This document shows, piece after piece, positions 1 to 64,000 of a DNA stretch of 64,000 nt. The stretch is from assembly GCA_041917695.1 (NCBI GenBank), contig JAYRXE010000037.1, positions 434,582 through 498,581 on the forward strand, in the 5' to 3' direction. The notes under the pieces were generated by a model, which did not search any database, was not told where the DNA came from, and saw only the letters and a program-made list of their open reading frames with translations. This DNA comes from Minisyncoccota bacterium. Lineage in GTDB: Bacteria > Patescibacteriota > Minisyncoccia > UBA6257 > GWB1-50-10. Made by a program: the position numbers and the translations under genes. How positions within the stretch are numbered: position 1 is the stretch's first letter; every line of letters begins with the position of its first letter.

Positions 1-1227
1 CGTCAGGTCATCCGGCGCGAAGAACTGGACCTTACGGTACGGAGCTTTTTCGAATCGGTCTTTGAGAGCAAGATATATGACATAGACCCCAAGATCGATG
101 CCGTGCTCGACATCGTCCATCTCGAGGCGGACCACGACCGCATCCTGCGTACTTTCTCGGGCGGCCAGCAGGCTCGCCTCCTGCTCGCCCAGGCGCTCAT
201 CCAAAAACCCGACATTCTTCTTCTCGACGAGCCGACAAACAACCTGGATACGGCCGGCATCGAGCATCTCACCACTTTTTTGAAGGAGTATCCCAAGACC
301 GTCATCGTCATTTCGCATGATGCCGATTTCCTGAACGCCTTCACGGAGGGCGTGCTCTACCTTGAGGCGAATACCCGCACCGTCGAGCAATACGCCGGAA
401 ACTATTTCGACGTAGTGAAGGAAATCGACATCCGCCTTGAACGCGAGCGGATGAAAAACGTCCGCCTCGAGCGCGACATTGAAAACCGGAAGAATCAGGC
501 GAATTTCTTCGCCCAAAAAGGAGGTCATATGCGCGATGTCGCAAGGAAGATGCGGGAAAAGATCGAAGAGCTCGAAGGCGACATCGTCGACGTGCGGCGC
601 GAAGACAAAACCATCCGCAATTTCATAATCCCCTGCCAGGATGAACTCGTGGGAACCATTCTTTCGCTTTCATCCGTTTCGGTGCTCAAAGCGAAAAAAC
701 CCGTTGCCAAGAAAGTGAAGATCGAGCTGAAGCGCAAGGAGCGCCTCTTGGTAAAAGGTCCGAACGGCATCGGGAAGACAACGCTCCTTTCCGCGCTTGC
801 CGCAGGAGACGCCAAGGGAGAAACGCTTGCGGAAGGAACGCGCATCGGTTTCTACCGCCAGGATTTTTCCGCGCTCGATTTCGAAAAGACCGCCTATGAG
901 TCCTTGAAGGACGTCGGAGCGCAAAAAAGCGAGGAAGAGCTCCGCAGCCACGCTGCCGGCTTCCTCTTGGATAGCGAAATCTTGAAGACGCGCATCGGGA
1001 TGCTTTCCGAAGGCCAAAAGGGCTTGCTTTCATTTGCTATCATCTCCCTTGAGCGACCGGGCCTTTTGATCCTCGATGAACCGACCAATCACATCAATTT
1101 CCGGCATATTCCCGTTATCGCCGAAGCCGTGAATAAATTCGACGGCGCGATGATACTGGTAAGCCACTTGCCGGAATTCGTTAAGAAAATCCGCATCGAC
1201 CAGACCCTCGACCTCGGAGCTTTGTAG
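1..1227 (+). CDS. ABC-F family ATPase (tandem nucleotide-binding domains, no TM region); 5' end lies outside the window
   Basis: The reading frame is open from nt 1. It contains the LSGGQQARL signature followed by Walker B ILLLDEPTNNLD, a linker, then a second NBD with Walker A GPNGIGKTT, a second signature LSEGQKG and Walker B LLILDEPTNH. Confidence 0.85.
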   Translation, partial: RQVIRREELDLTVRSFFESVFESKIYDIDPKIDAVLDIVHLEADHDRILRTFSGGQQARLLLAQALIQKPDILLLDEPTNNLDTAGIEHLTTFLKEYPKTVIVISHDADFLNAFTEGVLYLEANTRTVEQYAGNYFDVVKEIDIRLERERMKNVRLERDIENRKNQANFFAQKGGHMRDVARKMREKIEELEGDIVDVRREDKTIRNFIIPCQDELVGTILSLSSVSVLKAKKPVAKKVKIELKRKERLLVKGPNGIGKTTLLSALAAGDAKGETLAEGTRIGFYRQDFSALDFEKTAYESLKDVGAQKSEEELRSHAAGFLLDSEILKTRIGMLSEGQKGLLSFAIISLERPGLLILDEPTNHINFRHIPVIAEAVNKFDGAMILVSHLPEFVKKIRIDQTLDLGAL

Positions 1228-1340
1228 TCCCCCGGCATTTTTACTATCCCCCAGCGTCACTCAAACGCGTGTTTTTTCGTCATAGACATATGCGTAGGCA
1301 AAGAGAAAAGGTCGAAGAAAAAACATACTCATTACACACC

Positions 1341-2015
1341 ATGACGAAACGTAACAGTATTATCATCGGTTTGTGTGTCGCGATTCTCGCGACGAGCGCC
1401 GTTCTGTTCACGCCTCGGGCATCGGCACAGGTAACCGGTTCAATCAATTCTCAATTGGAGATCGGCATGAGTGGGCCGGCCGTCACTCAGCTACAGACAT
1501 TCCTTGCTATGGATTCCTCGATATACCCCGAGGGACTCGTGACCGGCTATTTCGGCTCTCTCACCCGCGCCGCCGTACTCCGCTTCCAGGCGCGCTACGG
1601 TATTGACCAGGTGGGACGCGTCGGCCCTCAGACGCTTGCCCGCATTAATGCGTTTATCGCATCCGGCGGATTCGGCGGCGTCGGCGGCGTCGGCATCCGT
1701 GTCGCCCCCACCATCGGCAACGTGATGATCGACACCAACACTTCGAATCAGCTTACGGTATCGTGGACGACTGACGTGGCAACCCAGGGAACGGTATATT
1801 ATTCCGCAAGCCCGCTTACCATGGTTGAAGCAAGCGCAAATACTTCGGTCGTGATCGGCGGAACGGCGGTCTCTGACGGCGATGGCATGACAGCGAATCA
1901 CTCCGCCACCATCACCGGTCTTACCTCCGGAACCACCCAGTATATCCTGATACGCGCGGTTGACGCCCAAGGGGACGAATCCGTCACGACGGTATCTACG
2001 GTAAGCGTACGGTAG
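1341..2015 (+). CDS. Secreted peptidoglycan-binding (PG_binding_1-like) domain protein
   Basis: The internal ATG at 1341 gives an N-terminus MTKRNSIIIGLCVAILATSAVLF typical of a signal or anchor sequence. The motif GMSGPAVTQLQTFLA...GYFGSLTRAAVLRFQARYGI is typical of a peptidoglycan-binding domain. The C-terminal region is beta-rich and Thr/Ser-rich. The ORF-track start at 1269 is probably too far upstream. Confidence 0.6.
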   Translation: MTKRNSIIIGLCVAILATSAVLFTPRASAQVTGSINSQLEIGMSGPAVTQLQTFLAMDSSIYPEGLVTGYFGSLTRAAVLRFQARYGIDQVGRVGPQTLARINAFIASGGFGGVGGVGIRVAPTIGNVMIDTNTSNQLTVSWTTDVATQGTVYYSASPLTMVEASANTSVVIGGTAVSDGDGMTANHSATITGLTSGTTQYILIRAVDAQGDESVTTVSTVSVR

Positions 2016-2040
2016 CAATCCATCCCTTCGAGCTTCGTAA

Positions 2041-2072
2041 AAAACCGCCCCGAAATTCGGGGCGGTTTTTAT
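2041..2072. terminator. Bidirectional rho-independent terminator between convergent genes
   Basis: aaaaaccgccccgaaattcggggcggttttta forms a GC-rich hairpin flanked by A-runs and T-runs on both strands. Confidence 0.6.
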
Positions 2073-2075
2073 TTC

Positions 2076-2573
2076 TTATTTTCCGTCTACGGCGTCCTTG
2101 AGCTTCTGCACTTCTATTTTCTTCATCCCGAGCATCGCCTGGAGCGCCCTTTCGGCGCGGGCGGGGTTCGGATCGCTTAAGAGCTCCGGCAACGCCTTCG
2201 GGATGATTTGCCAGGAAAAACCGAACTTGTCCTGGAGCCAGCCGCATTGCTGGGCGTTCGGATCGCCGCCGTCCGCGAGCTTTTCCCAATAGCGGTCAAC
2301 CTCTTCCTGCGATTCGCATTCGACATAGAAGGAAACCGCCCCATTCGGCTTGAAATGCGGTCCTCCGTCCAATGCCATAAAACGTTCTCCAAAAAGCTCA
2401 AAGACCGCGGTGAGCACTTTTCCATCCATCCCCTTCATGGGTCCTTCGGATATGCCCTCGGGATACCGCTTAACGCTCACGATTCGTGAATCGGGGAAAA
2501 GCGAGGTATAAAAATTAATCGCTTCTTCGGCATTCCTATCGAACCACAAGAAGGGGGTTATTTTTTGCGACAT
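2076..2573 (-). CDS. VOC-superfamily protein, PhnB-like (3-demethylubiquinone-9 3-methyltransferase-like domain)
   Basis: Length of 165 aa and sequence (MSQKITPFLWFDRNAEEAINFYTSLF...) resemble PhnB-family glyoxalase-fold proteins. Confidence 0.65.
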   Translation of the reverse strand: MSQKITPFLWFDRNAEEAINFYTSLFPDSRIVSVKRYPEGISEGPMKGMDGKVLTAVFELFGERFMALDGGPHFKPNGAVSFYVECESQEEVDRYWEKLADGGDPNAQQCGWLQDKFGFSWQIIPKALPELLSDPNPARAERALQAMLGMKKIEVQKLKDAVDGK

Positions 2574-2578
2574 AGCGG

Positions 2579-2998
2579 TTACATTCCTTTCGGCTGGAGT
2601 ACGCTAACCCGGTTCCCCTCCGTATCGAGAAAAGAGATATAGAGGCCCACGCCCGGAATATCATCCGGCTCACCCGGTTTTTGCATACCGCCTAAAACTT
2701 TTCCTCCCGCTTCTTCGATCTTTTTCATCGCGTCCCGGATGTCGTCGACGGCAATGACGACGGAGGGATGTTGGTTATCTTTCGTTTTTTGGAAAAATCC
2801 GCCGTTTATGGTTCCGGGCTCTTTCGGCCTCCCGGTGGGATTATTCGCATCAGCGTCGGAAGTCATCACCACCACGTAATCCCCCATCTCGGGGCCGAGT
2901 TGATTTGCCTCCCACCCGAACGCTTTCCCGTAAAAATCTACCATCCGCTTCCGGTCTTCCGCCGGCATTTCAAAATGCACCACTGGATTTTTTTTCAT
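2579..2998 (-). CDS. Glyoxalase/bleomycin-resistance/dioxygenase (VOC) family protein
   Basis: The N-terminus VVHFEMPAEDRKRMVDFYGKAFGWE and the C-terminal LYISFLDTEGNRVSVLQ are typical of small VOC proteins. Confidence 0.7.
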   Translation of the reverse strand: MKKNPVVHFEMPAEDRKRMVDFYGKAFGWEANQLGPEMGDYVVVMTSDADANNPTGRPKEPGTINGGFFQKTKDNQHPSVVIAVDDIRDAMKKIEEAGGKVLGGMQKPGEPDDIPGVGLYISFLDTEGNRVSVLQPKGM

Positions 2999-3028
2999 GT
3001 CATTTATTATACCTGAATAAAAAGGAGG

Positions 3029-3586
3029 CTATGAAGCCTCCGTGATGCCGTAGTTCTCCGCGGCATATGTTTTTAAAATCTTCTTCAGCTCTTTGCGGGC
3101 ACGATGGATTCGGGTCTTTACGGTGTTTATATTGCAGCCAACGTGTGCCGCGATCTCCTCATAAGAGCACCCCTCAACTTCCCGTAAAAGGATTATCCGG
3201 TGGCTGTGGGCGGGCAGATTTTTAAGCGCTTCCGCCACTTCGTAACCGAAGGGAAAAGCATCGTCGAATTCTGCGGTTTCCGAGCTTATAAACGCTTTCG
3301 GATAAGCCACCTCGCAGGAGCCATACTCGAACTTCTGCCGAAATGGGGCATTTTTCTTAAAAGCGTTAATGGCAGAATTCACCATAATCCGGCGAAGCCA
3401 TGCTTCGAGATGGGTGTTCGGCTCATATTTTTCCCAAAAGCGATACGCCTTCAGAAGGGTCACTTGCAGAAGATCCTTGGCATCATCGTTATCCCCCGTA
3501 AGGAAATACGCATTCGACAAAAGATTTCTTATGAGCGGGCGGATTTCCCTCTCGAAAACTGCATTTTTCTCTTCTTTATTCTCCAC
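3029..3586 (-). CDS. RNA polymerase ECF-type sigma-70 factor
   Basis: Region 2 (LLQVTLLKAYRFWEKYE..LEAWLRRIMVNSAINAFKK) and a region 4 HTH (SYEEIAAHVGCNINTVKTRIHRARKELKK) are both present. Confidence 0.85.
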   Translation of the reverse strand: MENKEEKNAVFEREIRPLIRNLLSNAYFLTGDNDDAKDLLQVTLLKAYRFWEKYEPNTHLEAWLRRIMVNSAINAFKKNAPFRQKFEYGSCEVAYPKAFISSETAEFDDAFPFGYEVAEALKNLPAHSHRIILLREVEGCSYEEIAAHVGCNINTVKTRIHRARKELKKILKTYAAENYGITEAS

Positions 3587-3667
3587 GATTTCCTCCGTTA
3601 TGTGGGTATATTTAATTGCCTAAAATACTGGTATAGAAAATGCTTCTTCCGCGTATATTTGTCAAAC

Positions 3668-3696
3668 ATCCAATAAAAAGAGGCCGACCGGCCTCT
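3668..3696 (-). terminator. Rho-independent terminator downstream of the cupin gene
   Basis: agaggccgaccggcctct forms a hairpin, and the minus strand carries a T-run (ttttattgg) after it. Confidence 0.5.
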
Positions 3697-3701
3697 CTAT
3701 T

Positions 3702-4055
3702 TTACTTCTTTACATATACCGTCTTGTCCTTGCGGTCGCGGAGGACAAAATAAGACACTTTCGTCCGCGCGATGAACGCATGCACTTCCCCCGGCTTGAA
3801 GCTGATAACCTGAATTTTCCCCGAGTCTGTTATATCGAAATAAAATTCCTGTTTTTCCAAAGGACCTGCCTTTTGGCCGAAGCGGACGGCGAAATTTCCT
3901 TTGAAAATGATGAGCGTTTCATGCGCCCGCGGGTGATAGTGCGCACGCACGCGTTTCCCTGCCTTCAGGGTGTGGCGGATAAAAACATATTCATCGTCCT
4001 TTTTGGTTAAATGTGCCAGGACGCTTTTAAGACACTGAAACTGCCGAGATTCCAA
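3702..4055 (-). CDS. Cupin-domain protein
   Basis: A small beta-barrel protein carrying a His-containing cupin motif (HYHPRAHETLIIFKGNFAV...GEVHAF). Confidence 0.6.
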   Translation of the reverse strand: MESRQFQCLKSVLAHLTKKDDEYVFIRHTLKAGKRVRAHYHPRAHETLIIFKGNFAVRFGQKAGPLEKQEFYFDITDSGKIQVISFKPGEVHAFIARTKVSYFVLRDRKDKTVYVKK

Positions 4056-4133
4056 TTATTTCTCCTTTCCTTTTAGCGAACTACGGGAAAAATAGCACAA
4101 AAGCGTTCCGCTGAAAACAGCGCAATATTTTTC

Positions 4134-4505
4134 CTAGGCCATCGGGCGGTTCCGATTCTTTATCCATCCCACCGCAACAGGGAGAAGAAACGTGAGCGCG
4201 TAGTAAAGATAGACGTCCGCTTTGTAATAACCGTCAGCGGGATTTAAAAGCTTAACGAGGAAGAAATAATCGAACACGACCGCGATAAGCGTCCAGATAA
4301 ATCCCACGAGAAGATACCGCGAAAAAGGCATCGGCATCGTCTTTCTGAAAAGAACCCATAAGGTCAGTGCAACGCCGATCGGCGTAACGAGCCACCCGAT
4401 AAGCGCGGGCGGGACGAAGAAATAAAATAGGAAACCTAAAAGGTAGCCAGCGAACCACAAGGCCGACCCCCACCCTAACCCAACGCGATAGATAGAAGAG
4501 TTCAT
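4134..4505 (-). CDS. Hypothetical integral membrane protein
   Basis: The 123-aa product has about four hydrophobic helices; no recognisable family. Confidence 0.45.
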   Translation of the reverse strand: MNSSIYRVGLGWGSALWFAGYLLGFLFYFFVPPALIGWLVTPIGVALTLWVLFRKTMPMPFSRYLLVGFIWTLIAVVFDYFFLVKLLNPADGYYKADVYLYYALTFLLPVAVGWIKNRNRPMA

Positions 4506-4564
4506 ATGTATTCATTATACAAACCTCACGTTTTTCCCGATTCGGACGTATAATTAGCGCACGT

Positions 4565-5092
4565 ATGAAAAGCCTGCCCATTTTGCGTCTCGCGCTCATA
4601 ACATTCGTATTGCTCCTTATCCCCTATTTCGGGAACCAATACCTTGAGGGGTGGAATTGGTCGCCCTCCGATTTCGTCTTCGCGGCAATCCTCACTCTCG
4701 GCGCCGGCGTCGCCTATGAGCTCTTTGCTAAAAGATCGGGCAATGCATCCTTCCGTGCCGGGGCGGCAGTCGCCCTCGGAGCATCGTTTCTGCTTATCTG
4801 GATAAACGGCGCCGTCGGCTTGATCGGAAGCGAGACGAATGAGGTGAATATGCTGTATGCCTTCGTGGTATTTATCGGCATCCTCGGCGCCGTCGCGGCG
4901 CGACCCAAAGCGCGCGGCATGTCCCGCGCTCTTTTCGTCATGGCGGTCGCGCAGTTTTTGGTGCCTATCGTAGCGCTTTTCGTAAATCCCAATGATTTCA
5001 GTCCCGGCCTCATGCGAGTTTTCGCGCTTAACTCCCTCTTTGTCGTCCTCTTCGCAGGCGCAGGCCTCCTTTTCAGAAACGCAGAGGCGTAG
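4565..5092 (+). CDS. Hypothetical integral membrane protein
   Basis: The 175-aa product has multiple hydrophobic helices; no recognisable family. Confidence 0.45.
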   Translation: MKSLPILRLALITFVLLLIPYFGNQYLEGWNWSPSDFVFAAILTLGAGVAYELFAKRSGNASFRAGAAVALGASFLLIWINGAVGLIGSETNEVNMLYAFVVFIGILGAVAARPKARGMSRALFVMAVAQFLVPIVALFVNPNDFSPGLMRVFALNSLFVVLFAGAGLLFRNAEA

Positions 5093-5134
5093 AAAACGGC
5101 CGCCTCAGAGAAGACGGCAAAGCCCTCTTTTTTA

Positions 5135-5620
5135 CTAATTCAACGCCCAAATGGCGTAATTGAGATACCCCGCAAAGCTGACCCACGCGATATACGGAAC
5201 CATGAGCCACGCCGCCGTACGCGAAAACTTCGCAAAGGAAAGAATGCAGGCGCCTATCGCAAGCCACAGAAGAATGATTTCAATGAATGCCCCGCCGGGC
5301 GAGCGGAGACCGAAAAAGAGGAACGACCACAGCGCATTCAAAAAAAGCTGGATGCCAAAAAGAATAAGCGGCGCGGAAACCCGCACGCCGGAATCTTTCC
5401 TTTTCCACACCAAAAAGGCGGCGATTCCCATGAGGGCGAAAAGGGCGGTCCACACCGGCCCGAAAACCCAATTCGGCGGAGCGAATTCCGGTCTTGCGAG
5501 TCCCGCATACCAACCGCCAATCGCCGGCGTCGTGAAAAGGGCGCCAATCCCGCCGACTGCCTGGGGAACAGCAAGGGCGAGAACCAGCTTCCATATATCT
5601 CTTCGGTTCATTGTTTTCAT
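5135..5620 (-). CDS. tspO: TspO/MBR family tryptophan-rich sensory protein
   Basis: Motifs PPNWVFGPVWTALFALMGIAAFLVW and LFGIQLFLNALWSFLFFG, together with five TM helices, are characteristic of TspO. Confidence 0.85.
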   Translation of the reverse strand: MKTMNRRDIWKLVLALAVPQAVGGIGALFTTPAIGGWYAGLARPEFAPPNWVFGPVWTALFALMGIAAFLVWKRKDSGVRVSAPLILFGIQLFLNALWSFLFFGLRSPGGAFIEIILLWLAIGACILSFAKFSRTAAWLMVPYIAWVSFAGYLNYAIWALN

Positions 5621-5638
5621 TTTAGAGCGTTACCGCGC

Positions 5639-5911
5639 TCAATATGCTTTGCGGTGAATACACCCCGCCCAGCAACATGGGCGGCGCATCCCGCCCTTCA
5701 GTTTTGAAAGGGCCTTTTCCATGCGAATCCCTCTCGTCTCTTCTTTTTTGCCGGATATTATCCAGCAAATCCACTCGTTTTTAGCGAGGGGCGTTATTTC
5801 GTTCCATACCACTTGGGCGCGCGGTGAAGCGCGGAGTGCCTTCCTAAAATCAGCCGGGAGCGTATGGGGCAATTTCTTATTCGGTCGTTTTGCCGTCGAA
5901 GTGTTCATCAT
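5639..5911 (-). CDS. YdeI/OmpD-associated family protein (DUF1801-like)
   Basis: The C-terminal motif ICWIISGKKEETRGIRMEKALSKL...CCWAGCIHR resembles the YdeI family. Confidence 0.55.
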   Translation of the reverse strand: MMNTSTAKRPNKKLPHTLPADFRKALRASPRAQVVWNEITPLAKNEWICWIISGKKEETRGIRMEKALSKLKGGMRRPCCWAGCIHRKAY

Positions 5912-6293
5912 CGGCTTCAGCTTCCGCTTTCGTCGCGTGGAGAACTCCGTCGCGATGGTGCGGGGGCGTATAGAGCGTATACAGCTTCATCGGTCCGCTC
6001 CCGGTATTTATAACATTGTGCTTTGCGCCCATGGGCACTACGATAGCGCTTCCGTCTGCGATAGCGTGCGACACGCCGTCTAAGATAGCTTCTCCCGTCC
6101 CCTCTTCCACTCTCAGGAACTGGTCCACGTCGTGGACCTCCTCCCCGATTTCCTCTCCGGCCCGGAGCGCCATGAGCACCAGCTGACTCCGCGCCGTGGT
6201 GTAGAGGACCTTGCGAAAATGCTCGTTTTTGAGAGCGAGCTCCTCTATATTCTCGATGTAGCCTTTCATGGCCTCAGTATACTCCCTTAGCAA
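5877..6293 (-). CDS. Cupin-domain protein
   Basis: A cupin beta-barrel motif (AIADGSAIVVPMGAKHNVINTGSGPMKLYTLYTPPHH) is present. The track start is a TTG codon; an internal ATG (MKGYIENIE) may be the real start. Confidence 0.55.
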   Translation of the reverse strand: MLREYTEAMKGYIENIEELALKNEHFRKVLYTTARSQLVLMALRAGEEIGEEVHDVDQFLRVEEGTGEAILDGVSHAIADGSAIVVPMGAKHNVINTGSGPMKLYTLYTPPHHRDGVLHATKAEAEADDEHFDGKTTE

Positions 6294-6453
6294 TTCTTTT
6301 TCCTCATGGAGCGGACAATGCCTGCGATGCCTCCTGCAAAAGACAATAGCCCGAGACCCTGGGCGCCTGGGCTATCATCCCATCCGCCATACACAAACAA
6401 GAACACGCCAAAGGCAACGGCGAGGCTGTACAGAATAACCTTCACTGTTTTCA
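6287..6453 (-). CDS. Small hydrophobic protein (about 55 aa), hypothetical
   Basis: Hand-translated minus-strand ORF MKTVKVILYSLAVAFGVFLFVYGGWDDSPGAQGLGLLSFAGGIAGIVRSMRKKNC with two hydrophobic segments. It is absent from the 60-aa-minimum ORF track. Confidence 0.3.
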
Positions 6454-6463
6454 TACGCTTATT

Positions 6464-6667
6464 TTATTTCTTGTACTCTAAAATGTCGCCCGGCTGGCAT
6501 TCGAGCGCTTTACATATCGCTTCCAGGGTCGAAAGGCGTACGGCTTTCGCCTTCCCGTTTTTCAAAATAGACATATTGGCGAGCGTAATCCCGACTTTCT
6601 CGGCAAGTTCGGTAACGCTCATTTTCCGCTTTGCGAGCATCACGTCTACGTTAATAATGATTGCCAT
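6464..6667 (-). CDS. XRE-family (Cro/C1-type) helix-turn-helix transcriptional regulator
   Basis: A 67-aa protein whose HTH reads MSVTELAEKVGITLANMSILKNGKAKAVRLSTLEAICKAL, as in YozG-like regulators. Confidence 0.85.
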   Translation of the reverse strand: MAIIINVDVMLAKRKMSVTELAEKVGITLANMSILKNGKAKAVRLSTLEAICKALECQPGDILEYKK

Positions 6668-6671
6668 AACC

Positions 6672-7154
6672 TTATACCGTTAAATCGTTTTCTTTTTTTA
6701 TTTCCACGGCGTTTTTCAAGATGCGTTCAAACATCGCCGAAGCCGTCGCGATGACGACAGAGCCAAAGGTGATGAAAACACCCATGGCGACCGCTCCCGC
6801 GGCATCGTCGTTGCCATGGTTCGCCATAATGAAAATCTCCTCAAGGATCACAAAGCCGATGATAGCGAGTGCGCAGTATTTTATTGTCCGGAGAGCTTTC
6901 ACCGCTCCTTCCGAAAAAATCATATTCCGTCCGGCAAGCCCGAGCACTTTATATGCCTGGTAAACCGCTATAAAGAACGGAATGGAGCCCGCATACATGA
7001 GTGCCAAAAAAGGATCGTCAAAGTAAATCTCCGCGAGCGTGGTGGCGCTTGCGTTCACCCCTTCGACGTGCGGCTCCCAGAGGAGGAGCGCCAAGGCGCC
7101 AAGACCGACAAGAATGACAACGACCCGCAGAAAAACAGTTGAGCTTTTTTTCAT
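6672..7154 (-). CDS. Membrane protein, DUF2975-like, partner of the preceding HTH regulator
   Basis: Four TM helices; a 4-nt gap to the XRE gene; HTH-plus-DUF2975 is a common gene pair. Confidence 0.5.
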   Translation of the reverse strand: MKKSSTVFLRVVVILVGLGALALLLWEPHVEGVNASATTLAEIYFDDPFLALMYAGSIPFFIAVYQAYKVLGLAGRNMIFSEGAVKALRTIKYCALAIIGFVILEEIFIMANHGNDDAAGAVAMGVFITFGSVVIATASAMFERILKNAVEIKKENDLTV

Positions 7155-7423
7155 AGACTTTTGTAAATTGGTTGTATATTTAGCTTAATTCCCCACTTAT
7201 CGTTTGTCAATATATATTTATCGTTAGTTAAAATGAGGCTTTTTCTCCCCTCTTGTTGATATTTTAAGAGAAAAGTGTATAAAAAATGAGTTGATCAGGC
7301 GTAGGTTAACAACCGAATAACGAGGCGCGCATGGGGCGCCTACAAGAGAGCTTTATAACTCAGAGACCTGACCCCAGCCTGCCGCAGGCAGACACGATTT
7401 TTTAACCGGCTTTTGCCGGTTTT

Positions 7424-7816
7424 TTATTTGAAATCCACGGTAAAGCTGTACATACCCATCCCGCATACCCCTCGTAAAATTCCCGACTGCGGAATGCCGA
7501 GATCTATCACTTCCTCGCCGTTTTGCGGAAGTATTTTCTGGTAGCCGATTGATCTAATGATGAGCGCTGCCGAACAATCGTATGTCCCGTTCGTTTTCAC
7601 GATGAGTTTGGTCGGTACGTTAGCTTTAGCTACCGAAGCCCGAGGCGAATATCCTCCGCGAGCCGCGATGGTGACGTATTGTACCCCGTTTCGCATTTCC
7701 ACATTCCGGGGCGGATTTGTCTCCTGCGATTCGCGTGGTTTCGCAGAATTGAAAAACATGATGCCGAGCGAGACGAAGACGGCAGCGGCGATAATGCTGA
7801 GAGCGATTTTATTCAT
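7424..7816 (-). CDS. Secreted or anchored cupredoxin-like (Cupredoxin_1-like) protein in the copper operon
   Basis: An N-terminal TM or signal segment is followed by a beta-rich domain ending GTYDCSAAL...GVCGMGMYSFTVDF. The Cys/Met-rich pattern resembles the C-terminus of Cupredoxin_1 proteins, but no His ligands are present. Confidence 0.4.
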   Translation of the reverse strand: MNKIALSIIAAAVFVSLGIMFFNSAKPRESQETNPPRNVEMRNGVQYVTIAARGGYSPRASVAKANVPTKLIVKTNGTYDCSAALIIRSIGYQKILPQNGEEVIDLGIPQSGILRGVCGMGMYSFTVDFK

Positions 7817-7819
7817 GGA

Positions 7820-8827
7820 TTACAGGTTCACGAGCGGACGGATGATCCCCAGTCCCGCCAAACCGGAAAGGAGTGCAAAAAGACCAAGGCCGATAACGAC
7901 CACGCCGACCGACGCAAAAAAGAGCGGCGCATGCTTTCCGCGCGCGAATGATGCCGAACCAAAGGAAAGAAATGCGAGCATGGGTAAGGTACCCAACGCG
8001 AAAGAAAGCATAATGAGAAGCCCTGCCATAAAAGAACCGCTGCTCACCGCCGAAATCTGCATTGATTGCGTAAAACCGCAGGGCAAAAAGAAGGTTGCAA
8101 CGCCCAACGCAAAAGGGGCAAGGGTTTTATGTTCAATCCGCCTCAAAAAGGCGAATGCCCCTGGGGGAAGCACTGCGGTGTTTTTCTTGATCGCACCGAC
8201 GAGATTCAACCCTAATAGTACCATGACAAGAGACGCGAGCAGGCCCAGTACGGCGGCGAGCGTAAAATTAATACCCAGGACGCCTCCCACAGCCCCTAAG
8301 ACGCCGCCTAAAAGTCCGAAACTCACGAGCCTTCCCGCATGGAATAGGGTTACAGTTTTTGTCTCACCGCCCGTTCCCTGCGATAGCTTGGCGGAAAGCG
8401 ACAAAACCAAGCCGCCGACGATGGCCAAACAGCTTGAAACCGAAGCAATAAGCCCAATAAGGAAGCTGGTAACTGGCGTCACTTGCCCGCCAAGGCCGAT
8501 ATTCAAAAGGCCTGATTTTTGAACCAAGAAAAAAAGAACTAAAAATCCGAGCCCGATCGGCAAAGCTTTCCAGAAAACTTCGTTCTTTGGGATATAATCC
8601 GCCTCCCGTTCGACGGATACCGCGTATCCATGGGACTCGATTTTCTTGGTCATCAGTTTTGCAAGCACCTCCGGGGACTGATCAATATGCGTCGCGAGTT
8701 CCAGGGTTTTTTTGCCGAGGTCCACATGCACATCGTGAGCAAAGTCCTGCTCCTTCAGCGTTTCCTCAATGAATATTTTGCACGCCGAGCAATGGGTCCC
8801 CGAAATATGGAAGTGATAGATTTTCAT
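7820..8827 (-). CDS. Heavy-metal-associated (HMA) domain fused to a DsbD_2/CcdA-like polytopic membrane domain
   Basis: The N-terminal HMA fold carries GTHCSACKIFIEETL (a CxxC metal site). The membrane domain carries conserved Cys residues (SVSSCLAIVGG and FFLPCGFTQSMQ). Confidence 0.7.
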   Translation of the reverse strand: MKIYHFHISGTHCSACKIFIEETLKEQDFAHDVHVDLGKKTLELATHIDQSPEVLAKLMTKKIESHGYAVSVEREADYIPKNEVFWKALPIGLGFLVLFFLVQKSGLLNIGLGGQVTPVTSFLIGLIASVSSCLAIVGGLVLSLSAKLSQGTGGETKTVTLFHAGRLVSFGLLGGVLGAVGGVLGINFTLAAVLGLLASLVMVLLGLNLVGAIKKNTAVLPPGAFAFLRRIEHKTLAPFALGVATFFLPCGFTQSMQISAVSSGSFMAGLLIMLSFALGTLPMLAFLSFGSASFARGKHAPLFFASVGVVVIGLGLFALLSGLAGLGIIRPLVNL

Positions 8828-8829
8828 GT

Positions 8830-11124
8830 TTATAGTTTTTTAGCCTTAATGCGTAGCGAATTCGACACGACCGATACGGAAGACATCGCCATGGCAAAGC
8901 CGGCGAAGACGGGATTCAAAACCCATCCAAAAATAGGATAAAACACTCCGGCGGCAAGCGGAATGCCGACGATGTTATAAATAAACGCCCAAAAGAGATT
9001 TTGCTTGATCCCACGCATAGTCATCTTTGAAAGGCGTATTGCCTTTACCAATTTCGAGATATCCCCTCCCAAAAGAGTGATGCCCGCCGATTCTATAGCG
9101 ACATCAGTGCCCGTCCCCATCGCAATCCCCACATCTGCTTGCGCGAGCGCGGGCGCGTCATTCACCCCATCACCCGCCATGACGACCGTTCGCCCACTGC
9201 GCTGGAACGACTGTATTTTTTCCCGCTTATCGTAGGGTAACACGTGGGCAACCACCTCATCGATGCCGACCTGCGATGCGATGTGCTTTGCCGTCCTTTC
9301 ATCGTCCCCCGTAAGCATGACCACGCGAATGCCAAGCGAATGGAGGTCATGAATGGCTTTTTTTGATTCTGGCTTTACTTCATCGGCAACCATGAAAAAG
9401 CCCTGCACCGCTTCGCGAGTGGCGAGAATCACCGGGGTTTTCCCCTGGGCGGCAAGCTCAGTGAGTGCGCCGCGGTCAAAGGAAAGACCCATATCATTCA
9501 TGAGTTCGGCATTACCCGCAAAGTATTCGATATCCTCGACGCACCCCTTCAAGCCTTTCCCGCGAAGACTCTCAAAATCGGAAGCTTCCGAAAGGACTAT
9601 CGCATGCTCTTTCGCATATTCCACTATCGCATGGGCAATCGGGTGTTCTGATTTTTTTTCGAGTGCGGCGATAATCGCGATAAGCTCGCGATCTTTCAGG
9701 GTGGAGAAATTCCGTATGTCCGTGAGCGTCGGCTTACCCTTCGTAATCGTTCCCGTTTTATCCACGATAACCGTGTCCGCCTTGTGGAGCTTCTCAAGCG
9801 TCGGCGCATCTTTGATAAGAATTCCCTCCTTGGCTCCCTTGCCAACCCCCACGATGATGGCCGTCGGCGTTGCAAGGCCGAGAGCGCAGGGGCATGCGAT
9901 GACGAGAATTCCCACGAATGATGTGAGGCCAAATGAAACCGCCTGGGAGAATCCTAAATACCGCGAGCCTATCGTAAGCCACGCAGCCAGGGTTATTAGA
10001 GCAAGGCCTAATACTACCGGCACAAAGACAGCTGAAATCTTATCGGCAAGCGCTTGGATTGGCGCCTTGCTTCCCTCCGCTTCTTCAACCATTTTAATGA
10101 TTTGGGCAAGCAAAGTTTCCGGCCCGACTTTCGTCGCCGTAAAGGTAAAAGATCCAGTGGTATTGATAGTGCCGGAAACGACGCTATCGCCAGTTTTTTT
10201 CTGTACTGGCATGGGCTCTCCCGTAACCATCGATTCGTCAACGAAAGAGCTGCCGGCGGTGATAACGCCGTCTACGGGTATCTTGGCGCCCGGTTTTACG
10301 ATAATTGCATCTCCGTGCTGAACATCATGGATGGGGACTTCGATTTCTTTTCCTCCTCGGATGACCAGCGCCGTCTTCGCTTGGAGCGTAAGGAGCTTTT
10401 CTATTGCGTCGCCAGTTTTTATTTTTGACCTTGCTTCGAGGTATTTACCGAAGGCAATGAATGTAATGACCACGATCGTTACGTCGTAATACTGATACTC
10501 GACGTTTATAGACGGGCGAAGGGCTTCCTCAAAAGCTGTGACGGAAAAACTGTATAAAAAGGCCGCAACTGTTCCGATGCCGATAAGCGTGTCCATATTT
10601 GCCTTGCCGTACCGAAGGAAGCGATACAGCCCCATAAGATACGGCTTCCCCACCACAAAGAGGGCGTAGGTCGCCATCACCGGAAGAAGATGGTGGAAAA
10701 ATTCCTTGATCATCTCCCCCATCTCGGGGGCAAGGCCATAGTACGCAAAAATATCCCAGCCCATAATGAAGGCGGCAATCGCAGCGAGCGGAAGGGCGGA
10801 AAGCATGTTAGCCCTCATGCCCTTTACTTCGGCAAGCTTTTCGCTTTTCGATTGATTCAATCCCATATGCGCCGCATGTTCGCTCTCGGACATCCCCATT
10901 CCCTCAGCGCTAGCAGAAACATCAAGCGAGTACCCTAAGGGTTCGATGTGGCGAGAAAGTTCGTGCGGGTTCGTCACGGCGGGATTGAACGCTACCGTCG
11001 CTTTTTCAGTGCCGAAATTAACTTCAACGGTCTCCACGCCGGGAACTTTCTTAAATGCCTTTTCGATGACTGATGCGCATGAAGCGCAATGCATTCCCCG
11101 TACCGGATATGTCCGTGTATCCAT
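8830..11124 (-). CDS. copA: Copper-translocating P1B-type ATPase
   Basis: An N-terminal HMA domain ([15 protein letters not shown]), the CPC motif in TM6 ([10 protein letters not shown]), DKTGTIT at the phosphorylation site, and [11 protein letters not shown]. Confidence 0.95.
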
Positions 11125-11125
11125 G

Positions 11126-11401
11126 TTACTTTCGCTTCAGCTGATAAACCTTTATGATCTCCTCTTTTGCCTTCTTGGTCTCGCCCGATTTGATTTGGCG
11201 AAAAACGCAATGTCCCAGATGATTTTCGAGAAGCAGGTCCTCCACGTTGGAAAGCCCCTGCTTTACGGCTGAGGTCTGGGTGATAATGTCGATGCAATAC
11301 GTGTCCCGCTCGACCATCTTTTGGAGGCCGCGCACCTGCCCCTCCAAAAGCTTGAGGCGACGGCTGATCGAACCCTTCGTTTTTTCGTCCATATATTTCA
11401 T
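11126..11401 (-). CDS. csoR: CsoR/RcnR-family metal-sensing transcriptional repressor
   Basis: A 91-aa protein: [36 protein letters not shown] ... LENHLGHCV. The Cys and His/Cys ligand positions match Cu(I)-sensing CsoR. Confidence 0.85.
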
Positions 11402-11410
11402 GCATCCACT

Positions 11411-11428
11411 ATACCCCCCAGGGGGTAT
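11411..11428. promoter_or_regulatory. Putative CsoR operator (GC-rich inverted repeat) just upstream of csoR-copA
   Basis: The palindrome ataccccc-ca-gggggtat sits 10-27 nt upstream of the csoR start codon, matching the TACCC..GGGTA class of CsoR operators. Confidence 0.6.
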
Positions 11429-11477
11429 ATTGCAAGCGGCGTTATCCCCCGTTGCTAAAAAGTGACTGGAGAAAAAT

Positions 11478-11500
11478 AAAAAGCCGCTATAGCGGCTTTA
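11478..11500 (-). terminator. Rho-independent terminator after the epimerase gene
   Basis: aaagccgctatagcggcttt forms a hairpin, with a minus-strand T-run after it. Confidence 0.55.
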
Positions 11501-11511
11501 AAAAGGAGAAT

Positions 11512-12243
11512 CTATTTCACGAGAAGCTCTATTTTCATATCAATGGCTTCATCGCGGACCAAATACAGGCCCTTGTCGGTATTAAACCACGCGGATTCAT
11601 CCAACACCGGCTCAACGCAGACATACTTCTCCGGTGCATCGTTCCAGAAGTATAATTGCGGGGATTCGTTCCTGAAAATCCCATCCACCCTAACATCTAC
11701 TTCCCCGTCTTCCATGCGCACCGTAAAGGAGTCGTGCTTTAGCGGTTCCATTTTAGCTGTATCGGAAAAAGACGCGTCGTAGGCATAATCAAGATCGCCC
11801 ACGCTGCAGACGGCAGCATTCCCCATAAAATAGGGATGGAACCCCACATTTAAAGGCGCGTAGCCGGGCGCCGCATCTTTCCGCTTGAAACCTATGGCAA
11901 GGGAAAGAAAGCCTTCTCTTACTTCATACGTCAGAACATATTCAATGTGCCAGGGGTATCCTCCCATTCCCGCATGGCAATGGAATGTTTTAAGAATAAG
12001 CGCTGTATCGCTTTCACTGACAACCTCCATAGGAAGCTGCCGGAGAAGCCCATGCTTATCCCCCATCGCCGACGAGCCAAACCAGGGTGCGCATATCGGC
12101 ATGCCTCCGCGCATCTTTCCCTTTTCATCCTTCTGATACGGATACAGTATGTCCCTGCCCTTAGCGGAGAACCTTTTCACGGTACCGCCGATTTTTGATA
12201 TCGCGGCTTCAGTCTCTCCGCAACGAATTTTGAATTCTTCCAA
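11512..12243 (-). CDS. Aldose 1-epimerase family protein (D-hexose-6-phosphate mutarotase/YeaD-like)
   Basis: GGMPICAPWFG matches the YeaD-type G(G)IP(I/V)CFPWFG motif, and HGLLRQLPMEV is also present. Size and secondary-structure pattern fit a galactose mutarotase-like fold. Confidence 0.65.
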   Translation of the reverse strand: MEEFKIRCGETEAAISKIGGTVKRFSAKGRDILYPYQKDEKGKMRGGMPICAPWFGSSAMGDKHGLLRQLPMEVVSESDTALILKTFHCHAGMGGYPWHIEYVLTYEVREGFLSLAIGFKRKDAAPGYAPLNVGFHPYFMGNAAVCSVGDLDYAYDASFSDTAKMEPLKHDSFTVRMEDGEVDVRVDGIFRNESPQLYFWNDAPEKYVCVEPVLDESAWFNTDKGLYLVRDEAIDMKIELLVK

Positions 12244-12292
12244 ATCCCCTACCTCGTTTTAATTTATTAAAATTGGTTATTTAACTAAAAAG

Positions 12293-12330
12293 AAAATACC
12301 ACGTATGTGTGGTATTAGTCAAGGTGCTCC
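12293..12330. repeat. Direct repeat copy A (38 bp), an att-like duplicate of the tRNA-Asn 3' flank
   Basis: aaaataccacgtatgtgtggtattagtcaaggtgctcc. It matches copy B at 12844-12881 (aaaataccacttgttagtggcattagtcaagatgctcc) at about 32 of 38 positions. Both contain a short hairpin. Confidence 0.6.
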
Positions 12331-12369
12331 ACGTCTTGGACGGTATTAGAACGAGGATTCATAAGTAAA

Positions 12370-12392
12370 AAGAGGGCATATGCCCTCTTTAT
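12370..12392 (-). terminator. Rho-independent terminator after the island ORF
   Basis: aaagagggcatatgccctcttt forms a hairpin, with a minus-strand T-run after it. Confidence 0.55.
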
Positions 12393-12787
12393 TAATGATT
12401 AGAATCAAAGAATCCTTCGTTAACAGATGTTACTAAGCAATGAACCTTTCCCTTTCCAACATCCGTACCGGTATAGCTCCCTACCCAAAACCCATCTGCA
12501 AACTTATCAAAAGAATAATAAATTGCTGAACGGTCTTTATAACATTTTCGGAAACTCATTTTTTTCTCTGAAATACGGAAATTGTAAATATCAGCTTCGC
12601 CGAATTTATCTTTAATGTAACCACACACAGTATGTTCCGGCTGAACGGTCACCATTCCTTGAAAAAAATGATACGGTAAACTATCTTCTCTTACTACACC
12701 AATTCCCGGCTTGATACCAATACCATATGAAAGAATCTCATTGAAATAGAGGCCTTGTAAGAGGTAAATATACTTATCTTCGCGCAA
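12392..12787 (-). CDS. Hypothetical protein on an AT-rich mini-island between direct repeats
   Basis: A 131-aa ORF whose composition is much more AT-rich than the surrounding genes. It has its own terminator and no recognisable family. Confidence 0.45.
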   Translation of the reverse strand: MREDKYIYLLQGLYFNEILSYGIGIKPGIGVVREDSLPYHFFQGMVTVQPEHTVCGYIKDKFGEADIYNFRISEKKMSFRKCYKDRSAIYYSFDKFADGFWVGSYTGTDVGKGKVHCLVTSVNEGFFDSNH

Positions 12788-12843
12788 TTAAAATACCTTC
12801 TTTCTTTATTTAAAAGTTATTAAAATAGTTTCAAGCTGAAAAC

Positions 12844-12881
12844 AAAATACCACTTGTTAGTGGCATTAGTCAAGATGCTCC
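12844..12881. repeat. Direct repeat copy B, overlapping the 3' end of tRNA-Asn
   Basis: See copy A. The final gctcc is the start of the tRNA-Asn acceptor 3' strand. Confidence 0.6.
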
Positions 12882-12949
12882 CCGGGTAGGATTCGAACCT
12901 ACAACCCGCTCCTTAACAGGGAGACGCTCTACCATTGAGCTACCGGGGA
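12878..12949 (-). tRNA. tRNA-Asn (anticodon GUU)
   Basis: The minus-strand cloverleaf has an acceptor TCCCCGG/CCGGGGA, D-arm GCTC-AATGGTA-GAGC, anticodon loop CTGTTAA and T-arm GTAGG-TTCGAAT-CCTAC. No encoded CCA. Confidence 0.85.
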
Positions 12950-12992
12950 ATGCAAAACCTAGTATAGGAAATACGAGCCTGAAAATCAAATA

Positions 12993-13013
12993 AAAAGCCC
13001 CGCACTGCGGGAC
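12993..13013 (-). terminator. Rho-independent terminator
   Basis: aaagccccgcactgcgggactt forms a hairpin, followed on the minus strand by ttttatttg. Confidence 0.5.
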
Positions 13014-13448
13014 TTAAGCTGAAACCGGCATTTCCTTCCCAATATACTCCATTATCTTTTTTATCACGGAGGCTGCCGAATCATCGGTTGCGCTTATCGG
13101 GAGAACGAAATCCACTTTTGGATGCACTTCCTTTTCCCTGTCTGCAAACTTCGGACCCAGCACCGAAACCCTTATCATCTTCGCATTCCGCTGGGGCTGA
13201 GATACAAATATAAGAAAATCGATGCCGATAAGATCCTCGCGGCTATAGCGGGGATATTTGAAATACGCATGTATCTTCTTATCCTGGCGCATCATGGCAA
13301 GGGCCATTTCCGCCATGTTTTCACGGAAAAAACCTATTTGATCATTAAAAGGGACACTCATCGCGGTCGCGTGCAATTTGGTGATTTCGTCTACCACGCG
13401 CTGGTAAGAGCTCCCATTACTGCCGTTCGTACCGTTGTTTTGATCCAT
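13014..13448 (-). CDS. Hypothetical protein
   Basis: A 144-aa ORF with its own terminator and no recognisable family. The N-terminus is Asn/Gly/Ser-rich. Confidence 0.45.
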   Translation of the reverse strand: MDQNNGTNGSNGSSYQRVVDEITKLHATAMSVPFNDQIGFFRENMAEMALAMMRQDKKIHAYFKYPRYSREDLIGIDFLIFVSQPQRNAKMIRVSVLGPKFADREKEVHPKVDFVLPISATDDSAASVIKKIMEYIGKEMPVSA

Positions 13449-13565
13449 AGCAAACCCTCGTTTCTATGTAATTTATAATTAATTTTACTGCCTCAATTTA
13501 TACAATACCCAAAATCAAATGGCAAACCGCACCGCCTTTTTTCCTTGAAAAACCCCTTCAGGGAG

Positions 13566-13638
13566 GCTATACTGCTTTTTGAAACGCCCCTATAGCTCAG
13601 TTGGTAGAGCACCTGCCTTTTAAGCAGTGGGTCCTTGG
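13566..13638 (+). tRNA. tRNA-Lys (anticodon UUU)
   Basis: GCCCCTA-TA-GCTC-AGTTGGTA-GAGC-A-CCTGC-CTTTTAA-GCAGT-GGGTC-CTTGG-TTCGAAT-CCAAG-TGGGGGC-A. No CCA. A hairpin plus T-run terminator follows at about 13650-13678. Confidence 0.9.
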
Positions 13639-13925
13639 TTCGAATCCAAGTGGGGGCACTAAAACAAAAACACCCTATCCTATAGGGCGTTTTTGCTCGT
13701 GTGCGCACCAAAGAAGATTCGAATAGGAAAGAATTTCCTAAGATTACTAGGAAAACCCAGGGGTAATAAAGCTCATCTTGACAGGCGCCTCAAAAATTGA
13801 AATACTCGTAAACAGCTCGAAAACAATACCGGAAAGGAGGGTACCATCAAAGACATTCCGAAATAACACCTCAGAGAAATATTTAATTAACCTATTTTAA
13901 AAAATCCTAAAAACAGAGAAAACGT

Positions 13926-14129
13926 ATGGGATTGAATAAGAACTTGGCCGCAAAAAATAAGAAGCGGCAATTAAAACGTGCCGAAAGACAGGCATTGGAA
14001 AACGGCGGGAGAAATAGGCGCCGTGAAGACGAATTAAGGAACCAGTTAAATAACTCTCCGAGAGGTGAAGATTATGAGATGCAGGGAGGAGAAAGAGGAA
14101 GGGGGGCAGCGTACCAGGACCCCGACTAA
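13926..14129 (+). CDS. Small Arg/Lys-rich hypothetical protein (67 aa)
   Basis: The ORF lies in an AT-rich intergenic stretch between tRNA-Lys and nrdJ and is followed by a strong bidirectional terminator. It could be spurious. Confidence 0.3.
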   Translation: MGLNKNLAAKNKKRQLKRAERQALENGGRNRRREDELRNQLNNSPRGEDYEMQGGERGRGAAYQDPD

Positions 14130-14144
14130 GGGAAAGGAAGAACA

Positions 14145-14180
14145 GATTTATAAAAACCGCCGAATAGGCGGTTTTTAATT
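14145..14180. terminator. Bidirectional rho-independent terminator
   Basis: aaaaccgccgaataggcggttttta forms a hairpin flanked by A-runs and T-runs on both strands. It serves nrdJ on the minus strand and the small ORF on the plus strand. Confidence 0.6.
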
Positions 14181-14197
14181 TCCTTCTTCTTTCAGTT

Positions 14198-16957
14198 CTA
14201 TGAACACCCTCCCGAGGAATCGCCGCACCCAATGCAGGTAAGGCAGGTTCCCGTGCGGATCATCATGCCGCCGCACTTCTTGCATAACGTCTCGCTCGAT
14301 ACCTTGGCACTACCGGATGATTCAGTACGGGAAGATTCCTCCGTCCGGGCCGCAACTGCGACCGGCGACTTGATCTCTTTAGTCTCAACGAGCGGCTCGG
14401 CCGGGATGAATTGGTGCAAGCCCAACTCGACCAAATCCTCATTTGAAAGGAACCGGGACGCGAGATAGCGGAAAATGTAGTCCAGGATGCTCGTTGCAAT
14501 GCGGATGTTCGCGTTTTCCGTGAATCCGGACGGCTCAAAGCGCGTATAGATGAATTTCTCCACCAGGCGCTTCAACGGAACGCCGTATTGCAGAGCGACC
14601 GAAACGGAAATAGCGAACGCGTCGAGGAGACCAGACAGCGTGCTCCCCTGCTTCGACATCTTGATGAAGATCTCGCCCGGAGTGCCATCTTCGTACATGC
14701 CGTACGTAATGTAGCCGTCGTGCCCCGCAATGGCGAATTTGTGGGTCTCGGAAACGCGCGTCACTGGGAGGCGGTTGCGCGCCGGAACGGCGGCTTCGCG
14801 CGATGCGAGGTCCTTCGTGTCCTTTTTCTTCTGTGCCGCGGTATTCAAGGGCTGGGTTGCCTTCGAACCGTCGCGGTACACGGCAAACGCCTTGATGCCC
14901 AATTTCCAAGCCATCATGTATGCTTCCGCGATTTCCTCTTCGCTCGTTTCATGGGGCATGTTGAACGTCTTCGAGATGGCGCCCGAGATAAACGGCTGGA
15001 CGGCGGCAACCATTTTCACATGGCCTTTCCAGGAAATGGAGCGCGTGCCTTTCGCCGCGCGGACGGCACACTCGAATACCGGCAGATGCTCTTCCTTTAC
15101 GTACGGCGCGCCCTCGATGGTCCCCTGCTCCGAAATATGGGCAAGGATGGCGTCGCGCTCGTCCTTTCCGTAGGCAAGCTTCTCAAGCGCGGCGTCTACG
15201 GAGGCATTCACGATCTTCATCCACCCGCCGCCGACCAACTGCTTCATTTTTACCAGCGAGAAATCCGGTTCGATGCCGGTCGTATCGCAACCCATCATGA
15301 AGGAAATGGTGCCGGTGGGGGCAATGACGGTCGCCTGCGAATTCCTGAAGCCGTGCTCCTCGCCCAAGGCATATGCCTCGTCCCACACTTCCTGCATGGA
15401 CTTTGCGAGCGTGGCATCCTTCAAATGGAACGTATTCACCTGGCGGGACGCGTCGCGGTGCATGCCGATAACGTTCTGCATGGGTTCCTTGTTCACTTCA
15501 TACCCTTCGAACGGCCCTACCCGGCGCGCCAAAAGCGACGAATAGCGGTAGGCTTCGCCGGTCAAAAGAGACGCGATAGCACCGCCCCATGCATGCCCCT
15601 CTTCGGAATCGTAGGGAATTCCCTTCCGCATCAGGAGCGCCCCGAGGTTCGCAAATCCAAGGCCCAGCTCGCGGAAGGCATGCGCATTTGCCGCGATTTT
15701 CGGGGTCGGATAGCTGGAACCGTCAACGATGATGTCCTGGGCGAGGATGAAAACGTCCACCGTATGCTTGAACTCCTTCACCATGAAGGTTCCGTCCTCA
15801 CGCATGAATTTAAGCAGGTTTATTGAGGCTAAATTGCAGGCGGAATCGTCCAAATGCATGTATTCCGAGCACGGATTTGAAGCATTAATACGGCCCGAAT
15901 TGGGGCAGGTGTGCCATTTATTGATGATGGTATCGAACTGGACGCCCGGATCACCGCACTCCCAGGCCGCCTTTGCGATTTCCTTCAAAAGCTCGCGGGC
16001 GCCATACGCCGGCTCCGCGGCATTCGCACCGCCGTGCCGGTAGCTCGTCTTCCACTCTCCGTCCTTCGCGACCGCCTCCATAAAATCATCCGTGATGCGG
16101 ACGGAATTGTTCGCATTCTGAAACTGGATGGAATTCCACGCCTCGTCGTTCAAGTCGGCCATGTTATAGCCCGCATCCATCAATGCGCGCACTTTTTTCT
16201 CCTCTTTCGCCTTCGCCTGAACGAATTCAAGAATGTCCGGATGGTCGATGTTCAGGACGACCATCTTCGCCGCGCGGCGTGTCGTTCCGCCAGACTTGAT
16301 CATGCCCGCCACGGAATCCGCACCGCGCATGAATGAAACGGGACCGGAGGATTTTCCTCCCTGCGAAAGCGATTCGAGTTTCGAGCGCAACGGCGAAAGG
16401 TTGATACCGCTTCCGCTTCCGCCTTTGAAAATCGTTCCTTCGGTTTTAATCCATTCAAGAATCGAACCCATGCTGTCTTCAACGGAAAGAATGAAGCACG
16501 CGGAGCACTGCGGCTTTTCGCGCATGCCGACATTGAACCACACCGGCGAGTTGAACGAGCCTTTTTGATTCACGAGGATGTGCGTCAATTCGTGTTCAAA
16601 CACATTCGCCTGGTTGGCGTCCGCAAAATAACCGAAATCCTCTCCCCACTTTCGAATGTTTTTTACCACGCGGTCGATCATCTGTTTCACGCTCGTTTCG
16701 CGCTCCGGCGTGTTCAGTTTGCCGCGGAAATATTTCGCGGCGGTGATGTTTACCGCGTCTTGCGACCAAAATTCAGGAAACTCGGCGTCTTTTTGTTCAA
16801 AAACGCTGCCGCCGCCGACGGTTGCGTCGCGTTTCACCCATTCGATTTCGTCGTACGGATGCGTGCCTTCACGCGTAAACAGGCGTTTTAACGGAACGGG
16901 CGATCCCATTCTTTTTTTCTTCGAACCTTTTTGCTCAACAGCGCGAACCTGAGACAT
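14198..16957 (-). CDS. nrdJ: Adenosylcobalamin-dependent (class II) ribonucleoside-diphosphate reductase
   Basis: A 919-aa protein with strong similarity throughout to class II RNR. Examples: CSACFI and NLSPLRSK near the N-terminal third, SNPCSEYM at the active-site Cys loop, and a Cys-rich C-terminal tail (CKKCGGMMIRTGTCLTCIGCG). Confidence 0.9.
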   Translation of the reverse strand: MSQVRAVEQKGSKKKRMGSPVPLKRLFTREGTHPYDEIEWVKRDATVGGGSVFEQKDAEFPEFWSQDAVNITAAKYFRGKLNTPERETSVKQMIDRVVKNIRKWGEDFGYFADANQANVFEHELTHILVNQKGSFNSPVWFNVGMREKPQCSACFILSVEDSMGSILEWIKTEGTIFKGGSGSGINLSPLRSKLESLSQGGKSSGPVSFMRGADSVAGMIKSGGTTRRAAKMVVLNIDHPDILEFVQAKAKEEKKVRALMDAGYNMADLNDEAWNSIQFQNANNSVRITDDFMEAVAKDGEWKTSYRHGGANAAEPAYGARELLKEIAKAAWECGDPGVQFDTIINKWHTCPNSGRINASNPCSEYMHLDDSACNLASINLLKFMREDGTFMVKEFKHTVDVFILAQDIIVDGSSYPTPKIAANAHAFRELGLGFANLGALLMRKGIPYDSEEGHAWGGAIASLLTGEAYRYSSLLARRVGPFEGYEVNKEPMQNVIGMHRDASRQVNTFHLKDATLAKSMQEVWDEAYALGEEHGFRNSQATVIAPTGTISFMMGCDTTGIEPDFSLVKMKQLVGGGWMKIVNASVDAALEKLAYGKDERDAILAHISEQGTIEGAPYVKEEHLPVFECAVRAAKGTRSISWKGHVKMVAAVQPFISGAISKTFNMPHETSEEEIAEAYMMAWKLGIKAFAVYRDGSKATQPLNTAAQKKKDTKDLASREAAVPARNRLPVTRVSETHKFAIAGHDGYITYGMYEDGTPGEIFIKMSKQGSTLSGLLDAFAISVSVALQYGVPLKRLVEKFIYTRFEPSGFTENANIRIATSILDYIFRYLASRFLSNEDLVELGLHQFIPAEPLVETKEIKSPVAVAARTEESSRTESSGSAKVSSETLCKKCGGMMIRTGTCLTCIGCGDSSGGCS

Positions 16958-17304
16958 AGCGGTAAAAAACGATAATTGATTTGTTACGAGTTATAGATAT
17001 TCTACTGCCCGAAAAACGTTACGCAATTGACGAAACCTGTGGATAAGCGTTCCCCGAGGACGATTTTACCCCCATAAAATAAGCTCTTTTTCGCCCCCTC
17101 GAAAAACGCTTCATTTTTCTTCAAAGCTTTATTCCACTTTTCCCTCCTTCGGGAGGAAGATGCCGAGCGGAGGATTTTCCCCTCAAAAATACCCACCAGA
17201 AGAAACGAAAAACGTACGCGCGCGCCGCGCGAGGGAACCAACTTTCTTTTTTCCGCACCCGCATACATGCAGACGCGCCGTAACCCGCGATGTTCCACAA
17301 AAAA

Positions 17305-17338
17305 ATAAAAAACCGCCGTGCGGGCGGATTTTTTTCTC
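17305..17338 (-). terminator. Rho-independent terminator downstream of 5S rRNA
   Basis: ccgcccgcacggcgg forms a hairpin, followed on the minus strand by ttttttatttttttg. Confidence 0.55.
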
Positions 17339-17349
17339 CATAAACACTC

Positions 17350-17458
17350 TTGTATGCCGGCGTAGCCTACTTTCCCGGAGCCGAAGCCCTAGTATCATCG
17401 GATACGTACGCTTTCACTTCTCTGTTCGGAATGGGAAGAGGTGGTGCACGTACCTATA
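17350..17458 (-). rRNA. rrf: 5S ribosomal RNA
   Basis: The minus strand reads ...CACCACCTCTTCCCATTCCGAACAGAGAAGTGAAAGCGTACG...GATGATACTAGGG...GGGAAAGTAGGCTACGCCGGCAT, which is 5S consensus. Ends are approximate. Confidence 0.85.
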
Positions 17459-17557
17459 AAACACCGGCAAACAAGAATATTCATGTCGTCCATTTTGAAA
17501 TCAGCTTTTTGAGATAGAAATACTACCGCATATTTTGCATATGCGATTAAAAAAGAA

Positions 17558-20650
<3,093 letters not shown>

Positions 20651-20726
20651 GTATCAACTACGTGTAATCGCATACACTAAAAGTGCGATAGTATTTCTAC
20701 CTCAAAAAACTGATTTCTCATGTTTT

Positions 20727-20755
20727 TTGATATTCAGTTATCAAACGTCAGTCAA
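20727..20755 (-). promoter_or_regulatory. Candidate sigma-70-like promoter for the 23S-5S operon
   Basis: On the minus strand TTGACT, then 17 nt, then TATCAA, about 80 nt upstream of the 23S 5' end. Weak call. Confidence 0.25.
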
Positions 20756-20931
20756 AAAAAATCGCCTCAGGGGAGGCATCGTTGGCTTCGGGCGGACTTC
20801 AATCAGGCCGCTCGGGAAGCGCTATGCCTCATATGTTCGAATCTGATCATCCGTGGAAGTAATCCTAACGCGGACCGGGAGGGCTTGTCAACACCCTCAG
20901 GCGGCTCCCCATGTGGATTTTCCGGGGGTCC

Positions 20932-23900
20932 CTAGGAGCCCGCCAAAAGGTCTTCCTCAAAGGCCCGGATGCCGTTCATATCCTTGGCGTATCGGGAAAT
21001 ATCCGGGAAATCGAGCGCCATGATTCTTCTATAGACCGCGGCGATAAGCCGTTCCATCCGCTCGGTTTCCGCCGGTTCTATCACGACGGGCAGGCGGCGG
21101 CTATCCTCAGCGGCCTCCACGAATTCGAGACAGCCCTCCCGCACCGGCCCTTTTCCCATAAACTCGCGCGAATGTTCGATGAGGAGCTTGTAAAAGACGA
21201 TTTGCCCGCGGTATTTCCATGCCTTCACCTTCTCATACGGATCGGCGGGATCCCACCGGCGCAACGGCTTCCCGGTTTTCCAATCCCGCACCGCAATGCC
21301 TGCCGGCGAGAACGCTATGTGGTCTACCTTTCCCGAAATCGGAATGCCATTCACGATCACTCCTTGCCGCTTGAAATTGAACTCCACGAAATCCCCGGGA
21401 GAAAAACTTTCCCGCACGCTTTCGTAAAACGGCGGGAGCATGCGTTCTCCGCGAAGCCGCATATGCTCGAAATCCCTTTCGCTGAGGCGCTCCCGCCGCA
21501 GGAATTCGGTGAAGAGCCTGACCACCGCATCGGCATCGGGAGCGGCGCCATTTTTTTTCATGCTATCGTGGGCGCGCTGAAGCGCCTGATGCACCGCCGA
21601 GCCGTACGATCCGCTCGCCGTCTTCGGCTCCGGAAAACGCAGCAAATTCTTTTCAAAGAAAGCGAGCGGGCCTCCGTCGCGCACATCAAGAAAATTATGG
21701 AGATGAGTAACGTTCAGCTGATACTCTTCAAGAAATGGGGCGAGAAGCGCCTGCTCGTCGGGCATAAATGGCCCTGCGCGGCGAGCCTCCCATTCGCGGT
21801 TGAGTATCTTCTCCGCCTCGCCGGCAAAATCCTGAAGCGGCAGGAATTCCGGCTTGAAATGATCCACGCCTTCGCGAGGCGTGAGAAAGCTAAGGCGAAG
21901 GGATTCCCTTCCCCGCGAATCCGCCCGATACGACGTAAGATAGAGATGTTTCCTCGCGCGAGTCATTGCGACATAGAAAAGCCTGATTTCGTCATCCATC
22001 GAATCCTCCGAAGGCGCAATCGGCAGATTTGAAGGCATCGGGAATCGCCTTCCTGCCCGCGAATTCGCCCAAACGTCTTCCTGGCAGTTGAGGACGAATA
22101 CCGTATCGAACTCGAGTCCTTTGGACTTGTGGGCGGTCAGAAACTGCACGGCGGCGGGCGCATTCATGAACGGACTTGCGTTGTGAATGGGTATCTGGTT
22201 TTTCTCGTAGAGCTCGATGAATTCAACGGCGTCTCGGACCTTCAAAGGCCTCCCTCGCCGATATTCGCGAAGCGCATCTATGAACGACTGCAGTGAGGAA
22301 AGGAATTGGATGTAGTCCGCTCGCTTCCCGTGAAAGCGCTCACGGCTGAAATAATACGACCGGAAGGGGCTGAACATGTCGCTTCGGACAAACGTGTCGC
22401 CATCGCCGTCCTCGTCAGAAAATATCCTCTGCGGGCCTCCGACGAGTTCGTGCAGTATCTCCTCTGCGGTCTCATATTGCGCCCGCCCGCCCAATTCGAT
22501 GAAAAAATCTGCGATTGCCGAAGCCTTCCCGCCTGCGCGCTCCATCGCCAAAAGCCACGACGAACTTGATGCCGAGAGCGATATTTCCCATACCGCCTTC
22601 CGATCAAGCCCCCAAAACGGATAGTGAAGGATTTCCGCAAGGTACGCGTCTTCTTCTCCTTTTCGCGAAGCGAGCGAATCAACAAAACGCATCATCGTAA
22701 CCAGTTGGCGCACGTGAGGCTCATGGAGCACGTTCCGCTGGCGCTCATACGAAACAGGAACCTCTGCTGCATGGAAATGCGGCACCAGCGCCTCAAGATC
22801 CCGATGCCGGCGGCCGATCACGGCAATCTTACCCGCCGGAGTTCCGCCTTCAATCAGGCGCTTCGCCTCTGCGGCGAGCCAATGATATTGCGTTTCCTCA
22901 GAAGGGAATTCTCGCGCGCGAATCTCGTCGAGTGCACCTTCCCCTGCAGCCGAACTCAATTCCTTCCGGAGTTCCGGCAACAGCCTTTGCAATTGGAGGG
23001 ATCCTCGCTGGATTACCGAACGGGCGGCGTCCAGAAGCCGCTGAGAAGAGCGGTAGCTTTGGGAGAGCACGATGAGCTTCGGGTCGCGATAACGCTCTGC
23101 GAAACTTACGATGTTCGAAATCTCAGCTCCTTGGAATTTATAGATCGCCTGGTCGTCGTCTCCCACCACCATGATATTCGGCCTGCCTTCATTCACGGGA
23201 TTTTCGGTGAGGAGCGCAAGGAGGCGCATTTGGGCTTCGTTCGTATCCTGAAATTCGTCGACAAGGACATAGTGATAGCGCTCCTGGAGATCGAGGCGCG
23301 CACCAGGGTTTTTCACGAGTGTTGAGATCGTATCGAGAATCATGTCGTCATAGTCGTAGTACTCCTCTTTGCGCATGTTTTCCGCATAGGCGCCGTACAC
23401 GCGCGAAAGCGACTCCATCTTCGGGAGATGCACGAGCTCGCGCACTCTCGTTTGCCCCGCATCGTCTTTCGCGGTATGCCGCCGCTTCCACTCCGTAAGC
23501 GGCTTCATCGTCTCTGACGCTTCCGCATCCAAAAGCGCCTCGGTAAGCGAACGTGCGAGCGCCTCGGGAAGAGGAAGGAAAGGCTCCGGCAAGGAAGCCG
23601 CCTGAAGCGCACGCAAGGCTTCGACCGCTTCGTGGGCCTTTCCGTACGAAGATTTCGATATCCGAGACGCAAACGCTTCGGATACGATTGCGTCTATCTC
23701 CGGCAAGAGCCGCCGGCTTTCCTCGACGATGCCGCGGAGATCACCCGGCGATATGCCGGCCTTTTTCATATGGCCTATCGCCTCGCGCACTTTATTCAAA
23801 TACGTAAACTGGCCGTTCAGCTCGGCGCGAAGCGGATCGCCATGTTCCAACCCGCTCATAATCGCCTCCAGGACCGTTATTTGAGTGAGTTCGTCGGCGG

Positions 23901-24246
23901 GAGAAAGAAAGGCGCCATTGTAAAAATGCTCGGGGTACCGCCCGATGATTTCCACGCCAAAACTATGGAACGTGTGGATGGAAACTCGATACGCGTCACG
24001 GCCGATGAGTTCCGCAAGCCGCCGGCGCATATTGAAAGCGGCGGCGTCGGTAAAGGTAAGGCACAGTATGTTGCCCGGAGAAACGTCCGCGCTCGCAAGG
24101 ATATTCCCCACCCTCAGCGCCAAAAGCTCGGTTTTCCCCGACCCCGGGCCCGCAATCACCATGACCGGCCCTTCAAGCGCATCCACCGCCTGTTTCTGGG
24201 CGGCATTCAGCTGCTCATATCGTTCCGCAAAACGCTTTGGATCCAT
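20932..24246 (-). CDS. UvrD/PcrA/Rep-family ATP-dependent DNA helicase with a C-terminal PD-(D/E)XK (RecB/Cas4-like) nuclease domain
   Basis: Helicase motifs: Walker A AGPGSGKTE, motif II VLVDEFQDTN, SQSYRS, and TAHKSKGLEFD...YVAMTRARKHLYL. The C-terminus carries GKVDHIAF...DWKTGKP...YRGQIVFYKLL, i.e. D, D/ExK and QxxxY motifs. Confidence 0.85.
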   Translation of the reverse strand: MDPKRFAERYEQLNAAQKQAVDALEGPVMVIAGPGSGKTELLALRVGNILASADVSPGNILCLTFTDAAAFNMRRRLAELIGRDAYRVSIHTFHSFGVEIIGRYPEHFYNGAFLSPADELTQITVLEAIMSGLEHGDPLRAELNGQFTYLNKVREAIGHMKKAGISPGDLRGIVEESRRLLPEIDAIVSEAFASRISKSSYGKAHEAVEALRALQAASLPEPFLPLPEALARSLTEALLDAEASETMKPLTEWKRRHTAKDDAGQTRVRELVHLPKMESLSRVYGAYAENMRKEEYYDYDDMILDTISTLVKNPGARLDLQERYHYVLVDEFQDTNEAQMRLLALLTENPVNEGRPNIMVVGDDDQAIYKFQGAEISNIVSFAERYRDPKLIVLSQSYRSSQRLLDAARSVIQRGSLQLQRLLPELRKELSSAAGEGALDEIRAREFPSEETQYHWLAAEAKRLIEGGTPAGKIAVIGRRHRDLEALVPHFHAAEVPVSYERQRNVLHEPHVRQLVTMMRFVDSLASRKGEEDAYLAEILHYPFWGLDRKAVWEISLSASSSSWLLAMERAGGKASAIADFFIELGGRAQYETAEEILHELVGGPQRIFSDEDGDGDTFVRSDMFSPFRSYYFSRERFHGKRADYIQFLSSLQSFIDALREYRRGRPLKVRDAVEFIELYEKNQIPIHNASPFMNAPAAVQFLTAHKSKGLEFDTVFVLNCQEDVWANSRAGRRFPMPSNLPIAPSEDSMDDEIRLFYVAMTRARKHLYLTSYRADSRGRESLRLSFLTPREGVDHFKPEFLPLQDFAGEAEKILNREWEARRAGPFMPDEQALLAPFLEEYQLNVTHLHNFLDVRDGGPLAFFEKNLLRFPEPKTASGSYGSAVHQALQRAHDSMKKNGAAPDADAVVRLFTEFLRRERLSERDFEHMRLRGERMLPPFYESVRESFSPGDFVEFNFKRQGVIVNGIPISGKVDHIAFSPAGIAVRDWKTGKPLRRWDPADPYEKVKAWKYRGQIVFYKLLIEHSREFMGKGPVREGCLEFVEAAEDSRRLPVVIEPAETERMERLIAAVYRRIMALDFPDISRYAKDMNGIRAFEEDLLAGS

Positions 24247-24308
24247 GTGAGGTTAGTGTACCTTTTTGCCCCCTCTAAACAAAACTCCCTCCGTTTTCAC
24301 GAAGGGAG

Positions 24309-24389
24309 CTTTTCCAGCTTAACCGCGGAAGCGAAGAGAGACCTTCCTCCCCTCCTTTTTCCGGTGCTTCTTTTTGGCAACTTTGCGCT
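24309..24389 (-). CDS. Micro-ORF (26 aa) encoding a highly basic peptide, possibly bS22-like ribosomal protein
   Basis: MNKKRKVAKKKHRKKEGRKVSLRFRG. A GAGGG Shine-Dalgarno lies 5 nt upstream of the ATG. The KKKHRK motif is the hallmark of bS22/AURKAIP1-family peptides. It is below the ORF-track size cutoff. Confidence 0.35.
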
Positions 24390-24444
24390 TCTTGTTCATA
24401 TGAGCCCTCACTATAGCCGAAGCGGGCCTCTGAATCAACGGGCG

Positions 24445-25404
24445 CTAGAGAAGAGCCTTCTCTTTCAATACGGCCCTCACTCCCTTCGCGGAAGCCGTCC
24501 GCATAAGCTCCGCCCGAACCTCGGCGGCGCCTTCAAAGCCCGCCACATAGGCCTTAAAGTGCTTTTTCATCACATCAAAACCCTTATGCCCCTTAAACGT
24601 CTTTTCGAATAGTTCAACGTGCTTTATGAGCACCCGAAAACGCTCTTTCCGCGAAACTTTTTTATTTGAAAACAACCAGGGGTTCCCGAAGATGGCTCGG
24701 CCGAGCATCGCGCCGTCAGCGCCGTATTCCTTCACCTTTGCTTTTGCGTCAGCACTATCCGCGAGGTCGCCGTTTCCGATGATGAGCGGGCGGACCCCGG
24801 AAAAGTATTTATCGCGGAGCTCCACCGCTTCCCGAATGTGGCTCCATCGCGCGGGAACCTTGGACATCTCGTTTCGCGTGCGGGCATGGATGACGACGGC
24901 GGCAGGCTCGCATTCAAAAATATACGGCAACCACTTTTCAAGCTCGGGACGCGCATAGCCGACGCGGGTTTTTACCGAAACCGGGAGTTTCCCCGCGCCA
25001 CGTTGCGTGGCGCGGATGACCTCTGAAGCGATGCGGGGCGTCTTTATAAGCGCCGCGCCCGCGCCCTGCCTCTCCACCTTTCGGTCGGGGCACCCCATAT
25101 TGATATCGATGCCCTGAAACCCAAGCTCGGCGCAGAGCTCCGCCGCTCGGCGCGCATGGTCGGGCTTCGACGTGAAAATCTGGGCGACAATGGGCCTTTC
25201 ACGGCGGGAGAATTTCAAATCAATGAGCAATTTCGCGCGCCCTTTTTCTGAACACAAGCCGTCTGCCGAAACGAACTCCGTATAAAAGACATCCGGCTTT
25301 CCGCAGGATGCGATGATTTCCCGGAAGGCATAGTCCGTCACATCCGCCATCGGGGCAAGCACCATGACCGGCTTCTTCAATTTTTCCCAAAAACCCAGAC
25401 GCAT
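24445..25404 (-). CDS. dus: tRNA-dihydrouridine synthase
   Basis: A TIM-barrel flavoenzyme: VLAPMADVTDYAFREI, GIDINMGCP and catalytic-loop KTRVG. Confidence 0.9.
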   Translation of the reverse strand: MRLGFWEKLKKPVMVLAPMADVTDYAFREIIASCGKPDVFYTEFVSADGLCSEKGRAKLLIDLKFSRRERPIVAQIFTSKPDHARRAAELCAELGFQGIDINMGCPDRKVERQGAGAALIKTPRIASEVIRATQRGAGKLPVSVKTRVGYARPELEKWLPYIFECEPAAVVIHARTRNEMSKVPARWSHIREAVELRDKYFSGVRPLIIGNGDLADSADAKAKVKEYGADGAMLGRAIFGNPWLFSNKKVSRKERFRVLIKHVELFEKTFKGHKGFDVMKKHFKAYVAGFEGAAEVRAELMRTASAKGVRAVLKEKALL

Positions 25405-25429
25405 ATTTACCCAGGATACCCCGCTTCAA

Positions 25430-25458
25430 GGGAAAATAAAAAGCCCCACAAGGGGCTT
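25430..25458 (-). terminator. Rho-independent terminator
   Basis: aaagccccacaaggggcttt forms a hairpin, with a minus-strand T-run after it. Confidence 0.55.
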
Positions 25459-25461
25459 TCC

Positions 25462-25857
25462 TTAATAACGGCTGGTGTATGTCTTTTCTATCGGATCGTA
25501 CCAAATGGTCGAATCCTTTTCAGTAAGTATTTCAACCCAATAATCAAAAAAATCCTGAGCACACTTCTCGAAACCAAACACCTTCTTATGCTTCCAAATA
25601 TCCTTGCGGATGATTTCGACAAGAATAAGATTATTCTCCAGAAAATCTATGTCATGGAGGACAATGGTGTAGGTCGTATCGTTCCTTATCTCATATTGCT
25701 CGTCATCCCTACTGGTGAAAATGAGCACGTGCTCATCCGCTATAAATTTGCGCACCATGATTCGCTCGCCATCATCACCATTCCCCTGACTTGAGACGTG
25801 AACCGGAATACAGGCAAGGATGGCAATTACGAGGACGCAAAACGTCTTTATTTCCAT
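25462..25857 (-). CDS. Hypothetical secreted protein
   Basis: A 131-aa protein with an N-terminal signal-like segment MEIKTFCVLVIAILACIPVHVSS and lower-GC codon usage. Confidence 0.45.
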   Translation of the reverse strand: MEIKTFCVLVIAILACIPVHVSSQGNGDDGERIMVRKFIADEHVLIFTSRDDEQYEIRNDTTYTIVLHDIDFLENNLILVEIIRKDIWKHKKVFGFEKCAQDFFDYWVEILTEKDSTIWYDPIEKTYTSRY

Positions 25858-25978
25858 TTTTGAACTCCCTTCAGAGTGTTAATTAGCTGAATAGAGCATG
25901 CAATTTAATCGGGAATAGGTCAATAAGCCATCAAAGCGCTCCACGGGAGCGCTTTGAGAAAAAACTATTGGGTAAATA

Positions 25979-27331
25979 TTAGGTGCCTCCGCCTTCCCGG
26001 CAAATGCCAGGTCCGCATACCCACTGCCAGCCGGACCACATCTCCTGCCACTGGCAGCACCGGCGCGTCTGGTCAGTCTGACCCCCTTCATTTCCCGACG
26101 GCGTTTCCCTTGTCGCCTTTTCCGCCGACGTCACGATTGAGAAGGCATTACTGATCGCCTTAACCGAAGGATTTGCAACTGACTGGACGACCACATGGTA
26201 CGGACCCGACGCAAGCGTCGAAGGAACCGTCACCCTGAAATCGCCGTCATTGAACGCTTTCCTCGAGAAAGAATAGATATTCTTCGTGAGATCGGATTCC
26301 GCTACGAGATAAATGGAAACATAGTCCGTTTCGCGCAAGGAACCTCCCGACGTAGCCTTCCAGACTACGGTTTGCTGGGAACCCTTCACCCACGCTGAAA
26401 CGATATTCGCGCTTCCGGGCTGAGTCACTTCCATACCGGAAGACTGTCCTCCCTTGAGCGTTCCCGTTCCACTACCGCCCTGAGCACCATTTCCAAGGCC
26501 GCCGCAACCGCAGTGTGAGCCGCCGTTGCACCACCAGTAGCCATACCCTTCAATCCATCTGCCGCACCCTGGACGATCCGGCTCGTTCCCCGTCAAATTC
26601 CGGTCGGAGATTTTTTCAACGCCAGCCAAGGCGCTCACCCTCCCGGTAATGCGGTCGATAACGATACCCCACGCCTTATCAATCATGCCAGGGGTTACGC
26701 TCACAATGCTGCTCGTAACGGTGCTGGTCGGCGGGACCGATACGTTTGAACCGACAGTGAACGAACTGCCATAGGCCCGCGCGTTCGGACGCGCATACGG
26801 TTCGATGGCAATCTGGTATTCGCCCGGATAAATGCTCTTCGAAACCGTCCACTTGTACACGCCCGTGTTCTTCACGATCGGCGAAACCGTCCACAACACG
26901 GTCTTCGTGGCGCTTGCGGGCGACACGAGATAGATCGAAACGAAGTTCGGACTCGCCTGCGCTCCCATCGAAGCGGAGTCGATCTCCCACTTCACCTCAT
27001 AGGTGTTCCCGGGAACGAGGTTCCCGCCCGTCGGCGCGGTGACGCGGATATACGTCGAGCTTTCGACCGCCGGCGCCTTCGTCGTGTTCGTGCCGGTCGT
27101 TCCGGATGCCGGGGTCTTTGTCGTACCCGTCGTCGTCGAACCAGCCGTATCGACCGATGCGGAATCGAACTTTTCGATAAGCGCCGCTACCGCGCGGCCC
27201 AAATCGGCGACAAGCGCCAAAACGTCGGCAAGCAGGTTCGATTCCGATGAACTGCTTACCTGTGCGGATGCGAAACTCACGCCCCCGAAAAGGACGATGA
27301 CCGCTCCCGCGATAACCAAGAATTTCTTCAT
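25979..27331 (-). CDS. Secreted Thr/Ser-rich surface protein with an internally duplicated domain
   Basis: The signal peptide is MKKFLVIAGAVIVLFGGVSFASA, followed by a Thr-rich linker and two homologous domains (YEVKWEIDS...VSIYLVSPAS and VVWKATSGG...YVSIYLVAES). Gly/Cys/Trp-rich segments are also present. Confidence 0.55.
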   Translation of the reverse strand: MKKFLVIAGAVIVLFGGVSFASAQVSSSSESNLLADVLALVADLGRAVAALIEKFDSASVDTAGSTTTGTTKTPASGTTGTNTTKAPAVESSTYIRVTAPTGGNLVPGNTYEVKWEIDSASMGAQASPNFVSIYLVSPASATKTVLWTVSPIVKNTGVYKWTVSKSIYPGEYQIAIEPYARPNARAYGSSFTVGSNVSVPPTSTVTSSIVSVTPGMIDKAWGIVIDRITGRVSALAGVEKISDRNLTGNEPDRPGCGRWIEGYGYWWCNGGSHCGCGGLGNGAQGGSGTGTLKGGQSSGMEVTQPGSANIVSAWVKGSQQTVVWKATSGGSLRETDYVSIYLVAESDLTKNIYSFSRKAFNDGDFRVTVPSTLASGPYHVVVQSVANPSVKAISNAFSIVTSAEKATRETPSGNEGGQTDQTRRCCQWQEMWSGWQWVCGPGICREGGGT

Positions 27332-27543
27332 ATATGTATGAATTTTATGACCTTTTTAGTGTCTTTTTGCGACTCTTACAGTATACCATACAGCCCTCGG
27401 GAGCCGCTCTAGCCTTAGAAAAAGCCCGTGTCACACCTATTGACAAGAGTCGTTATATATGCTAGTATTTCCTCAGCAAATAAATCTCTAAAATTATCAA
27501 TAACTAAAGGCCCTGAGGGGCTAAAGAAGAGGAGAATTAACAA

Positions 27544-28272
27544 ATGAAAAAGATCGCAGTTCTTGTAACCGTTCTTATGGTTTCACTTTCTTTTTTCACC
27601 GGTAACACCCAGTCGCAGTGGAAGTATGTTCAGTTTAAAGGATCTTTCTGGGGCTCAGTGCCTCAAAAAGACGCAAATGACAGCATATTCAACCCACTCA
27701 CTGAAAACAGGTACGGCGGCATGATGGAAGTTTCGCTTCTTAATAAGAAACAAACTTTCGGCGTAGGAATTTTCGGATATGCAAATAACGACCGTGGTAT
27801 CCTCGGCGCCAACATCATCTTCATGCCCAGCCAGAAATTTAAGTTAACGGTCGGCCCCGGCGCGGCCAAGAGCTTCAAAGGCTCTGAACGCGAATCAAAC
27901 CCGAAAGGATATGAATTCGCTGCCATTGGCAGTATGCGGGTATGGCTCAAACCCCTTGAGTTGTATGGCATAGGCGCCTTCAACACCGGTGGTATAAAGT
28001 TTGCACGCTTCACTGCAACAGTCAGGGTAGCCCCCTGGCTCAATATCGGAGGCCTTGTTGAGAAGGAGGAAGATATCTCTCCTTATATGGGCGGACTTGC
28101 AGAGGGTTTTTGGAAGATTTCCAAAAACGCCCAGATTCTCATATTTGGGTCAGTCGGTATGAAGAAAGTAACAACGAAAGAAACGGAAGATTCACCGGCG
28201 CAGGAAAAAAATATCATTCATTTCAACGTTGGCGGATCGGTTAAACTGACCACCATCGGAACGATATTTTAG
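27544..28272 (+). CDS. Hypothetical secreted protein (beta-rich)
   Basis: The signal peptide is MKKIAVLVTVLMVSLSFFTG. The rest alternates hydrophobic and polar residues in a beta-strand pattern. Confidence 0.5.
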   Translation: MKKIAVLVTVLMVSLSFFTGNTQSQWKYVQFKGSFWGSVPQKDANDSIFNPLTENRYGGMMEVSLLNKKQTFGVGIFGYANNDRGILGANIIFMPSQKFKLTVGPGAAKSFKGSERESNPKGYEFAAIGSMRVWLKPLELYGIGAFNTGGIKFARFTATVRVAPWLNIGGLVEKEEDISPYMGGLAEGFWKISKNAQILIFGSVGMKKVTTKETEDSPAQEKNIIHFNVGGSVKLTTIGTIF

Positions 28273-28295
28273 GCTTTTGATTTCGAATCAACAAA

Positions 28296-28325
28296 AAACC
28301 CGCTCTTGAGCGGGTTTTCTTTTTT
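28296..28325. terminator. Bidirectional rho-independent terminator
   Basis: aacccgctcttgagcgggtt forms a hairpin flanked by A-runs and T-runs on both strands. Confidence 0.6.
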
Positions 28326-31125
28326 ACTGCGCGCCTCCGGCGATCATCTGAAGCAGGTTCCGCATTGCCGGCGCGAGACGTCCGCTTCCCAGGTCGGAAA
28401 GCATATTCGAGACAAAGCGCTTCCGCAGGTATTTTTTCTCCGCCAGCCCGCCTTTCTTTTCAAAATACTTCGAGAGCAATTCCCCTATCGCCATATTCTT
28501 CTCAGCAATTCCGTCGATGGCCTTAAGCGAAAGCAAATCGCGGTAATTGATATACTCGCCCTCCAACATCTTCGAGGCTCCCGCTTCAAGTTCGGCGTTT
28601 TCCTTCGCGGTCGCCGCTGCGTATTTCTTATAGGCGCCGTTCAAAAACCTCTTTTCAAGAAACGCATCGAGCTTGTACTTCATGAATCCAGGTTTCGCGA
28701 AATAACTCAGGATGTCGAGCGCCTTGCCGACGGGACCGACGATCTCGTCCGCAAGGGCGGCGCGGAAAATGCGCGGGAGCTTGTCGGAGCCGAGCATCTC
28801 GAATTTCATCAGGGCGGGACGCTTGAATACCTCCTTTACCACCGCCATCTCCCTACCGGCTTTCCTGCCGTATGCGGCGGCGTTCATCATCACGAGGCGG
28901 CGGCGGAAACCATTTGCCGCCATGCTTCCCAGATACGCTTCGACGCCGTCTTTCGTCGCACCTTCCTCCTTTTCTTTCAATTCGCGGGTCTCTTTCTCGA
29001 GCGTCGCATTCAATTCGGCAAGCTTCCCGCGCCAATTTTCTCCGGACTTTTGGAGGTTTTCGTCGTACTTCAGGAAGTTTGCGAAAGATACCTGCTGGTT
29101 TTCCTTATACGAAACTCCCGCCTTTGAATAGGCCTTCCCGTACGCTTCCTCCGCTTCGAAAACGGCGGAAGCGTCGCGGATTTCTTTCCGTGAAAACATC
29201 TTTTCGATGTTCAATTTCTGAAGGAACGCATCGAGCGCGTCGCCGCCTGCGCGGGAAGCCGCTTCAAGTTCCTCGGCGCCCGCAAGATTCAAGACGCGCA
29301 CGGCGTTCAAACGCTCCGTGAAGGTGAGCGGCTCTTCCTTTTCCGGCGAAAGCGCTTCAGGCACCTTCTCATCCTCTGACGCTTCCGCTTTTTGGGCTTC
29401 TTTCTCGGTTCCTCCGCCGTCTTTCCCCTCGACGGTTTTTTCTCCGCCCTCCTTGTCTTTTACTTCTTCCGCAGGCGCGGCGGGGGTCGCTTCGGGTTGC
29501 GGCTTTTCCGGCGCGGACCCTTCGAGTTCGCGAATCTCATCCTCATACATCAAAATATCCTTCTCCAACGCATCCTTGCCGACAAAACCGGGAGTCTTGA
29601 AATTCTTTTCCGCTTCGGCAATCTTTGCGCGCAAGGCGCGAATCTTTTCAGCCTTTTCATCGGGCGTCGGCTCGCTCCGTTCTCCTTCCTTTTCCCAGGC
29701 GAGCGCTCCCCCGCGCTTTACGGCAAGCTCTGCCGCGGAAAGCATCACCTCCTCTTTTTTCTCTTCAGCGACGGGAGCGTCTTCATGTTTCGGCACAAAG
29801 ACATGCACGCCGGAAGAAACAGGCTCGCTTTCCTTTTGTGGCGCCTCTCCCGCCATCGCGATATCGGGAACATGGATATGGAGCGCGAGCGGCTCCTCCT
29901 CTCTCTTCTCCTCGCTTTCCTTTTTCTCGATCTCCTCGGGAATATCTATGGCTGACTCGTGAGTTTTAAATCCGGGGATGCGCTTTTCGAGATAATCTTC
30001 GACCGTCGCGCGAATGCCATGCGCTTCAGGCAACGCATTCACTACTTCGTAGACATTGAAAACGGCTCCGGGGGGCGGGCCTTTCTCGAGATAATGATTC
30101 AAAACGCCGATGGGATTCAAAATGTCGTTATAGGTATAGGTCTTCCCGTTTTCCTCGATGGCGTCTCCCCCTTCGCGCAGCTTGTTGTCGATAATGTTCC
30201 GCATGTCCTTCAACGAACCTATCTCCGGAATGCTCCATTCGGACGATTCGGCTGCTTTTTTGCGCTCCGCGATCTTTTCCTGAAGGGGTGTTCGTACTAC
30301 ATCCGCTACTTTCTTCTCAGCAGGCTTATCGCCTCCCCTTCGGCGTAGTTCGGCTTCAGCCTGAGCACGCATAGCTTGTGGCAAGCGACTCATGTCAAAC
30401 ACGCCCACGGGATTCTCGAGATAGCCCCTAAAGTCTGAAAGCGCCGACTTCTCCGCAGCTGAATATTTGCTCTCCTTCGTATAAATTCCCTCCATGCTTC
30501 CGACTGCCGGCGTGAGCGGAACCTCCGGAGGAACGGCATTCTTCTCGGGAGACTTCTTCAAAAACGAAGGCTTTAAAATATCGTCGGTCTTTTTCAATGC
30601 GCCGCGGATTGCGGAATCGGCGGGGCCTTTTTCCTTCTCCGGGAGCGCGGAAATGTCGGGGATGTCCGTTCCGGTCGGGTTCTCGACGAACCGACGCACG
30701 GCCTCTCGGGCGGATTCGGCATTCGCCTTCTCTATGAAGGCAGGTTTCTCCGGCGGGTTTTTCACTTCATCGTCAAAATTGAAATCAACCTGCTTCGGAG
30801 GCTTTTCACCTTTCGCCTCCCGTATCTTCATTTTCTCTATCTCAAGGCGTCCCCACGGAAGGGACTTGAAAAAATCTTCTTTCGGTTCCTCCGCCCGCTT
30901 TTTCAGCAACGCCATATCCGCGTTAAACGAGGCGATCTCTTCGCCGTTCCCCTCGCGCTTTACCGTCTCGATATTCGCGTCTATCTTAGCGAGGAGTTTT
31001 TTCTCCTCCGCCGTGAATAATTCGCCGAATACTTTGTCGTCCAACGACTCGGCATCATTCGCCGCGGTCTCCGCGAGCTGTTCTCCTATATTCTTCTTTT
31101 TTGTATCGGTGATTTCGTACTGCAT
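28324..31125 (-). CDS. Very large (933 aa) acidic Glu/Lys-rich coiled-coil protein, hypothetical
   Basis: The composition is low-complexity and charged throughout, with long predicted helices. No TM segment and no recognisable enzymatic motif. Confidence 0.6.
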   Translation of the reverse strand: MQYEITDTKKKNIGEQLAETAANDAESLDDKVFGELFTAEEKKLLAKIDANIETVKREGNGEEIASFNADMALLKKRAEEPKEDFFKSLPWGRLEIEKMKIREAKGEKPPKQVDFNFDDEVKNPPEKPAFIEKANAESAREAVRRFVENPTGTDIPDISALPEKEKGPADSAIRGALKKTDDILKPSFLKKSPEKNAVPPEVPLTPAVGSMEGIYTKESKYSAAEKSALSDFRGYLENPVGVFDMSRLPQAMRAQAEAELRRRGGDKPAEKKVADVVRTPLQEKIAERKKAAESSEWSIPEIGSLKDMRNIIDNKLREGGDAIEENGKTYTYNDILNPIGVLNHYLEKGPPPGAVFNVYEVVNALPEAHGIRATVEDYLEKRIPGFKTHESAIDIPEEIEKKESEEKREEEPLALHIHVPDIAMAGEAPQKESEPVSSGVHVFVPKHEDAPVAEEKKEEVMLSAAELAVKRGGALAWEKEGERSEPTPDEKAEKIRALRAKIAEAEKNFKTPGFVGKDALEKDILMYEDEIRELEGSAPEKPQPEATPAAPAEEVKDKEGGEKTVEGKDGGGTEKEAQKAEASEDEKVPEALSPEKEEPLTFTERLNAVRVLNLAGAEELEAASRAGGDALDAFLQKLNIEKMFSRKEIRDASAVFEAEEAYGKAYSKAGVSYKENQQVSFANFLKYDENLQKSGENWRGKLAELNATLEKETRELKEKEEGATKDGVEAYLGSMAANGFRRRLVMMNAAAYGRKAGREMAVVKEVFKRPALMKFEMLGSDKLPRIFRAALADEIVGPVGKALDILSYFAKPGFMKYKLDAFLEKRFLNGAYKKYAAATAKENAELEAGASKMLEGEYINYRDLLSLKAIDGIAEKNMAIGELLSKYFEKKGGLAEKKYLRKRFVSNMLSDLGSGRLAPAMRNLLQMIAGGAQ

Positions 31126-31128
31126 GGC

Positions 31129-31341
31129 TTATGCGGCAACTTTCCCCATGATCTCGCGGACCTTTCGTTCATCGATGCGCTTCAAAATCGCGCGGAATTT
31201 CTCATCGCGTTCGCGCTCCAAAGCAGCCATCTTCTTCAGATAGTCCGCGTAGGCGGCTTCAACCATCGCAATTTTTTCCGCCTCGCTGAATGCGCGGGGA
31301 GAAGTTGCGGGCGCCGTGTTTTTTTTGAAGAAGGAAAACAT
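31129..31341 (-). CDS. Small hypothetical protein (70 aa), helical and charged
   Basis: A 3-nt gap separates it from the giant protein gene, implying translational coupling. Confidence 0.45.
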   Translation of the reverse strand: MFSFFKKNTAPATSPRAFSEAEKIAMVEAAYADYLKKMAALERERDEKFRAILKRIDERKVREIMGKVAA

Positions 31342-31346
31342 AGGCG

Positions 31347-31673
31347 CTACACGCCGAGCAAAATCCCTTTGAAGTTTGCGATTTCTTCCTTCACGATCGC
31401 TTCGAGGTTCGGAATCTTCGCCGTCAAAAAAGCCATCATTGCTTCCGCCGATTCGTTCTCTTCGAGGATCTTCTCAAAAGCGACCTGGTCTTCCGCGCTT
31501 AAATTTTCGATGACGCGAAGCCATATTCCCTCGAGGGCGACCTTCCCCATTTCGCCGAGCATGCCGGCGCGCTCTTCGCTCGAAAGACTTTCAAGGTCCA
31601 GCTCCTTGAAAAGGTCGCGCGAGAGCAATGAATCGATTTTTGTTTTGTCGATAGCCATAGGTCTCGTATTCAT
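31347..31673 (-). CDS. Hypothetical protein (about 109 aa), helical and acidic
   Basis: The start is placed at the internal MNTRPMAIDKTK to avoid overlap with the upstream methyltransferase gene. No recognisable family. Confidence 0.45.
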   Translation of the reverse strand: MNTRPMAIDKTKIDSLLSRDLFKELDLESLSSEERAGMLGEMGKVALEGIWLRVIENLSAEDQVAFEKILEENESAEAMMAFLTAKIPNLEAIVKEEIANFKGILLGV

Positions 31674-31708
31674 TTCGAGTATAGCACCGCCCCCCGCCTT
31701 CTTCCAGG

Positions 31709-32206
31709 CTACCGGACGTAACAATACAAGGGCGGCACTCCCTCGCGCCTGACAACCTTCCGCGGCTCCCACCCGGGGAGGGGCCAGACGTAAGCAATCG
31801 CACGCGCACCGGGGCGAAGCTCCCGTTTGAGCTTTTCCGCCATCTTCCCCGCAATGCGCGGAGTGAGGAAAAAGAATACAAGGTCGGCATGGGAAAGGTC
31901 CTTACTCCAAAAATCACCATACACGGCGCGGGCATTTTTCTTCCCCCGTAAACGAAGGCGGGCGAAGAGATATGGCAACAGGGAAACCTCATACCCCGTA
32001 GCATTCGCCCCCGTATCAGCCATGCGAATGAGGACTCGCCCGTCGCCGCACCCCAAATCGTACGCAATCTCCCCTTCCCGGATATCCGCGCTCTCCATCA
32101 GAGCGTCGAGCCCCGGTTTCATAATCGGCACCCACGGCGCGGCGCGGAGACCCGCATAGGCAGCGGTCAATATGACGAGCAGGGCGAGAAGGTAAAAAAC
32201 GGCCAC
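31709..32206 (-). CDS. Class I SAM-dependent methyltransferase with an N-terminal TM anchor
   Basis: Motif I reads YDLGCGDGRVLI, the typical E/DxGxGxG. Confidence 0.7.
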   Translation of the reverse strand: MAVFYLLALLVILTAAYAGLRAAPWVPIMKPGLDALMESADIREGEIAYDLGCGDGRVLIRMADTGANATGYEVSLLPYLFARLRLRGKKNARAVYGDFWSKDLSHADLVFFFLTPRIAGKMAEKLKRELRPGARAIAYVWPLPGWEPRKVVRREGVPPLYCYVR

Positions 32207-32210
32207 GGAT

Positions 32211-34034
32211 TTATTCTACCGTGACGGACTTCGCAAGATTGCGGGGCTTATCCACGTTGTTCCCGCGTTCGACGCCGACATAGTAGGCAAAAAGCTGGAG
32301 CGGTATCACGGCAAGCAACGGCTCGAGCGGTTCGAGGGTTTTCGGGATAAAAAATACGTCGTCGGCGAGCGCTTCCGCCTGCGCATCCCCTTCGGTGGCG
32401 ATAACGAGCACGGGTCCTTTGCGCGCGCGGATCTCTTCGATATTGCCGTACATTTTCTCAACGATATCGTTTTGGGGCATGAGGGCGATGGTCGGGAAGT
32501 CCGGACTGATCATTGCAATCGGACCGTGCTTCATTTCGCCGCCCCCGTACCCTTCCGCATGTATGTAGGAAATCTCCTTGAGCTTCAAAGCGCCCTCCAT
32601 CGCAATGGGATAGCTGTAGCGCCTTCCGAGGAAAAGGAAGTCGCGATACCCGGCGTATTTTTTCGCCAATGCTTCTATCGTGTCCGCTTTTTCAAGAATC
32701 CCGCCGATTTTCTCCGGAATCGTTTCCAACTCCTTCATGAGAGCCATCATCTCCTCCGCGCTTTTCCCGGAAATGTAGAGGGCGATAAGAAGCAAAATCG
32801 CGTATTGCGAAACGAATGCTTTGGTAGAGGCGACGCCGATTTCCGGTCCCGCGTGATTGTAGACCCCTGCATCCGTTTCGCGCGCGATCGAGGAACCGAC
32901 GGCGTTCACGAGACCCAATGTCAAAAGCCCTTCTTCTTTCGCTTTCTTCACCGCCGCAAGCGTGTCGGCGGTTTCGCCGGACTGGGAAATGGCAAGCGCC
33001 ACCGTCCCTTCCTCGAACGGCTCAGTCCGATAGCGGAAGTCCGATGCGGTGTGGACTTCGGTCGGAATTCCTGCAAGCTCCTCGAAGACGTACTCGCCGA
33101 GGAGCCCCGCGTAATAGGATGTCCCGCAGGCGAGGATAACGAGCCGCTTGGTCTTCTTGAGTTTCTCTTTGATGCGTTCCAATCCTCCCAGGCGTACGCT
33201 TCCTTTTTTCGCATCGAGCCTCCCGCGGAACGCCGAGCGGATGATTTCCGGCTCCTCGAATATCTCTTTCAGCATGAAATGCGCGAAGTTTCCTTTTTGC
33301 GCCTGCTCAAGCGTCCATTCGAGTTCGATAACTTCGTGCGGCACTTCGTGCCGGTCGCGGTCGGTGACGGTCATCCCGTCGGGCCTGATCTCGGCGACCT
33401 CGCCGTCGTTCAAATAGACTATCTCCTTCGTCTTGCCGACCAGGGCCGACGGGTCGGAGGCGATAAAATGCTCCCCGTCGCCGATGCCGATAACGAGCGG
33501 ACTCCCCAGGCGCGCGGCGTAAAGCGTGCCGTCATCTTTCGCATCCAAAACCGCAAGCGCGTAAGCTCCGCGTATCATCGAAAGCATGTCGAAAAAGGCG
33601 GAGGCGAAGTCCCGCCCCTGGTTTAAAAAATCCTCAATGAGGTGCGCCACGACCTCCGTGTCGGTTTCGGAAACGAACGTATGCCCGCGCTTTTTCAAGT
33701 AATCGCGGAGTTCCTTATAGTTTTCAATGATGCCGTTGTGCACGACGACGACCTGTTCGGTGCAATCAACGTGCGGATGCGCGTTTGCCTCGTTCGGTTC
33801 GCCGTGCGTTGCCCAGCGCGTGTGCCCTACGCCGACACGGCCCGTAGGACCACTTTTCTTCAGGCGGTCTTCGAGCACGGCAACCTGTCCCACCGTCCGT
33901 TCGCGGAAGACCTTTCCGCTCGAAATAAGCGCCACGCCCGCTGAATCGTATCCGCGGTATTCAAGCGCCAAAAGCCCGTTAATGAGTATCGGCAGGGCTT
34001 CTTTTTTTCCGGTGTATGCAACGATTCCGCACAT
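32211..34034 (-). CDS. glmS: Glutamine--fructose-6-phosphate aminotransferase (isomerizing)
   Basis: The N-terminal MCGIVAY nucleophile, a glutaminase domain, and two SIS domains ending in ...KSVTVE. Confidence 0.95.
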   Translation of the reverse strand: MCGIVAYTGKKEALPILINGLLALEYRGYDSAGVALISSGKVFRERTVGQVAVLEDRLKKSGPTGRVGVGHTRWATHGEPNEANAHPHVDCTEQVVVVHNGIIENYKELRDYLKKRGHTFVSETDTEVVAHLIEDFLNQGRDFASAFFDMLSMIRGAYALAVLDAKDDGTLYAARLGSPLVIGIGDGEHFIASDPSALVGKTKEIVYLNDGEVAEIRPDGMTVTDRDRHEVPHEVIELEWTLEQAQKGNFAHFMLKEIFEEPEIIRSAFRGRLDAKKGSVRLGGLERIKEKLKKTKRLVILACGTSYYAGLLGEYVFEELAGIPTEVHTASDFRYRTEPFEEGTVALAISQSGETADTLAAVKKAKEEGLLTLGLVNAVGSSIARETDAGVYNHAGPEIGVASTKAFVSQYAILLLIALYISGKSAEEMMALMKELETIPEKIGGILEKADTIEALAKKYAGYRDFLFLGRRYSYPIAMEGALKLKEISYIHAEGYGGGEMKHGPIAMISPDFPTIALMPQNDIVEKMYGNIEEIRARKGPVLVIATEGDAQAEALADDVFFIPKTLEPLEPLLAVIPLQLFAYYVGVERGNNVDKPRNLAKSVTVE

Positions 34035-34103
34035 GTTTTTTGAGTTCCTTTATTCTACCAAAAGGACGGACCCATCCTCTCTTAACGGCGTGCCCCTCCA
34101 TCT

Positions 34104-34137
34104 GGGACAAGTTGAGGTTTTAGGCAATTCGCGTAAA
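34104..34137 (+). promoter_or_regulatory. Candidate promoter for the ftsB-like gene and tRNA-Gly
   Basis: TTGAGG, then 16 nt, then TAAAAT, ending immediately before the ATG. Confidence 0.3.
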
Positions 34138-34437
34138 ATGTGGCTTATGGAACGCGCTCGCCTTATCGCACTTGCCGTCGTCGCTGTGATCCTCGGCATT
34201 ATGGCGTGGTCCCTGCGGGGCGAGCGCAAGGCCATCGAAACATCCGTTCGAGAGCTCCGCGAAAAACAGCAACGGGTCGACGAGGAAAACCGCCAATTAG
34301 CGGAACGGATAGAATATTTCAAGATTCCTGAAAACCTGCTCAAGGAATCGCGCGCGCAATTCAATTACGTATTGCCGGGCGAGAAGCTCATTATCCTCGT
34401 TCCCGAGGCCACATCATCAGCTCATTCGGAACAATAA
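34138..34437 (+). CDS. Septum formation initiator family protein (FtsB/DivIC-like)
   Basis: About 100 aa: an N-terminal TM helix (LIALAVVAVILGIMAW), a coiled coil (RELREKQQRVDEENRQLAERIEYFK), and a C-terminal NYVLPGEKLIILVPE typical of FtsB/DivIC. Confidence 0.6.
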   Translation: MWLMERARLIALAVVAVILGIMAWSLRGERKAIETSVRELREKQQRVDEENRQLAERIEYFKIPENLLKESRAQFNYVLPGEKLIILVPEATSSAHSEQ

Positions 34438-34438
34438 T

Positions 34439-34509
34439 GCGGGATTCGTTCAGTGGTAGGACGCGACCTTCCCAAGGTTGAGATACGGGTTCGATTCCCG
34501 TATCCCGCA
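34439..34509 (+). tRNA. tRNA-Gly (anticodon CCC)
   Basis: GCGGGAT-TC-GTTC-AGTGGTA-GGAC-G-CGACC-TTCCCAA-GGTTG-AGAT-ACGGG-TTCGATT-CCCGT-ATCCCGC-A. No CCA. Confidence 0.85.
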
Positions 34510-34674
34510 CATAAACATGAACCCACGAAAGATCGTGGGTTCATGCTTCCTACGGGAATCGAACGCGTATGGGGTCGGGAGCGGCGCAACGCTCCCGTGG
34601 AGGAGACGCTTAAGAACCGAGAGGTTCTTAAGGAGCGAAGCGACTTGAGATTTTCCCATATCCCGCACATAAAA
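34510..34674 (+). repeat. tRNA-associated structured repeat element, copy 1 (downstream of tRNA-Gly)
   Basis: Hairpin atgaacccacg-aaagat-cgtgggttcat. Core gggaatcgaacgcgtatggggtcgggagcggcgcaacgctcccgtggaggagacgcttaagaaccgagaggttcttaagg. It ends in a degenerate copy of the tRNA-Gly 3' end (gattttcccatatcccgcacataaaa versus the tRNA's gattcccgtatcccgcacataaa). Homologous copies sit at 43381-43596 and 60046-60214. Confidence 0.7.
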
Positions 34675-34701
34675 CTAAAACCTCCGCATACGCGGAGGTT
34701 T
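34675..34701. terminator. Bidirectional terminator (fusA on the minus strand; the tRNA-Gly unit on the plus strand)
   Basis: cctccgcatacgcggagg forms a hairpin. A T-run follows on the minus strand and tttta on the plus strand. Confidence 0.6.
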
Positions 34702-34712
34702 TAGCTAGATAA

Positions 34713-36827
34713 TTACTTCTGTTTGCCTTCGATAATGGTCTGCGCGATATTGTTCGGCGTCTCTGCGTAGTGGCTGAACTCCATGGTGAAGGACGCCCGG
34801 CCCTGCGTCATCGAGCGGAGCTTCGTCACGTATCCGAACATTTCGGAAAGCGGAACCTCGGCATCCACGACGCGCACCGAACCGCGCTCGCCCATCTCCG
34901 TGATCTTCGCGCGCTTCGAGGAAAGGTCGCCCGTCACATCGCCCAGGAAATCGGGCGGAACCGTCACCTGCACTTTCATGATCGGTTCAAGGATGACGAG
35001 CTTCGCCTGCTTCGTCGCTTCCTGGAGCGCCATTGCGCCCGCGATCTGGAAGGCGATTTCAGACGAGTCGACTTCGTGGTAGGAACCGTCGTAGAGCGTC
35101 ACCTTCAAATCGGTAAGCGGGAAACCGGCGAGCACGCCTTTCGAAACCGCATCCTTCAAGCCTTTTTCGACGGCCGGAACGAATTCCTGCGGAATAACGC
35201 CGCCTTTGATGGCGTTCACAAACTCATAGCCCGTACCGCGCTCCATCGGCTCAACTTCAAGGCGCACGTGGCCGTACTGTCCGCGTCCGCCGGACTGGCG
35301 GATATATTTGCCTTCCGCTTTCGCCGTGCCTTTGATGGTTTCCTTGTAGGCAACCTGCGGGCGGCCGACGTTCGCTTCAACGGAGAATTCACGCTTCATG
35401 CGGTCGACAAGCACTTCGAGGTGGAGTTCGCCCATGCCGGCAATAAGCGTCTCGCCCGTTTCGGCATCACCGCTCACCTTAAAGGTCGGGTCTTCATCCG
35501 CGAGGCGGCGAAGCGCCAAACCCATCTTTTCCTGGTCGGCTTTGGATTTCGGCTCAATACGGATGGAGATAACGGGTTCGGGGAAGGTGATCTTTTCAAG
35601 GACGATTGGGTTTTCCGGGTCGGAAAGCGAATCGCCGGTACCCGTGCTCTTCAAGCCTACGATCGCGCCCAAGTCGCCGGCGTAGATCTCATCCACTTCT
35701 TCGCGGTGATTTGCATGCATGCGGACGATACGGCCGATGCGCTCCTGCGTGTTTTTCGTGCTATTTAAGATGTAGCTCCCCTTCTTCAAGGTTCCCGAAT
35801 ACACGCGGAAAAAGGTCAGCGAGCCGACAAACGGGTCGGAGGCGATCTTAAAAGCAAGCGCCGCAAGCGGAACGTTATCCTTGGGGAGGCATTCAACTTC
35901 CTTCCCGTCCGGGGTCGTTCCCTTTTTCGGCGGGATATCGAGCGGAGACGGCAAATAGTCGATGACGGCATCAAGCATGAGCTGGACACCCTTGTTCTTT
36001 AAGGCACTTCCGCAGAAGACCGGCACCAGGCGGTTCACGAGGGTCGCCTTGCGAAGCGCAGCCTTGAGGGCGGGTACGTCAATCTCCTCACCGGCAAGAT
36101 ATTTTTCGAGCAAGGCATCGTCCGTCTCGGCGATTTTCTCGACAAGCGCATGGCGGCGTTTTTCCGCTTCCGCCTTCATGTCTTCCGGAATGTCCTTGTG
36201 GATGATTTTCTCTCCCCGGTCCCCTTCGAAGGTCACCGCTTTCATTTCCATGAGATCCACGACTCCCTCGAAGTTCGATTCCTCGCCGATGGCCATGTGG
36301 AGCGCGACGGCGTTCTTCGTAAGCCGGTCGACGATGGAAGCGAAGCTCCGGTCGAAGCTCGCGCCCATGCGGTCCAGCTTGTTGATGAAACAAATGCGGG
36401 GAACGTTGTAATCGTCCGCATAGTGCCAGTTCGTTTCCGACTGGGGCTCCACGCCAGCAACGCCGTCAAAGACAACGACGGCACCGTCCAGAACGCGCAA
36501 CGAGCGCTTCACTTCGACGGTGAAGTCGATGTGTCCCGGAGTATCGATGATGTTCATCCGGTATTCGTGCGCCTTCGACTTCGGATCGGTCTTGTCGAAT
36601 TTCGTCGGAATCCAGAAACACGTGGTCGCGGCGGCGGTGATGGTGATACCGCGTTCGCGTTCCTGCTCCATCCAGTCCATGGTCGCCTCGCCTTCGTGCA
36701 CCTCGCCTATCTTGTGGGAAATGCCGGTATAGAAAAGTACGCGCTCGGAAACCGTCGTCTTGCCGGCGTCGATGTGCGCAATGATGCCAATGTCCCGAAC
36801 CCGCTCAAGAGGATATTGCCTGGGCAT
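34713..36827 (-). CDS. fusA: Translation elongation factor G
   Basis: The G-domain motifs are [18 protein letters not shown] and NKLD. The protein is 704 aa full length. Confidence 0.97.
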
Positions 36828-36836
36828 AGGAGAGAA

Positions 36837-37307
36837 TTAACGGACGAAGCTCGCGAATGCACGGTTCGCTTCGGCCATGCGGTGCGTGTCCTGCTTCTTC
36901 TTGATGGCGGTGCCTTCGTTCTTTGCGGCGGCGATAAGCTCTTCAGCGAGCTTCTTGCCCATCGGGGCGCCTTTGCGCTTTCGCGCGGCTTCGATGATCC
37001 AGTGGCTTGCAAGGAAAAACTTGCGTTCCGGGCGCACATCGCGGGGAACCTGGTAGTTCGCACCGCCCACGCGCTTCGAAACGACCTGCACGAGCGGCGA
37101 AGCGTTCAAAATAGCCTTATCAAAGACCGCAACGGCGTCTTCCTTGGTCGCCTTCTCGATTTCCGCGAGGGCGGCGTAGAAAACCTTTTCAGCCGTCGCC
37201 TTCTGGCCGTCGGCCATGAGATAGTTGATGAAACGGGCGGCATCCACGCGATTGTGGAGGAAATCGCCCTTCAAAACGTTTTTCTTATAGGAACCTCTTT
37301 TGCGCAT
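36837..37307 (-). CDS. rpsG: 30S ribosomal protein uS7
   Basis: A 156-aa protein at the conserved position between rpsL and fusA, with VSKRVGGANYQVPRDVRPERK matching S7. Confidence 0.95.
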   Translation of the reverse strand: MRKRGSYKKNVLKGDFLHNRVDAARFINYLMADGQKATAEKVFYAALAEIEKATKEDAVAVFDKAILNASPLVQVVSKRVGGANYQVPRDVRPERKFFLASHWIIEAARKRKGAPMGKKLAEELIAAAKNEGTAIKKKQDTHRMAEANRAFASFVR

Positions 37308-37315
37308 GTTTCAAA

Positions 37316-37732
37316 TTATGATTTTTTTTCCTTTTTCGCACCGTATTTCGAGCGCTGTTGTTTGCGCTTCGCAACTCCCTGCGTGTCCAAGACGCCGCGG
37401 ACGATGTGGTAGCGGACGCCGGGAAGGTCTTTCACGCGGCCTCCGCGGATAACGACGACGGAGTGTTCCTGGAGGTTGTGTCCCTCGCCCGGAATATAGG
37501 CTGTGACTTCCATGCCGTTCGTAAGGCGCACGCGGGCGACCTTGCGGAGGGCTGAGTTCGGCTTTTTCGGGGTGGTGGTGAAAACCTTGATGCACACGCC
37601 GCGCTTGAAAGGCGACGCGGAATTGACGGGCTTGTTATGGATTGAGTTGAAATACAAACCCAAAGCCGGCGCCTTCTTCTTTTTCGGGGCGCTTTTTCTT
37701 CCTTTTTTGATGAGTTGATAGGTCGTCGGCAT
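37316..37732 (-). CDS. rpsL: 30S ribosomal protein uS12
   Basis: [12 protein letters not shown]...[59 protein letters not shown]. The start is moved to the ATG of MPTTYQ; the track start is an upstream extension. Confidence 0.95.
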
Positions 37733-37806
37733 AAAAAAATAAGCGGTTTGCTTATTCAATTAACTGAATCGAGCTTATTTAGAATAGCCCGCGTGGGGGT
37801 AAAAAG

Positions 37807-38421
37807 TCAACCCGAGAGGCCTGTGAATATGCGGAAAAGGTACATAACCGCCGGGGAAAGGAAATTGAGGCCGGAAAAGATGAGGATAATGAGGATAATG
37901 AATCCGTACCGCTCGAGAACGCCCTGGAAGGCATCCGTACTGCGCGGGAGGAAGCCGAAAAGAATCTTCGAGCCGTCGAGGGGCGGAATGGGAATAAGGT
38001 TGAAAACGGCAAGGGCGATATTGATGAGAATGACCGTCGCCAAAAGCTCGACGGATTGCGCCGAAAGGAATGCTCCGCCAAAACGGAAGAGCGCGGCGAA
38101 AATGAGAGCGATGGAAATGTTCGTGAGGGGCCCCGCCGCAGCGACGAGCGCTCCCCCTTTCCGCGGGTCTTTGAGGTTATACGGATTGTACGGGACCGGT
38201 TTCGCCCACCCGAAAACCACGCCTCCGGGAATGAGCGCCAAAAGAAGCGGAAGAATCACCGAACCGATGGGGTCGATATGCTTTAACGGATTCAACGTTA
38301 ATCTTCCCGCCAGGCGGGCGGTGTGGTCCCCCAGCCGGAGCGCCATGAGGCCGTGCGCCACTTCATGGACAACCACCGAAAAAAGCAGTACGATGAGCTG
38401 AAAAATAAAGAAGAAATCCAT
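37807..38421 (-). CDS. Site-2 protease family zinc metalloprotease (peptidase M50)
   Basis: HEVAHG (HExxH) sits in the first TM helix, and NLIPIPPLDGSKIL is the M50 LDG motif. Confidence 0.8.
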   Translation of the reverse strand: MDFFFIFQLIVLLFSVVVHEVAHGLMALRLGDHTARLAGRLTLNPLKHIDPIGSVILPLLLALIPGGVVFGWAKPVPYNPYNLKDPRKGGALVAAAGPLTNISIALIFAALFRFGGAFLSAQSVELLATVILINIALAVFNLIPIPPLDGSKILFGFLPRSTDAFQGVLERYGFIILIILIFSGLNFLSPAVMYLFRIFTGLSG

Positions 38422-38471
38422 TGCCTTTACGCATTAGTATAGCACGTGAAAAGGCATCGGCGCCCCCCACC

Positions 38472-39086
38472 ATGAAAAAGACCATTTTGATACTCCTCTC
38501 CATCGCCTTCGGCGTCCTTGTCTTTCTCGTAGGCGCGTATTTCATCGCGGTCTCGACTATCAAAAAGAGTGAGCCGCAGGTCGCTTCGGAGCAGACCGGG
38601 AGTTTCGTCACCAATCCGCAATCGGGTGGAGGCGGCACATCGACCACCACCGTCATCACCACGCCGGGAACCATCGTCTACCCGTCATCGACCGGCACGA
38701 GCACCGTCCAAAACCCCATCACCATCTCCGCCTCCATCGTCGTCCAAAGCGGTCCCGCGACCTTCATCGTTGAAAACGTCTCGCAGGCGGATGGCACCGT
38801 CATCGTCGGATTCAAAATCATCACGAACGCCTCGGGAAATGTGGCGGTCGATCCCGGGCAATTTTTGAAGATTATCGATTTGTCGGGAGGCGTTACCGCT
38901 CCCCGTGTCCTCCAGGGCGACGATTTCCGGAATATCCCGCCGAACTCGGAAATATTCGGAAATGCCATCTTTTTCCTCTCGAAGGACAAGCCTTCCGTCA
39001 TCCTCCAGGTCGGTCCCGATTCGTCGGCGCGATACTACGAATTCGACTTCATCCGGCGCGTCTATCGGTCGGTAACGGTGGGCTAA
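38472..39086 (+). CDS. Hypothetical membrane-anchored extracytoplasmic protein
   Basis: The start is set at MKKTILILLSIAFGVLVFLVGAYFIAV, a signal anchor. A Thr/Gly-rich linker is followed by a beta-rich domain of unknown function. Confidence 0.5.
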   Translation: MKKTILILLSIAFGVLVFLVGAYFIAVSTIKKSEPQVASEQTGSFVTNPQSGGGGTSTTTVITTPGTIVYPSSTGTSTVQNPITISASIVVQSGPATFIVENVSQADGTVIVGFKIITNASGNVAVDPGQFLKIIDLSGGVTAPRVLQGDDFRNIPPNSEIFGNAIFFLSKDKPSVILQVGPDSSARYYEFDFIRRVYRSVTVG

Positions 39087-39125
39087 ACTTGCCCTGGAAC
39101 CCAAAAAAGGCTACAGTATACACCT

Positions 39126-39341
39126 ATGCGAGCTTGCGAAATTTGCGAAAAATCCTATAAAGGCGGCGGAACGAGGAAACTTCTCCGCGGCCACCATAAC
39201 CCGACGGCCTACGGCAAAAAGCGGGCGAATCTCCAATGGGCGATCGACCCGAAGACCGGAAAGCGCATGACGCTCTGTACGAAATGCATCCGGACGCTTT
39301 CAAAAACCCGGAAGCCGAAAGCGACCGTCAAAACCGCCTAA
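39126..39341 (+). CDS. rpmB: 50S ribosomal protein bL28
   Basis: A 71-aa protein whose CEICEKSYKGG...NLQWAIDPKTGKRMTLCTKCIRTLSK matches the bL28 pattern (C-x2-C ... NLQ ... C-x2-C). Confidence 0.75.
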   Translation: MRACEICEKSYKGGGTRKLLRGHHNPTAYGKKRANLQWAIDPKTGKRMTLCTKCIRTLSKTRKPKATVKTA

Positions 39342-39357
39342 CGGCGGTTTTTTTAGC
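39336..39357. terminator. Rho-independent terminator after rpmB
   Basis: accgcctaacggcggt forms a hairpin followed by ttttttt. Confidence 0.55.
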
Positions 39358-39811
39358 GCAGACTTAAGCGCATCCGCATCAAACGGCTCAATCTCGCTTT
39401 CCCGCTTTTCTTAAAACCCGCCTTTTCGTACGAAGCGATAGCCCGGATATTCGTCTTGCGCACCTCCAAAATCACGCTCTCCACTCCCCTTCGCCGGGCG
39501 AGTGAAACCATCTTTACAATAGCCTCTGTACCAATGCCTTTCCCCCAAAAAGGCTTCTCACCGATAACGATGATTATCTCCATACTTCTCTTGGTGCGGT
39601 ACTCGAGCGCAACATGCCCGACAATCCTTCGTCCTGCAACAATCATGCGGTGAATGTCTTTTTTTAAGGCAGTGAGCGAATTGAAGTATTTCGGAATATC
39701 CTCCTTGCGCGCCCTCGAGCCGCTGGTGAGCCTCGCGAGCACGGGATCGCGCCACCATTTTGAAAAATAACGTATATCGGTCGGCGTGATTTTCCGCAAC
39801 GTGACTTTCAT
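39353..39811 (-). CDS. GNAT-family N-acetyltransferase
   Basis: An acetyl-CoA-binding motif reads GEKPFWGKGIGTEAIVKMVSLARRRGV. Confidence 0.8.
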   Translation of the reverse strand: MKVTLRKITPTDIRYFSKWWRDPVLARLTSGSRARKEDIPKYFNSLTALKKDIHRMIVAGRRIVGHVALEYRTKRSMEIIIVIGEKPFWGKGIGTEAIVKMVSLARRRGVESVILEVRKTNIRAIASYEKAGFKKSGKARLSRLMRMRLSLR

Positions 39812-39816
39812 AGGTG

Positions 39817-39887
39817 TCGGGCTGCCGGGAATTGAACCCGGTCTACATGCACCCCATGCATGCGTACTACCGGTATACTACAGCCCG
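39817..39887 (-). tRNA. tRNA-Pro (anticodon GGG)
   Basis: The minus strand reads CGGGCTG-TA-GTAT-ACCGGTA-GTAC-G-CATGC-ATGGGGT-GCATG-TAGA-CCGGG-TTCAATT-CCCGG-CAGCCCG-A, with G37 present. Confidence 0.8.
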
Positions 39888-39917
39888 ATATTTACCTAAG
39901 GATTCTAATTGAGAAAA

Positions 39918-39950
39918 AAAATATCCGCAATTGAGCGGATATTCGTTAGT
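39918..39950 (-). terminator. Rho-independent terminator after ftsX
   Basis: aatatccgcaattgagcggatatt forms a hairpin, with a minus-strand T-run after it. Confidence 0.55.
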
Positions 39951-39972
39951 CCTTTTACGCGCTGATTTAGGC

Positions 39973-40878
39973 TTAGATATGCAGATACCGGCGGATGGCG
40001 ATCACCGAGGAGACAATGCCGAGACCAATGCCGAAAAGGACTTGATAGAAGAAGAGTGAGACGAAATGGCTCTTGAAATACCCCATGAGGGAAACTTCGG
40101 GAATGAAATTTGAAATATAGGGCGACGTGAAGCTCAGAATGGGGATGAAAAGCAGGAAGCTGGCGATTGCTCCGATGACGCCATAGAGGATGCCGTTCAC
40201 GATGTACGGACCGCGGATGAAATTATTTGAAGCGCCCACGAGCCGCATCACGGCGAGCTCCTCGCTGTTCGAAAAGATGGCGAGACGGATGGTGTTAAAG
40301 GTAATCATGATGGCGAGGAATGAGAGGAAAAAGGTAAGCACTGCTCCCCCGCTTTTGATGGTGTCCACAAAGGCGATGAGGCGGTCGATGACCAAATGGT
40401 TTTGCGCATAGGTAACCTTTTCAATCTGGTCCTTGAACGCGGGCTTATCGAGATAGGCGGCGATGGAGCTATAGTGGCGGGGATCCTGCGCCTTGATGTT
40501 CAAGGACGCGAGCAGAGGGTTCTCCTCGAGCTGGTCGAGCGTCTCGGTTATCACCGGATCGTTTTTGTGCTGTTCACGGAACACGACGAGTGCCTCGTCG
40601 CGGGAAATGTATTGCACGCTTTTCACCTCTTCCAATCCTTCAAGCGAACGTTTGATGTTCAAAATCGAATCTTCGGCGACATTCGTCTTAAAATAGACGC
40701 TCACGTCGATCTTGTCCTGGATTGCCGCGACGGCGCCATTCGAGAGGACATTGAAAATGATGAGCCCCTCGAAGACGACGAGCGCGAGGACCATGATGCT
40801 GATGGTCGAGGCCGAAAGCCATGCGTTCCGAAGGAAGCTGTTGATGCCGTATTTGAAAATGCGAAGGAGTTTTACCAT
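39973..40878 (-). CDS. ftsX: Cell division ABC-transporter permease FtsX
   Basis: Four TM helices and a large periplasmic loop, with ftsE immediately upstream. Confidence 0.9.
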   Translation of the reverse strand: MVKLLRIFKYGINSFLRNAWLSASTISIMVLALVVFEGLIIFNVLSNGAVAAIQDKIDVSVYFKTNVAEDSILNIKRSLEGLEEVKSVQYISRDEALVVFREQHKNDPVITETLDQLEENPLLASLNIKAQDPRHYSSIAAYLDKPAFKDQIEKVTYAQNHLVIDRLIAFVDTIKSGGAVLTFFLSFLAIMITFNTIRLAIFSNSEELAVMRLVGASNNFIRGPYIVNGILYGVIGAIASFLLFIPILSFTSPYISNFIPEVSLMGYFKSHFVSLFFYQVLFGIGLGIVSSVIAIRRYLHI

Positions 40879-40884
40879 AAAAAT

Positions 40885-41568
40885 TTAACCGATAATGAAA
40901 CGCCCGTTTTGTTCGTCCTTTACCAAGCTGCCATGCTCGAGCGTGATAACGCGCTCTCCCAGGGTATTCACGATTTCCTTGTCATGGGTCGCGAGGATGA
41001 CGGTACTTCCCAGTTCGTTGATTTTCGTGAGCAATTTGATGACTTCCCAGGTATTGAACGGATCGAGGTTCCCGGTGGGCTCGTCCGCGATGATGACGTC
41101 GGGACGGTTGATCATGGCGCGGGCAATGGCAACGCGCTGCTTCTCGCCGCCCGAAAGCTCCGTGGGGAAATTGTGCGCTTTGTCTTTCAGCCCCACCATT
41201 TCGAGTACCTGGGGCACGAGCTCGTTGATTTCCGTCTGGGTACGACCCTCCACCTCAAGCGCGAAAGCGACGTTCTCAAAAGCCGTCTTTTTGGGAAGAA
41301 GCCTGAAATCCTGGAAAATGACGCCGATATGCCGGCGGTATTCCGGCATTTCGCCGGACCGGAGCTTTGAAACCTCGTAGGGACCGAAGAAAATCTGGCC
41401 CTTGGTGGGTTTTTCCTCCCCGATGAGAAGCTTGATGATAGTCGATTTTCCCGCCCCTGAACGGCCGACGAGCGAGACGAATTCGTTCGGCTGTATCTTA
41501 AAGCTTACTTTGTCCAAGGCTACCGTATCGTGATTGTAAGTCTTCGTGACGTTCTGGAAGATAATCAT
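40885..41568 (-). CDS. ftsE: Cell division ATP-binding protein FtsE
   Basis: Walker A GRSGAGKST, signature LSGGEKQRV and Walker B VIIADEPTGNLD. Confidence 0.9.
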   Translation of the reverse strand: MIIFQNVTKTYNHDTVALDKVSFKIQPNEFVSLVGRSGAGKSTIIKLLIGEEKPTKGQIFFGPYEVSKLRSGEMPEYRRHIGVIFQDFRLLPKKTAFENVAFALEVEGRTQTEINELVPQVLEMVGLKDKAHNFPTELSGGEKQRVAIARAMINRPDVIIADEPTGNLDPFNTWEVIKLLTKINELGSTVILATHDKEIVNTLGERVITLEHGSLVKDEQNGRFIIG

Positions 41569-41638
41569 GGGTGTTGCTCTAGAGTCTCAAAAAAGATTGC
41601 GCTTCACACGCAGATGAAGCCATTATACACGATACGGT

Positions 41639-42343
41639 TTACGGCAACAAATCGAGATTCCCTTCCAGCACCTCTTCAACCTTCGTGATTTTCTCCCCCG
41701 TCTTGTGGTCTTTCACTTGCTTGTACGGATGGAGCACGTACGAACGGATCTCGTGGCCCCATTCGGGTTTCACCTTGGTCTTCAAATTTCTCACTTCGGT
41801 TTCATGCTTCTCCTTCATAAGCTCAATGAGCTTCGTTTTTAGGATTTCCATCGCCCGTTCGCGGTTTGCGCTTTGGCTCCGTTCGGCCTGCGAGAGAATG
41901 ACAACGCCGGTCGGCACGTGCACCACGCGCACAGCGGTCTCCACCTTGTTCACGTTCTGCCCGCCCGGACCGGATGAGCGCGTGAACTCGATTTTCAAAT
42001 CGCTTTCGGGAATCTGCAGTTTTGATGTCTCGACCGGCGGAAGCACCGGCAGGATTTCGACGAGGGCGAATGAGGTATGGCGGAGCTTTTTTGCGTCGAA
42101 GGGAGAGATGCGTACCAGCCGGTGGACGCCGTATTCCCCCCGGAGACGCTCATACGACCCCTCACCCTTAATCTCGAGGGTATTGTCGTTCACCGCCCGC
42201 CACTTCCACTTTTTCAGTTCGGTAAAACGCATATACATCTTGAGGAGCATCCCCGCCCAGTCTTTGGCATCGTCGCCACCCGCGCCGGCAAAAACCGTCA
42301 CATACGCGCCGTTCTTCTTTGCTTCGGGAGGCGTGAAACTCAT
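41639..42343 (-). CDS. prfB: Peptide chain release factor 2, naturally truncated (domains 2-4 only; no domain 1, no +1 frameshift site)
   Basis: The RF2-specific SPF tripeptide sits in RLVRISPFDAKKLRHTSF, and the GGQ motif in SSGPGGQNVNKVETAVRVVHVPTG. The first ATG (MSFTPPEAKKNGAYV) aligns to about residue 108 of E. coli RF2. The track's longer TTG-initiated extension runs through a terminator hairpin and is rejected. Confidence 0.8.
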   Translation of the reverse strand: MSFTPPEAKKNGAYVTVFAGAGGDDAKDWAGMLLKMYMRFTELKKWKWRAVNDNTLEIKGEGSYERLRGEYGVHRLVRISPFDAKKLRHTSFALVEILPVLPPVETSKLQIPESDLKIEFTRSSGPGGQNVNKVETAVRVVHVPTGVVILSQAERSQSANRERAMEILKTKLIELMKEKHETEVRNLKTKVKPEWGHEIRSYVLHPYKQVKDHKTGEKITKVEEVLEGNLDLLP

Positions 42344-42380
42344 GAGTCTCACTGTACCAGGAATGCGTAAAAAATAAAAA

Positions 42381-42410
42381 AGCCCACGAATGGGCTTAGA
42401 TGACAACGCA
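42381..42410 (-). terminator. Rho-independent terminator after the AT-rich ORF, immediately upstream of truncated prfB
   Basis: aagcccattcgtgggctt forms a hairpin, followed on the minus strand by ttttttatttttt. Confidence 0.55.
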
Positions 42411-42827
42411 CGCAAAATTGCCGAAAGCGCTTGGCATCAGAAGAATCCACAATGATGAATCCAGTTTATCTGCATGAGTGGCTAGGCAAAAATTTTTGAT
42501 ATCTTCCAGGACTGCATTCTTCCTTTCCTCAAGATTTATTTTTCTCTCGGGATAATCATGCGCGAGAACCAGGATTTCAATCACCTGGGAATGTACGTCC
42601 ATTTTTTTATGTTGCCGAGGCTTTACCTTGATATCTTCGGGCTTGAGGAAGCCTTCCTTTCCTTCTTCCGTTGAGACGGAAAGATGCTTGGAAAGCGTTA
42701 CGGGAAGAAAGCGTGCGAGTTCCTCTGCATCTCCCTTTGCTGATTCCTCGTAGAACATGAATACGTACGGCATTCGAACTCCTTTTTTAAATTTGAAATA
42801 CTGGCTATGTTTTATAGTAAATTCCAC
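42396..42827 (-). CDS. Hypothetical protein (AT-rich island)
   Basis: A 143-aa ORF with low-GC codon usage and its own terminator. No recognisable family, and no similarity to RF2 domain 1. Confidence 0.45.
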   Translation of the reverse strand: MEFTIKHSQYFKFKKGVRMPYVFMFYEESAKGDAEELARFLPVTLSKHLSVSTEEGKEGFLKPEDIKVKPRQHKKMDVHSQVIEILVLAHDYPERKINLEERKNAVLEDIKNFCLATHADKLDSSLWILLMPSAFGNFACVVI

Positions 42828-42862
42828 CAGGAGTCAATTATCCCTAAAAAGAAGAGCCGCAA

Positions 42863-43279
42863 CTATGCGGCTTTCAAAGTATATATCCTTACCTGCTTCA
42901 AATCCCACCAACGACCCTGCCCATTATCAAAAAGAATGCGAGGATCTTTGATCCCTAAATACCTCTCTAATTCCTCAAAGAACGCGGGAGATGAAATGAA
43001 GATGGATGAACTATTCTTATCAGAAAAAAGAGGGCTATCCGCATCTATCTTACCATCCCTGATTACATTAGGGTTCTCAAGCCATAAACCTAATCGATAG
43101 GAAAAAGAGCGCTCTTCTTTCTGGAAAGTAAAATAGAGTTCATCGACCTCGGGAAGAAGGACGGGAATCACTGTCTTAAACATGGACTGACTCATGCCTC
43201 CCCCTCCTCGAATAGAGGATAAAAAAACAGGACAATTATTGATGAGATAAATCACCGCTTCCTTGTGCGAAGTTATCAT
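42863..43279 (-). CDS. Hypothetical protein (AT-rich island)
   Basis: A 138-aa ORF with low-GC codon usage and its own terminator (agccgcaactatgcggct plus a minus-strand T-run at about 42851-42885). Confidence 0.45.
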   Translation of the reverse strand: MITSHKEAVIYLINNCPVFLSSIRGGGGMSQSMFKTVIPVLLPEVDELYFTFQKEERSFSYRLGLWLENPNVIRDGKIDADSPLFSDKNSSSIFISSPAFFEELERYLGIKDPRILFDNGQGRWWDLKQVRIYTLKAA

Positions 43280-43380
43280 TATGCTTCTCCAATAAGTTAT
43301 TAAATTTACTGGATATAAAATAAAATATTTATTAACTTATGTCAAAGTAATTATTCTCTACAATCGAACAATCCGCCGAA

Positions 43381-43596
43381 TGCGCCACTTCGGAATCTCA
43401 TGTCGCTTAAAATACCACTTCAGGAATCTCACAAAATTCCGTATCCACGGAATTTTTTTGAACCCCTCGGTTCCAATTATTCGCTTCGCGAATCCTACGT
43501 CTTGGAAAAACAAGTGTTTTTCCACCGCCTTTTCCCTTCGATTCCGAAATGCTACAGATGTAAAAATACCGTCATAAGACGGTATTTTTACATCTG
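43381..43596 (-). repeat. tRNA-associated structured repeat element, copy 2 (downstream of tRNA-Thr; diverged)
   Basis: A 17-bp perfect hairpin gatgtaaaaataccgtc-ataa-gacggtatttttacatc abuts the tRNA 3' end. It shares blocks with copy 1 (cggaatcgaag, cgaagcga, aaccgaggggttc). It ends in two degenerate copies of the tRNA-Thr 3' end (ccacttcaggaatctca and gccacttcggaatctcatgtcgc). Confidence 0.6.
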
Positions 43597-43669
43597 AGCC
43601 ACTTCCCGGAATCGAACCGGGGACCTTTGCTTTACGAAAGCACTGCTCTACCAGCTGAGCTAAAGTGGC
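43597..43669 (-). tRNA. tRNA-Thr (anticodon CGU)
   Basis: The minus strand reads GCCACTT-TA-GCTC-AGCTGGTA-GAGC-A-GTGCT-TTCGTAA-AGCAA-AGGTC-CCCGG-TTCGATT-CCGGG-AAGTGGC-T. Confidence 0.85.
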
Positions 43670-43671
43670 TT

Positions 43672-43884
43672 TTATTCGGAATCCTCCTCCAATTCCTCCT
43701 TAAGACTTATAAACTCATTCTCGGCTTTTTTCAACCGTTCGCGCGCCGTCTTCACGAGCGCTACCCCCTCCTTGAACTTCTCAAGTCCCTTCTCGACGTC
43801 CACGTCCTTCGAATTCAAATCCGCGACGATCTTATCGAGCTTCGCAAGGACGTCCTTCAGGTTTTCTTTTTCTTTGGCCGGCAT
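43672..43884 (-). CDS. xseB: Exodeoxyribonuclease VII small subunit
   Basis: A 70-aa helical protein (LEKFKEGVALVKTARERLKKAENEF) immediately downstream of xseA. Confidence 0.85.
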   Translation of the reverse strand: MPAKEKENLKDVLAKLDKIVADLNSKDVDVEKGLEKFKEGVALVKTARERLKKAENEFISLKEELEEDSE

Positions 43885-43886
43885 AG

Positions 43887-45086
43887 TTATGCTTCAGTTC
43901 CTTCGACGCGGGTTTTTACGCTTCCCTTCCGCAGGCGGATGGAGAGGCGGTCCCCGGGCGCCACATCTGCGGCAGCGCGGATAATCGAAGAGTTCTCATT
44001 ATAGACCAAGGCATATCCTTTTTCCAAAATCCCCTCTGGGTTCAGGAATCCGAGGGCGGAATCGAAGGAATCCACCTTCGCACGCAGCTCAGCCAAGGTG
44101 CGGGTATAGAAATTCCCCGCAATGGAAAGCTTTTCTTCGACCGCGGCAAACGCGGCAAAGACGCGCCCCGCCGCGCCGATAAGATAATTCCCCCGCGACA
44201 GGATGCCGTGGCGCAATTCAAAGATGAGCGAGGCGTAGGCGACCTCCAAACGCTCCCCCAGGCGCTTCACGAATTCGAAGAGACGGTCATACTCTTCGCA
44301 CAAGAACTTGGCGACTGCCGTGGGCGTCGAAAAATCGCGATCCGAAACGAAGCCGGCGATTGTCTCGTCCGTCTCGTGCCCGATGCCCGTGAGGACCGGC
44401 ACCTTGGACGCCACGATAGCCTCGGCGACCGCTTCGCTGTTGAACGCCTTCAAGCTTTCAAGCGAGCCGCCCCCGCGGATAAGCGCAATCACTTCCGGGG
44501 GCTTTGCAAGGCGGTTAAACGCCTCAAGGGCGCGGATGATGGAACCCTCCGCCTCGTCCCCTTCCACTCGCGCGTCTGCCACCAAAACCTTGAAACCGTG
44601 CTTGCCGAGGTTTTTTCGGAAATCCTCGATGACCGCCCCGTGGGTGGAAGTAACAACCCCTATCACCCGGACGAATTTCGGTATGGCGCGCTTCCGGTCG
44701 GCATCAAAATATCCTTTTTCAGCAAGCCTTTTTTTGAGCTCTTCAAACGCTTTTTTGAGCGCGCCTTCCCCGACGGGAACGACCGACTCGGCGAGGAAGG
44801 AAAACTTTCCGCCTTCCCACAATTTCGCCTCACCCCGAAGCTCGACCTCCAGGCCGTTCTCGATGAGGTGGCGGTATTTCGGCAGGCGGAATTTCCACAC
44901 CCAGCATTGCAGGACGTGCTTCCCCGAATCGGCATCCTTCAAATCGAAATAGACGTGGCCCGAAGGCGATGCCTTTACGTTCGCAATTTCACCGCGCACG
45001 GCATGCCCGCCCTCCCGTTTCAGGGCGACATTCACATATTCGATGAATTCCGAAACGGAAAAGACGGCCTGGGGAATCGTTGCCAT
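43887..45086 (-). CDS. xseA: Exodeoxyribonuclease VII large subunit
   Basis: An N-terminal OB fold (VSEFIEYVNVALKREGGHAVRGEIANVKASPSGHVYFDLKD) is followed by a catalytic domain with GIGHETDET. Confidence 0.9.
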   Translation of the reverse strand: MATIPQAVFSVSEFIEYVNVALKREGGHAVRGEIANVKASPSGHVYFDLKDADSGKHVLQCWVWKFRLPKYRHLIENGLEVELRGEAKLWEGGKFSFLAESVVPVGEGALKKAFEELKKRLAEKGYFDADRKRAIPKFVRVIGVVTSTHGAVIEDFRKNLGKHGFKVLVADARVEGDEAEGSIIRALEAFNRLAKPPEVIALIRGGGSLESLKAFNSEAVAEAIVASKVPVLTGIGHETDETIAGFVSDRDFSTPTAVAKFLCEEYDRLFEFVKRLGERLEVAYASLIFELRHGILSRGNYLIGAAGRVFAAFAAVEEKLSIAGNFYTRTLAELRAKVDSFDSALGFLNPEGILEKGYALVYNENSSIIRAAADVAPGDRLSIRLRKGSVKTRVEGTEA

Positions 45087-45088
45087 AG

Positions 45089-45319
45089 TTATTCCTTCCG
45101 GCGCGTGAGAATATAATCGTTATTTTCCTTGTACCACAAGGTATAGTTTCGTCCGGCCTTATCCTCAAACTCGCACGACTTCGTGCGTGCGCGCCGGGCC
45201 GCTTCAAAAAAAACCTTCGCCTCGACCGGCTCAAGGCGTTCGCGAAGATGGTACAGCCCCTCTTTCGCGTCGTCCTCGTACTGGAGGTCGAAGTTGAAAA
45301 GCGTCGTCTTTTTAACCAT
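45089..45319 (-). CDS. Small hypothetical protein (76 aa)
   Basis: A 2-nt gap separates it from xseA. No recognisable family. Confidence 0.4.
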   Translation of the reverse strand: MVKKTTLFNFDLQYEDDAKEGLYHLRERLEPVEAKVFFEAARRARTKSCEFEDKAGRNYTLWYKENNDYILTRRKE

Positions 45320-45326
45320 GAGATGA

Positions 45327-45860
45327 TTATACCTCGGTCTTGTGAGCGAGAAAGTCCTTCCCGAAAGCCTTCAGCGAATAGTAGCCCGCGAAGGCAAGGA
45401 AAAAACCTGCAAGGACATCCATCGGCCATTCGACGCCCGAAGCGATTCGCGAGAGGGACACCAGGATCGCGGAAATGAAAAAAATGTTCGCACGATGCGG
45501 GCGGGCATAGAGAACGGCAAACGCCATGGCAAACATGACAACCGCCGTAAGCGACGGGAATGATGTCCCCAAAGCGGTGAAAACCGGCTCAAAACCCAGC
45601 GTTTCATACGGCCTCGGACGTGACGAAAAAAACCTAATGGCGGTGCCGGCGACACCCGCCGAAAGGACGAGCAGAAGCGCCGTAAAAAGGGAATACCGCA
45701 CGCGCTTTCGGCGGTCCTTTTCGCGCAAATAGACGATGAAAAGCAGGAACGCCACCGCCCACGGAAAATACACCGAAAAGAAAAGCGCGATGAATTTCAA
45801 AAAAGAAAAGCGCTCGAGAAACGAGTGGATGAGCTCGAAGAGAAGAAGATCGAGCGCCAT
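45327..45860 (-). CDS. PAP2-family membrane phosphatase (undecaprenyl-diphosphatase/phosphatidate phosphatase-like)
   Basis: The PAP2 motifs SFPS and SRIASGVEWPMDV are present, with multiple TM helices. Confidence 0.75.
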   Translation of the reverse strand: MALDLLLFELIHSFLERFSFLKFIALFFSVYFPWAVAFLLFIVYLREKDRRKRVRYSLFTALLLVLSAGVAGTAIRFFSSRPRPYETLGFEPVFTALGTSFPSLTAVVMFAMAFAVLYARPHRANIFFISAILVSLSRIASGVEWPMDVLAGFFLAFAGYYSLKAFGKDFLAHKTEV

Positions 45861-45869
45861 GGAGGGGGC

Positions 45870-46085
45870 TTATTTCCGGGTAAACGGCATCAGGCCGAAC
45901 GCGCGGGAACGCTTGATCGTCTTCGCGAGATTGCGCTGATGGCTCGCGCACACGCCCGTGTGGCGGGGATCGATGATCTTCCCCTGGGCCGAAATGAATC
46001 GGCGGAGAAGCTCTACGTTCTCGTGGTCGATCTGCTGGACGTTCTGCGAGCAGAAAAAGCACTGTTTGGGGGCTTTGCTGGGCAT
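45870..46085 (-). CDS. rpsR: 30S ribosomal protein bS18
   Basis: CFFCSQNVQQIDHENVELLRRFISAQGKIIDPRHTGVCASHQRNLAKTIKRSRAFGLMP matches bS18. Confidence 0.9.
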   Translation of the reverse strand: MPSKAPKQCFFCSQNVQQIDHENVELLRRFISAQGKIIDPRHTGVCASHQRNLAKTIKRSRAFGLMPFTRK

Positions 46086-46089
46086 AATT

Positions 46090-46557
46090 TTAGAATGGAA
46101 TATCCTCTGATTTGATTTCGTCGTCGATGTTTATTTCGGGAAAGGCATCGTCCTTCATCTCGTCCGGCGAGAAGGCCGGTTCCTGGTCGCGGAAATTATC
46201 CGCATCGCCTCCCGCAGGCGAACCGCCGGAATTGCGCGGACCAAGTTGCATCCGTTCAGCCACAACTTCCGTCACCTTGCGGTTCTTGCCTTCCTTGTCC
46301 GTCCACGAACGGCTCTGCAACCTCCCCTCGAAGAACGCGGAGCTTCCGCGCTTCAAAAACTGGTTTGCGATTTCCGCCTGGCGGCCCCACAGGATGATGG
46401 TGTGGAACTCCGTCTTCTTTTGTTTGTCTCCCGTGCGCGAAGTAAAAAAGCTGTTGGTCGCAATCGAAACCGTGCACACCGACTGTCCGGTCGGCGTTTG
46501 GCGGAATTCGGGATCCCTGGTCAGGTTTCCCATGAGGAAGACTTTATTGATATTCAC
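46090..46557 (-). CDS. ssb: Single-stranded DNA-binding protein
   Basis: An OB fold (VFLMGNLTRDPEFRQTPTGQSVCTVSIATN...WTDKEGKNR), a disordered Gly-rich tail and the C-terminal DIPF. GTG start. Confidence 0.9.
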   Translation of the reverse strand: MNINKVFLMGNLTRDPEFRQTPTGQSVCTVSIATNSFFTSRTGDKQKKTEFHTIILWGRQAEIANQFLKRGSSAFFEGRLQSRSWTDKEGKNRKVTEVVAERMQLGPRNSGGSPAGGDADNFRDQEPAFSPDEMKDDAFPEINIDDEIKSEDIPF

Positions 46558-46561
46558 GGTC

Positions 46562-46990
46562 TTATTGTAATATTTCCTCTATCTTTTTCTCAAGGGCCTC
46601 GTTCGAGAGCTCCGTATGGAACTTGCGCGGAGCGCCCTTTTCCCCTCCCCTCCGGCGGGCCTTGGCGCGCGCCACCTCCTCCGGATCCTGGCGCTTTTCC
46701 TCGATAACCGGAGGCTTTATGAGGACCATAACGCGGAGGATTTCGGGCTCGAATTTCAATCCGGCCGAGATCTTTTGGGAGGGATTACCGGTTGCGTTGA
46801 AAAAAATGTTCCCGGAAAAGGCGAACTGCTGTTTCTTAATGGGGTAGGCCAGGCGCACCTTGGCGAATTCCGGCACGTGCGTCACTTCCCCGCCGCTTTT
46901 CTCGACGAGTGCCCGCGCGCGCGCTCCGCTTTCTTCAAGCGTGAGAAACGACGCGACGTATTCTTTTTTGATCTGTTCGTTGGTCTCCAT
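46562..46990 (-). CDS. rpsF: 30S ribosomal protein bS6
   Basis: RLAYPIKK matches the S6 motif R(Q)LAYPI(N)K. It sits in the conserved rpsF-ssb-rpsR arrangement and has an extended basic C-terminal tail. Confidence 0.8.
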   Translation of the reverse strand: METNEQIKKEYVASFLTLEESGARARALVEKSGGEVTHVPEFAKVRLAYPIKKQQFAFSGNIFFNATGNPSQKISAGLKFEPEILRVMVLIKPPVIEEKRQDPEEVARAKARRRGGEKGAPRKFHTELSNEALEKKIEEILQ

Positions 46991-47010
46991 GTACGGGGTG
47001 AAGGATATAG

Positions 47011-50000
47011 TTAATTGGCGGGAACGTCAACTTTAGCCGGCTCTCCTGCAGCTTCCTCGGGCGGAACCGGAACTTCATACACGCGCTTCACAAAGCCCTC
47101 GTCGAACCCGCGGATGCCGGTACCGGCGGGGACAAGCTTGCCGATGATGACGTTCTCCTTGAGACCGTTCAAATTGTCGATTTTGCGCTGTACGGCGGCA
47201 TTCACGAGGACCCGGCTCGTTTCCTGGAAGGACGCCGCCGAGAGGAAGCTGTCCGAGGTGAGCGAAACGCGGGTGATACCCATCACGCGCACCACGGCTT
47301 TCGCCGGCTGTTTCTTCTTTGCGCGCATCGCGCGGTTCACCGCCATGAACTTCGGACGCTCGACGATCTCGTCGACGATAAAGTCGGTGTCGCCCGAATC
47401 CTTGATAACGACCCGCGAGAACATTTGGCGCACCATAATCTCGACGTATTTATCGCTGATCGTCGTACCTTGCGGAACGTACACTTTCTGGACTTCGTCG
47501 ATAATGTAGCGCTCGGCGGCTTCAAGTCCGCGGTACACGAGCACTTCGCGGATATCGAGCGGGCCTTCCGAAAGCTGGTCGCCCTTCTTCACGGTATCTC
47601 CCTCCTTTACGAAGACCATCGCATAGAGCGGCACCACGTATTCCACGATGCCGTCTTTCGCGCTCTTGCGCTTCGTCGTCTTTGCGGCTTTTTTGAGCGA
47701 GCGCACGGAAATGACTTTGGACAATCCGCGCTCCTCGATCGCCGAGACGACGCCTTCTTCCTTCGCGAGCGGCGCCTTGCCCTTCGGCGGGCGGACTTCG
47801 AAGATTTCCTCGATACGGGGCAAACCGTGCGTGATATCGATACCCGCGATACCGCCGATGTGGAAGGTGCGCATGGTGAGCTGGGTACCCGGTTCGCCGA
47901 TGGACTGCGCGGCGATGATACCTACCGATTCGCCGATATCAACGGGCTTGTTGCGCGAGAGATCAAGGCCGAAACACTTTGCGCAAATGCCGGTATCAGC
48001 CTTGCAGCGGACCGGCGAGAAAACGCGGAGCGAGGCAATGTCGGATTTCTCAATCGCTTCGGCTTCCGCACGGCCGATGATGTTCCCCTTCTTCACGACG
48101 ACCTTGCGGTCGATGCGGATTTCCTGTGCTGACGTTCGGCCGAAAATGCGGTCGCTGAACTTGTACCCGAACTTCTCGCCGTCGCCGCGGGGCACTTCAA
48201 AGCCCTCGTCGTCCGAACAGCTCTCCTCGCGGATAATGAGGTCCTGCGAAACGTCGACGAGACGGCGGGTGAGATACCCGGCGGTCGCCGTCTTCAAAGC
48301 GGTGTCGGTGGAACCTTTGCGGGCACCGTGCGTCGAAATGAAGTATTCAAGGATACCCAACCCTTCCTTATAGGAAGACTTGATCGGCAGTTCGATGGTG
48401 TCGCCGGTCGAGCCCTGCACGAGTCCCTTCATGCCCATCATCTGGATAGGCTGGAGCCACGAACCGCGGCTTCCGGAATCGAAGATGGAGAAAATCGGAT
48501 TTTGGGAATCGAAGGCCTGCGGAATAAGCTTTGCAATCTTATCGCGGGCGTCGTTCCACACTTCGATGCTTTTTTCTTTCCGCTCGCTTTCCGTCAGAAG
48601 ACCCTCTTCATACTGCGAGTCGATAATGTCGATGCGCGCTTCGCTTTCTTTCACGATTGCGCCTTTTTCCTTCGGAATGATGGTATCGGCCGTGGACCAG
48701 GTAACGCCGGAGATGGTGGCGTAGGCGAAACCGAGGTTCTTGATGCCGTCAAGATACTCCATGGCCTCCTTGATGCCGACGAGTTCGATGATTTCGCTGA
48801 TGAGGCGCGAAAACGCCTTCTTGCCGACCAGTTCGTTCACGAAACGGAAATTTTCCGGAAGGACACTGTTGAAAATGATGCGGCCGTAGGTGGTTTCTTT
48901 GATCTCGCCTTCAAATTCGATTTTCACAAGCGCGTTCAAATCGAGCACGCCCTCTTCATGGGCGATAAGCGCCTCGCGGACAGACGAAAAGACTTTCCCT
49001 TCGCCGGTGGCGCCCGGAACAACCTTCGTGAGGAAGTACGAACCCAATACCATGTCCTGGGTCGGGCGCGTAATCGGCTCGCCGTTTGCCGGCTTCAGGA
49101 GGTTCGTGCCGGAGTTCATAAGCGTCTTCGCTTCATACTGCGCCTCGTCGGTGAGCGGAAGGTGGACGGCCATCTGGTCACCGTCGAAGTCGGCGTTGAA
49201 GGCCTCGCAGACGAGCGGCGGGATGCGGATGCACAGGTCTTCGATGAGAAGCGGGCGGAACGCCTGGATGCCCAAGCGGTGCAGGGTCGGCGCGCGGTTC
49301 AAAAGCACGCGCTTGTCCTGGATGACCTCTTCGAGGATCGCCCACACTTCGGGACTGCGCTGTTCGATGAAGCGGTTTGCCTGCTTCATGTTGTACGCAT
49401 ACTCCCGTTCGATGACTTTGTTGATGACGAAGTGGCGGAAGAGCTCGAGCGCAAGCTCCTTCGGCAAACCGCATTCGTCGAGTTTCAAATCCGGGCCGAC
49501 CACGATGACGGAACGGCCGGAATAGTCGACGCGCTTGCCGAGCAGGTTCTGCCGGAACCGGCCCTGCTTGCCTTTCAACATGTCCGCGAGCGAGCGGAGC
49601 GGGCGGCGGCGGGACGAGAGCAACTGGACACCCATGCGCTGCGAATTATCAATCAATGCATCCACGGCCTCCTGCAACATGCGCTTTTCGTTCGTGATGA
49701 TGACTTCCGGTGATTTCAGCTCAATGAGCTTCTTCAAGCGGTTATTGCGGTTGATGACGCGGCGGTACAAATCGTTCAAGTCGGCCGTCGCATAACGCCC
49801 GCCGTCCAAGGCAACCATCGGGCGAAGCTCCGGCGGCAATACCGGCAAATTCGTCATAATCATCCACTCGGGGCGGACTCCCCCCTTCATCAGCGCCTTC
49901 ACGAGCTGGAGGCGGCGGAGCAAGCGCTTTTCACGGCTTGCATCGCGGACGGTTTCCAAGTCCTTCTTCACCTCGACGGCGATCTTCTTCAAATCAAGCC

Positions 50001-50670
50001 GTTCTAAGATCTTCCGGATGGCGCCGGCGCCGCGGTCGGCTTCAAACACGTCGCCAAACTGCTCGGAGAGCATGTAGTACTCCGATTCGGTAAGGATAAG
50101 GCCGGGCTGGAGTGTCTGCAGGACTTCCTTGATGCGCTTCTGCCGCTCCTTCAGCTCCTTCGCGGAAACGTCTTTCATTTCCTTCGAATCGGAAAGCGAT
50201 TTGAATTCGGAATCGAGCATCGAGATCGTGCGCTTGCGGTTCTCTTCGTCCACCGCCGTCACGATGAAGGCCGCGTAATAGATGACCTTCTCAAGTTTGG
50301 AAACGGAAATATTCAAAAGCAGGCCGAGTTTGGACGGCACGTTTCGCAAAAACCAAATGTGGGCGACCGGCGCAGCAAGAGCGATGTGGCCCATGCGCTC
50401 GCGGCGGACGATGGCGCGCGTCACTTCGACGCCGCATTTCTCGCAGACCACGCCCTTGAAACGGATCTTCTTGTATTTTCCGCAATAGCACTCGTAATCC
50501 TTCGTCGGTCCGAAAATGCGCTCAGAAAAGAGCCCGTCTTTTTCCGGACGCTGGGTGCGATAGTTTAACGTCTCCGGCTTCAAAACCTCGCCGTACGACC
50601 ATGCCAAAATTTCCTCCGGACTCGCCACCGAAATCGAAAGGGACTTTACGTTCACGTCTTTATTGTTCAT
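47011..50670 (-). CDS. rpoC: DNA-directed RNA polymerase subunit beta'
   Basis: A zinc finger (CYCGKYKKIRFKGVVCEKCG), the catalytic motif NADFDGDQMAVHLP, and the trigger loop and bridge helix regions. Confidence 0.98.
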   Translation of the reverse strand: MNNKDVNVKSLSISVASPEEILAWSYGEVLKPETLNYRTQRPEKDGLFSERIFGPTKDYECYCGKYKKIRFKGVVCEKCGVEVTRAIVRRERMGHIALAAPVAHIWFLRNVPSKLGLLLNISVSKLEKVIYYAAFIVTAVDEENRKRTISMLDSEFKSLSDSKEMKDVSAKELKERQKRIKEVLQTLQPGLILTESEYYMLSEQFGDVFEADRGAGAIRKILERLDLKKIAVEVKKDLETVRDASREKRLLRRLQLVKALMKGGVRPEWMIMTNLPVLPPELRPMVALDGGRYATADLNDLYRRVINRNNRLKKLIELKSPEVIITNEKRMLQEAVDALIDNSQRMGVQLLSSRRRPLRSLADMLKGKQGRFRQNLLGKRVDYSGRSVIVVGPDLKLDECGLPKELALELFRHFVINKVIEREYAYNMKQANRFIEQRSPEVWAILEEVIQDKRVLLNRAPTLHRLGIQAFRPLLIEDLCIRIPPLVCEAFNADFDGDQMAVHLPLTDEAQYEAKTLMNSGTNLLKPANGEPITRPTQDMVLGSYFLTKVVPGATGEGKVFSSVREALIAHEEGVLDLNALVKIEFEGEIKETTYGRIIFNSVLPENFRFVNELVGKKAFSRLISEIIELVGIKEAMEYLDGIKNLGFAYATISGVTWSTADTIIPKEKGAIVKESEARIDIIDSQYEEGLLTESERKEKSIEVWNDARDKIAKLIPQAFDSQNPIFSIFDSGSRGSWLQPIQMMGMKGLVQGSTGDTIELPIKSSYKEGLGILEYFISTHGARKGSTDTALKTATAGYLTRRLVDVSQDLIIREESCSDDEGFEVPRGDGEKFGYKFSDRIFGRTSAQEIRIDRKVVVKKGNIIGRAEAEAIEKSDIASLRVFSPVRCKADTGICAKCFGLDLSRNKPVDIGESVGIIAAQSIGEPGTQLTMRTFHIGGIAGIDITHGLPRIEEIFEVRPPKGKAPLAKEEGVVSAIEERGLSKVISVRSLKKAAKTTKRKSAKDGIVEYVVPLYAMVFVKEGDTVKKGDQLSEGPLDIREVLVYRGLEAAERYIIDEVQKVYVPQGTTISDKYVEIMVRQMFSRVVIKDSGDTDFIVDEIVERPKFMAVNRAMRAKKKQPAKAVVRVMGITRVSLTSDSFLSAASFQETSRVLVNAAVQRKIDNLNGLKENVIIGKLVPAGTGIRGFDEGFVKRVYEVPVPPEEAAGEPAKVDVPAN

Positions 50671-50685
50671 ATGCGTGGAATATAT

Positions 50686-53600
50686 TTAGGCTTCCGTTTT
50701 TTCGTCCGATTTCGACTCATCGGCCCTCTTTTCATAGTCATAGGTGACATTCAATCCCAGTGATTTCAATTCGGCGAGCAACACATTGAACGAAGCGGGA
50801 AGATTCGGCTTCTTGATTTCCTGCCCGCGAATGATCGCTTCAAACGCGGCGGAGCGGCCAACCACGTCGTCCGATTTGATGGTGAGCATTTCCTGGAGCG
50901 TATGCGACGCGCCATAGCCTTCAAGCGCCCACACCTCCATTTCTCCGAACCGCTGTCCGCCGAGCTGGGCCTTGCCTCCCAACGGCTGCTGGGTGATGAG
51001 GCTGTAGGGGCCCGTCGAACGCATGTGAATCTTGTCTTCAACCAAGTGGTTCAGCTTCATCATATAGATGTATCCAACCGTCACCGGTTTCGGGAACGCC
51101 TTGCCGGTGAGGCCGTTATAGACGGTCAGCTTTCCGTCGCGCGGGAATCCCGCGCTTTCAAGCTCGCTCTCGACATCTTCCTGCTTCGCGCCGACGAAGT
51201 TCGGCACAATGGCGCGGAAGCCGAGTTTCGAGGCAGCAAGCCCGAGGTGGGTTTCAAAAATCTGGCCGAGGTTCATACGGCTTGCGACGCCGAGCGGATT
51301 CAAAACAATATCCACGGGCGTGCCGTCGGCCAAAAAGGGCATGTCCTCGACGGGGCGCACCTGTGAGATGACGCCCTTGTTCCCGTAGCGTCCTGCGAGC
51401 TTGTCGCCGGCGCGGATTTTCCGGAGCTGGGCGACTTCGATCTGGATTTTCTTGATGATACCCGGATCGAGCTTGTCTCCGCGGTCGCGTGAAAAGACTT
51501 TGATGCCGATGACGCGCCCCTGCTTGCCGTGCGGCAAGACGAGCGACGTATCTTTCACGTCACGGGCCTTCTCGCCGAAAATGGCGCGGAGCAGGCGCTC
51601 TTCGGCCGTAAGTTCGGATTCGCCTTTCGGGGAGATTTTACCGACCAGAATATCGCCGTCGCGGACTTCGGCGCCAATGCGGATGATGCCTTCCTCATCG
51701 AGGTTGCGGAGCTTGTCTTCGGAAACGTTCGGGATGTCCGGCGTCGTCATTTCGGGCCCGAGCTTCGTATCGCGAACCTGGCAGATGAACGTTTCGATAT
51801 GGACGGACGTGAAGACGTCCTCGCGCGCGACGCGCTCGGAAAGGATGATGGCGTCTTCAAAGTTGCCGCCGTGCCACGGCAGGAATGCGACGAGCAAGTT
51901 CTTGCCCAAGCTCAGCACGCCGCCCGCAGTAGCGGAACCGTCGGCCAAAACGCTCCCCTTCTTCACCTTGTCGCCGAGGCTCACCAGCGGACGCTGGGAA
52001 AGGCAGGTCGACTGGTTTGACCGCTTGAATTTTGAAAGCGAATAGACTTTCGTTCCGCTTTCGGTCTTCACCGAGATGGACTGCCCGTCCACTTCCGAAA
52101 CGGTGCCGGCAACGTCGGAAACCAAGACCTGCGCAGAATCCTGCGCGGCTTTGTCTTCGTGTCCCGTGCCGACGAGCGGCGGTTCGGGAAGGATGGGGGG
52201 AACGGCCTGGCGCTGCATGTTCGAAGCCATAAGCACGCGGTTTGCGTCGTTGTGTCCCAAAAACGGCACGAGCGATGCGGAAACCGAAACCGACTGGCTG
52301 GGCGTCACGTCCATATAATGGACATCGTTCCGGTCGCAAAGCGCCGGCTCACCCTTCATGCGGACCGTCACGCGCTCGTTCGTGATTTCAAACTTTTCAT
52401 TGAGCGGGCTGTCGGACTGGGCGATGTTGTATTGCTGCTCTTCAAAAGCATCGAGCCACACCAATTCCTTCGTCACCACGCCTTTCACCACTTTGAAATA
52501 CGGCGCTTCGAGGAATCCGAATTCATTCACGCGGGCATTCGACGCCAAATAGTTCACGAGACCGATGGACGAACCTTCAGGGGTTTGAATGGGGCAGATG
52601 CGTCCGTAGTACGAACTGTGCACGTCGCGCACCTCAAAACCGGCGCGCTCGCGCGTAAGACCGCCGGGACCCATCGTCGAAAGGCGGCGCTTGTGCTCGA
52701 GTTCCGCCAACGGATTCACCTGGTCCATGAACTGCGAAAGCTGGGACGACGAGAAGAAGTCGCGAACGACCGAGGTCAGGAGCTTATAGTTCACGAGCTG
52801 TACCGGCTGGAGAGACGAACGGTCGAACATGGACATGCGGTCCTGAACGCCGCGGCGGAGGCGCGCAAAACCGACGCGGAGCTTCAGCTGGACCAGCTCG
52901 CCGACCGCACGGATTCTGCGATTCCCCAAATGGTCGATATCGTCCGGAAGCGAGCCCGGCGTGTTGTTCATCCGGATCATTTCGGTAACGATGCGGACGA
53001 GGTCGTCCTTCACGAGCAGGCCTTCCGCCTTCGATTTCTTGCTGTCGATATTGAGCCGCTGGTTCGCCTTATACCGTCCCACGCGGGAGAGGTCGTAGCG
53101 GTCGAAGCGGAAAAACATCGGGTCGATGATGGTACGCGCCGACTCGACGGTCACGAGGTCGCCCGGGCGGAGGCGTTTGTGGATCTCGAGATATGAATCC
53201 TCAAGCGTCTGCGCGTCGTCCTTTTTCAAAGTCGCCTCGATATACTTCACCTCGCCGGTATCCACGTCTTCAAACGCCTTCGCAATTTCTTCGTTCGAAC
53301 CGAAACCGAAAATACGCAAGAGCTGCGTTACGGGCGCCTTGCGCTTCCGGTCAATCTTCACATTGATGGACCCGTCGGGATCCGTTTCGAATTCGAGCCA
53401 TACGCCGCGGTTCGGGATGACTTTCGCCCCGAAGAGTTTCCTTCCGCGATACAGGTGTTCCGTGAAATACACGCCGGGACTGCGGATAAGCTGCAAAATA
53501 ACGACGCGCTCGACGCCGTTTATGATGAACGTCCCGCGCTCGGTCATCATGGGGAAGTCCCCCAGGTACACCTCCTGCACTTTGGACTGCTTCGTCTCGT

Positions 53601-53892
53601 TCATGACGAGCTTCAAATTCACCCGAAGCGCCGCTTCGTAGGTCTGGTCCTTTTCCTTCGATTGCGCTTCGGAATACTTCGGCGCATCGAATTTATAATC
53701 GAGGAAATGCAGTTCAAGCTCCTTTCCAGTGTGGTCGGTGATGGGTGAAATCTCGTCAAAAAGCTCGCGAAGCCCCTTCTTCATGAACCAATCGAAGGAC
53801 GCGAGCTGTATTTCTATGAAATTGGACTGCGTGTGGGAATGACCTTTATAGGAGGTGAACGTTTTTGTGGCGCGCGGGACGGATGAAAGCAT
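50686..53892 (-). CDS. rpoB: DNA-directed RNA polymerase subunit beta
   Basis: Rif-region motifs, the GEMEVWALEGYGA motif, and 1068 aa full length. Confidence 0.98.
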   Translation of the reverse strand: MLSSVPRATKTFTSYKGHSHTQSNFIEIQLASFDWFMKKGLRELFDEISPITDHTGKELELHFLDYKFDAPKYSEAQSKEKDQTYEAALRVNLKLVMNETKQSKVQEVYLGDFPMMTERGTFIINGVERVVILQLIRSPGVYFTEHLYRGRKLFGAKVIPNRGVWLEFETDPDGSINVKIDRKRKAPVTQLLRIFGFGSNEEIAKAFEDVDTGEVKYIEATLKKDDAQTLEDSYLEIHKRLRPGDLVTVESARTIIDPMFFRFDRYDLSRVGRYKANQRLNIDSKKSKAEGLLVKDDLVRIVTEMIRMNNTPGSLPDDIDHLGNRRIRAVGELVQLKLRVGFARLRRGVQDRMSMFDRSSLQPVQLVNYKLLTSVVRDFFSSSQLSQFMDQVNPLAELEHKRRLSTMGPGGLTRERAGFEVRDVHSSYYGRICPIQTPEGSSIGLVNYLASNARVNEFGFLEAPYFKVVKGVVTKELVWLDAFEEQQYNIAQSDSPLNEKFEITNERVTVRMKGEPALCDRNDVHYMDVTPSQSVSVSASLVPFLGHNDANRVLMASNMQRQAVPPILPEPPLVGTGHEDKAAQDSAQVLVSDVAGTVSEVDGQSISVKTESGTKVYSLSKFKRSNQSTCLSQRPLVSLGDKVKKGSVLADGSATAGGVLSLGKNLLVAFLPWHGGNFEDAIILSERVAREDVFTSVHIETFICQVRDTKLGPEMTTPDIPNVSEDKLRNLDEEGIIRIGAEVRDGDILVGKISPKGESELTAEERLLRAIFGEKARDVKDTSLVLPHGKQGRVIGIKVFSRDRGDKLDPGIIKKIQIEVAQLRKIRAGDKLAGRYGNKGVISQVRPVEDMPFLADGTPVDIVLNPLGVASRMNLGQIFETHLGLAASKLGFRAIVPNFVGAKQEDVESELESAGFPRDGKLTVYNGLTGKAFPKPVTVGYIYMMKLNHLVEDKIHMRSTGPYSLITQQPLGGKAQLGGQRFGEMEVWALEGYGASHTLQEMLTIKSDDVVGRSAAFEAIIRGQEIKKPNLPASFNVLLAELKSLGLNVTYDYEKRADESKSDEKTEA

Positions 53893-53910
53893 GGATGAGG
53901 AATGTTGTTT

Positions 53911-54939
53911 TTATATCGACAAATATTTTTTTCTTTTCTCGTTGTGCTCCTGGAGATTCCGGGAGAAGAAGGTCTCCTGAGTTTCCGGCGAGGAAAGGTA
54001 ATAGAGATAGGGGCTGACTTTGGGGGTGCGGGCGGCGCGGATGGCAGCTTCGCCGGGGTTCGCTATCGGCGTCGGCGTCCAGCCCGTCCGCTTGTAGGTG
54101 TTGTACGGAGAGGCCATTGCGGTATCGCTCCTTAATACGCGGATTTCGGCACATCCGCGGATTTTCCCGTCGCATTTCGCATACGAGAGCGTGGCGTCCA
54201 CCTGGAGGGGCATGGAAAGCGAGATGCGCTTCCAGAGGATACCCGCGACCAGTTGGCGGTTCTCGAACTCCGGGACTTCGCGTTCGAGATACGAGGCGAG
54301 GATCAAGGTCTCATACCAGTCCTTCCGGTCGGCGAGGAGCGGCCAGGCGCGCTTCTCGAAAACGTTCAGCATCTTCCGCACCACCTCTTCGGGAGCCGAG
54401 TTCTTTTCGAAGTAGTAGGTTTCGGGAAAAAGAAACCCTTCGAGCGAATCGGCGTGCGCGAGGAACGGGTACGCGACGCGAAGTCCTTCGAACTCGTATT
54501 CTTCAAGCGCGTTCTCCCGTTCAAGCACGCCGGACTCGACCAAAAGCGATTCGATGTCCTTCAGGGTGGATCCTTCGGGAATGGTGACGAGCACGTCATT
54601 GCGCTTCGTCGACGTGATCTCCGCCATGATCTGTGGCAAGGTCATCGCGCTCGAAAACTCGTACGTTCCCGGCTGGATATTTTGCGCGCGACCCGTAAGG
54701 AGCGCATACATTTTAAAAACAGCAATCGATTTGATGAGCGACTCCTGCGAAAGGCGCGCACCGATATCTTTGAAGCTTTCCCCTCTCTCTATTACGAACT
54801 GCTTCTTCTCCGTCATCCCGTCCACCGGCTGCAGCCCGTAGAAAAAATAGGCCGCGGAAAAAATGAAGAACAGGAGGACCCCCAATCCTATGAGGACGGA
54901 AAAGTTAACTACCTCACGTGTGTCATACTGAGGATTCAA
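53911..54939 (-). CDS. mltG: Endolytic murein transglycosylase MltG (YceG family)
   Basis: An N-terminal TM anchor and a YceG domain with GLPPTPIANPG-like TGWTPTPIANPG. Confidence 0.85.
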   Translation of the reverse strand: MNPQYDTREVVNFSVLIGLGVLLFFIFSAAYFFYGLQPVDGMTEKKQFVIERGESFKDIGARLSQESLIKSIAVFKMYALLTGRAQNIQPGTYEFSSAMTLPQIMAEITSTKRNDVLVTIPEGSTLKDIESLLVESGVLERENALEEYEFEGLRVAYPFLAHADSLEGFLFPETYYFEKNSAPEEVVRKMLNVFEKRAWPLLADRKDWYETLILASYLEREVPEFENRQLVAGILWKRISLSMPLQVDATLSYAKCDGKIRGCAEIRVLRSDTAMASPYNTYKRTGWTPTPIANPGEAAIRAARTPKVSPYLYYLSSPETQETFFSRNLQEHNEKRKKYLSI

Positions 54940-55999
54940 GCTTCGTGGAGTGAATTATACTCACTAGAAGCGCTGTGGTCAAGAGGCTGGACCCGCCGTA
55001 GCTCATAAAGGGAAGGGTGATTCCCGTCACGGGCACGAGTCCAAGGTTTGAGCCCATATTTATCAATAAATGGACGGAAAAGACGATAATTCCGCCGAGG
55101 ACTATGAATTTTGAATAATTGTCCCGCGCTCGGGCGCCGATGGCGGTAAAACGCCAGAGGATAAGGAAATACGCCAGGATAAGAAGCGCTCCGCCGACAA
55201 TCCCCCACTCCTCCACAAATGACGCGAAGATAAAATCAGTTTCGGCTTCGGGAAGGAAGTTCAGATGGGTTTGCGTTCCGCCCTTGAAGCCCTTGCCCAA
55301 AAACCCGGCCGAGCCGATGGCGATTTTTGACTGGATGACGTTGTAGTTGATTCCCAACGGATCGCGCTCGGGGAAAATAAACGCCGTGATGCGGTCCTTC
55401 TGATAATCCTTCAAGACGAATGTCCACACGAGCACCGCGCCAAGAAGCGCTGCCAAAAGTCCCATAAGAAACCGTTTCACGTGAATGCCGCTCATCAAAA
55501 GAAAACCTCCCCAGATGGAAAAGACGACGACCGCCGAACCGAGGTCGGGATGCGCGGCGACCAAGAGCCCCGGCACGGCGACGAGAAAAAACGAGGTGGC
55601 GATGTTCCGCCCCTGCCATGCGGCAACGTGGCGCTTCGAAAAGAATGCCGCGAGCACCAGGATAAGCCCCAGCTTCATGAGCTCCACCGGTTCGAACTGG
55701 AACCCGCCTATCGTAATCCACGCCTTCGTACCGCGCACCGTGCCGGGTTGGATATAGGAAAAAACCAGCAGAATTAGCGCGACCGCATACACCCCCCGCG
55801 AAAACCAGCGTTGGGACGAAAGCCATTTCCAATCGATGACGAAGCCGAGTATGAACACGAGGAGGGCGGCGCCCCACCACATGAGCTGGCGCCAAAAAAA
55901 ATCCATTGAAAGGCTCGCGAGCGTCAGCATGCTCATCGCGGCGATAAAGGCCACACTCGTGAGCATCACCCAGTCGGCATTTTGTCCGCGGATATTCAT
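54923..55999 (-). CDS. SEDS-family peptidoglycan glycosyltransferase (FtsW/RodA)
   Basis: Ten TM helices and SEDS motifs (PDLGSAVV and ETDFIFA). Confidence 0.9.
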   Translation of the reverse strand: MNIRGQNADWVMLTSVAFIAAMSMLTLASLSMDFFWRQLMWWGAALLVFILGFVIDWKWLSSQRWFSRGVYAVALILLVFSYIQPGTVRGTKAWITIGGFQFEPVELMKLGLILVLAAFFSKRHVAAWQGRNIATSFFLVAVPGLLVAAHPDLGSAVVVFSIWGGFLLMSGIHVKRFLMGLLAALLGAVLVWTFVLKDYQKDRITAFIFPERDPLGINYNVIQSKIAIGSAGFLGKGFKGGTQTHLNFLPEAETDFIFASFVEEWGIVGGALLILAYFLILWRFTAIGARARDNYSKFIVLGGIIVFSVHLLINMGSNLGLVPVTGITLPFMSYGGSSLLTTALLVSIIHSTKLESSV

Positions 56000-56002
56000 A
56001 CC

Positions 56003-56776
56003 CTACTCAGCCTCTATCCACACGTTCGATTTTTTCGCGTCAAAGGCGGATTCAAGCGCGGCGTCGCTCGGAAACGCGACGATAAAATCTCGTTCGCCCG
56101 CGGTTTTCATTCCCGAGAGCGTCGTCTCCGCTACGAAGAGTTCCTTGCCGAACGCGTCAAAAAGGGACGCCACCACGCGCACGGATGAAACGGGACCTCC
56201 GCCTTCGTTTTTGAGCGTACCGCTTACGCGAATCCCCCGTTCGGTGAGTTCGGTCGCGATACCCCCCGAAAGCGCGACATCCGGGCGGAGGGCGGAAAAT
56301 GATTTCTCCCACGCCGGTTCGCCGATAACAACTTTTATTTCGCTGACGAGGTTTTGCGCAACGGTAACGCCGCTTTTAATAAGACGCGTCTTCCCGCCCG
56401 GGGCAACCGACGCCGTCCCTTCGAGGGTTTGTATCTTTTGTCCGTCTGCGTTGTAAAACTCGATGGCATAGGGAAAGCGCGCGCTGAATTGGGCGTTCGG
56501 ATTTGTTACTTCCGCAGAGACCTCCGGCGTGATGGCGCCGATGGAAAACACCTTCGGTTCGCGCGACACGCGGAGCGGCTCGAGGGAAAGCACGTCGCAC
56601 GCCTCGCACGTTCCTCCGCAATCGACGTCTTCCTCATCCTGATTCTTCACGCCATCGAAACAGCTTGGGGCAACCTCAAAAAACGGGCGCACAATCGCGT
56701 AAACGATTACCCCCGCAAGAAGCAGAAAAATCACTCCGTACAGCGCCTTTTTTGTTCCGCTATCCATGGCGCGCAA
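56003..56776 (-). CDS. Hypothetical membrane-anchored extracytoplasmic protein
   Basis: An N-terminal TM helix, a CxxCxxC-like cluster (DCGGTCEAC), and a beta-rich body. Its start overlaps the end of tpiA by 17 nt. Confidence 0.5.
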   Translation of the reverse strand: MRAMDSGTKKALYGVIFLLLAGVIVYAIVRPFFEVAPSCFDGVKNQDEEDVDCGGTCEACDVLSLEPLRVSREPKVFSIGAITPEVSAEVTNPNAQFSARFPYAIEFYNADGQKIQTLEGTASVAPGGKTRLIKSGVTVAQNLVSEIKVVIGEPAWEKSFSALRPDVALSGGIATELTERGIRVSGTLKNEGGGPVSSVRVVASLFDAFGKELFVAETTLSGMKTAGERDFIVAFPSDAALESAFDAKKSNVWIEAE

Positions 56777-57527
56777 TTGCTTTTGTGAATGCCGACATTT
56801 TTTTGAGGTCGGACGACGCTCCCCCGACCAGAAGGCCGTCTATCACGGGAAGCGCAAGGTACGCCCCCGCGTTTTTCTCATCAACCGACCCGCCGTATAA
56901 CATCCGGGGAATGGAGAAACCGATTCGCGACATGGCTTCCTTCACATTTAAAATCGTCCACGCGGCAAGCGCCGGACCCATATTCGCGCCGGTACCGATC
57001 GCCCACACCGGCTCATAGGCAACGATAACTTTTTTAAAAAGCTTCGGTGAAACTCCGTGAAGCGACGCGCGCAATTGCTTGGACAAAAAAGAATTCGCCG
57101 CCGCTTCGCCTTTCCTCCGCACGGCGAGGGGCTCGCCGACGCAGAGAATGGCGGTGAGGCCCGCCCCCGCCGCCGCCTCGACTTTCCGGGCAATCTCCAT
57201 ATCCGTTTCCTTAAACACGTTCCGGCGTTCGGAATGCCCCACAATGACGAAACGGGCTCCCGTCTCGGCGAGCATTGCCATGGAAATCCCCCCCGTGAAC
57301 GCCCCGCTCTCCTCCGGGAACCCGTCCTGTGCGCCGAGAACAATCTTTCCCCTTCTTTTCATGAGCGTGCCGAGGAAAAGCGCGGGCGGAGCAACCCACA
57401 TCTCAAACGCGGGGTGTTTTGCAAGCGCGGAGGATGCCGTGCAAAGCTTAAGAGCCTCCCGCTCCGTCCGGGGGTTCATCTTCCAATTGCCGACGATGAG
57501 CTTTTTCATTACGTAAAAAGTATACAA
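56760..57527 (-). CDS. tpiA: Triose-phosphate isomerase
   Basis: GNWKMN near the N-terminus, the catalytic motif VIVGHSERR, and YEPVWAIGTG. Confidence 0.9.
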   Translation of the reverse strand: MYTFYVMKKLIVGNWKMNPRTEREALKLCTASSALAKHPAFEMWVAPPALFLGTLMKRRGKIVLGAQDGFPEESGAFTGGISMAMLAETGARFVIVGHSERRNVFKETDMEIARKVEAAAGAGLTAILCVGEPLAVRRKGEAAANSFLSKQLRASLHGVSPKLFKKVIVAYEPVWAIGTGANMGPALAAWTILNVKEAMSRIGFSIPRMLYGGSVDEKNAGAYLALPVIDGLLVGGASSDLKKMSAFTKAIARHG

Positions 57528-57539
57528 ATAAATCCCCCC

Positions 57540-57587
57540 GCTTAATAGCGGGGGCGGGATAAAAGAAAACCGCCGGGAAATGGCGGT
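57540..57587 (-). terminator. Tandem rho-independent terminators
   Basis: Two hairpins, ccccccgcttaatagcgggggcggg and aaaccgccgggaaatggcggttt, each with a minus-strand T-run. Confidence 0.5.
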
Positions 57588-58004
57588 TTATTTGGTGAAA
57601 AAATTTTTCAATGCGGTAGCGATCGCTTCGCAGGCTCCGGGTTTCACAATACGGTCGAATGAAATGACCATAACGATCGCTTCATAGCGGGTAGTGAGAA
57701 ACACGCATCCTTCTTCGTTCGCTTTCCGCTCGTGGAACTCCGAATAACTCGGAATGTCCATTGTGGAAAAAACATGCGGAGATACGTCCGAGCAGATAAT
57801 CACCACCTTTCTCGTGATATGAGGCGGGTTCGGTTCTTTCGCAAAATCATGAAAAGAAACCGTACTGTTTTGGAATGGCTCCGGCAAATTTCCGCCCGCA
57901 CAGAATTCTGCGAACTTTTCATTGAAAAGCTCGTGGTAGGCGGTGGCGACGCTTCCCTTCCCCGACTCTTCCACAAGGAGGATGGGGATGCTGTTTTCTG
58001 CCAT
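57588..58004 (-). CDS. Hypothetical protein
   Basis: 138 aa, with its own terminator and no recognisable family. Confidence 0.4.
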   Translation of the reverse strand: MAENSIPILLVEESGKGSVATAYHELFNEKFAEFCAGGNLPEPFQNSTVSFHDFAKEPNPPHITRKVVIICSDVSPHVFSTMDIPSYSEFHERKANEEGCVFLTTRYEAIVMVISFDRIVKPGACEAIATALKNFFTK

Positions 58005-58108
58005 ATAAAACGCTCCTTTCTGTTTGCGCTACGTGTTAAGCTGGCTGAACTCATGGAACTCCTTTCGGTTTTTGCTGTCAAATAAAAAGCCGCCAGCGGC
58101 GGCTTTGG

Positions 58109-58558
58109 TCATGGAGCGGATACGTGCCCCACGCAATACTCCCGATGCATGGCATCCACGCCCTTCAGAAAAAGAGCATACTCTTCCTCGTCCATGCTCG
58201 TATTCGGACACACCACGAACGGAACGACCCGCTCCAGGTGAAGGATGAGGAAGTTGCCCGTGGACGGATGGGGCGCTACCGACCAGTCATTCGTCTCCTG
58301 CCGTTTGAGATATTCAAGATATTCGCGGTTTCCCACCAATATCCGCGCCTTGCTTCTGAAAAAAAACTCGAATTGCTCCGCAAGGGGCTTGTCTTCGTTC
58401 GAATGGATGATGATATCCGGCCGAGGACGGAACCCGTTCCGCAAACGGGGAACAAAAAAATATTCAATGAACTCCTGGCTTTTTCGTATGTCATTCCGGC
58501 TGTCGGAGCCGTTCACCGGAAAATAAAAAAAGGCAAAGATGTTTATTTCGTTTTCCAT
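58109..58558 (-). CDS. Hypothetical protein
   Basis: 149 aa, with its own terminator (aaagccgccagcggcggcttt at about 58083-58105) and no recognisable family. Confidence 0.4.
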   Translation of the reverse strand: MENEINIFAFFYFPVNGSDSRNDIRKSQEFIEYFFVPRLRNGFRPRPDIIIHSNEDKPLAEQFEFFFRSKARILVGNREYLEYLKRQETNDWSVAPHPSTGNFLILHLERVVPFVVCPNTSMDEEEYALFLKGVDAMHREYCVGHVSAP

Positions 58559-58633
58559 GGCGCCTCCGCGCTTAAATTTTTAAAAAAAATGTTTCTGGAA
58601 AAATTTAACCCCCGATAAACGGGGGTGTCAACT

Positions 58634-58984
58634 TTAGGCAGCTGCGAAAAGCTCTGGCTGTGAAACCTTTTCAAAAAAGGCCATGCATTCATGGAAGTTA
58701 TGCTCTTCCTCAGCCTCGGTGACAGGGATTTCCTTATAATCCTTATCCTCTTTGGCATAGGTATTGAGCACTATCCAAGCTCTCTGCCTGCACTGCTTTT
58801 CAATACTTCGGGGAGGTTCTACATATACATGCGAACCGTAATTTTTGTATCCGATGCGTGTCATTTTCTTCCCATCTTCGCTGACAAGAAAAGTGAACTC
58901 CATAGCCTCGTACGTGACTACGACGGTGCGATGGTTATCGCTTACGGACTCAACATGAATCGGATCAGGAATTTTTGGTTCCAT
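58634..58984 (-). CDS. Hypothetical protein
   Basis: 116 aa, with its own terminator (acccccgataaacgggggt at about 58606-58630) and no recognisable family. Confidence 0.4.
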   Translation of the reverse strand: MEPKIPDPIHVESVSDNHRTVVVTYEAMEFTFLVSEDGKKMTRIGYKNYGSHVYVEPPRSIEKQCRQRAWIVLNTYAKEDKDYKEIPVTEAEEEHNFHECMAFFEKVSQPELFAAA

Positions 58985-59146
58985 GATTATCTCCTTTTGA
59001 TTAATTAATATTTACTGTTTTTATTATACCATACGAAGCATATAAAAGTCAATAATTCCAAAGTTTTGTCAAGGTGTCCTACCCAGCTCTGACGCAACGG
59101 AAGAGTATAATGGGTGCAAAGGTCGAGAAAAGCTATTTTTAAAAAA

Positions 59147-59476
59147 ATGAAGAAACTTTTCGTGGTTTTGAGCGTAATGGCAATGATGTTCAGCCTCTCT
59201 TCGGTCGCCCTCGCAGGCGGCGGAAGCTCGCAGGTCTCCTACACGTACTACGATACGCAGGCGGACTATGCGAACGGCGTTGGCACGGCAGTCACCTGCA
59301 ACCCGACGAGCCCCTCCGGCGACTACATCACCTGCTTCATTGACGATGAGGATCGCGCCTGGGGCATTGTGGTCGATACCGACCGCGCCTGGGGCATTGT
59401 CGTCGACGATCGCGCCTGGGGCATTGTCGTTGATACCGATGGCAAATCCTTCGGCATTGTCGTTGATACCGACTAA
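59147..59476 (+). CDS. Secreted small protein with four tandem DRAWGIVVDTD-like repeats
   Basis: Signal peptide MKKLFVVLSVMAMMFSLSSVALA. A Cys-containing segment (TCNPTSPSGDYITCF) precedes DRAWGIVVDTD, RAWGIVVDD, RAWGIVVDTD and GKSFGIVVDTD. A strong terminator follows (aaaaaactccttcgggagtttttt at about 59489-59520). Confidence 0.55.
   Translation: MKKLFVVLSVMAMMFSLSSVALAGGGSSQVSYTYYDTQADYANGVGTAVTCNPTSPSGDYITCFIDDEDRAWGIVVDTDRAWGIVVDDRAWGIVVDTDGKSFGIVVDTD
59351..59473 (+). repeat. Tandem in-frame DNA repeats (about 27-33 bp, four units) within the secreted peptide gene
   Basis: cgcgcctggggcattgt(g/c)gt(c/t)ga... occurs three times, followed by a diverged fourth unit ggcaaatccttcggcattgtcgttgataccgac. 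Confidence 0.7.
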
Positions 59477-59639
59477 TTCCGTTTTTTCGGAAAACAAAAA
59501 ACTCCTTCGGGAGTTTTTTGTTTTGAGCGCCATCGTGGAGCCCACCGGCCGGCAGATAGGGATGTTAGAATCGGATTGTGGCTTGGGGGTAATAAAAAAG
59601 AGGGGTCTTAATCCCTCTTTCTGACTCAATGCTTAAAAC

Positions 59640-60008
59640 CTAATGATTCATAACGTACCAACTTTTGTACGCACGTAAATTTTTCTTTGAGAGTTCTTTT
59701 TCGGGGTAAGGACCTACTATTTTTGATGGCATAAGATTCATTTGGGATCTCTGTTGATCTCTAAATAATAGCTCAGGATCTGAATCGGACTGAGCTAATA
59801 CAATTACATTATTTATATTTGTAGCCCCTAAGCACTTATGCTTTTTTGCTTGATTGATTAATGCAGTGATATATTCTCGTATATCTTGTGATATCGTAGA
59901 TTTAAACAACTCCTCAAAAAATTTAAATTTAATTTTTTTCATTTCACTTTTTAAAATTATTAAAAAAATATCTGCAAGCAAAATACTACAAATCATAGCT
60001 TCTGTCAA
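59640..60008 (-). CDS. Hypothetical protein (AT-rich)
   Basis: A 122-aa ORF whose sequence is markedly AT-rich. It lies between the secreted repeat peptide and the tRNA-Glu-associated repeat. Confidence 0.4.
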   Translation of the reverse strand: MTEAMICSILLADIFLIILKSEMKKIKFKFFEELFKSTISQDIREYITALINQAKKHKCLGATNINNVIVLAQSDSDPELLFRDQQRSQMNLMPSKIVGPYPEKELSKKNLRAYKSWYVMNH

Positions 60009-60045
60009 TATTTTGAGAAACGGGACTAGTCGAAAACATTTTCGA

Positions 60046-60214
60046 ATTTAGCCCACGGGAAATCTCACGTCGTCACTCCGCTCCTCCTTAAGAACCCACG
60101 GTTCTTAAAAGATTTCCTCCACGGGAGCGTTGCGCCGCTCCCGACCCCATACGCTTCGATTCCCTGAGCACCCACACTAAAACAACTCCTTGAAAGGAGT
60201 TGTTTTAGTGTAAG
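60046..60214 (-). repeat. tRNA-associated structured repeat element, copy 3 (downstream of tRNA-Glu)
   Basis: The reverse complement of 60086-60164 is gggaatcgaagcgtatggggtcgggagcggcgcaacgctcccgtggaggaaatcttttaagaaccgtgggttcttaagg. This is nearly identical to copy 1 and includes a perfect 38-nt run. The element ends in a degenerate copy of the tRNA-Glu 3' end (agcccacgggaaatctcacgtcg). Adjacent to the tRNA is a 15-bp-stem hairpin aaaacaactcc-ttgaaa-ggagttgtttt. Confidence 0.7.
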
Positions 60215-60286
60215 TAGCCCCACGGGGAATCGAACCCCGATTTTTGCCGTGAGAGGGCAATGTCCTAGCCGTTAGACGATGAGGCC
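60215..60286 (-). tRNA. tRNA-Glu (anticodon CUC)
   Basis: The minus strand reads GGCCTCA-TC-GTCT-AACGGCTA-GGAC-A-TTGCC-CTCTCAC-GGCAA-AAAT-CGGGG-TTCGATT-CCCCG-TGGGGCT-A. The acceptor stem has two G-U pairs. The overall sequence is close to canonical tRNA-Glu. Confidence 0.8.
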
Positions 60287-60298
60287 AACGGAATTCAT

Positions 60299-61600
60299 TT
60301 AATCGTAAAGCCCCGGCTTGCGCAACCACTCAGGCTCCTGGCGAATCAGCAATTTCTCCGCCTGCGTTACGTCCGGAAGCAACGCTTTCACCACGCGCTC
60401 AAGACGCACGCCTTGCGAGCCCTTCACGAGTATCACGTCCCCGCGCTGGACCTTCTGCGCCAATTGCATGGCAAGCTCGTGCACGTTCGAGAATGAAAAT
60501 ATCTTTTTTCTCGGCATGCCTGCCGCAACGGCTCCCTCGCCGATAATCTTCCCGCGAATGCCGATGGTGAAAAGCAGGTCGGCGCTGTCGCGCGCCATGC
60601 GTCCCACGCTTTCGTGCGCTTCGAGCGTGCGGGGCCCGAGTTCCAGCATGTCTCCGAGGACAGCAATCTTTCGCTTCGCCGGCACCGATTTCAAGACCGC
60701 GAGCGCCTCTTCCATCGAGAGCGGAGCGGCGTTATAGGTGTCGTCAATCACGAGCGACTGTTTCACGCCCTTCAAGACGCGCTTCCTGCCTTTGGGCGGG
60801 AGGAACTCCGAGAAAATCTGGCTCGCGTTCAAAAGATTCACATTGAAAAGCAGGCCGATCGAAACCGCCGAGGCAATCGAGTAGGCGGCTGATTTGCCGA
60901 GCGAGCCCACCACGCGGAACGGGACCACGCTCCCGCCGTAGGAGAGTTTGAAACTCACGCCCATCGCGTGCTCTTCCACAAAATACCTGAAATTCAAAAT
61001 GCGCACATGCGCCTCCGGCGAAAAGCCGAAAGTAACCGTATGCGCGCGTGTAAGGGACTTTGCCGAACGCACCCGTTCATCGTCGGCATTCAGAATGGCA
61101 AACCCCGTCGCCGGGAGCGCGGCGATGAGCTTCGCCTTTTCCTTAAACATGGCGTCCGTTCCCGTGAAAAACTCGATGTGCACCGGCGTCTCCCCCATCG
61201 CCGTAAATACGCCGATATGGGGTTTCGCAATCTCAAGGAGGCGCTTCATGTCGCCCGGCCGGTCGATGCCGTACTCAAGGACCACCACCTCCGGGTATTC
61301 CTTGTTCCGCGTGACGATTTGCCGGAAGGCGGTCCACATGACGCGCACCCAGTAGCCGAGACCCGAGGGCGTCCCGAAATCGCCGATGATGGAAAGCGGG
61401 ACGCCCAGTTCGTTGTTGAAATTCTTCGAAGGCGCCCTGACGATGCGCTCGTTCTTCAGGATGCGCGCAATCGCCTCCTTTGCGGAGGTTTTGCCGACAT
61501 TTCCCGTTATGGCGATAATCGCCGGTTCATAGCGCGCGACAATGAGCCGGGCAAGATATTTCAGGACCGACTCGAGAACGCGCACGAGTATTTTTTTCAT
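60299..61600 (-). CDS. murF: UDP-N-acetylmuramoyl-tripeptide--D-alanyl-D-alanine ligase (Mur ligase family)
   Basis: The ATP-binding motif reads ITGNVGKTSAKE, and a Mur ligase central and C-terminal domain are present. Its position directly after ftsI matches the dcw cluster order. Confidence 0.8.
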   Translation of the reverse strand: MKKILVRVLESVLKYLARLIVARYEPAIIAITGNVGKTSAKEAIARILKNERIVRAPSKNFNNELGVPLSIIGDFGTPSGLGYWVRVMWTAFRQIVTRNKEYPEVVVLEYGIDRPGDMKRLLEIAKPHIGVFTAMGETPVHIEFFTGTDAMFKEKAKLIAALPATGFAILNADDERVRSAKSLTRAHTVTFGFSPEAHVRILNFRYFVEEHAMGVSFKLSYGGSVVPFRVVGSLGKSAAYSIASAVSIGLLFNVNLLNASQIFSEFLPPKGRKRVLKGVKQSLVIDDTYNAAPLSMEEALAVLKSVPAKRKIAVLGDMLELGPRTLEAHESVGRMARDSADLLFTIGIRGKIIGEGAVAAGMPRKKIFSFSNVHELAMQLAQKVQRGDVILVKGSQGVRLERVVKALLPDVTQAEKLLIRQEPEWLRKPGLYD

Positions 61601-61604
61601 CGCG

Positions 61605-63206
61605 TTACTGCTCGAGGTTATCTGGTGGAATATGGTAGTAGTTCAGGAGAAACTCCGCAAGTTTCTTGAACGTGGGCACGACCGTGAGGCCGGCCGCTTC
61701 GCCGTGCGCCGGCCGTTCGAGCTTCACCAGCACGGTGAATTTGGGGTCGGTAGCGGGCGCAAAACCAATGAACGTGTGGATCATTTCTTCGGTATACCTC
61801 CCGCTCTTCGGATCGGCGATGAACGCCGTACCCGTCTTTCCGGCAATGTTGTAGTTCGGAATGACCGCGACGCGGTTCTTTACGACGGTCGACGCGAGTA
61901 TCTCGCGCACGGTCTTCGCCGTTTCAGGCTTCACGACCCGGTGCACCACTTCGGGCTTTTCGCTTTTCAAAATATACGGCTTCATGAGCACGCCGTCGTT
62001 CGCGAGCGCGGAAAAGGCGTTGATCATGGCGAGCGGCGTCACCGAAACGCCCTGTCCGTACGCTGCCGTGCCGAAATCGATGGCGCGCACATCTTTGCGC
62101 ACGAGATTCCGCAAATTGCTCACGATCTCGCCGGGAAGCGAGACGCCGGTTTTCTCCGTAAAGCCGAATGCGGAAAGATATTTATAAAAAGTTTGGTGTC
62201 CCGTGAGGCGCTCTGCATAGATGGCGCCCGTATTGATGGAATTCTGGATCATTTCCCGCATCGTTATCTTCCCGTACACGCGATCCTCGAAGTTGTGGAT
62301 GGTCATGCCGTTTAACGTGAAACTCCCCGTGTCTACGAAGGTGGTTTCGGGGGTCAGCGCGCCCGAATCGAGACCGGCGGCGAGCGTAAGCGGCTTGAAA
62401 ACGGAACCCGGCTCGTAAATGAGCTGAACCGCGGGATTCAAGAAGTTCTTCAACTCCGCCTGGTTGTATTCGTTCGGATCGAACGTCGGATTCGATGCCA
62501 TCGCGAGGATTTCGCCGGTCTTCGGGTTTTGGACGATAATCGTCCCGCCTGCGGCGCCGTACTCGGCAACCAGATTTTCCAGGAGCCCTTCCGCCGTGTC
62601 CTCGATGGCGCGGTCAATCGTGAGGTGCACCTCCTCTCCGCGCGCGAGCTCCGCATCGAACATTTTCTCGATGCCGTAGAGCCCTTCCGGCGTTCGGGTT
62701 TCACCCCGCTTGTCGACGAAGCCAACGACATGCGCGCCGAGTTCTTTGAACGGGTAGTACCGCCCCTGGCGGTTCTCGATTGATACGCCTTTCAGTTTCA
62801 AATTTTCTATCTGGACGACTTCCTCATCGGTGGCACGCGGGAGAAGCAGAAGGTATTCGCTCCCCTCTTCTTTTTTCTCCGCGATTTTTTTCGCCAATTC
62901 CCCCGCATCCATATGCACGATGGGCGCGGTAAGCGAGGCCGCGGCACCCGGGTCCTGGACATCGCGGGGCGAAACGAAAATCGAAGGATAGTCCTTTACG
63001 AGCGCGACCGGCACGTCGCTTCCCGAACGGTCAGTGAAAAAGATCTGCCCGCGCTCGGCGATTCCCTGCGTGTCAGCCTGCGAACCGCGCGCTTCTTCCG
63101 TAAAGAGGTCGTTGCCGTGTATCTGTACCGCATAGAGGCGGGCGCAAATTCCCCCATAAAGGGCGATAAAGACGGCAAAGACGAGGAAGAAACGCGTTTT
63201 CATCAC
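61605..63206 (-). CDS. ftsI: Peptidoglycan D,D-transpeptidase (class B penicillin-binding protein, FtsI/PBP2-like)
   Basis: An N-terminal TM anchor and the transpeptidase motifs SVFKP (SxxK), SIN (SxN) and KTGT. Confidence 0.9.
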   Translation of the reverse strand: MMKTRFFLVFAVFIALYGGICARLYAVQIHGNDLFTEEARGSQADTQGIAERGQIFFTDRSGSDVPVALVKDYPSIFVSPRDVQDPGAAASLTAPIVHMDAGELAKKIAEKKEEGSEYLLLLPRATDEEVVQIENLKLKGVSIENRQGRYYPFKELGAHVVGFVDKRGETRTPEGLYGIEKMFDAELARGEEVHLTIDRAIEDTAEGLLENLVAEYGAAGGTIIVQNPKTGEILAMASNPTFDPNEYNQAELKNFLNPAVQLIYEPGSVFKPLTLAAGLDSGALTPETTFVDTGSFTLNGMTIHNFEDRVYGKITMREMIQNSINTGAIYAERLTGHQTFYKYLSAFGFTEKTGVSLPGEIVSNLRNLVRKDVRAIDFGTAAYGQGVSVTPLAMINAFSALANDGVLMKPYILKSEKPEVVHRVVKPETAKTVREILASTVVKNRVAVIPNYNIAGKTGTAFIADPKSGRYTEEMIHTFIGFAPATDPKFTVLVKLERPAHGEAAGLTVVPTFKKLAEFLLNYYHIPPDNLEQ

Positions 63207-63493
63207 TCGGAATAGGTGAAATAGTGCGGACGGCGCTCCAAAACGAGCGCGGAGGCGGTGGCAGCCGCTTCAAGCACGCGGACGTCGGTTGCCGCATACA
63301 AATCGCGCTTGAGCTCTGCATTTTTGACTGCCGAGCGCTCTATCGAGCTCGAGAGCTTCCGTTCTTCGGCGCGGAGCGAGGCAAGCCCGTTATATTGGAG
63401 CACGAGCGCGACGCCGCCGACCAAAACGATGGCGGTCAAATACGCCAGGAATTTTACGTTGTTTTTTTGCTGGGAGGGATTGAATATCGTCAT
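63203..63493 (-). CDS. ftsL: Cell division protein FtsL-like (small bitopic membrane protein with a coiled coil)
   Basis: A 96-aa protein with a TM helix (FLAYLTAIVLVGGVALVL) and a coiled coil. It sits between rsmH and ftsI. Confidence 0.6.
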   Translation of the reverse strand: MTIFNPSQQKNNVKFLAYLTAIVLVGGVALVLQYNGLASLRAEERKLSSSIERSAVKNAELKRDLYAATDVRVLEAAATASALVLERRPHYFTYSE

Positions 63494-64000
63494 ATGATTT
63501 TTATTGCGCGGAGTTTCGACGATCGCGAGCGCGGATTCTCCGAAATCTCACGCTCGGTGGGAACGATGGGACGCTTGGTAAGGAGTTCGGCCTTTTTCGC
63601 GGCGCCCAGTTTGCGGAAGGCGTCTTTCACGAGCGCGTCCTCAAGACCGTGAAAGGAGATGACGGCGACGCGTCCGCCGGGCGCCATAATCTCCGGTATT
63701 TTTGAAAGAAAAGCCTTGAGGGTGCCGACCTCGTCGTTCACGTAGATACGGATGGCCTGGAAGGTAAGCGTTGCGGGATGGATGCTTTTCGCGCGGGGCG
63801 CGCCTTTCACCCGTTCGACGACCCGGGCAAGCGCGCGCGTCGTGAGTATCCGTTCATTTTTCCGTTCCGCGACGATTGCATGCGCGATGCGGCGGGACGC
63901 CCCTTCTTCGCCGTAGACGTGGATAATCTCGTGAAGCGCTTCCTCGCCGAAGGTGTTCACCACTTCCGCGGCGGTGATGCCGTTCCGCCGGTCGTAGCGC
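63490..64000 (-). CDS. rsmH: 16S rRNA (cytosine1402-N4)-methyltransferase RsmH/MraW; only the C-terminal part is in the window
   Basis: ...GGRVAVISFHGLEDALVKDAFRKL...ENPRSRSSKLRAIKII matches the RsmH C-terminus. The frame continues past the window edge. Confidence 0.85.
   Translation of the reverse strand, partial: RYDRRNGITAAEVVNTFGEEALHEIIHVYGEEGASRRIAHAIVAERKNERILTTRALARVVERVKGAPRAKSIHPATLTFQAIRIYVNDEVGTLKAFLSKIPEIMAPGGRVAVISFHGLEDALVKDAFRKLGAAKKAELLTKRPIVPTEREISENPRSRSSKLRAIKII

Follow-up and report, generated by a model that had tools for sequence, protein, structure and literature searches.

The locus beside tRNA-Asn is best described as a short array of gene cassettes, and we lean towards reading it as the tRNA-proximal unit of a two-cassette array at a tRNA-Asn hotspot, built from integrase-less cassettes that would be mobilised in trans. 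The best-supported model of the direct repeat on either side of the first ORF is that it represents the heads of two successive units together with the stub of a displaced tRNA end. The features, within the 64-kb window (the whole stretch of DNA that was analysed), were as follows:

12877 to 12949, minus strand: tRNA-Asn, anticodon GTT (ARAGORN; Rfam tRNA, 70.2 bits)
12836 to 12873, minus strand: head copy A, adjacent to the tRNA; TTGACT at 12873-12868, 9-bp hairpin at 12867-12846, TATTTT at 12849-12844, U-tract, CAG
12788 to 12835, minus strand: 5' leader, read from the sequence; A/T-rich, with the common ATTTTAATAA box and a GAAGG ribosome-binding site
12392 to 12787, minus strand: cargo 1, 131 aa, TTG start, predicted all-beta barrel
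12369 to 12390, minus strand: intrinsic terminator of cargo 1; 9-bp stem with 5 GC pairs, then a T-run
12323 to 12366, minus strand: inter-cassette junction, read from the sequence; decayed pieces resembling the tRNA-Asn 3' end, GAATCCT at 12360-12354 and GTCCAAGACGTGGAGCA at 12341-12325
12285 to 12322, minus strand: head copy B; TTGACT at 12322-12317, 8-bp hairpin at 12316-12295, TATTTT, U-tract, TAG
11512 to 12243, minus strand: cargo 2, aldose-1-epimerase-like, 243 aa (Pfam PF01263, E = 5e-13)
11480 to 11499, minus strand: intrinsic terminator of cargo 2 (terminator scan)
11437 to 11479, minus strand: right-hand junction, beyond which homology to the sister genome starts again at 11436

On the minus strand, the order is tRNA-Asn, repeat copy A, the 131-aa ORF, its terminator, repeat copy B, and the next ORF. 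The initial annotation had described a direct repeat with one copy overlapping the 3' end of tRNA-Asn and, between the copies, a low-GC ORF with a terminator of its own. Both descriptions held: the 38-nt pattern had exactly two matches in the window, at 12293-12330 and 12844-12881, and the enclosed ORF at 12392-12787 (36.1% GC) ends in a predicted terminator at 12369-12390. A chance origin of the repeat was rejected, as the pattern occurred 0 times in 100 shuffles. At 79% identity the repeat covers 56 nt (12285-12340 and 12836-12891), and when a 2-nt indel is allowed the similarity runs on to 12261-12278 and 12814-12831, about 80 nt in all (repeat family D5). Both copies read GGAGCA-NN-TTGACTAAT(G/A)CCAC-N6-GTGGTATTTT-(T-rich)-YAG on the minus strand. 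Because tRNA-Asn lies on that strand at 12877-12949, the copy at 12844-12881 covers no more of the tRNA than its final 5 nt (15 nt when counted at 79% identity), the remainder being downstream of it, and GGAGCA, the first 6 nt, is all that clearly matches the tRNA end. In the distal copy, the part derived from the tRNA is weak (11/15 to 12/17) and, taken alone, did not rise above shuffled sequence; within the 56-nt repeat, the junction at 12323-12366 aligns in register with the tRNA 3' end. About 32 of the 38 nt belong to a terminator/promoter module, and most of the repeat represents a cassette head and not an att core.

Comparison with closely related genomes supports the view that tRNA-Asn marks, precisely at its 3' end, an insertion point with horizontally variable content. 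The sister contigs (L002-L007) are syntenic with the window through RNR, tRNA-Lys, the 144-aa gene, tRNA-Asn, a variable stretch, csoR, and copA, and the flanking DNA is 96.3% identical on the left and 93.9% on the right (94-98% overall). Identity ended at 12876, the base after tRNA-Asn, and restarted 45 nt upstream of the csoR start; the tRNA is intact, variable DNA begins at the base right after it, and its end at 12877 is the left limit of the variable segment. In the window this segment (12875 to 11437) spans 1,439 bp and contains two cassettes, and its counterpart in the sister spans 2,097 bp and contains three different genes, namely, those for a HAD hydrolase, a 62-aa protein, and a 184-198-aa protein. 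Since the segment that differs from the sister spans two genes, the island is made of two cassettes, with copy B heading the second; it had been proposed as a single-gene island, and the sister comparison instead assigned both the 131-aa and the epimerase-like gene to it. No att-like remnant was recognisable at the right-hand junction (11437-11479). The epimerase-like gene was not present at this position in the sister genome, and its GC content (50%) is near native, so that atypical composition does not extend to the second cassette. The 144-aa ORF (13014-13448), initially taken for a second orphan gene, lies on the other, 5' side of tRNA-Asn and has one relative, which is syntenic in the sister genome with 86% amino acid identity; being conserved and syntenic, it is flank and not cargo.

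Several copies of tRNA 3' ends were found displaced from their tRNAs. In the sister, ACCCGGGGAGCA, which equals the final 12 nt of tRNA-Asn, stands before the 184-198-aa gene, and the same TTGACAAATACCAC-N6-GTGGTATT motif begins 3 nt later, and the 62-aa gene is preceded by a poorer tRNA remnant and then the head motif; other sister copies of the tRNA-Asn end (12-15/17) each lie 1-3 nt before a head. Directly after tRNA-Asn, one sister contig (L002) contains a 165-bp gene-free unit bounded by perfect 17-mers, AATCCTACCCGGGGAGC. The two copies of AATCCTACCCGGGGAGC are 165 nt apart in L002, and L003, from the same population, has one; the unit was missing in L003, L005, and L009, and it contains no head. 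Content thus varies among close relatives with breakpoints at the tRNA, in both the break at 12876 and this 165-bp indel. A second variable site lies 6 kb from tRNA-Asn in the sister population, beyond the cop operon, where a head with another stem (TAGCATA/TATGCTA) comes after copies of the tRNA-Asn 3' end that match at 13/17 and 15/17 positions. These heads precede unrelated 99-aa and 101-aa genes in two contigs of one population, and the window has no cassette at the corresponding position. The occurrence of different genes in two contigs at this second site is not predicted by simple proximal accretion.

Other tRNAs in the window showed a related arrangement. At tRNA-Glu and tRNA-Thr, the order is tRNA, terminator, a non-coding element of ~115-165 nt (element E), the displaced 3' end of that same tRNA, head, ORF, and terminator, and the heads there read TTGACA-N17-TATTTT and share the ATTTTAATAA leader. 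Of all ORFs in the window, the one behind tRNA-Glu (59640-60008) has the lowest GC content (29.5%), and tRNA-Thr is followed by two others of low GC (42863-43279 and 42396-42827). At tRNA-Gly there is a gene-free unit only, with TTCCCGTATCCCGCACA and TTCCCATATCCCGCACA on its two sides. The copies of E are homologous to each other (nhmmer E = 7e-13 to 5e-24) and also match the 165-bp unit of the sister; none was found in viral contigs. The displaced ends of tRNA-Gly, tRNA-Thr, and tRNA-Glu scored above all 200 shuffles, and GATT in the T-loop is the starting point of each. If a site-specific recombinase acted on the T-arm, it would be expected to produce just such a breakpoint, the same in four different tRNAs. 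Of the initial proposal that the locus is an integration into the 3' end of a tRNA gene, the hotspot, the foreign ORF, and the absence of an integrase stood, and the repeat as an att core for the most part did not. As att-type repeats, the distal piece in the window (11/15 to 12/17) falls within the shuffles and the sister has perfect 17-mers, and the integration idea is rescued by evidence outside the repeat, that is, by the 17-nt duplications of the sister and the displaced ends of three tRNAs.

Each head combines a predicted terminator with a predicted promoter. A scan flagged both copies twice, as terminator-like (8-9 bp stem, T-run) and as promoter-like. The stem-loop is followed by a U-tract on the transcribed strand, the layout of an intrinsic terminator, and the hairpins had predicted folding energies of -11.4 kcal/mol (z = -2.7) for copy A and -9.8 kcal/mol (z = -3.8) for copy B. 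The promoter part in both copies is TTGACT-18-TATTTT with a TG upstream, matching 9 of 12 consensus positions in a predicted sigma-70-type layout. Nhmmer E values were 1.9e-11 for copy A and 4.2e-12 for copy B. The two copies carry the rarer TTGACT variant, and their hairpin centres differ (ACATAC vs TAACAA). An Rfam scan of the head and junctions returned no known RNA family and called no partial tRNA. tRNA-Asn has no terminator other than head copy A, which, judging from its sequence, probably acts both as terminator for the tRNA and as promoter for the 131-aa gene; head copy B would insulate and drive the epimerase-like gene in the same way. A/U pairs predominate in the stem, which has just 3 GC pairs and whose right arm doubles as the extended -10. 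Because the right arm serves this second role and the left arm has to pair with it, some of the conservation of the head may be due to constraint and not to shared ancestry.

The composition of the 131-aa ORF supports a foreign origin. Its GC content of 36.1% and GC3 of 30.3% lie at z = -2.8 and -3.1 relative to the ORF means of the window (52.3 +/- 5.8% and 62.1 +/- 10.2%), making it the second lowest of 56 ORFs. Searches of the 131-aa and 144-aa proteins against Pfam, NCBIfam, and PADLOC gave nothing above threshold. The description of the 131-aa protein as having no recognisable family therefore stands with respect to these three collections and fails otherwise, since an exhaustive HMMER search recovered 323 uncharacterised homologues of a widespread family, 68 of them at E <= 1e-10 and all of about 125-160 aa; a word-indexed search had returned only the protein itself and was misleading in comparison. 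Residues G56, K81, Y83, and G103 are invariant in the family alignment. The AlphaFold (AF2) model is a 10-strand all-beta barrel (pLDDT 93), for which neither a PDB profile search nor Foldseek gave a convincing match (TM <= 0.5). The protein was absent from phage and plasmid records. Relatives elsewhere (L025-L031) lie in ordinary genomic contexts with no head linked to them, and the family is therefore not specific to cassettes.

The head is widely distributed. A search with the pattern TTGACWAATRCCAC-N6-GTGGTATT, for which we estimate <1 chance match from the information content of the motif, found 57 loci besides the window, 15 in species-representative genomes and 42 in metagenomes. Matches in genomes came from Patescibacteria MAGs in 14 of 15 cases, and the lineages included Saccharibacteria, Paceibacterota, Parcubacteria, Microgenomatus, Sungiibacteriota, and Minisyncoccia; viral contigs gave 0 matches, and a literature search for the motif strings found no paper containing the motif. 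Going by where the head occurs, the window itself probably comes from a patescibacterium. Two findings had been named beforehand as speaking against integration, a repeat common at many unrelated loci and an ORF of native composition: the motif did recur, at the 57 loci, and the composition of the ORF is not native. GNRA tetraloops were present in 24 of 48 distinct head instances (about 3% expected by chance, by our estimate), the stems include G-U wobble variants, and hairpin free energies were about -8 to -11 kcal/mol. Behind the stem come 8 nt in which, across the 48 instances, T makes up 39-81% at each position (60% or more at seven positions), and then AG. The GNRA loops, G-U wobbles, and U-tract together indicate a hairpin that acts at the RNA level, that is, a terminator. 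Conservation of TTGAC and the stem is partly by construction, since the search pattern demanded both; heads located by position alone (at tRNA-Glu, tRNA-Thr, and the second sister site) keep TTGACA-N17-TATTYT, so that TTGACA-N17/18-TATTYT is retained despite a different stem sequence. The ATTTTAATAA-type leader box was also found in the other heads.

Heads were strongly enriched behind tRNAs. With orientation taken into account, 9 of 50 distinct heads lie no more than 60 nt downstream of a complete tRNA, compared with 0.27% of random oriented positions, and the tRNAs concerned were tRNA-Met (five), tRNA-Asn (two), tRNA-Glu, and tRNA-Ser. Further heads follow recognisable tRNA 3' remnants, and many elsewhere have no adjoining tRNA or remnant. 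The genes behind the heads encode 62-371 aa and are almost all mutually unrelated: 40 distinct proteins formed only 3 small clusters, and 40 of 44 cargo ORFs had no Pfam family. In one case the same head with a 147-aa cassette (92% DNA identity) was present in two contigs, directly after tRNA-Met in L056 and, in L019, after a tRNA-Met 3' remnant with other DNA upstream, which is exactly what tandem accretion predicts. Heads within one genome were more alike, loops included, than heads across genomes.

In all but one case, no recombinase was found near the cassettes. In agreement with the initial annotation, no integrase was found in the 64-kb window: neither the XerD probe nor a tyrosine profile built from XerD and two CPR recombinases detected a tyrosine recombinase, and the Hin probe, used with no positive control, detected no serine recombinase. 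In the sister contigs and ~335 kb around ~50 heads (loci L002-L024 and L032-L073), the only exception was an Xer-like gene 2.6 kb from a head (L065). The XerD probe was validated on the annotated integrase of L025. PHROG scans gave no integrase among the best 25 families listed.

In the reading we favour, a cassette would consist of a displaced, decaying tRNA 3' end, a head of ~40 nt, an A/T-rich leader with a ribosome-binding site, an ORF, and a GC-rich terminator. Cassettes would enter successively by site-specific recombination in the T-loop or 3' end of the tRNA, catalysed by a recombinase encoded outside the cassettes and acting in trans. Each newcomer would bring a fresh tRNA 3' end and terminator and shift the old end and the older cassettes downstream (tandem accretion), and in gene-carrying units the terminator would be fused to the promoter of the cargo. 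The RNA hairpin and U-tract of the head would stop upstream transcription, which for copy A would come from tRNA-Asn, and the overlapping promoter, TTGACW-N18-(TGG)TATTTT, would restart it just beyond the hairpin. Observations that run against this reading include the near-native GC of the epimerase cassette, the weakness of the remnant in the window, the lack of an att remnant at the right boundary, the negative recombinase searches around the heads (bar the Xer-like gene in L065), the many heads with no tRNA or remnant beside them, and the second variable site in the sister population.

Exchange of cassettes by homologous recombination after DNA uptake, with the tRNA, heads, leaders, and csoR-side flanks as homology arms, is an unlikely but serious alternative. 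Saccharibacteria are naturally competent, the flanks are 94-98% identical to the sister, recombinases are missing near heads (bar the Xer-like gene in L065), and the greater likeness of heads within a genome is what gene conversion would give. Such exchange makes no direct duplications of a tRNA 3' end, however, and it leaves unexplained both the T-loop breakpoint common to four tRNAs and the 165-bp unit with its perfect 17-mers. Somewhat less probable again is that the locus is the decayed remnant of larger integrase-bearing islands or prophages at tRNA-Asn, whose cassettes were never individually mobile. The right boundary without an att remnant would fit this, and old integrations typically leave tRNA 3' remnants and tandem debris, as in the tycheposon islands (10.1101/2020.12.28.424599); yet ~50 heads with ~44 cargo genes follow one compact single-gene layout, no integrase fragments or phage genes lie beside heads, viral contigs gave 0 matches and phage and plasmid records none, and close relatives differ by whole, sharp-edged cassettes. 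Both processes fit the T-loop breakpoints and the 17-mer duplications less well than accretion does.

That the hairpin is itself the recombination site, either a palindrome like Xer/dif sites (9-10 nt arms around a 4-6 nt centre) or an attC-like element, with the tRNA ends incidental, appears very unlikely. The arms do form a perfect palindrome around a short centre, copies in the same genome often have the same centre (L018; L013/L015), and in L065 a head and the one Xer-like gene are 2.6 kb apart. Comparison with dif-like sites likewise showed the palindrome to be present, with centres that vary and resemble RNA tetraloops. However, the GNRA loops (24/48) and G-U wobbles indicate an RNA hairpin, the centres of the two window copies differ, the sister indel of 165 bp is head-free and bounded by tRNA 17-mers, the hairpin lies 5' of the ORFs whereas attC lies 3', and the breakpoints of cassette polymorphism fall outside the hairpin in the cases seen. 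Least credible of all is an explanation without mobility, in which a native tRNA terminator/promoter was locally duplicated and both ORFs are native. The native-like GC of the epimerase-like gene and the TTGACT variant common to both copies would agree with it; against it, the 131-aa ORF has a GC3 z of -3.1, the same head occurs in many other lineages, and neither gene is present at this site in the sister, where other genes take their place. We rejected this explanation on the sister-genome comparison.

Accretion of cassettes at a tRNA has a precedent in the tycheposon islands of Prochlorococcus, in which successive tRNA insertions are separated by partial tRNA copies, older elements are pushed inward, and degenerate remnants are scattered (10.1101/2020.12.28.424599). 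The present locus shares with them insertion at a tRNA 3' end, partial-tRNA separators, and contents that vary among close relatives. It differs in that its units are single genes of 0.5-0.9 kb or 165-bp gene-free units, that no integrase, replication, or phage-like module was found near ~50 instances (bar the Xer-like gene in L065), and that each gene-carrying unit opens with a terminator/promoter head common to several Patescibacteria lineages. Integrase-less cis-mobilisable elements, the CIMEs of streptococcal ICEs, resemble the cassettes described here, which are likewise without an integrase and located at a tRNA 3' end.

Integron arrays offer a further parallel, as they also hold small, mostly single-gene cassettes of largely unknown function beside a fixed insertion point, the cassettes individually have no recombinase, and a hairpin-forming element recurs between them. 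The differences are that intI was not detected, that a tRNA 3' end instead of attI serves as the anchor, and that the cassettes carry their own promoter. Unlike attC, the hairpin here is 22-28 nt long, with a perfect stem, GNRA loop, and U-tract, and lies 5' of the ORF; judged by layout, there is no R''/L''-L'/R' arrangement. A Pfam match to an integron cassette protein (E = 0.045) scored 14.4 bits and so missed the cutoff of 27. Identification as an integron was rejected, given that the window has no intI and no attC-like layout.

Gene gain and loss in ultra-small, host-dependent bacteria with reduced genomes are poorly understood, and the locus and the 57 others point to a simple recurring architecture: a landing site at a tRNA 3' end, a conserved head, one small gene of usually unknown function, and no on-board recombinase. 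If the cassettes are mobile, they would form a new minimal class of integrative cargo, and the head would provide a sequence handle for strain-variable genes in metagenomes. A broader proposal, which we hold only tentatively and think improbable as it stands, is that Patescibacteria possess an integron-like, tRNA-anchored form of gene capture in which single-gene cassettes and empty units of ~165 bp move in and out at T-loops through a trans-acting recombinase. Were this so, a captured gene would at once be expressed and insulated by a portable head, and the process could be a main route of gene flux in the reduced genomes of Patescibacteria.

The head also resembles known regulatory elements. 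Putative mobile promoters, described in connection with promoter reuse (PMC3575422), similarly place near-identical promoters upstream of non-homologous genes, within and across genomes; here, unlike there, a terminator hairpin facing upstream is joined to the promoter, which occurs preferentially after tRNA 3' ends or remnants. With intrinsic terminators the head shares the stem, GNRA tetraloop, and U-tract, and it differs from them in its A/U-rich stem and in the right arm that forms the extended -10. It is also a candidate compact, insulated expression signal for organisms with few genetic tools.

Cassettes of low GC content were found in the window behind tRNA-Thr (43596-43669) and tRNA-Glu (60214-60286), each with its head, a putative terminator overlapping a promoter, and with displaced 3' ends of the tRNA upstream. 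Two such cassettes, together spanning 42396-43345 on the minus strand, lie downstream of tRNA-Thr, and the cassette downstream of tRNA-Glu carries the lowest-GC ORF of the window, for which the ATG at 59942 is the likely start, giving a product of about 100 aa. On the 3' side of this ORF, another remnant and a terminator are located at about 59560-59490.

Features of the cassettes behind tRNA-Thr and tRNA-Glu (window coordinates)
43428-43415 and 43397-43381, minus strand: two displaced tRNA-Thr 3' ends, upstream of both cassettes
42863-43279, minus strand: first tRNA-Thr cassette, 138 aa; head TTGACA-N17-TATTTT at 43345-43317
42396-42827, minus strand: second tRNA-Thr cassette, 143 aa; TTGACT-N17-TATAAA
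60064-60049, minus strand: displaced tRNA-Glu 3' end, preceding the ORF at 59640-60008
60008-59980, minus strand: head of the tRNA-Glu cassette, TTGACA-N17-TATTTT, also preceding that ORF
59640-60008, minus strand: ORF with the lowest GC content in the window (29.5%)

The interval flanked by the cupredoxin and DUF2975 genes (window 7250-7370; L003 9483-9983 and L002 12112-12607 in the sister population) constituted a second variable site. At this site, two sister-population contigs have differing cassettes of a single gene (101 aa in one, 99 aa in the other), and a copy of the tRNA-Asn 3' end matching at 13 to 15 of 17 positions, together with a head with a compensated stem, precedes each gene. 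In the window, 121 bp of unrelated noncoding DNA occupies the position. One head plus its 147-aa gene recurs, at 92% DNA identity, on two other contigs, with an adjoining segment inverted in one relative to the other.

Copies of the head and 147-aa gene
L056 1437-2076: directly after tRNA-Met
L019 2419-1857, minus strand: after a tRNA-Met 3' remnant; upstream DNA unrelated

In addition, two related Paceibacterota contigs (L013 7270-6700 and L015 7050-6100) have a head and its flanks in common, and one of them has an additional 127-aa lipoprotein-like gene, which lacks its own head, between the shared head and a 140-aa gene.

A dispersed, noncoding element, E, was located after the terminators of several tRNA genes, and each copy terminates in the displaced 3' end of its own upstream tRNA.

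Copies of the E element
Window 34553-34669, plus strand: after the tRNA-Gly terminator
Window 43381-43547, minus strand: after the tRNA-Thr terminator
Window 60049-60165, minus strand: after the tRNA-Glu terminator
L002 5825-5943: after tRNA-Asn; this copy is confined to the sister strain

The element contains two hairpins, whose pairing is kept through double changes, and its closing stem is built with an inverted copy of the T-loop (GGAWTCGAA); E may be a mini-element consisting of an attP arm only or a structured RNA.

At the tRNA-Asn site, one sister-population contig (L005 7738-8352) has the HAD hydrolase cassette cut off after about 100 codons and followed by unrelated sequence, which is either a third structural variant or an assembly chimera. 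The strain of the window was sampled a second time (SRR26835159), and the assembly of that sample is interrupted no more than about 15 nt from the 131-aa gene's start codon (end of L009, start of L075); the break could stem from a population that is heterogeneous at the cassette or from nothing more than low coverage. The tRNA-Asn site probably lies about 4.4 kb from an rRNA operon, because the ORF-free stretch at about 17350-20900 is collinear with L002 1-1302, in which an Rfam scan identified the 3' part of the 23S rRNA and the 5S rRNA.

Downstream of tRNA-Lys (13586-13659), in a region kept in the sister genome (13700-13800, plus strand), a degenerate E-like start (GATTCGAATAGGAAAG) follows the terminator, and a TTGACA box lies 5' of a 67-aa ORF (13926-14129); together these may be another old unit. 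On contig L025 (4400-6180), near a homolog of the 131-aa protein, an intergenic repeat of about 55 nt (AAATTTCGCCTAACGTATCCGAGTATGCGAAG...), distinct from the head, recurs 5' of three small genes; a tRNA cluster adjoins this locus, and a tyrosine recombinase of 273 aa is encoded 1.8 kb away.

Follow-up and report, generated by a model that had tools for sequence, protein, structure and literature searches.

Phages and islands with attP/attB sites, together with their integrase-less 'cis-mobilisable' derivatives, insert at gene 3' ends and are flanked by a direct repeat, one copy of which the element brings along; they prefer tRNA and tmRNA genes as targets and form tandem arrays. The element described here is like them in all of these respects. 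However, such elements are kilobases long and use a sequence-specific integrase with one fixed target, whereas the element here has ~100-200 nt and no protein: it comes with the direct repeat of the gene end and with neither an integrase nor a single fixed target. In addition, att sites have no antisense box complementary to the target, which is present here, with one core at many targets.

Class C group II introns pair through an internal guide, lie after terminator hairpins and insert into the sense strand. Many copies of the element here follow a terminator hairpin, and an antisense box (T') pairs with upstream sequence, but over 9-21 nt and at 0-60 nt from the junction. In contrast to the far smaller element here, group II introns have at least about 600 nt, six domains and usually a reverse transcriptase; they do not duplicate their target, and their guides are 3-13 nt long in fixed loops. 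The Rfam intron models, searched for a domain V ribozyme, gave no match at gathering or relaxed thresholds. IS200/IS605 elements and PATEs, with or without TnpB/IscB guide RNAs, are similarly small, strand-specific and hairpin-bearing; a short guide beside a hairpin pairs with their ends and target, and in the guide RNA a scaffold is followed by flank-derived sequence. IS605 uses a 4-nt guide and a fixed tetra- or pentanucleotide target without target duplication, whereas here targets vary and 17-83 nt of them are duplicated. Rfam models of TnpB/IscB-type RNAs did not match the element, and there was no TnpA, TnpB or IscB beside any copy or among the annotated genes of the window, which is the whole 64,000-nt stretch of Minisyncoccota bacterium DNA that was analysed (64 kb of a roughly 680-kb genome).

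IS110/IS1111 bridge (seek) RNAs are likewise structured and non-coding (150-250 nt), with programmable segments that read both strands and with differing targets. Unlike the element here, they lie inside an element that encodes the recombinase and have separate target and donor loops around a core dinucleotide, without duplication of a gene 3' end; they showed no similarity to the element in sequence or model, and its copies had no recurrent family of adjacent ORFs that could be a DEDD/serine recombinase. CRISPR-associated transposons with homing guides (V-K at tRNA genes; I-F3 at ffs, guaC, yciA and rsmJ) share a sense copy of a conserved gene end and a seat directly downstream of the undisrupted gene. 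However, they exceed 10 kb, encode Cas and Tns proteins and have Tn7-type ends; as guide they use a spacer embedded in CRISPR repeat sequence, and they lack an antisense box. CTX-phi-type single-stranded attP hairpins and the attC sites of integrons each have two inverted segments that form a stem resembling the double-stranded target, with unpaired or bulged bases in its midst, much as T' can form a stem with the start of the duplicated gene end here. There, the stem imitates a single invariant site (dif or attI partners) and is read by XerCD or IntI, whereas here its sequence varies from target to target and conservation lies in the 'loop'. In six element-bearing stretches, Rfam gave no match to self-cleaving ribozymes (hammerhead, twister, twister-sister, pistol, hatchet, HDV-like and hairpin) at E values of up to 5-10.

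Elements downstream of tRNA genes in the window

Behind the tRNA-Gly, tRNA-Glu and tRNA-Thr genes of the window we found a common order of five parts: a locus-specific hairpin, the antisense box T', a core (S), a 3' module (..GCGAC) and T2, in which the end of the tRNA gene recurs in degenerate form (Table 1). The first-pass annotation had proposed a repeat in one orientation relative to these tRNAs that ends in a duplication of the tRNA 3' end, and the repeat is real, as shuffled sequences, a covariance model and exact matches agree. Both inverted and direct matches at the three loci beat all or nearly all shuffles, so that the duplication is significant, and no shuffle reached the complementarity score of the Gly T'. 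Matches at the window tRNAs Asn, Lys and Pro do not beat shuffles, and the element stands behind three of the six window tRNAs. The GGGAGCGGCGCAACGCTCCC hairpin has two exact matches in the window versus 0.01 expected by chance. A perfect run is shared by the Gly and Glu copies as had been reported, although its length is 40 nt (34565-34604 = 60115-60154) rather than 38 nt. That one element lies at three tRNAs holds for Gly and Glu (68 and 71 bits with the core covariance model), but the Thr copy is marginal (14 bits, E 0.16); by eye its module order equals that of the other two, and it looks like a distant composite relative.

A proximal hairpin is present at all three tRNAs, as first described, but its sequence differs at each locus. 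That of the Gly locus has no T-run on the plus strand, and its outer arms are similar to those of the hairpin in the same position in relative L031. The Gly T2 spans the tRNA T-loop to 6-7 nt beyond the tRNA 3' end and equals tRNA-Gly at 20 of 21 positions across TTCCC(G/A)TATCCCGCACATAAA. The terminator that follows it is probably that of fusA itself, a native flank outside the element; relatives have a comparable hairpin in the same place after fusA. Two motifs that had been taken as parts of the repeat have a different nature. The supposedly fixed T-arm box gggaatcgaac varies from tRNA to tRNA, and in copies that follow protein genes the box is complementary to the end of the coding sequence. 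The terminal motif ..tgagatt comes from the T-loop of the duplicated tRNA end, in diverged form, and is no motif of the family. T2 as a spliced 3' exon was rejected in the window, since tRNAs completed with the Gly, Glu or Thr T2 would have defective stems. Low-GC islets of genes without a database match come after T2 at the Glu and Thr loci, and a third tRNA-end copy bounding these islets was not found.

Table 1. Features of the Gly, Glu and Thr loci (positions in the window; hp1 and hp2, core hairpins; X, stretch of the host gene paired by T')
Locus	Feature	Position	Strand	Remarks
Gly	Host gene tRNA-Gly(CCC)	34439-34510	+	ARAGORN; Rfam 64.4 bits
Gly	X, part of the T-arm of tRNA-Gly	34489-34502	+	
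Gly	Proximal hairpin 3' of tRNA-Gly, locus-specific	34516-34545	+	
Gly	T', TACGGGAATCGAAC	34551-34564	+	Reverse complement of 34489-34502, 14/14
Gly	Conserved core S	34565-34644	+	Covariance model 67.6 bits, E 3e-15; hp1/hp2 covariation
Gly	S part: linker + ATGGGGTC	ATGGGGTC at 34569-34576	+	
Gly	S part: hp1 core hairpin, GGGAGCGGCGCAACGCTCCC	34577-34596	+	
Gly	S part: GTGGAGGA..	34597-34608	+	
Gly	S part: hp2, CTTAAGAACC..GGTTCTTAAG	34609-34632	+	
Gly	S part: 3' module, GAGCGAAGCGAC	34633-34644	+	
Gly	T2, TTGAGATTTTCCCATATCCCGCACATAAAA	34645-34674	+	Degenerate tRNA-Gly copy
Gly	Bidirectional terminator 3' of T2	34675-34704	.	fusA ends at 34713, minus strand
Glu	Host gene tRNA-Glu(CUC)	60214-60286	-	ARAGORN, Rfam; X = 60225-60234
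Glu	Proximal terminator-like hairpin (A-run, stem, T-run) 3' of tRNA-Glu, locus-specific	60174-60211	-	
Glu	Whole copy	60046-60165	-	Covariance model 71 bits, E 4e-16
Glu	T', complementary to the T-arm of tRNA-Glu	60153-60165	-	
Glu	ATGGGGTC	60143-60150	-	
Glu	hp1, GGGAGCGGCGCAACGCTCCC	60123-60142	-	
Glu	hp2, CTTAAGAACC..GGTTCTTAAG	60087-60109	-	
Glu	3' module	60069-60086	-	
Glu	T2, degenerate tRNA copy from T-loop to 3' end	60046-60068	-	
Thr	Host gene tRNA-Thr(CGU)	43596-43669	-	ARAGORN, Rfam; X = 43607-43616
Thr	Proximal terminator-like hairpin 3' of tRNA-Thr, locus-specific	43557-43594	-	
Thr	Whole copy, apparently a diverged composite relative	43381-43549	-	
Thr	T', complementary to the T-arm of tRNA-Thr	43534-43549	-	Followed by GGCGGT
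Thr	hp1-like hairpin	43504-43523	-	
Thr	GCGAAGC hairpin	43479-43493	-	
Thr	hp2-like hairpin	43460-43474	-	
Thr	Extra hairpin	43433-43456	-	
Thr	Inner tRNA-end copy	43413-43432	-	
Thr	..AAGCGAC	43402-43412	-	
Thr	T2, outer tRNA-end copy	43381-43401	-	

Members of the family outside the window

The search for further copies by the core, as had been proposed, gave one match in a genome and 25 in metagenomes, ~20 of the latter true, and two further copies lie in tandem in relative L031. Association with tRNAs is not general: outside the window the unit follows other tRNAs, tmRNA and also protein genes, of which there are at least seven (rpsI, an L33-like gene, fusA, uvrA, pgk, a kinase gene and a dehydrogenase gene). 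In all, the same discrete unit of ~100 nt is present at more than 12 unrelated targets. The element is protein-less, measures about 110-220 nt and has the orientation of its host gene in every copy. All copies have the full order gene end [X-R-(stop or RNA end)-(hairpin)]-T'-S-T2, and across all ~20 loci the module order is identical and the unit discrete. Four candidate loci were dropped from the family as chance pattern matches (L009, L010, L018 and L024) and one as a palindromic misassembly (L022). The idea of a short ORF that opens with the ATG in ATGGGGTC was also rejected, as the hairpin length varies and the frame is lost.

An all-against-all blastp of the ORFs around the copies yielded no recurrent protein family and no linked enzyme, and Pfam found no integrase, reverse transcriptase or transposase among the neighbours of L004 and L007 or in the window islets; neighbour genes of the copies are housekeeping genes or lack a database match. 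Rfam had no family for the element at gathering thresholds over the whole window, and at relaxed thresholds the six element-bearing stretches gave only tRNA, rRNA, tmRNA and sub-threshold hairpin noise. The element was absent from viral contigs in two pattern scans, blastn of its long form against phage and plasmid collections gave only chance matches of 26-31 nt, and no description of it was found in full-text literature including PMC13011429. The initial statement that it is not a described element agrees with these searches. The family is apparently widespread in ultra-small Patescibacteria and apparently undescribed.

The conserved core

The core S is a junction with two strongly covarying hairpins, hp1 and hp2, and the covariance-model scores of the copies are 39-88 bits. 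Standard pairs fill 97.4% of cells in the 14 modelled pairs, and 10 of these pairs have both-sided changes. The covariation score was 0.451 compared with 0.175 in shuffles (0 of 500 as high) and was at most 0.138 with registers slid by 1-3 columns. The covariation check that the first-pass annotation had recommended was therefore strongly positive, and compensatory changes exceed shuffling, as expected generically of a structured RNA. G-U pairs account for 2 of 307 cells; because the stems are nearly all Watson-Crick, RNA and single-stranded DNA are not separable by G-U pairs, and the sole strand evidence for the structure is its fixed orientation relative to the host gene. T' can pair with X or, more poorly, with the start of T2, and in most minimum-free-energy folds the latter pairing closes S as a three-way junction.

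An antisense box and a duplicated gene end

In every copy, T' is the reverse complement of a 9-21-nt stretch (X) close to the 3' end of the preceding gene, and T2 is a repeat of that gene running from about X to the gene end; the repeated segment of the gene (T) starts at -5 to +7 nt relative to X. The complementarity of T' and X reached significance in each of the 22 copies tested, and so did the T/T2 repeat in each of the 21 with the distal end on the contig; the rpsI copy was scored for T' alone, as its contig stops before T2. The same rule is valid for tRNAs, tmRNA, uvrA, the kinase gene, pgk, fusA, the L33-like gene and the dehydrogenase gene. At uvrA there is a perfect 19-nt palindrome. 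As far as can be read from these sequences, the target is set by complementarity rather than by tRNA identity. The fit of T' is better to the proximal X than to the distal copy in 20 of 21 elements (23 edits compared with 73, over 287 nt). For fusA, the copies of which are 31% diverged, T' has 1 edit to the proximal copy and 4 to T2, and in the L031 tandem the T' of the second element fits the sequence directly upstream of that element.

In protein genes, T and T2 differ almost only at synonymous positions. The fusA copies differ at 25 of 81 nt with 24 of 26 residues equal, those of the L33-like gene at 9 of 36 nt with 11 of 12 residues equal, and those of the kinase gene at 5 of 54 nt, all synonymous, with an in-frame insertion of 6 nt in T2 just past the compared 54 nt. 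One of the copies therefore comes from another lineage, and a simple target-site duplication is ruled out by these differences. Comparison of the fusA T and T2 with relatives (77% DNA identity) did not distinguish the native copy. Simple snap-back copying at the terminator was also rejected, as T' skips 7-13 nt of the acceptor strand.

Occupied and empty loci among relatives

One hp1 variant is common to the Gly and Glu copies of the window and to rpsI in L001, and a second occurs at uvrA, the kinase gene, pgk, fusA and the dehydrogenase gene. In relative L028 the tRNA-Gly gene is without the element, while L031 has two tandem copies, and fusA is without it in four Staskawiczbacteria relatives. 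Taken together, the patchy distribution among relatives, the insertions in tandem and the sharing of one core by many targets indicate mobility. The Gly copy was present in all same-species assemblies examined, and the element was in all uvrA-identical contigs. An empty site similar enough to fix the exact boundaries was not found among the relatives compared, and those reached through EF-G are too diverged or rearranged to serve as empty sites.

Models of insertion

The antisense copy and the second copy of the gene end suggest that the insertion site is found by base pairing. We tentatively interpret the three window loci as non-autonomous, base-pair-guided integrative elements that replace or duplicate gene 3' ends and are horizontally mobile in Patescibacteria, and we give this interpretation somewhat less than an even chance. 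The mobile unit would be [X-R-hairpin-T'-S]. T' would be an internal guide that pairs, as single-stranded DNA or RNA, with X of an unoccupied gene, and this pairing would bring S, by its 3' end, to the joining point at the 5' edge of X. The gene would stay intact because the element brings its own copy of the last 20-80 nt, often together with a terminator, and the native gene end would be shifted downstream, become T2 and decay. Catalysis would be performed by an enzyme encoded elsewhere or by the core itself. This unit is supported by the match of T' to the proximal copy and by the Gly T2, which adjoins a fusA-like native terminator. A point against it is that near-identical cores carry unrelated proximal hairpins, so the gene-end part would, on this interpretation, have to be swapped wholesale with each change of target. 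A miniature non-autonomous element mobilised in trans had been among the three readings offered by the first-pass annotation and fits best of these. In a more specific and improbable version, the ~70-nt three-way-junction core would be an RNA catalyst of a new kind, or would serve as scaffold for a new guided (RNA or single-stranded DNA) recombinase encoded elsewhere, with T' as a programmable guide and with insertion and excision at the 5' edge of the T'-complementary sequence, accompanied by the 'self-healing' copy of the gene end.

Evidence against [X-R-hairpin-T'-S] as the unit comes from L004 and L007, which are at least 90% identical from T' through T2 and over a further, non-coding 70 nt, whereas their tmRNA genes are only ~62% identical and their proximal terminators have diverged. 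This block is consistent with [T'-S-T2-terminator] as a unit that landed behind an intact gene, provided that T2 is not followed directly by a second mobile element. Insertion just past the intact gene of T'-S-T2, with its own terminator or cargo, would make the antisense T' and the sense T2 carried guide or homology modules comparable to those of CRISPR-associated transposons. It would account for the element starting 0-25 nt past the host terminator T-run or stop codon and for the islets after T2 at Glu and Thr, and unrelated proximal hairpins are what native hairpins would give. However, T' fits the proximal host copy and not its own T2 in nearly all copies, even at fusA with its strongly diverged T2; the Gly T2 adjoins the apparent native fusA terminator; and T' would still have to be reprogrammed. 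We consider this second route rather doubtful.

Two further readings do without guided insertion as the explanation of the present arrangement. Functional tRNA 3' trailers exist, for example the leuZ 3'ETS of E. coli, an sRNA sponge, and the element may be a co-transcribed 3' trailer kept for a function of the host, with mobility as no more than the origin of the copies. That a structured RNA is co-transcribed with the tRNAs had also been suggested at first; there is indeed no promoter between gene and element, and the shared orientation agrees with it, as do the near-perfect pairing of T' with X, although T' is non-coding, and orthologous copies that have been kept while their hairpins were altered by compensatory substitutions (L016/L019 and L002/L007). 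It fits less well than the miniature element, since half of the window tRNAs and close relatives at the same gene do without it, the host genes are functionally unrelated, T2 is decaying with no obvious role, and the foreign origin of one gene-end copy is left unaccounted for. We think such a trailer, with a role such as 3'-end processing, termination or insulation, transcript stability or sequestration of read-through transcripts by T':X pairing, unlikely. Lastly, the copies may be classical attL/attR scars of islands with a tyrosine or serine integrase or, as had been suggested at first, an arm kept after loss of the cargo. Duplication of a gene 3' end at tRNA and tmRNA genes is the textbook signature of such islands, and low-GC islets adjoin the Glu and Thr copies. 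A discrete unit with constant module order at so many unrelated targets, coding ends included, with no integrase beside any copy, no recurrent protein and no further tRNA-end copy around the islets, makes it very unlikely, and an integrase arm would not have a box re-matched to each target.

Implications

Whatever the mechanism, the element breaks short-read assemblies, makes pseudo-tRNA ends and marks integration hot spots. No described element joins the lack of a protein, a conserved structured core, and antisense and sense copies of the target. If the proposed base-pair-guided insertion is true, it would point genome engineering to a new guide-directed integration activity, enzyme or ribozyme, and if the catalytic-core reading is true, no smaller mobile element directed by a guide would be known, and its target could be rewritten through ~15 nt. 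For Patescibacteria, guided insertion would mean a mobile element of ~100 nt that picks its target by base pairing and spares the gene through a spare 3' end. It would also account for the exchange of tails between lineages in essential genes (tRNA, tmRNA, EF-G and ribosomal proteins), which is relevant to genomes with very few classical mobile elements.

A modular element follows three tRNA genes of the window

The window contains six tRNA genes, and beyond these Rfam recognized just 23S and 5S rRNA. Behind tRNA-Gly(CCC), tRNA-Thr(CGU) and tRNA-Glu(CUC) we found one common series of modules, oriented as each tRNA: a hairpin of locus-specific sequence; a box complementary to the T-arm of the same tRNA; a conserved stretch with two hairpins (hp1 and hp2); a short, purine-rich 3' module with GCGAC at its end; and a degenerate tRNA copy running from the T-loop to a few bases beyond the 3' end. 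The Gly and Glu copies are identical over 40 bases, and the hp1 20-mer occurs twice (0.01 occurrences expected by chance). At the Gly, Glu and Thr tRNAs, inverted and direct matches to the tRNA end scored above every shuffle or almost every one, but they did not rise above shuffles for the Asn, Lys and Pro tRNAs of the window. Together these observations confirm the repeat that the first-pass annotation had described at the three tRNAs. Scoring 14 bits against the core model, compared with 68 for Gly and 71 for Glu, the Thr copy looks like a distant, composite relative of the other two.

Coordinates of the element loci and neighboring features
Feature	Sequence	Position	Strand
tRNA-Gly(CCC), element-bearing	window	34439-34510	+
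tRNA-Thr(CGU), element-bearing	window	43596-43669	-
tRNA-Glu(CUC), element-bearing	window	60214-60286	-
Identical 40 bases, Gly copy	window	34565-34604	
Identical 40 bases, Glu copy	window	60115-60154	
GCGAAGC, examples	window	34635-34641; 43482-43488	
Region with the inverted DivIC-tRNA-Gly-element segment	window	33727-36827	
Low-GC stretch after Thr element, two minus-strand ORFs	window	42400-43380	
Low-GC stretch after Glu element, five minus-strand ORFs	window	57560-60030	
23S rRNA match, 5S adjoining	window	17354-20643	
Tandem element pair	L031	5191-5640	
Insertion splitting tRNA-Gly(CCC)	L027	4985-5289	
Divergent subfamily member	L020	7737-7900	+
Group I intron match	L013	1560-1799	
Element at contig end	L008	14185-14254	
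Element at contig end	L011	10-94	

The family extends to tmRNA and protein genes

Copies in other genomes, which the first-pass annotation had left to a wider search, were found with a degenerate core pattern. Only one of 185,579 reference genomes matched (a metagenome-assembled Candidatus Yanofskybacteria genome), along with 25 metagenome loci, about 20 of them true members; two further copies lie in tandem in a relative of the window's organism. The hosts are Patescibacteria wherever protein names or homologues exist. The window's EF-G is identical to EF-G on a 680-kb contig, with relatives named Jorgensen-, Brenner- or Parcubacteria, and the hosts of loci L003 and L011 are Staskawiczbacteria-like. 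Host genes include at least eight different tRNAs, tmRNA (L002, L004 and L007; Rfam 69-116 bits) and the protein genes rpsI (L001), uvrA (L003), a histidine kinase (L005), pgk (L008), fusA (L011), an L33-like gene (L015) and a short-chain dehydrogenase (L023). The position behind tRNA genes thus holds for the three in the window but is not specific to tRNAs. The element family is real, statistically solid and widespread.

Several metagenome contigs (L001, L008, L011, L043 and L046) terminate in the element or a few bases from it, as expected when short-read contigs break in or beside a dispersed repeat. In L022, a palindromic (mis)assembly, the element is present at both ends. On L013, which also carries an element-bearing tRNA, a group I intron match scored 49.3 bits, just below the Rfam gathering score of 50.

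Each copy is matched to the end of its host gene

Immediately 5' of the core, every copy has a box (T') that is reverse-complementary to 9-21 nt (X) close to the end of the gene upstream, a match above shuffles in the 22 copies tested. The gene end is present as a gene-proximal copy (T), which starts -5 to +7 nt from X, and a distal copy (T2). T2 begins a few bases from X and extends to the gene's end, which can be the stop codon, the CCA of tmRNA, a point 3-7 nt beyond the tRNA, or the distal side of the terminator. The T/T2 repeat stood above shuffles in the 21 copies tested, which leave out L001, whose contig stops short of the distal end. In the uvrA copy, X and T' adjoin directly and make up a perfect 19-nt palindrome. 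T' is almost perfectly complementary to the proximal X, and fits it better than the distal copy in 20 of 21 copies (23 versus 73 edits over 287 nt). Because T' complements the upstream gene end at all hosts, the box first read as a reverse-complemented T-arm is instead a target-complementary segment, and the '..tgagatt' motif belongs to T2, as its T-loop part in diverged form.

A conserved, covarying core

Twenty-three copies were aligned and fitted to the core model. Standard pairs formed in 97.4% of cells (82.3% in shuffles), 10 of 14 pairs had changes on both sides, and the covariation score was 0.451, compared with 0.175 in shuffles (0 of 500 reached the observed value) and at most 0.138 in slid registers. 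The two core hairpins noted on first reading therefore covary, and the core is a conserved structure. Its inter-helix strands (..ATGGGGTC.. and ..GTGGAGGAA..) are nearly invariant, and optional hairpins can flank hp2, on its core side and toward the GCGAC end. Most minimum-free-energy folds pair T' with the first part of T2, which makes the core a closed three-way junction. This closing helix always has a mid-helix bulge or internal loop: copies behind tmRNA have two single-base bulges, several behind tRNAs have 2-4 extra bases, and L016 and L019 have a 10-21 nt insertion.

Because the stems are almost purely Watson-Crick, they fit RNA and single-stranded DNA alike, and strand evidence comes solely from the constant orientation of the copies to their host genes. 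Many copies have, in their 3' and middle modules, the recurrent heptamer GCGAAGC or its variants GCGCAGC and GTGAAGC; since d(GCGAAGC) is a DNA mini-hairpin of unusual stability, the structure may be one of single-stranded DNA.

The divergent subfamily member at L020 shares the logic of the family with a different middle. In order, it has a perfect X/T' hairpin, AAGGGGTC and a hairpin resembling hp1; where other copies have GTGGAGGAA and hp2, it has a long helix of another kind, followed by ..GTAGCGAC.

The element lies outside the known systems compared

No Rfam family matched the element at any threshold tried, nothing similar was found in phage and plasmid collections or viral contigs, and neither full-text literature searches nor Rfam yielded a description; the family appears to be undescribed so far. 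No protein family recurs beside the copies, and where the window is annotated its genes are housekeeping ones. Each system compared has one or two features in common with the element, but its tested defining feature was not found here. Gene-end duplication is also found in integrase att systems, which have an integrase and a single fixed target. Class C group II introns insert near terminators, guided by pairing and in the sense orientation, as the element may do, but are large ribozymes without duplication, and the miniature elements of IS200/IS605 share the guide-beside-hairpin logic with a 4-nt guide and no duplication. The programmable target-matching segments of IS110 bridge RNAs and transposon homing guides sit within protein-coding elements, and the target-mimicking, centrally bulged stems of CTX-phi attP and integron attC hairpins serve one fixed site. 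The element is thus outside every known kind that was testable.

Signs of mobility and horizontal transfer, and the gene-end copies

One hp1 variant is common to tRNA-Gly and tRNA-Glu of the window and rpsI of another genome, and five distinct protein genes share a second. In L028 and L031, which are relatives of the window's organism, DivIC-tRNA-Gly lacks the element and carries two tandem elements, respectively. The fusA copy is absent from four Staskawiczbacteria relatives of L011. The L031 pair follows an identical tRNA-Gly(CCC), with a terminator-like hairpin behind each element. Orthologous copies (L016/L019 and L002/L007) were retained long enough for compensatory changes, and copies can therefore also be old residents. 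A co-transcribed RNA with a cis function may account for such long-term retention; no promoter was found between gene and element.

In protein genes, the two gene-end copies diverge like two functional alleles. T and T2 differ at 25 of 81 nt in fusA (24 of 26 residues the same), at 9 of 36 nt in the L33-like gene (11 of 12 residues the same) and at 5 of 54 nt in the kinase gene (no residue changed, with an in-frame 6-nt T2 insertion just beyond). These allele-like differences exclude a simple target-site duplication with later decay; one copy derives from another lineage.

The second gene-end copy is either foreign or native, and two layouts each fit most of the data. We tentatively prefer layout A, a possible arrangement in which the element comprises X, the rest of the gene end (R), the hairpin, T' and the structured core (S), joined to the native X at its 5' edge, with T2 as the displaced native end. 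It is favored by the pairing of T' with the proximal copy, most clearly in fusA, where T' is 1 edit from the proximal and 4 from the distal copy, themselves 31% diverged. In the L031 tandem, the second T' fits the first element's tRNA-end copy, directly upstream, better than the tRNA itself. The hairpin behind the Gly T2 also appears to be fusA's own terminator; relatives (L027, L028 and L031) have fusA, DivIC and tRNA-Gly in order on one strand, and the inversion in the window puts T2 against this terminator, so one breakpoint coincides with the element end.

Layout B, insertion of T', S and T2 onward after an intact gene, seems less likely to us. It is favored by L004 and L007, which are at least 90% identical from T' through T2 and 70 further non-coding bases, with about 62% identity of their tmRNA genes, and by copies whose cores are near-identical and whose proximal hairpins are unrelated. 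Layout A would require the 70-nt block to be the terminus of another mobile element, sitting at the former tmRNA end. The search for empty sites found none of sufficient sequence similarity to distinguish the two layouts.

Surroundings of the element loci

The Thr and Glu elements are followed directly by low-GC stretches (0.37-0.50, versus about 0.55-0.59 around them). Genes of prfB-like type and tpiA bound these stretches, and each stretch begins with a promoter-like site, TTGACA-17-TATTTT, just behind T2. Their ORFs had no Pfam match, and no additional tRNA-end copy bounding them was found. They are possibly small islets entering at the same hot spots as the elements. In L027, a relative with 91% EF-G identity, an insertion with a GIY-YIG-like ORF splits tRNA-Gly(CCC) soon after its 5' end, and ARAGORN found no tRNA there. 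The 23S rRNA gene of the window probably contains an insertion, because its match spans 3091 nt of sequence against a 2925-position model; Rfam found no 16S rRNA in the 64-kb window.

A proposed route of insertion

The anatomy of the element (antisense box, covarying core and second gene-end copy) implies target recognition by base pairing. We infer that T' acts as an internal guide, pairing with X of an unoccupied gene as single-stranded DNA or RNA. This would bring the core, directly 3' of T', to the 5' edge of X, where the core's 3' end would be joined; the closing helix of T' and the T2 start would be a record of the guide pairing, and the element's own gene-end copy would keep the gene intact.

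In Staskawiczbacteria EF-G (proteins P0121-P0199), the last 22 residues fall into two haplotypes, QFDRYEPVP.NIAQEI..GKRK and EFN.YE.VP.NVAQQI..GK[VT]K, and apparent recombinants, scattered patchily across proteins 85-90% identical overall. This patchwork may be a trace of gene tails exchanged through such elements.

What the first reader, a model, noticed from the sequence alone, without database searches (positions are those of the whole stretch)
41639..42410. Release factor 2 without domain 1 and without a programmed-frameshift site, abutting an AT-rich island
The prfB homologue is clearly RF2-type (SPF anticodon-mimic motif, GGQ motif, high similarity across domains 2-4). Its first usable ATG corresponds to about residue 108 of E. 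coli RF2. Only about 50 bp lie upstream before the stop codon and the rho-independent terminator of an unrelated AT-rich ORF.
There is no CUU-UGA-C type frameshift site and no upstream frame encoding the N-terminal helical domain that contacts the L7/L12 stalk and RF3.
UGA is still used as a stop codon. For example, the programmed stops I checked are TAA or TAG, but long core genes have no in-frame TGA, so the genetic code appears standard.
Two possibilities:
- this lineage works with a domain-1-less RF2 as a natural minimal release factor;
- the island insertion next to tRNA-Thr deleted the 5' end of the gene, leaving a pseudogene or a neo-start.
Basis: partly seen in the sequence, partly recalled or inferred. 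Interest (0 to 1): 0.65.

Follow-up and report, generated by a model that had tools for sequence, protein, structure and literature searches.

The report
Natural release factor 2 lacking domain 1
This ultra-small bacterium (Patescibacteria/CPR) and a whole clade of its relatives carry a conserved stop-codon release factor RF2 that has lost its N-terminal domain and its usual self-regulating frameshift; the neighbouring inserted DNA did not cause this loss.

Summary
Window 41639-42343 (-) encodes a 234-aa RF2 with SPF, RHTSF and GGQ motifs. It starts at the first strand of domain 2, roughly E. coli RF2 residue 116. It has no CTT-TGA site, and 52 nt upstream lie the stop codon and terminator of an AT-rich ORF.

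The island-deletion idea is refuted.
- All 120 closest database homologues (68-78% identical, Patescibacteria) are equally short.
- Eleven GTDB species genomes show the same gene, with an in-frame stop at most 27 codons upstream.
- In two relatives, tRNA-Thr(CGU) ends 0-17 nt before the start codon.

The short gene sits in the same tRNA-Thr - prfB - ftsE - ftsX block as full-length prfB in sister lineages. Most of those carry the canonical frameshift (53 of 69). The nearest full-length relatives have no frameshift and a trimmed domain 1, which suggests stepwise reduction.

Strain variants differ by 7 synonymous and 0 nonsynonymous changes. UGA is a real stop in this genome.

Most likely this is the lineage's working UGA/UAA terminator, an orthologue that acts without domain 1. 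I could not show that a second prfB and prfC are absent, nor examine RF1 in the same genome. I found no paper describing this. It is a new variant of a known kind.

The parts
41639..42343 (-). Short prfB coding sequence: 234 aa covering RF2 domains 2, 3 and 4 only. ATG start, TAA stop.
   Evidence: The AF2 model matches free RF2 structures 1gqe and 2ihr at TMq 0.80 and 0.75.
42098..42106 (-). SPF tripeptide (S80-P81-F82), the RF2 'anticodon' motif. It is followed by the RHTSF stretch.
   Evidence: Read from the sequence. S80 and P81 are invariant in 22 homologues, and F82 is F or Y.
41957..41965 (-). GGQ motif (G127-G128-Q129) of the peptidyl-tRNA hydrolysis domain.
   Evidence: Read from the sequence. 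Invariant in alignments A1 and A2.
42344..42369 (-). 26-nt leader between the terminator T-tract and the ATG. It has no strong Shine-Dalgarno sequence and no CTT-TGA frameshift site.
   Evidence: The leader is identical in strain variant L002.
42370..42397 (-). Terminator-like hairpin (AAGCCCATTCGTGGGCTT) plus T-tract, belonging to the upstream island ORF.
42385..43595 (.). AT-rich, strain-variable cassette region inserted into the ancestral tRNA-Thr-prfB spacer. It holds ORFs at 42396-42827 and 42863-43279 with no known family.
   Evidence: Composition. Strain variants L002-L006 lack 42385-42845 and carry 1.09 kb extra elsewhere. No Pfam, PHROG or PADLOC hits.
43596..43669 (-). tRNA-Thr(CGU), the conserved upstream neighbour of prfB in Patescibacteria.
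   Evidence: The same tRNA lies upstream of both full-length and short prfB in many related loci.
40885..41568 (-). ftsE (ABC ATPase), the conserved downstream neighbour.
   Evidence: It lies directly downstream in 10 of 10 short loci and 42 of 68 full-length loci.
39973..40878 (-). ftsX, the second gene of the conserved downstream pair.

Best explanation
The gene is the orthologue of prfB in a subclade of Patescibacteria (Paceibacteria-type CPR: Jorgensenbacteria, Brennerbacteria, some Colwellbacteria and unnamed relatives). In an ancestor of this clade it lost the whole N-terminal helical domain 1, the short C-terminal helix, and the programmed +1 frameshift site.

Inferred mechanism. What remains is the functional core of a class-I release factor.
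- The domain 2/4 superdomain, with GAGG-DD, SPF and RHTSF, reads UGA and UAA in the 30S decoding centre.
- Domain 3 swings its GGQ loop into the peptidyl-transferase centre to hydrolyse peptidyl-tRNA.
- Without domain 1, the factor cannot bridge to the L11 N-terminal domain or be recycled by RF3. It must bind and leave the ribosome unaided.
- Its synthesis is no longer autoregulated through UGA-dependent frameshifting.

The AT-rich island is a later, strain-variable insertion between tRNA-Thr and this already short gene.

Shown: the anatomy, the clade-wide conservation, the orthologous synteny, purifying selection, and use of UGA as a stop codon. Inferred: that it is the only RF2 in the cell, that it is catalytically active, and that RF3 is absent or irrelevant.
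For: (1) Core RF2 identity.
- prfB profile 290 bits against prfA 185 bits.
- Best PDB sequence matches are RF2, E 1e-54.
- The AF2 model superposes on free RF2 structures 1gqe and 2ihr.
- SPF, RHTSF and GGQ are invariant in alignment A1.

(2) Not specific to this locus.
- All 120 best database hits are 220-278 aa with the same N-terminus. The longer calls checked (P0027, P0057) run over the upstream tRNA.
- 11 GTDB species loci have an in-frame stop at most 27 codons upstream of the start and no domain-1-like coding in any upstream frame.

(3) Orthology by synteny.
- tRNA-Thr(cgt) lies upstream of both short and full-length genes.
- ftsE-ftsX lies directly downstream in 10 of 10 short and 42 of 68 full-length loci.

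(4) Derived state.
- The closest 50%-identity representative is a full-length 347-aa Wolfebacteria RF2 at 59% identity.
- 53 of 69 full-length relatives carry an in-frame CTT TGA at about codon 23; 0 of 11 short genes do.
- In an NJ tree the short genes group with L026, L031, L021 and L023. L026 and L031 are full-length without a frameshift and with a trimmed domain 1 of about 90-100 aa.

(5) Selection. There are 7 synonymous and 0 nonsynonymous differences against strain variants. Mean column identity is 64% across divergent members.

(6) Need for RF2. TGA terminates FtsW, RsmH and an OmdA-like gene in the window.

(7) Plausibility from published work. Domain 1 is not required for codon recognition or peptide release in vitro, and is needed to stimulate nucleotide exchange on RF3. 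Truncated RF1 functions in vivo. prfC is non-essential and missing from small genomes. These points come from Mora et al. 2003 as summarised in PMC1586002. Domain 1 contacts the L11 N-terminal domain and RF3 domain 3 (PMC3677378).
Against: - I could not scan any whole genome of the clade. A second, full-length prfB elsewhere, and the presence or absence of prfC, remain untested. No second RF gene lies within 10 kb in any of the 86 RF2 loci or in the 64-kb window, but that covers only a few percent of each genome.
- RF1 could be examined only in Paceibacterota genomes not linked to a short RF2. There it is about 317 aa and keeps a trimmed domain 1.
- NJ support for a single short clade is weak: 41% for short plus L026, and strict monophyly in 20% of 200 bootstraps.
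- In this window the gene lies 26 nt behind a terminator T-tract with no convincing promoter or Shine-Dalgarno sequence, so its expression here is unproven.
- There is no biochemical evidence for this protein.
Confidence: 0.75

Rival explanations
1. Truncated paralogue: the genome also has a canonical full-length prfB elsewhere. On this view the short protein is an accessory factor, for example a back-up or specialised terminator.
For: Whole genomes could not be searched, so a second copy is not excluded. Accessory RF homologues lacking domain 1 do exist, such as PrfH (PMC1586002).
Against: - The short gene occupies the exact tRNA-Thr - prfB - ftsE - ftsX slot held by the full-length gene in sister lineages.
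- It groups with their orthologues in the tree.
- No genome gave two RF2 loci among the 80 GTDB loci kept.
- It keeps the canonical SPF decoding residues.
Confidence: 0.1
2. Pseudogene or neo-start created when the AT-rich island was inserted next to tRNA-Thr and deleted the 5' end of prfB.
For: The island does lie between tRNA-Thr and the gene, and its terminator sits 26 nt from the ATG.
Against: - The same short gene occurs in relatives without any island; the tRNA ends 0-17 nt before the start in L086 and L001.
- 120 equally short homologues exist.
- Strain variants with different island content encode the identical protein, with only synonymous differences.
Confidence: 0.02
3. Specialised ribosome-rescue factor of the PrfH or ArfB type, rather than a stop-codon terminator.
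For: It lacks domain 1, as PrfH does. There are weak sub-threshold matches to PrfH (82 bits against a 166.65 cutoff) and to ArfB (59 bits against 100).
Against: - The PrfH and ArfB scores are far below both their cutoffs and the prfB score.
- SPF and RHTSF are retained, whereas PrfH has altered decoding residues (PMC1586002).
- No rtcB neighbour was found.
- Synteny is orthologous with prfB.
Confidence: 0.05
4. Gene-calling or assembly artefact: domain 1 is really encoded upstream but is hidden by the programmed frameshift, a sequencing error or a chimeric join.
For: Apparent 'short RF2' entries of this artefactual type may exist in databases, for example the Chloroflexota cluster of P0164 with lengths 163-314 aa and internal Met starts. 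I did not check those at DNA level.
Against: - The upstream DNA was read directly. It shows a stop codon, terminator or tRNA immediately upstream in many independent assemblies from JGI, NCBI, ENA and Logan.
- tblastn with four domain-1 sequences against all upstream gaps found nothing better than E = 0.1.
Confidence: 0.02

Closest known systems
Canonical bacterial RF2 (PrfB; TIGR00020; PDB 1gqe, 2ihr, 4v5e)
   Same: Domains 2, 3 and 4 are present. So are the SPF motif, the RHTSF stretch, GGQ and the switch-loop region (PEWGHEIRSYV). Best sequence and fold matches are to RF2. In Patescibacteria it occupies the same tRNA-Thr-prfB-ftsEX locus.
   Different: - About 110 N-terminal residues (domain 1) are absent.
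- The last C-terminal helix (FIEAE...) is absent.
- A 10-residue loop in domain 2 is shorter; this is shared with the closest full-length CPR relatives.
- There is no programmed +1 frameshift.
- It scores below the TIGR00020 cutoff.
Full-length Paceibacteria RF2 without a frameshift (L026, 316 aa; L031, about 322 aa from its ATG)
   Same: These are the closest full-length relatives in the tree. They share the locus, the shortened domain-2 loop and the NVNKVETAVR signature, and they have already lost the CTT TGA site.
   Different: They still have a trimmed domain 1 of about 90-100 aa and the C-terminal FIEAEL helix.
E. coli RF1/RF2 with domain 1 deleted in the laboratory (Mora et al. 2003, as cited in PMC1586002)
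   Same: The architecture is the same (domains 2-4). The reported properties are retained codon specificity and in-vitro release activity, with loss of the RF3 interaction. These are what I infer for this protein.
   Different: Those are engineered proteins in an organism that has RF3. This is a natural, conserved, clade-wide form.
PrfH / RFH (TIGR03072; PDB 7sa4, 9mor)
   Same: A natural class-I RF homologue lacking domain 1, with GGQ retained.
   Different: PrfH has altered decoding residues, pairs with RtcB2 and acts on damaged ribosomes. Here the score is 82 bits against a 166.65 cutoff, SPF is intact and there is no rtcB neighbour.
ArfB / ICT1 / mtRF-R (GGQ-domain rescue factors)
   Same: Reduced class-I RF relatives that act without domain 1.
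   Different: They also lack the codon-reading domains 2/4 and use a basic C-terminal tail instead. This protein keeps the full decoding superdomain.

Membership tests
Bacterial RF2 (PrfB) | RF-1 (GGQ) peptidyl-tRNA hydrolase domain | tested here: met
   PF00472 matched at positions 3-116 of 116, E 1e-37. GGQ is invariant.
Bacterial RF2 (PrfB) | RF2-type decoding elements: the SPF tripeptide and the following RHTSF stretch | tested here: met
   RISPFD and LRHTSFA are present. S, P and RHTSF are invariant in 22 homologues.
Bacterial RF2 (PrfB) | Scores higher on the RF2 model than on the RF1 model | tested here: met
   TIGR00020 scores 290 bits against 185 bits for TIGR00019. The PDB RF2 match is E 1e-54 against 7e-38 for RF1.
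Bacterial RF2 (PrfB) | Reaches the curated full-length cutoff of TIGR00020 | tested here: not met
   290 bits against a 370 cutoff. Only profile positions 112-345 of 353 are matched. The shortfall comes from the missing N-terminus.
Bacterial RF2 (PrfB) | N-terminal helical domain 1 (first half of the Pfam PCRF domain) | tested here: not met
   PCRF is matched only from position 96 of 194. No domain-1 coding is found upstream in any frame.
Bacterial RF2 (PrfB) | Programmed +1 frameshift (CUU UGA) early in the gene. This is common but not universal in prfB. | tested here: not met
   No in-frame CTTTGA in the window or in 11 short relatives. It is present in 53 of 69 full-length relatives.
Bacterial RF2 (PrfB) | Orthologous genomic position relative to the prfB of related organisms | tested here: met
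   The tRNA-Thr(cgt) - prfB - ftsE - ftsX block is shared with full-length genes.
Bacterial RF2 (PrfB) | UGA/UAA-dependent peptide release on the ribosome | not testable with these tools
   This needs biochemistry. Indirect evidence: UGA is used as a stop in the window.
PrfH (RFH) | Reaches the TIGR03072 cutoff, with an altered decoding motif | tested here: not met
   82 bits against a 166.65 cutoff. The canonical SPF is retained.
PrfH (RFH) | Adjacent upstream rtcB2 gene | tested here: not met
   The upstream neighbours are a tRNA-Thr or island ORFs with no Pfam family.
ArfB | GGQ domain plus a basic C-terminal tail, with no decoding domains; reaches the NF006718 cutoff | tested here: not met
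   59 bits against a 100 cutoff, and only residues 106-140 match. Domains 2/4 are present.

The most novel reading that the evidence does not exclude
A sizeable subclade of Patescibacteria terminates translation at UGA/UAA with a naturally minimal RF2 made of domains 2-4 only. This factor cannot touch the L11/stalk region or RF3, and it has lost the widespread autoregulatory frameshift.

The reduction looks stepwise in living sister lineages: frameshift plus full domain 1, then no frameshift plus a trimmed domain 1, then no domain 1 and no C-terminal helix. RF1 in related genomes keeps its domain 1.

If this is the sole RF2, it is a natural demonstration that domain 1 and RF3-type recycling are dispensable for cellular life. 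It also gives a ready-made minimal factor for structural and synthetic-biology work.
Probability: 0.6. Interest if true: 0.65.

Novelty: new variant of a known kind. Interest (0 to 1): 0.55.

Why it matters
Domain 1 of class-I release factors is conserved in canonical RF1 and RF2. It mediates the L11 and RF3 contacts, and the prfB frameshift is a textbook case of autoregulation. Laboratory truncations showed that domain 1 is dispensable in vitro. A conserved natural lineage living without it would show that it is dispensable in vivo.

If confirmed, several things follow.
- Termination in these ultra-small bacteria would be independent of RF3.
- There would be an asymmetry between RF1 and RF2 in how each uses domain 1.
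- A stepwise evolutionary series would be available for study.
- A compact RF2 would be available for cryo-EM and for minimal-translation systems.

It also matters for annotation. These proteins are labelled 'release factor-like' or 'PCRF domain-containing' and could be mistaken for fragments or pseudogenes. Conversely, apparent short RF2 entries elsewhere in the databases may be gene-calling artefacts of the frameshift.

Tried and rejected
(1) Island-caused truncation. Rejected on comparative evidence.

(2) Hidden domain 1 upstream or in another frame. tblastn with four domain-1 sequences against all upstream gaps and the island found nothing better than E = 0.1.

(3) A second RF gene nearby. 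tblastn of the short RF2 and of P0121 against the window and the RF2 loci found none.

(4) An apparent family of 90-163-aa 'RF1' proteins. This looked like a split or frameshifted RF1. It turned out to be an artefact of the short query favouring fragments, and of scaffold N-gaps inside the genes (10 N in L090, 69 N in L089). The intact Paceibacterota RF1 is about 317 aa.

(5) Linking RF1 to a genome with short RF2 by matching contig lengths. No match. rpmE, rpsB and tsf, the RF1 neighbours, are not in the window.

(6) L066 first looked like a short form. It is a full-length gene with the canonical CTT TGA C site and an insertion in domain 1.

(7) Other 'short RF2' representatives (P0164, P0190, P0176, P0220 and others). 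These look like internal-start calls or error-laden assemblies, not real parallels. I did not check them at DNA level.

(8) The Biopython bootstrap timed out. I replaced it with a numpy NJ.

(9) Island ORFs. No Pfam, PHROG or PADLOC family. Rfam found nothing in the leader.

(10) Literature. Searches combining release factor, prfB, prfC or RF3 with Patescibacteria, CPR or Parcubacteria found no description of this form. Mora et al. 2003 is not held in the library.

Full report
THE OBSERVATION

The gene lies on the minus strand at 41639-42343. It has an ATG start, a TAA stop and encodes 234 aa. The mechanical ORF opens at a TTG at 42415. That extension overlaps the stop codon and terminator of the upstream ORF, and every homologue begins at the position of the ATG.

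Pfam finds a complete RF-1 (GGQ) domain but only positions 96-194 of the 194-position PCRF domain. The NCBIfam prfB model matches positions 112-345 of 353. It scores 290 bits, higher than prfA at 185 bits but below the 370-bit cutoff. Alignment to solved structures puts residue 12 at E. coli RF2 residue 127 and residue 6 at Thermus RF2 residue 110. The protein therefore starts at the first strand of domain 2, about E. coli residue 116.

SPF (42098-42106), RHTSF and GGQ (41957-41965) are all present. An AlphaFold model (mean pLDDT 75.8) superposes on free RF2 structures 1gqe and 2ihr at TM 0.80 and 0.75, normalised to the query length.

The TAA of an unrelated ORF lies 52 nt upstream of the ATG. 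A hairpin and T-tract follow at 42397-42370. There is no in-frame CTT TGA. Nothing resembling domain 1 is encoded in any upstream frame.

The flanking 1.2 kb is AT-rich, with GC 0.37-0.47 against about 0.55. It ends at tRNA-Thr(CGU), 43596-43669.

UGA is a genuine stop in this genome. FtsW, RsmH and an OmdA-like gene end in TGA with their Pfam profiles matched to the end. Long genes contain no in-frame TGA.

IS THE TRUNCATION LOCAL?

No. All 120 best hits in a 5.8-billion-protein database are 220-278 aa. They are 67-78% identical to the query and come from Patescibacteria, including Jorgensenbacteria and Brennerbacteria. Their sources label them 'peptide chain release factor-like protein', 'PCRF domain-containing protein' or 'peptide chain release factor 2'.

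These homologues share one N-terminus, M-x-x-N-x-N-[IV]-A-x-[IV]-S-V-L-A-G-A-G-G-D-D-A-K-D-W. The longer calls I checked (P0027, P0057) are gene calls that run over an upstream tRNA.

In relative L001 (GCA_021814165.1), tRNA-Thr(CGU) ends 17 nt before the start codon. In L086 the tRNA ends immediately before the start codon. Eleven species-representative genomes in GTDB have the short gene. In each, an in-frame stop lies no more than 27 codons upstream of the start.

Metagenomic strain variants of the window's own population (L002-L006, about 99% identical) have different island content. They lack window 42385-42845 and carry 1.09 kb of other sequence. Yet they encode the identical RF2 protein. 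The island is a later, variable insertion into the tRNA-Thr-prfB spacer, and it did not truncate the gene.

IS IT THE ORTHOLOGUE OF prfB?

The exhaustive search of 50%-identity cluster representatives returned a full-length RF2 as the closest representative. This is P0121, 347 aa, from Wolfebacteria, at 59% identity and with a complete PCRF domain.

I scanned GTDB genomes with an alignment headed by P0121 and obtained 80 loci.
- 69 are full-length.
- 53 of those 69 carry CTT TGA in the right frame at about codon 23. This count includes L066, once its site was found further upstream.
- None of the 11 short genes has the site.

Synteny supports orthology. tRNA-Thr(CGU) lies upstream of both forms. 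ftsE-ftsX lies directly downstream in 10 of 10 short loci and 42 of 68 full-length loci. The short gene therefore sits in the ancestral prfB slot.

In a neighbour-joining tree of the shared 219 columns, the short genes group together with four full-length genes: L026, L031, L021 and L023. Support is weak: 41% for short plus L026, and 52% with all four. L021 and L023 have the frameshift site. L026 and L031 lack it and have a trimmed domain 1 of about 90-100 aa.

The short proteins also lack the C-terminal FIEAE helix that L026 and L031 retain. Three short members (L029, L034, L038) branch slightly apart, and L034 and L038 still begin with the GKYD linker.

The pattern suggests stepwise reduction: first the frameshift was lost, then domain 1 was trimmed, then domain 1 and the C-terminal helix were lost entirely. 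Whether the final loss happened once or twice is not resolved.

IS IT FUNCTIONAL?

Functional residues are invariant across divergent members: GAGG, S-P, RHTSF, GPGGQ and PEWGHEIRSYVLHPYKQVK. Between the window and its strain variants the coding sequence differs at 5-7 sites. All are third-position and synonymous. The genome needs a UGA reader.

Published work makes activity plausible. [quoted passage not shown] It is needed to stimulate nucleotide exchange on RF3. Truncated RF1 functions in vivo. prfC is non-essential and is absent from small genomes. These points are from Mora et al. 2003 and related work as summarised in PMC1586002. Domain 1 bridges the L11 N-terminal domain and RF3 domain 3 on the ribosome (PMC3677378).

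The best-supported mechanism is therefore ordinary RF2 chemistry by domains 2-4, without stalk or RF3 contacts and without frameshift autoregulation.

WHAT I COULD NOT SHOW

No tool let me scan a whole genome. The absence of a second prfB and of prfC is inferred, not tested. No second RF gene lies in the 64-kb window or within 10 kb of RF2 in any fetched RF2 locus.

I could characterise RF1 only in Paceibacterota genomes not linked to a short RF2. There it lies in an rpmE-prfA-rpsB-tsf block, is about 317 aa and keeps a trimmed domain 1.

An initial impression of 90-163-aa RF1 proteins was an artefact of a short query and of scaffold N-gaps.

Expression in this strain is uncertain. Only 26 nt separate the terminator T-tract from the ATG, and I found no convincing promoter or Shine-Dalgarno sequence. 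Several relatives have a TATAAT-like box about 20 nt upstream of the start, which suggests short-leader transcripts. L001 and L086 appear to be co-transcribed with the tRNA.

COMPARISON WITH KNOWN SYSTEMS AND NOVELTY

The protein works like RF2 and is its orthologue. It fails three features of the canonical family: domain 1, the frameshift, and the full-length model cutoff.

It is not PrfH. It scores 82 bits against a 166.65 cutoff, SPF is intact and there is no rtcB neighbour. It is not ArfB either.

Its closest functional analogue is the laboratory domain-1 deletion of E. coli RF1/RF2. I found no paper describing a natural, clade-wide domain-1-less RF2 in Patescibacteria. The sequences are in public databases under vague names.

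I rate it a new variant of a known kind with moderate interest (0.55). A termination specialist would find it noteworthy rather than astonishing, because dispensability in vitro was already known. Even so, a conserved natural case with a visible evolutionary series, and the loss of a textbook autoregulatory frameshift, is worth following up.

Noticed in passing
window 42385-43595; L002-L006: The AT-rich spacer between tRNA-Thr and prfB varies between strains. Variants about 99% identical elsewhere lack 42385-42845 (the 143-aa ORF and its terminator) and carry 1.09 kb extra (50-aa and 179-aa ORFs) between window positions 43325 and 43388. The junctions fall in terminator T-tracts. The ORFs have no Pfam, PHROG or PADLOC family. 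In other short-clade genomes this spacer ranges from 0-17 nt to 1.2 kb, so it looks like a recurrent insertion hot spot.
   Followed up: partly
P0128 (286 aa, 1.5-kb ENA contig): This protein has an RF2-like N-terminal and GGQ part joined to an RF1-like C-terminus (DRSEKIRTYN...RVTDHR). It is either RF1/RF2 gene conversion of the kind described in PMC4530459 or a chimeric assembly.
   Followed up: no
L066 9577-10774 (Parcubacteria GW2011_GWA2_42_14): A full-length RF2 with the canonical CTT TGA C frameshift site and an insertion of roughly 40 aa inside domain 1. It first looked like a short form.
   Followed up: partly
L089 4477-5489; L090 4493-5474: Paceibacterota RF1 is about 317 aa with a trimmed domain 1. 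It lies in a conserved rpmE-prfA-rpsB-tsf block and is named only 'PCRF domain-containing protein' by NCBI. Both example genes are interrupted by scaffold N-gaps that split the gene calls.
   Followed up: partly
L001 9414-9756 (-): A divergent bacterial RNase P RNA lies next to the tRNA-Thr-prfB block. It covers the full class A model at E 3e-12 but scores only 43.6 bits against a gathering score of 100, so it would be missed by standard annotation.
   Followed up: no
window 41639-42343 vs L002-L006: All 5-7 differences in prfB between the strain variants are synonymous. They are confined to the first 210 nt of the coding sequence, next to the variable island. This suggests a recombination tract ending inside the gene.
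   Followed up: no
P0164, P0190, P0176, P0220, P0255 (one search hits): Database 'short RF2' entries from Chloroflexota and from unnamed sources begin at internal Met residues or have Arg-rich frameshifted tails. Cluster members vary from 163 to 314 aa. They look like gene-calling or assembly artefacts of frameshift-containing prfB, which is a caveat for any length-based survey. I did not check them at DNA level.
   Followed up: partly
L001 788-1192: A genome of the short-RF2 clade still encodes L11 with both its N- and C-terminal domains. The usual ribosomal docking site for RF domain 1 is therefore retained even though RF2 no longer has that domain.
   Followed up: no
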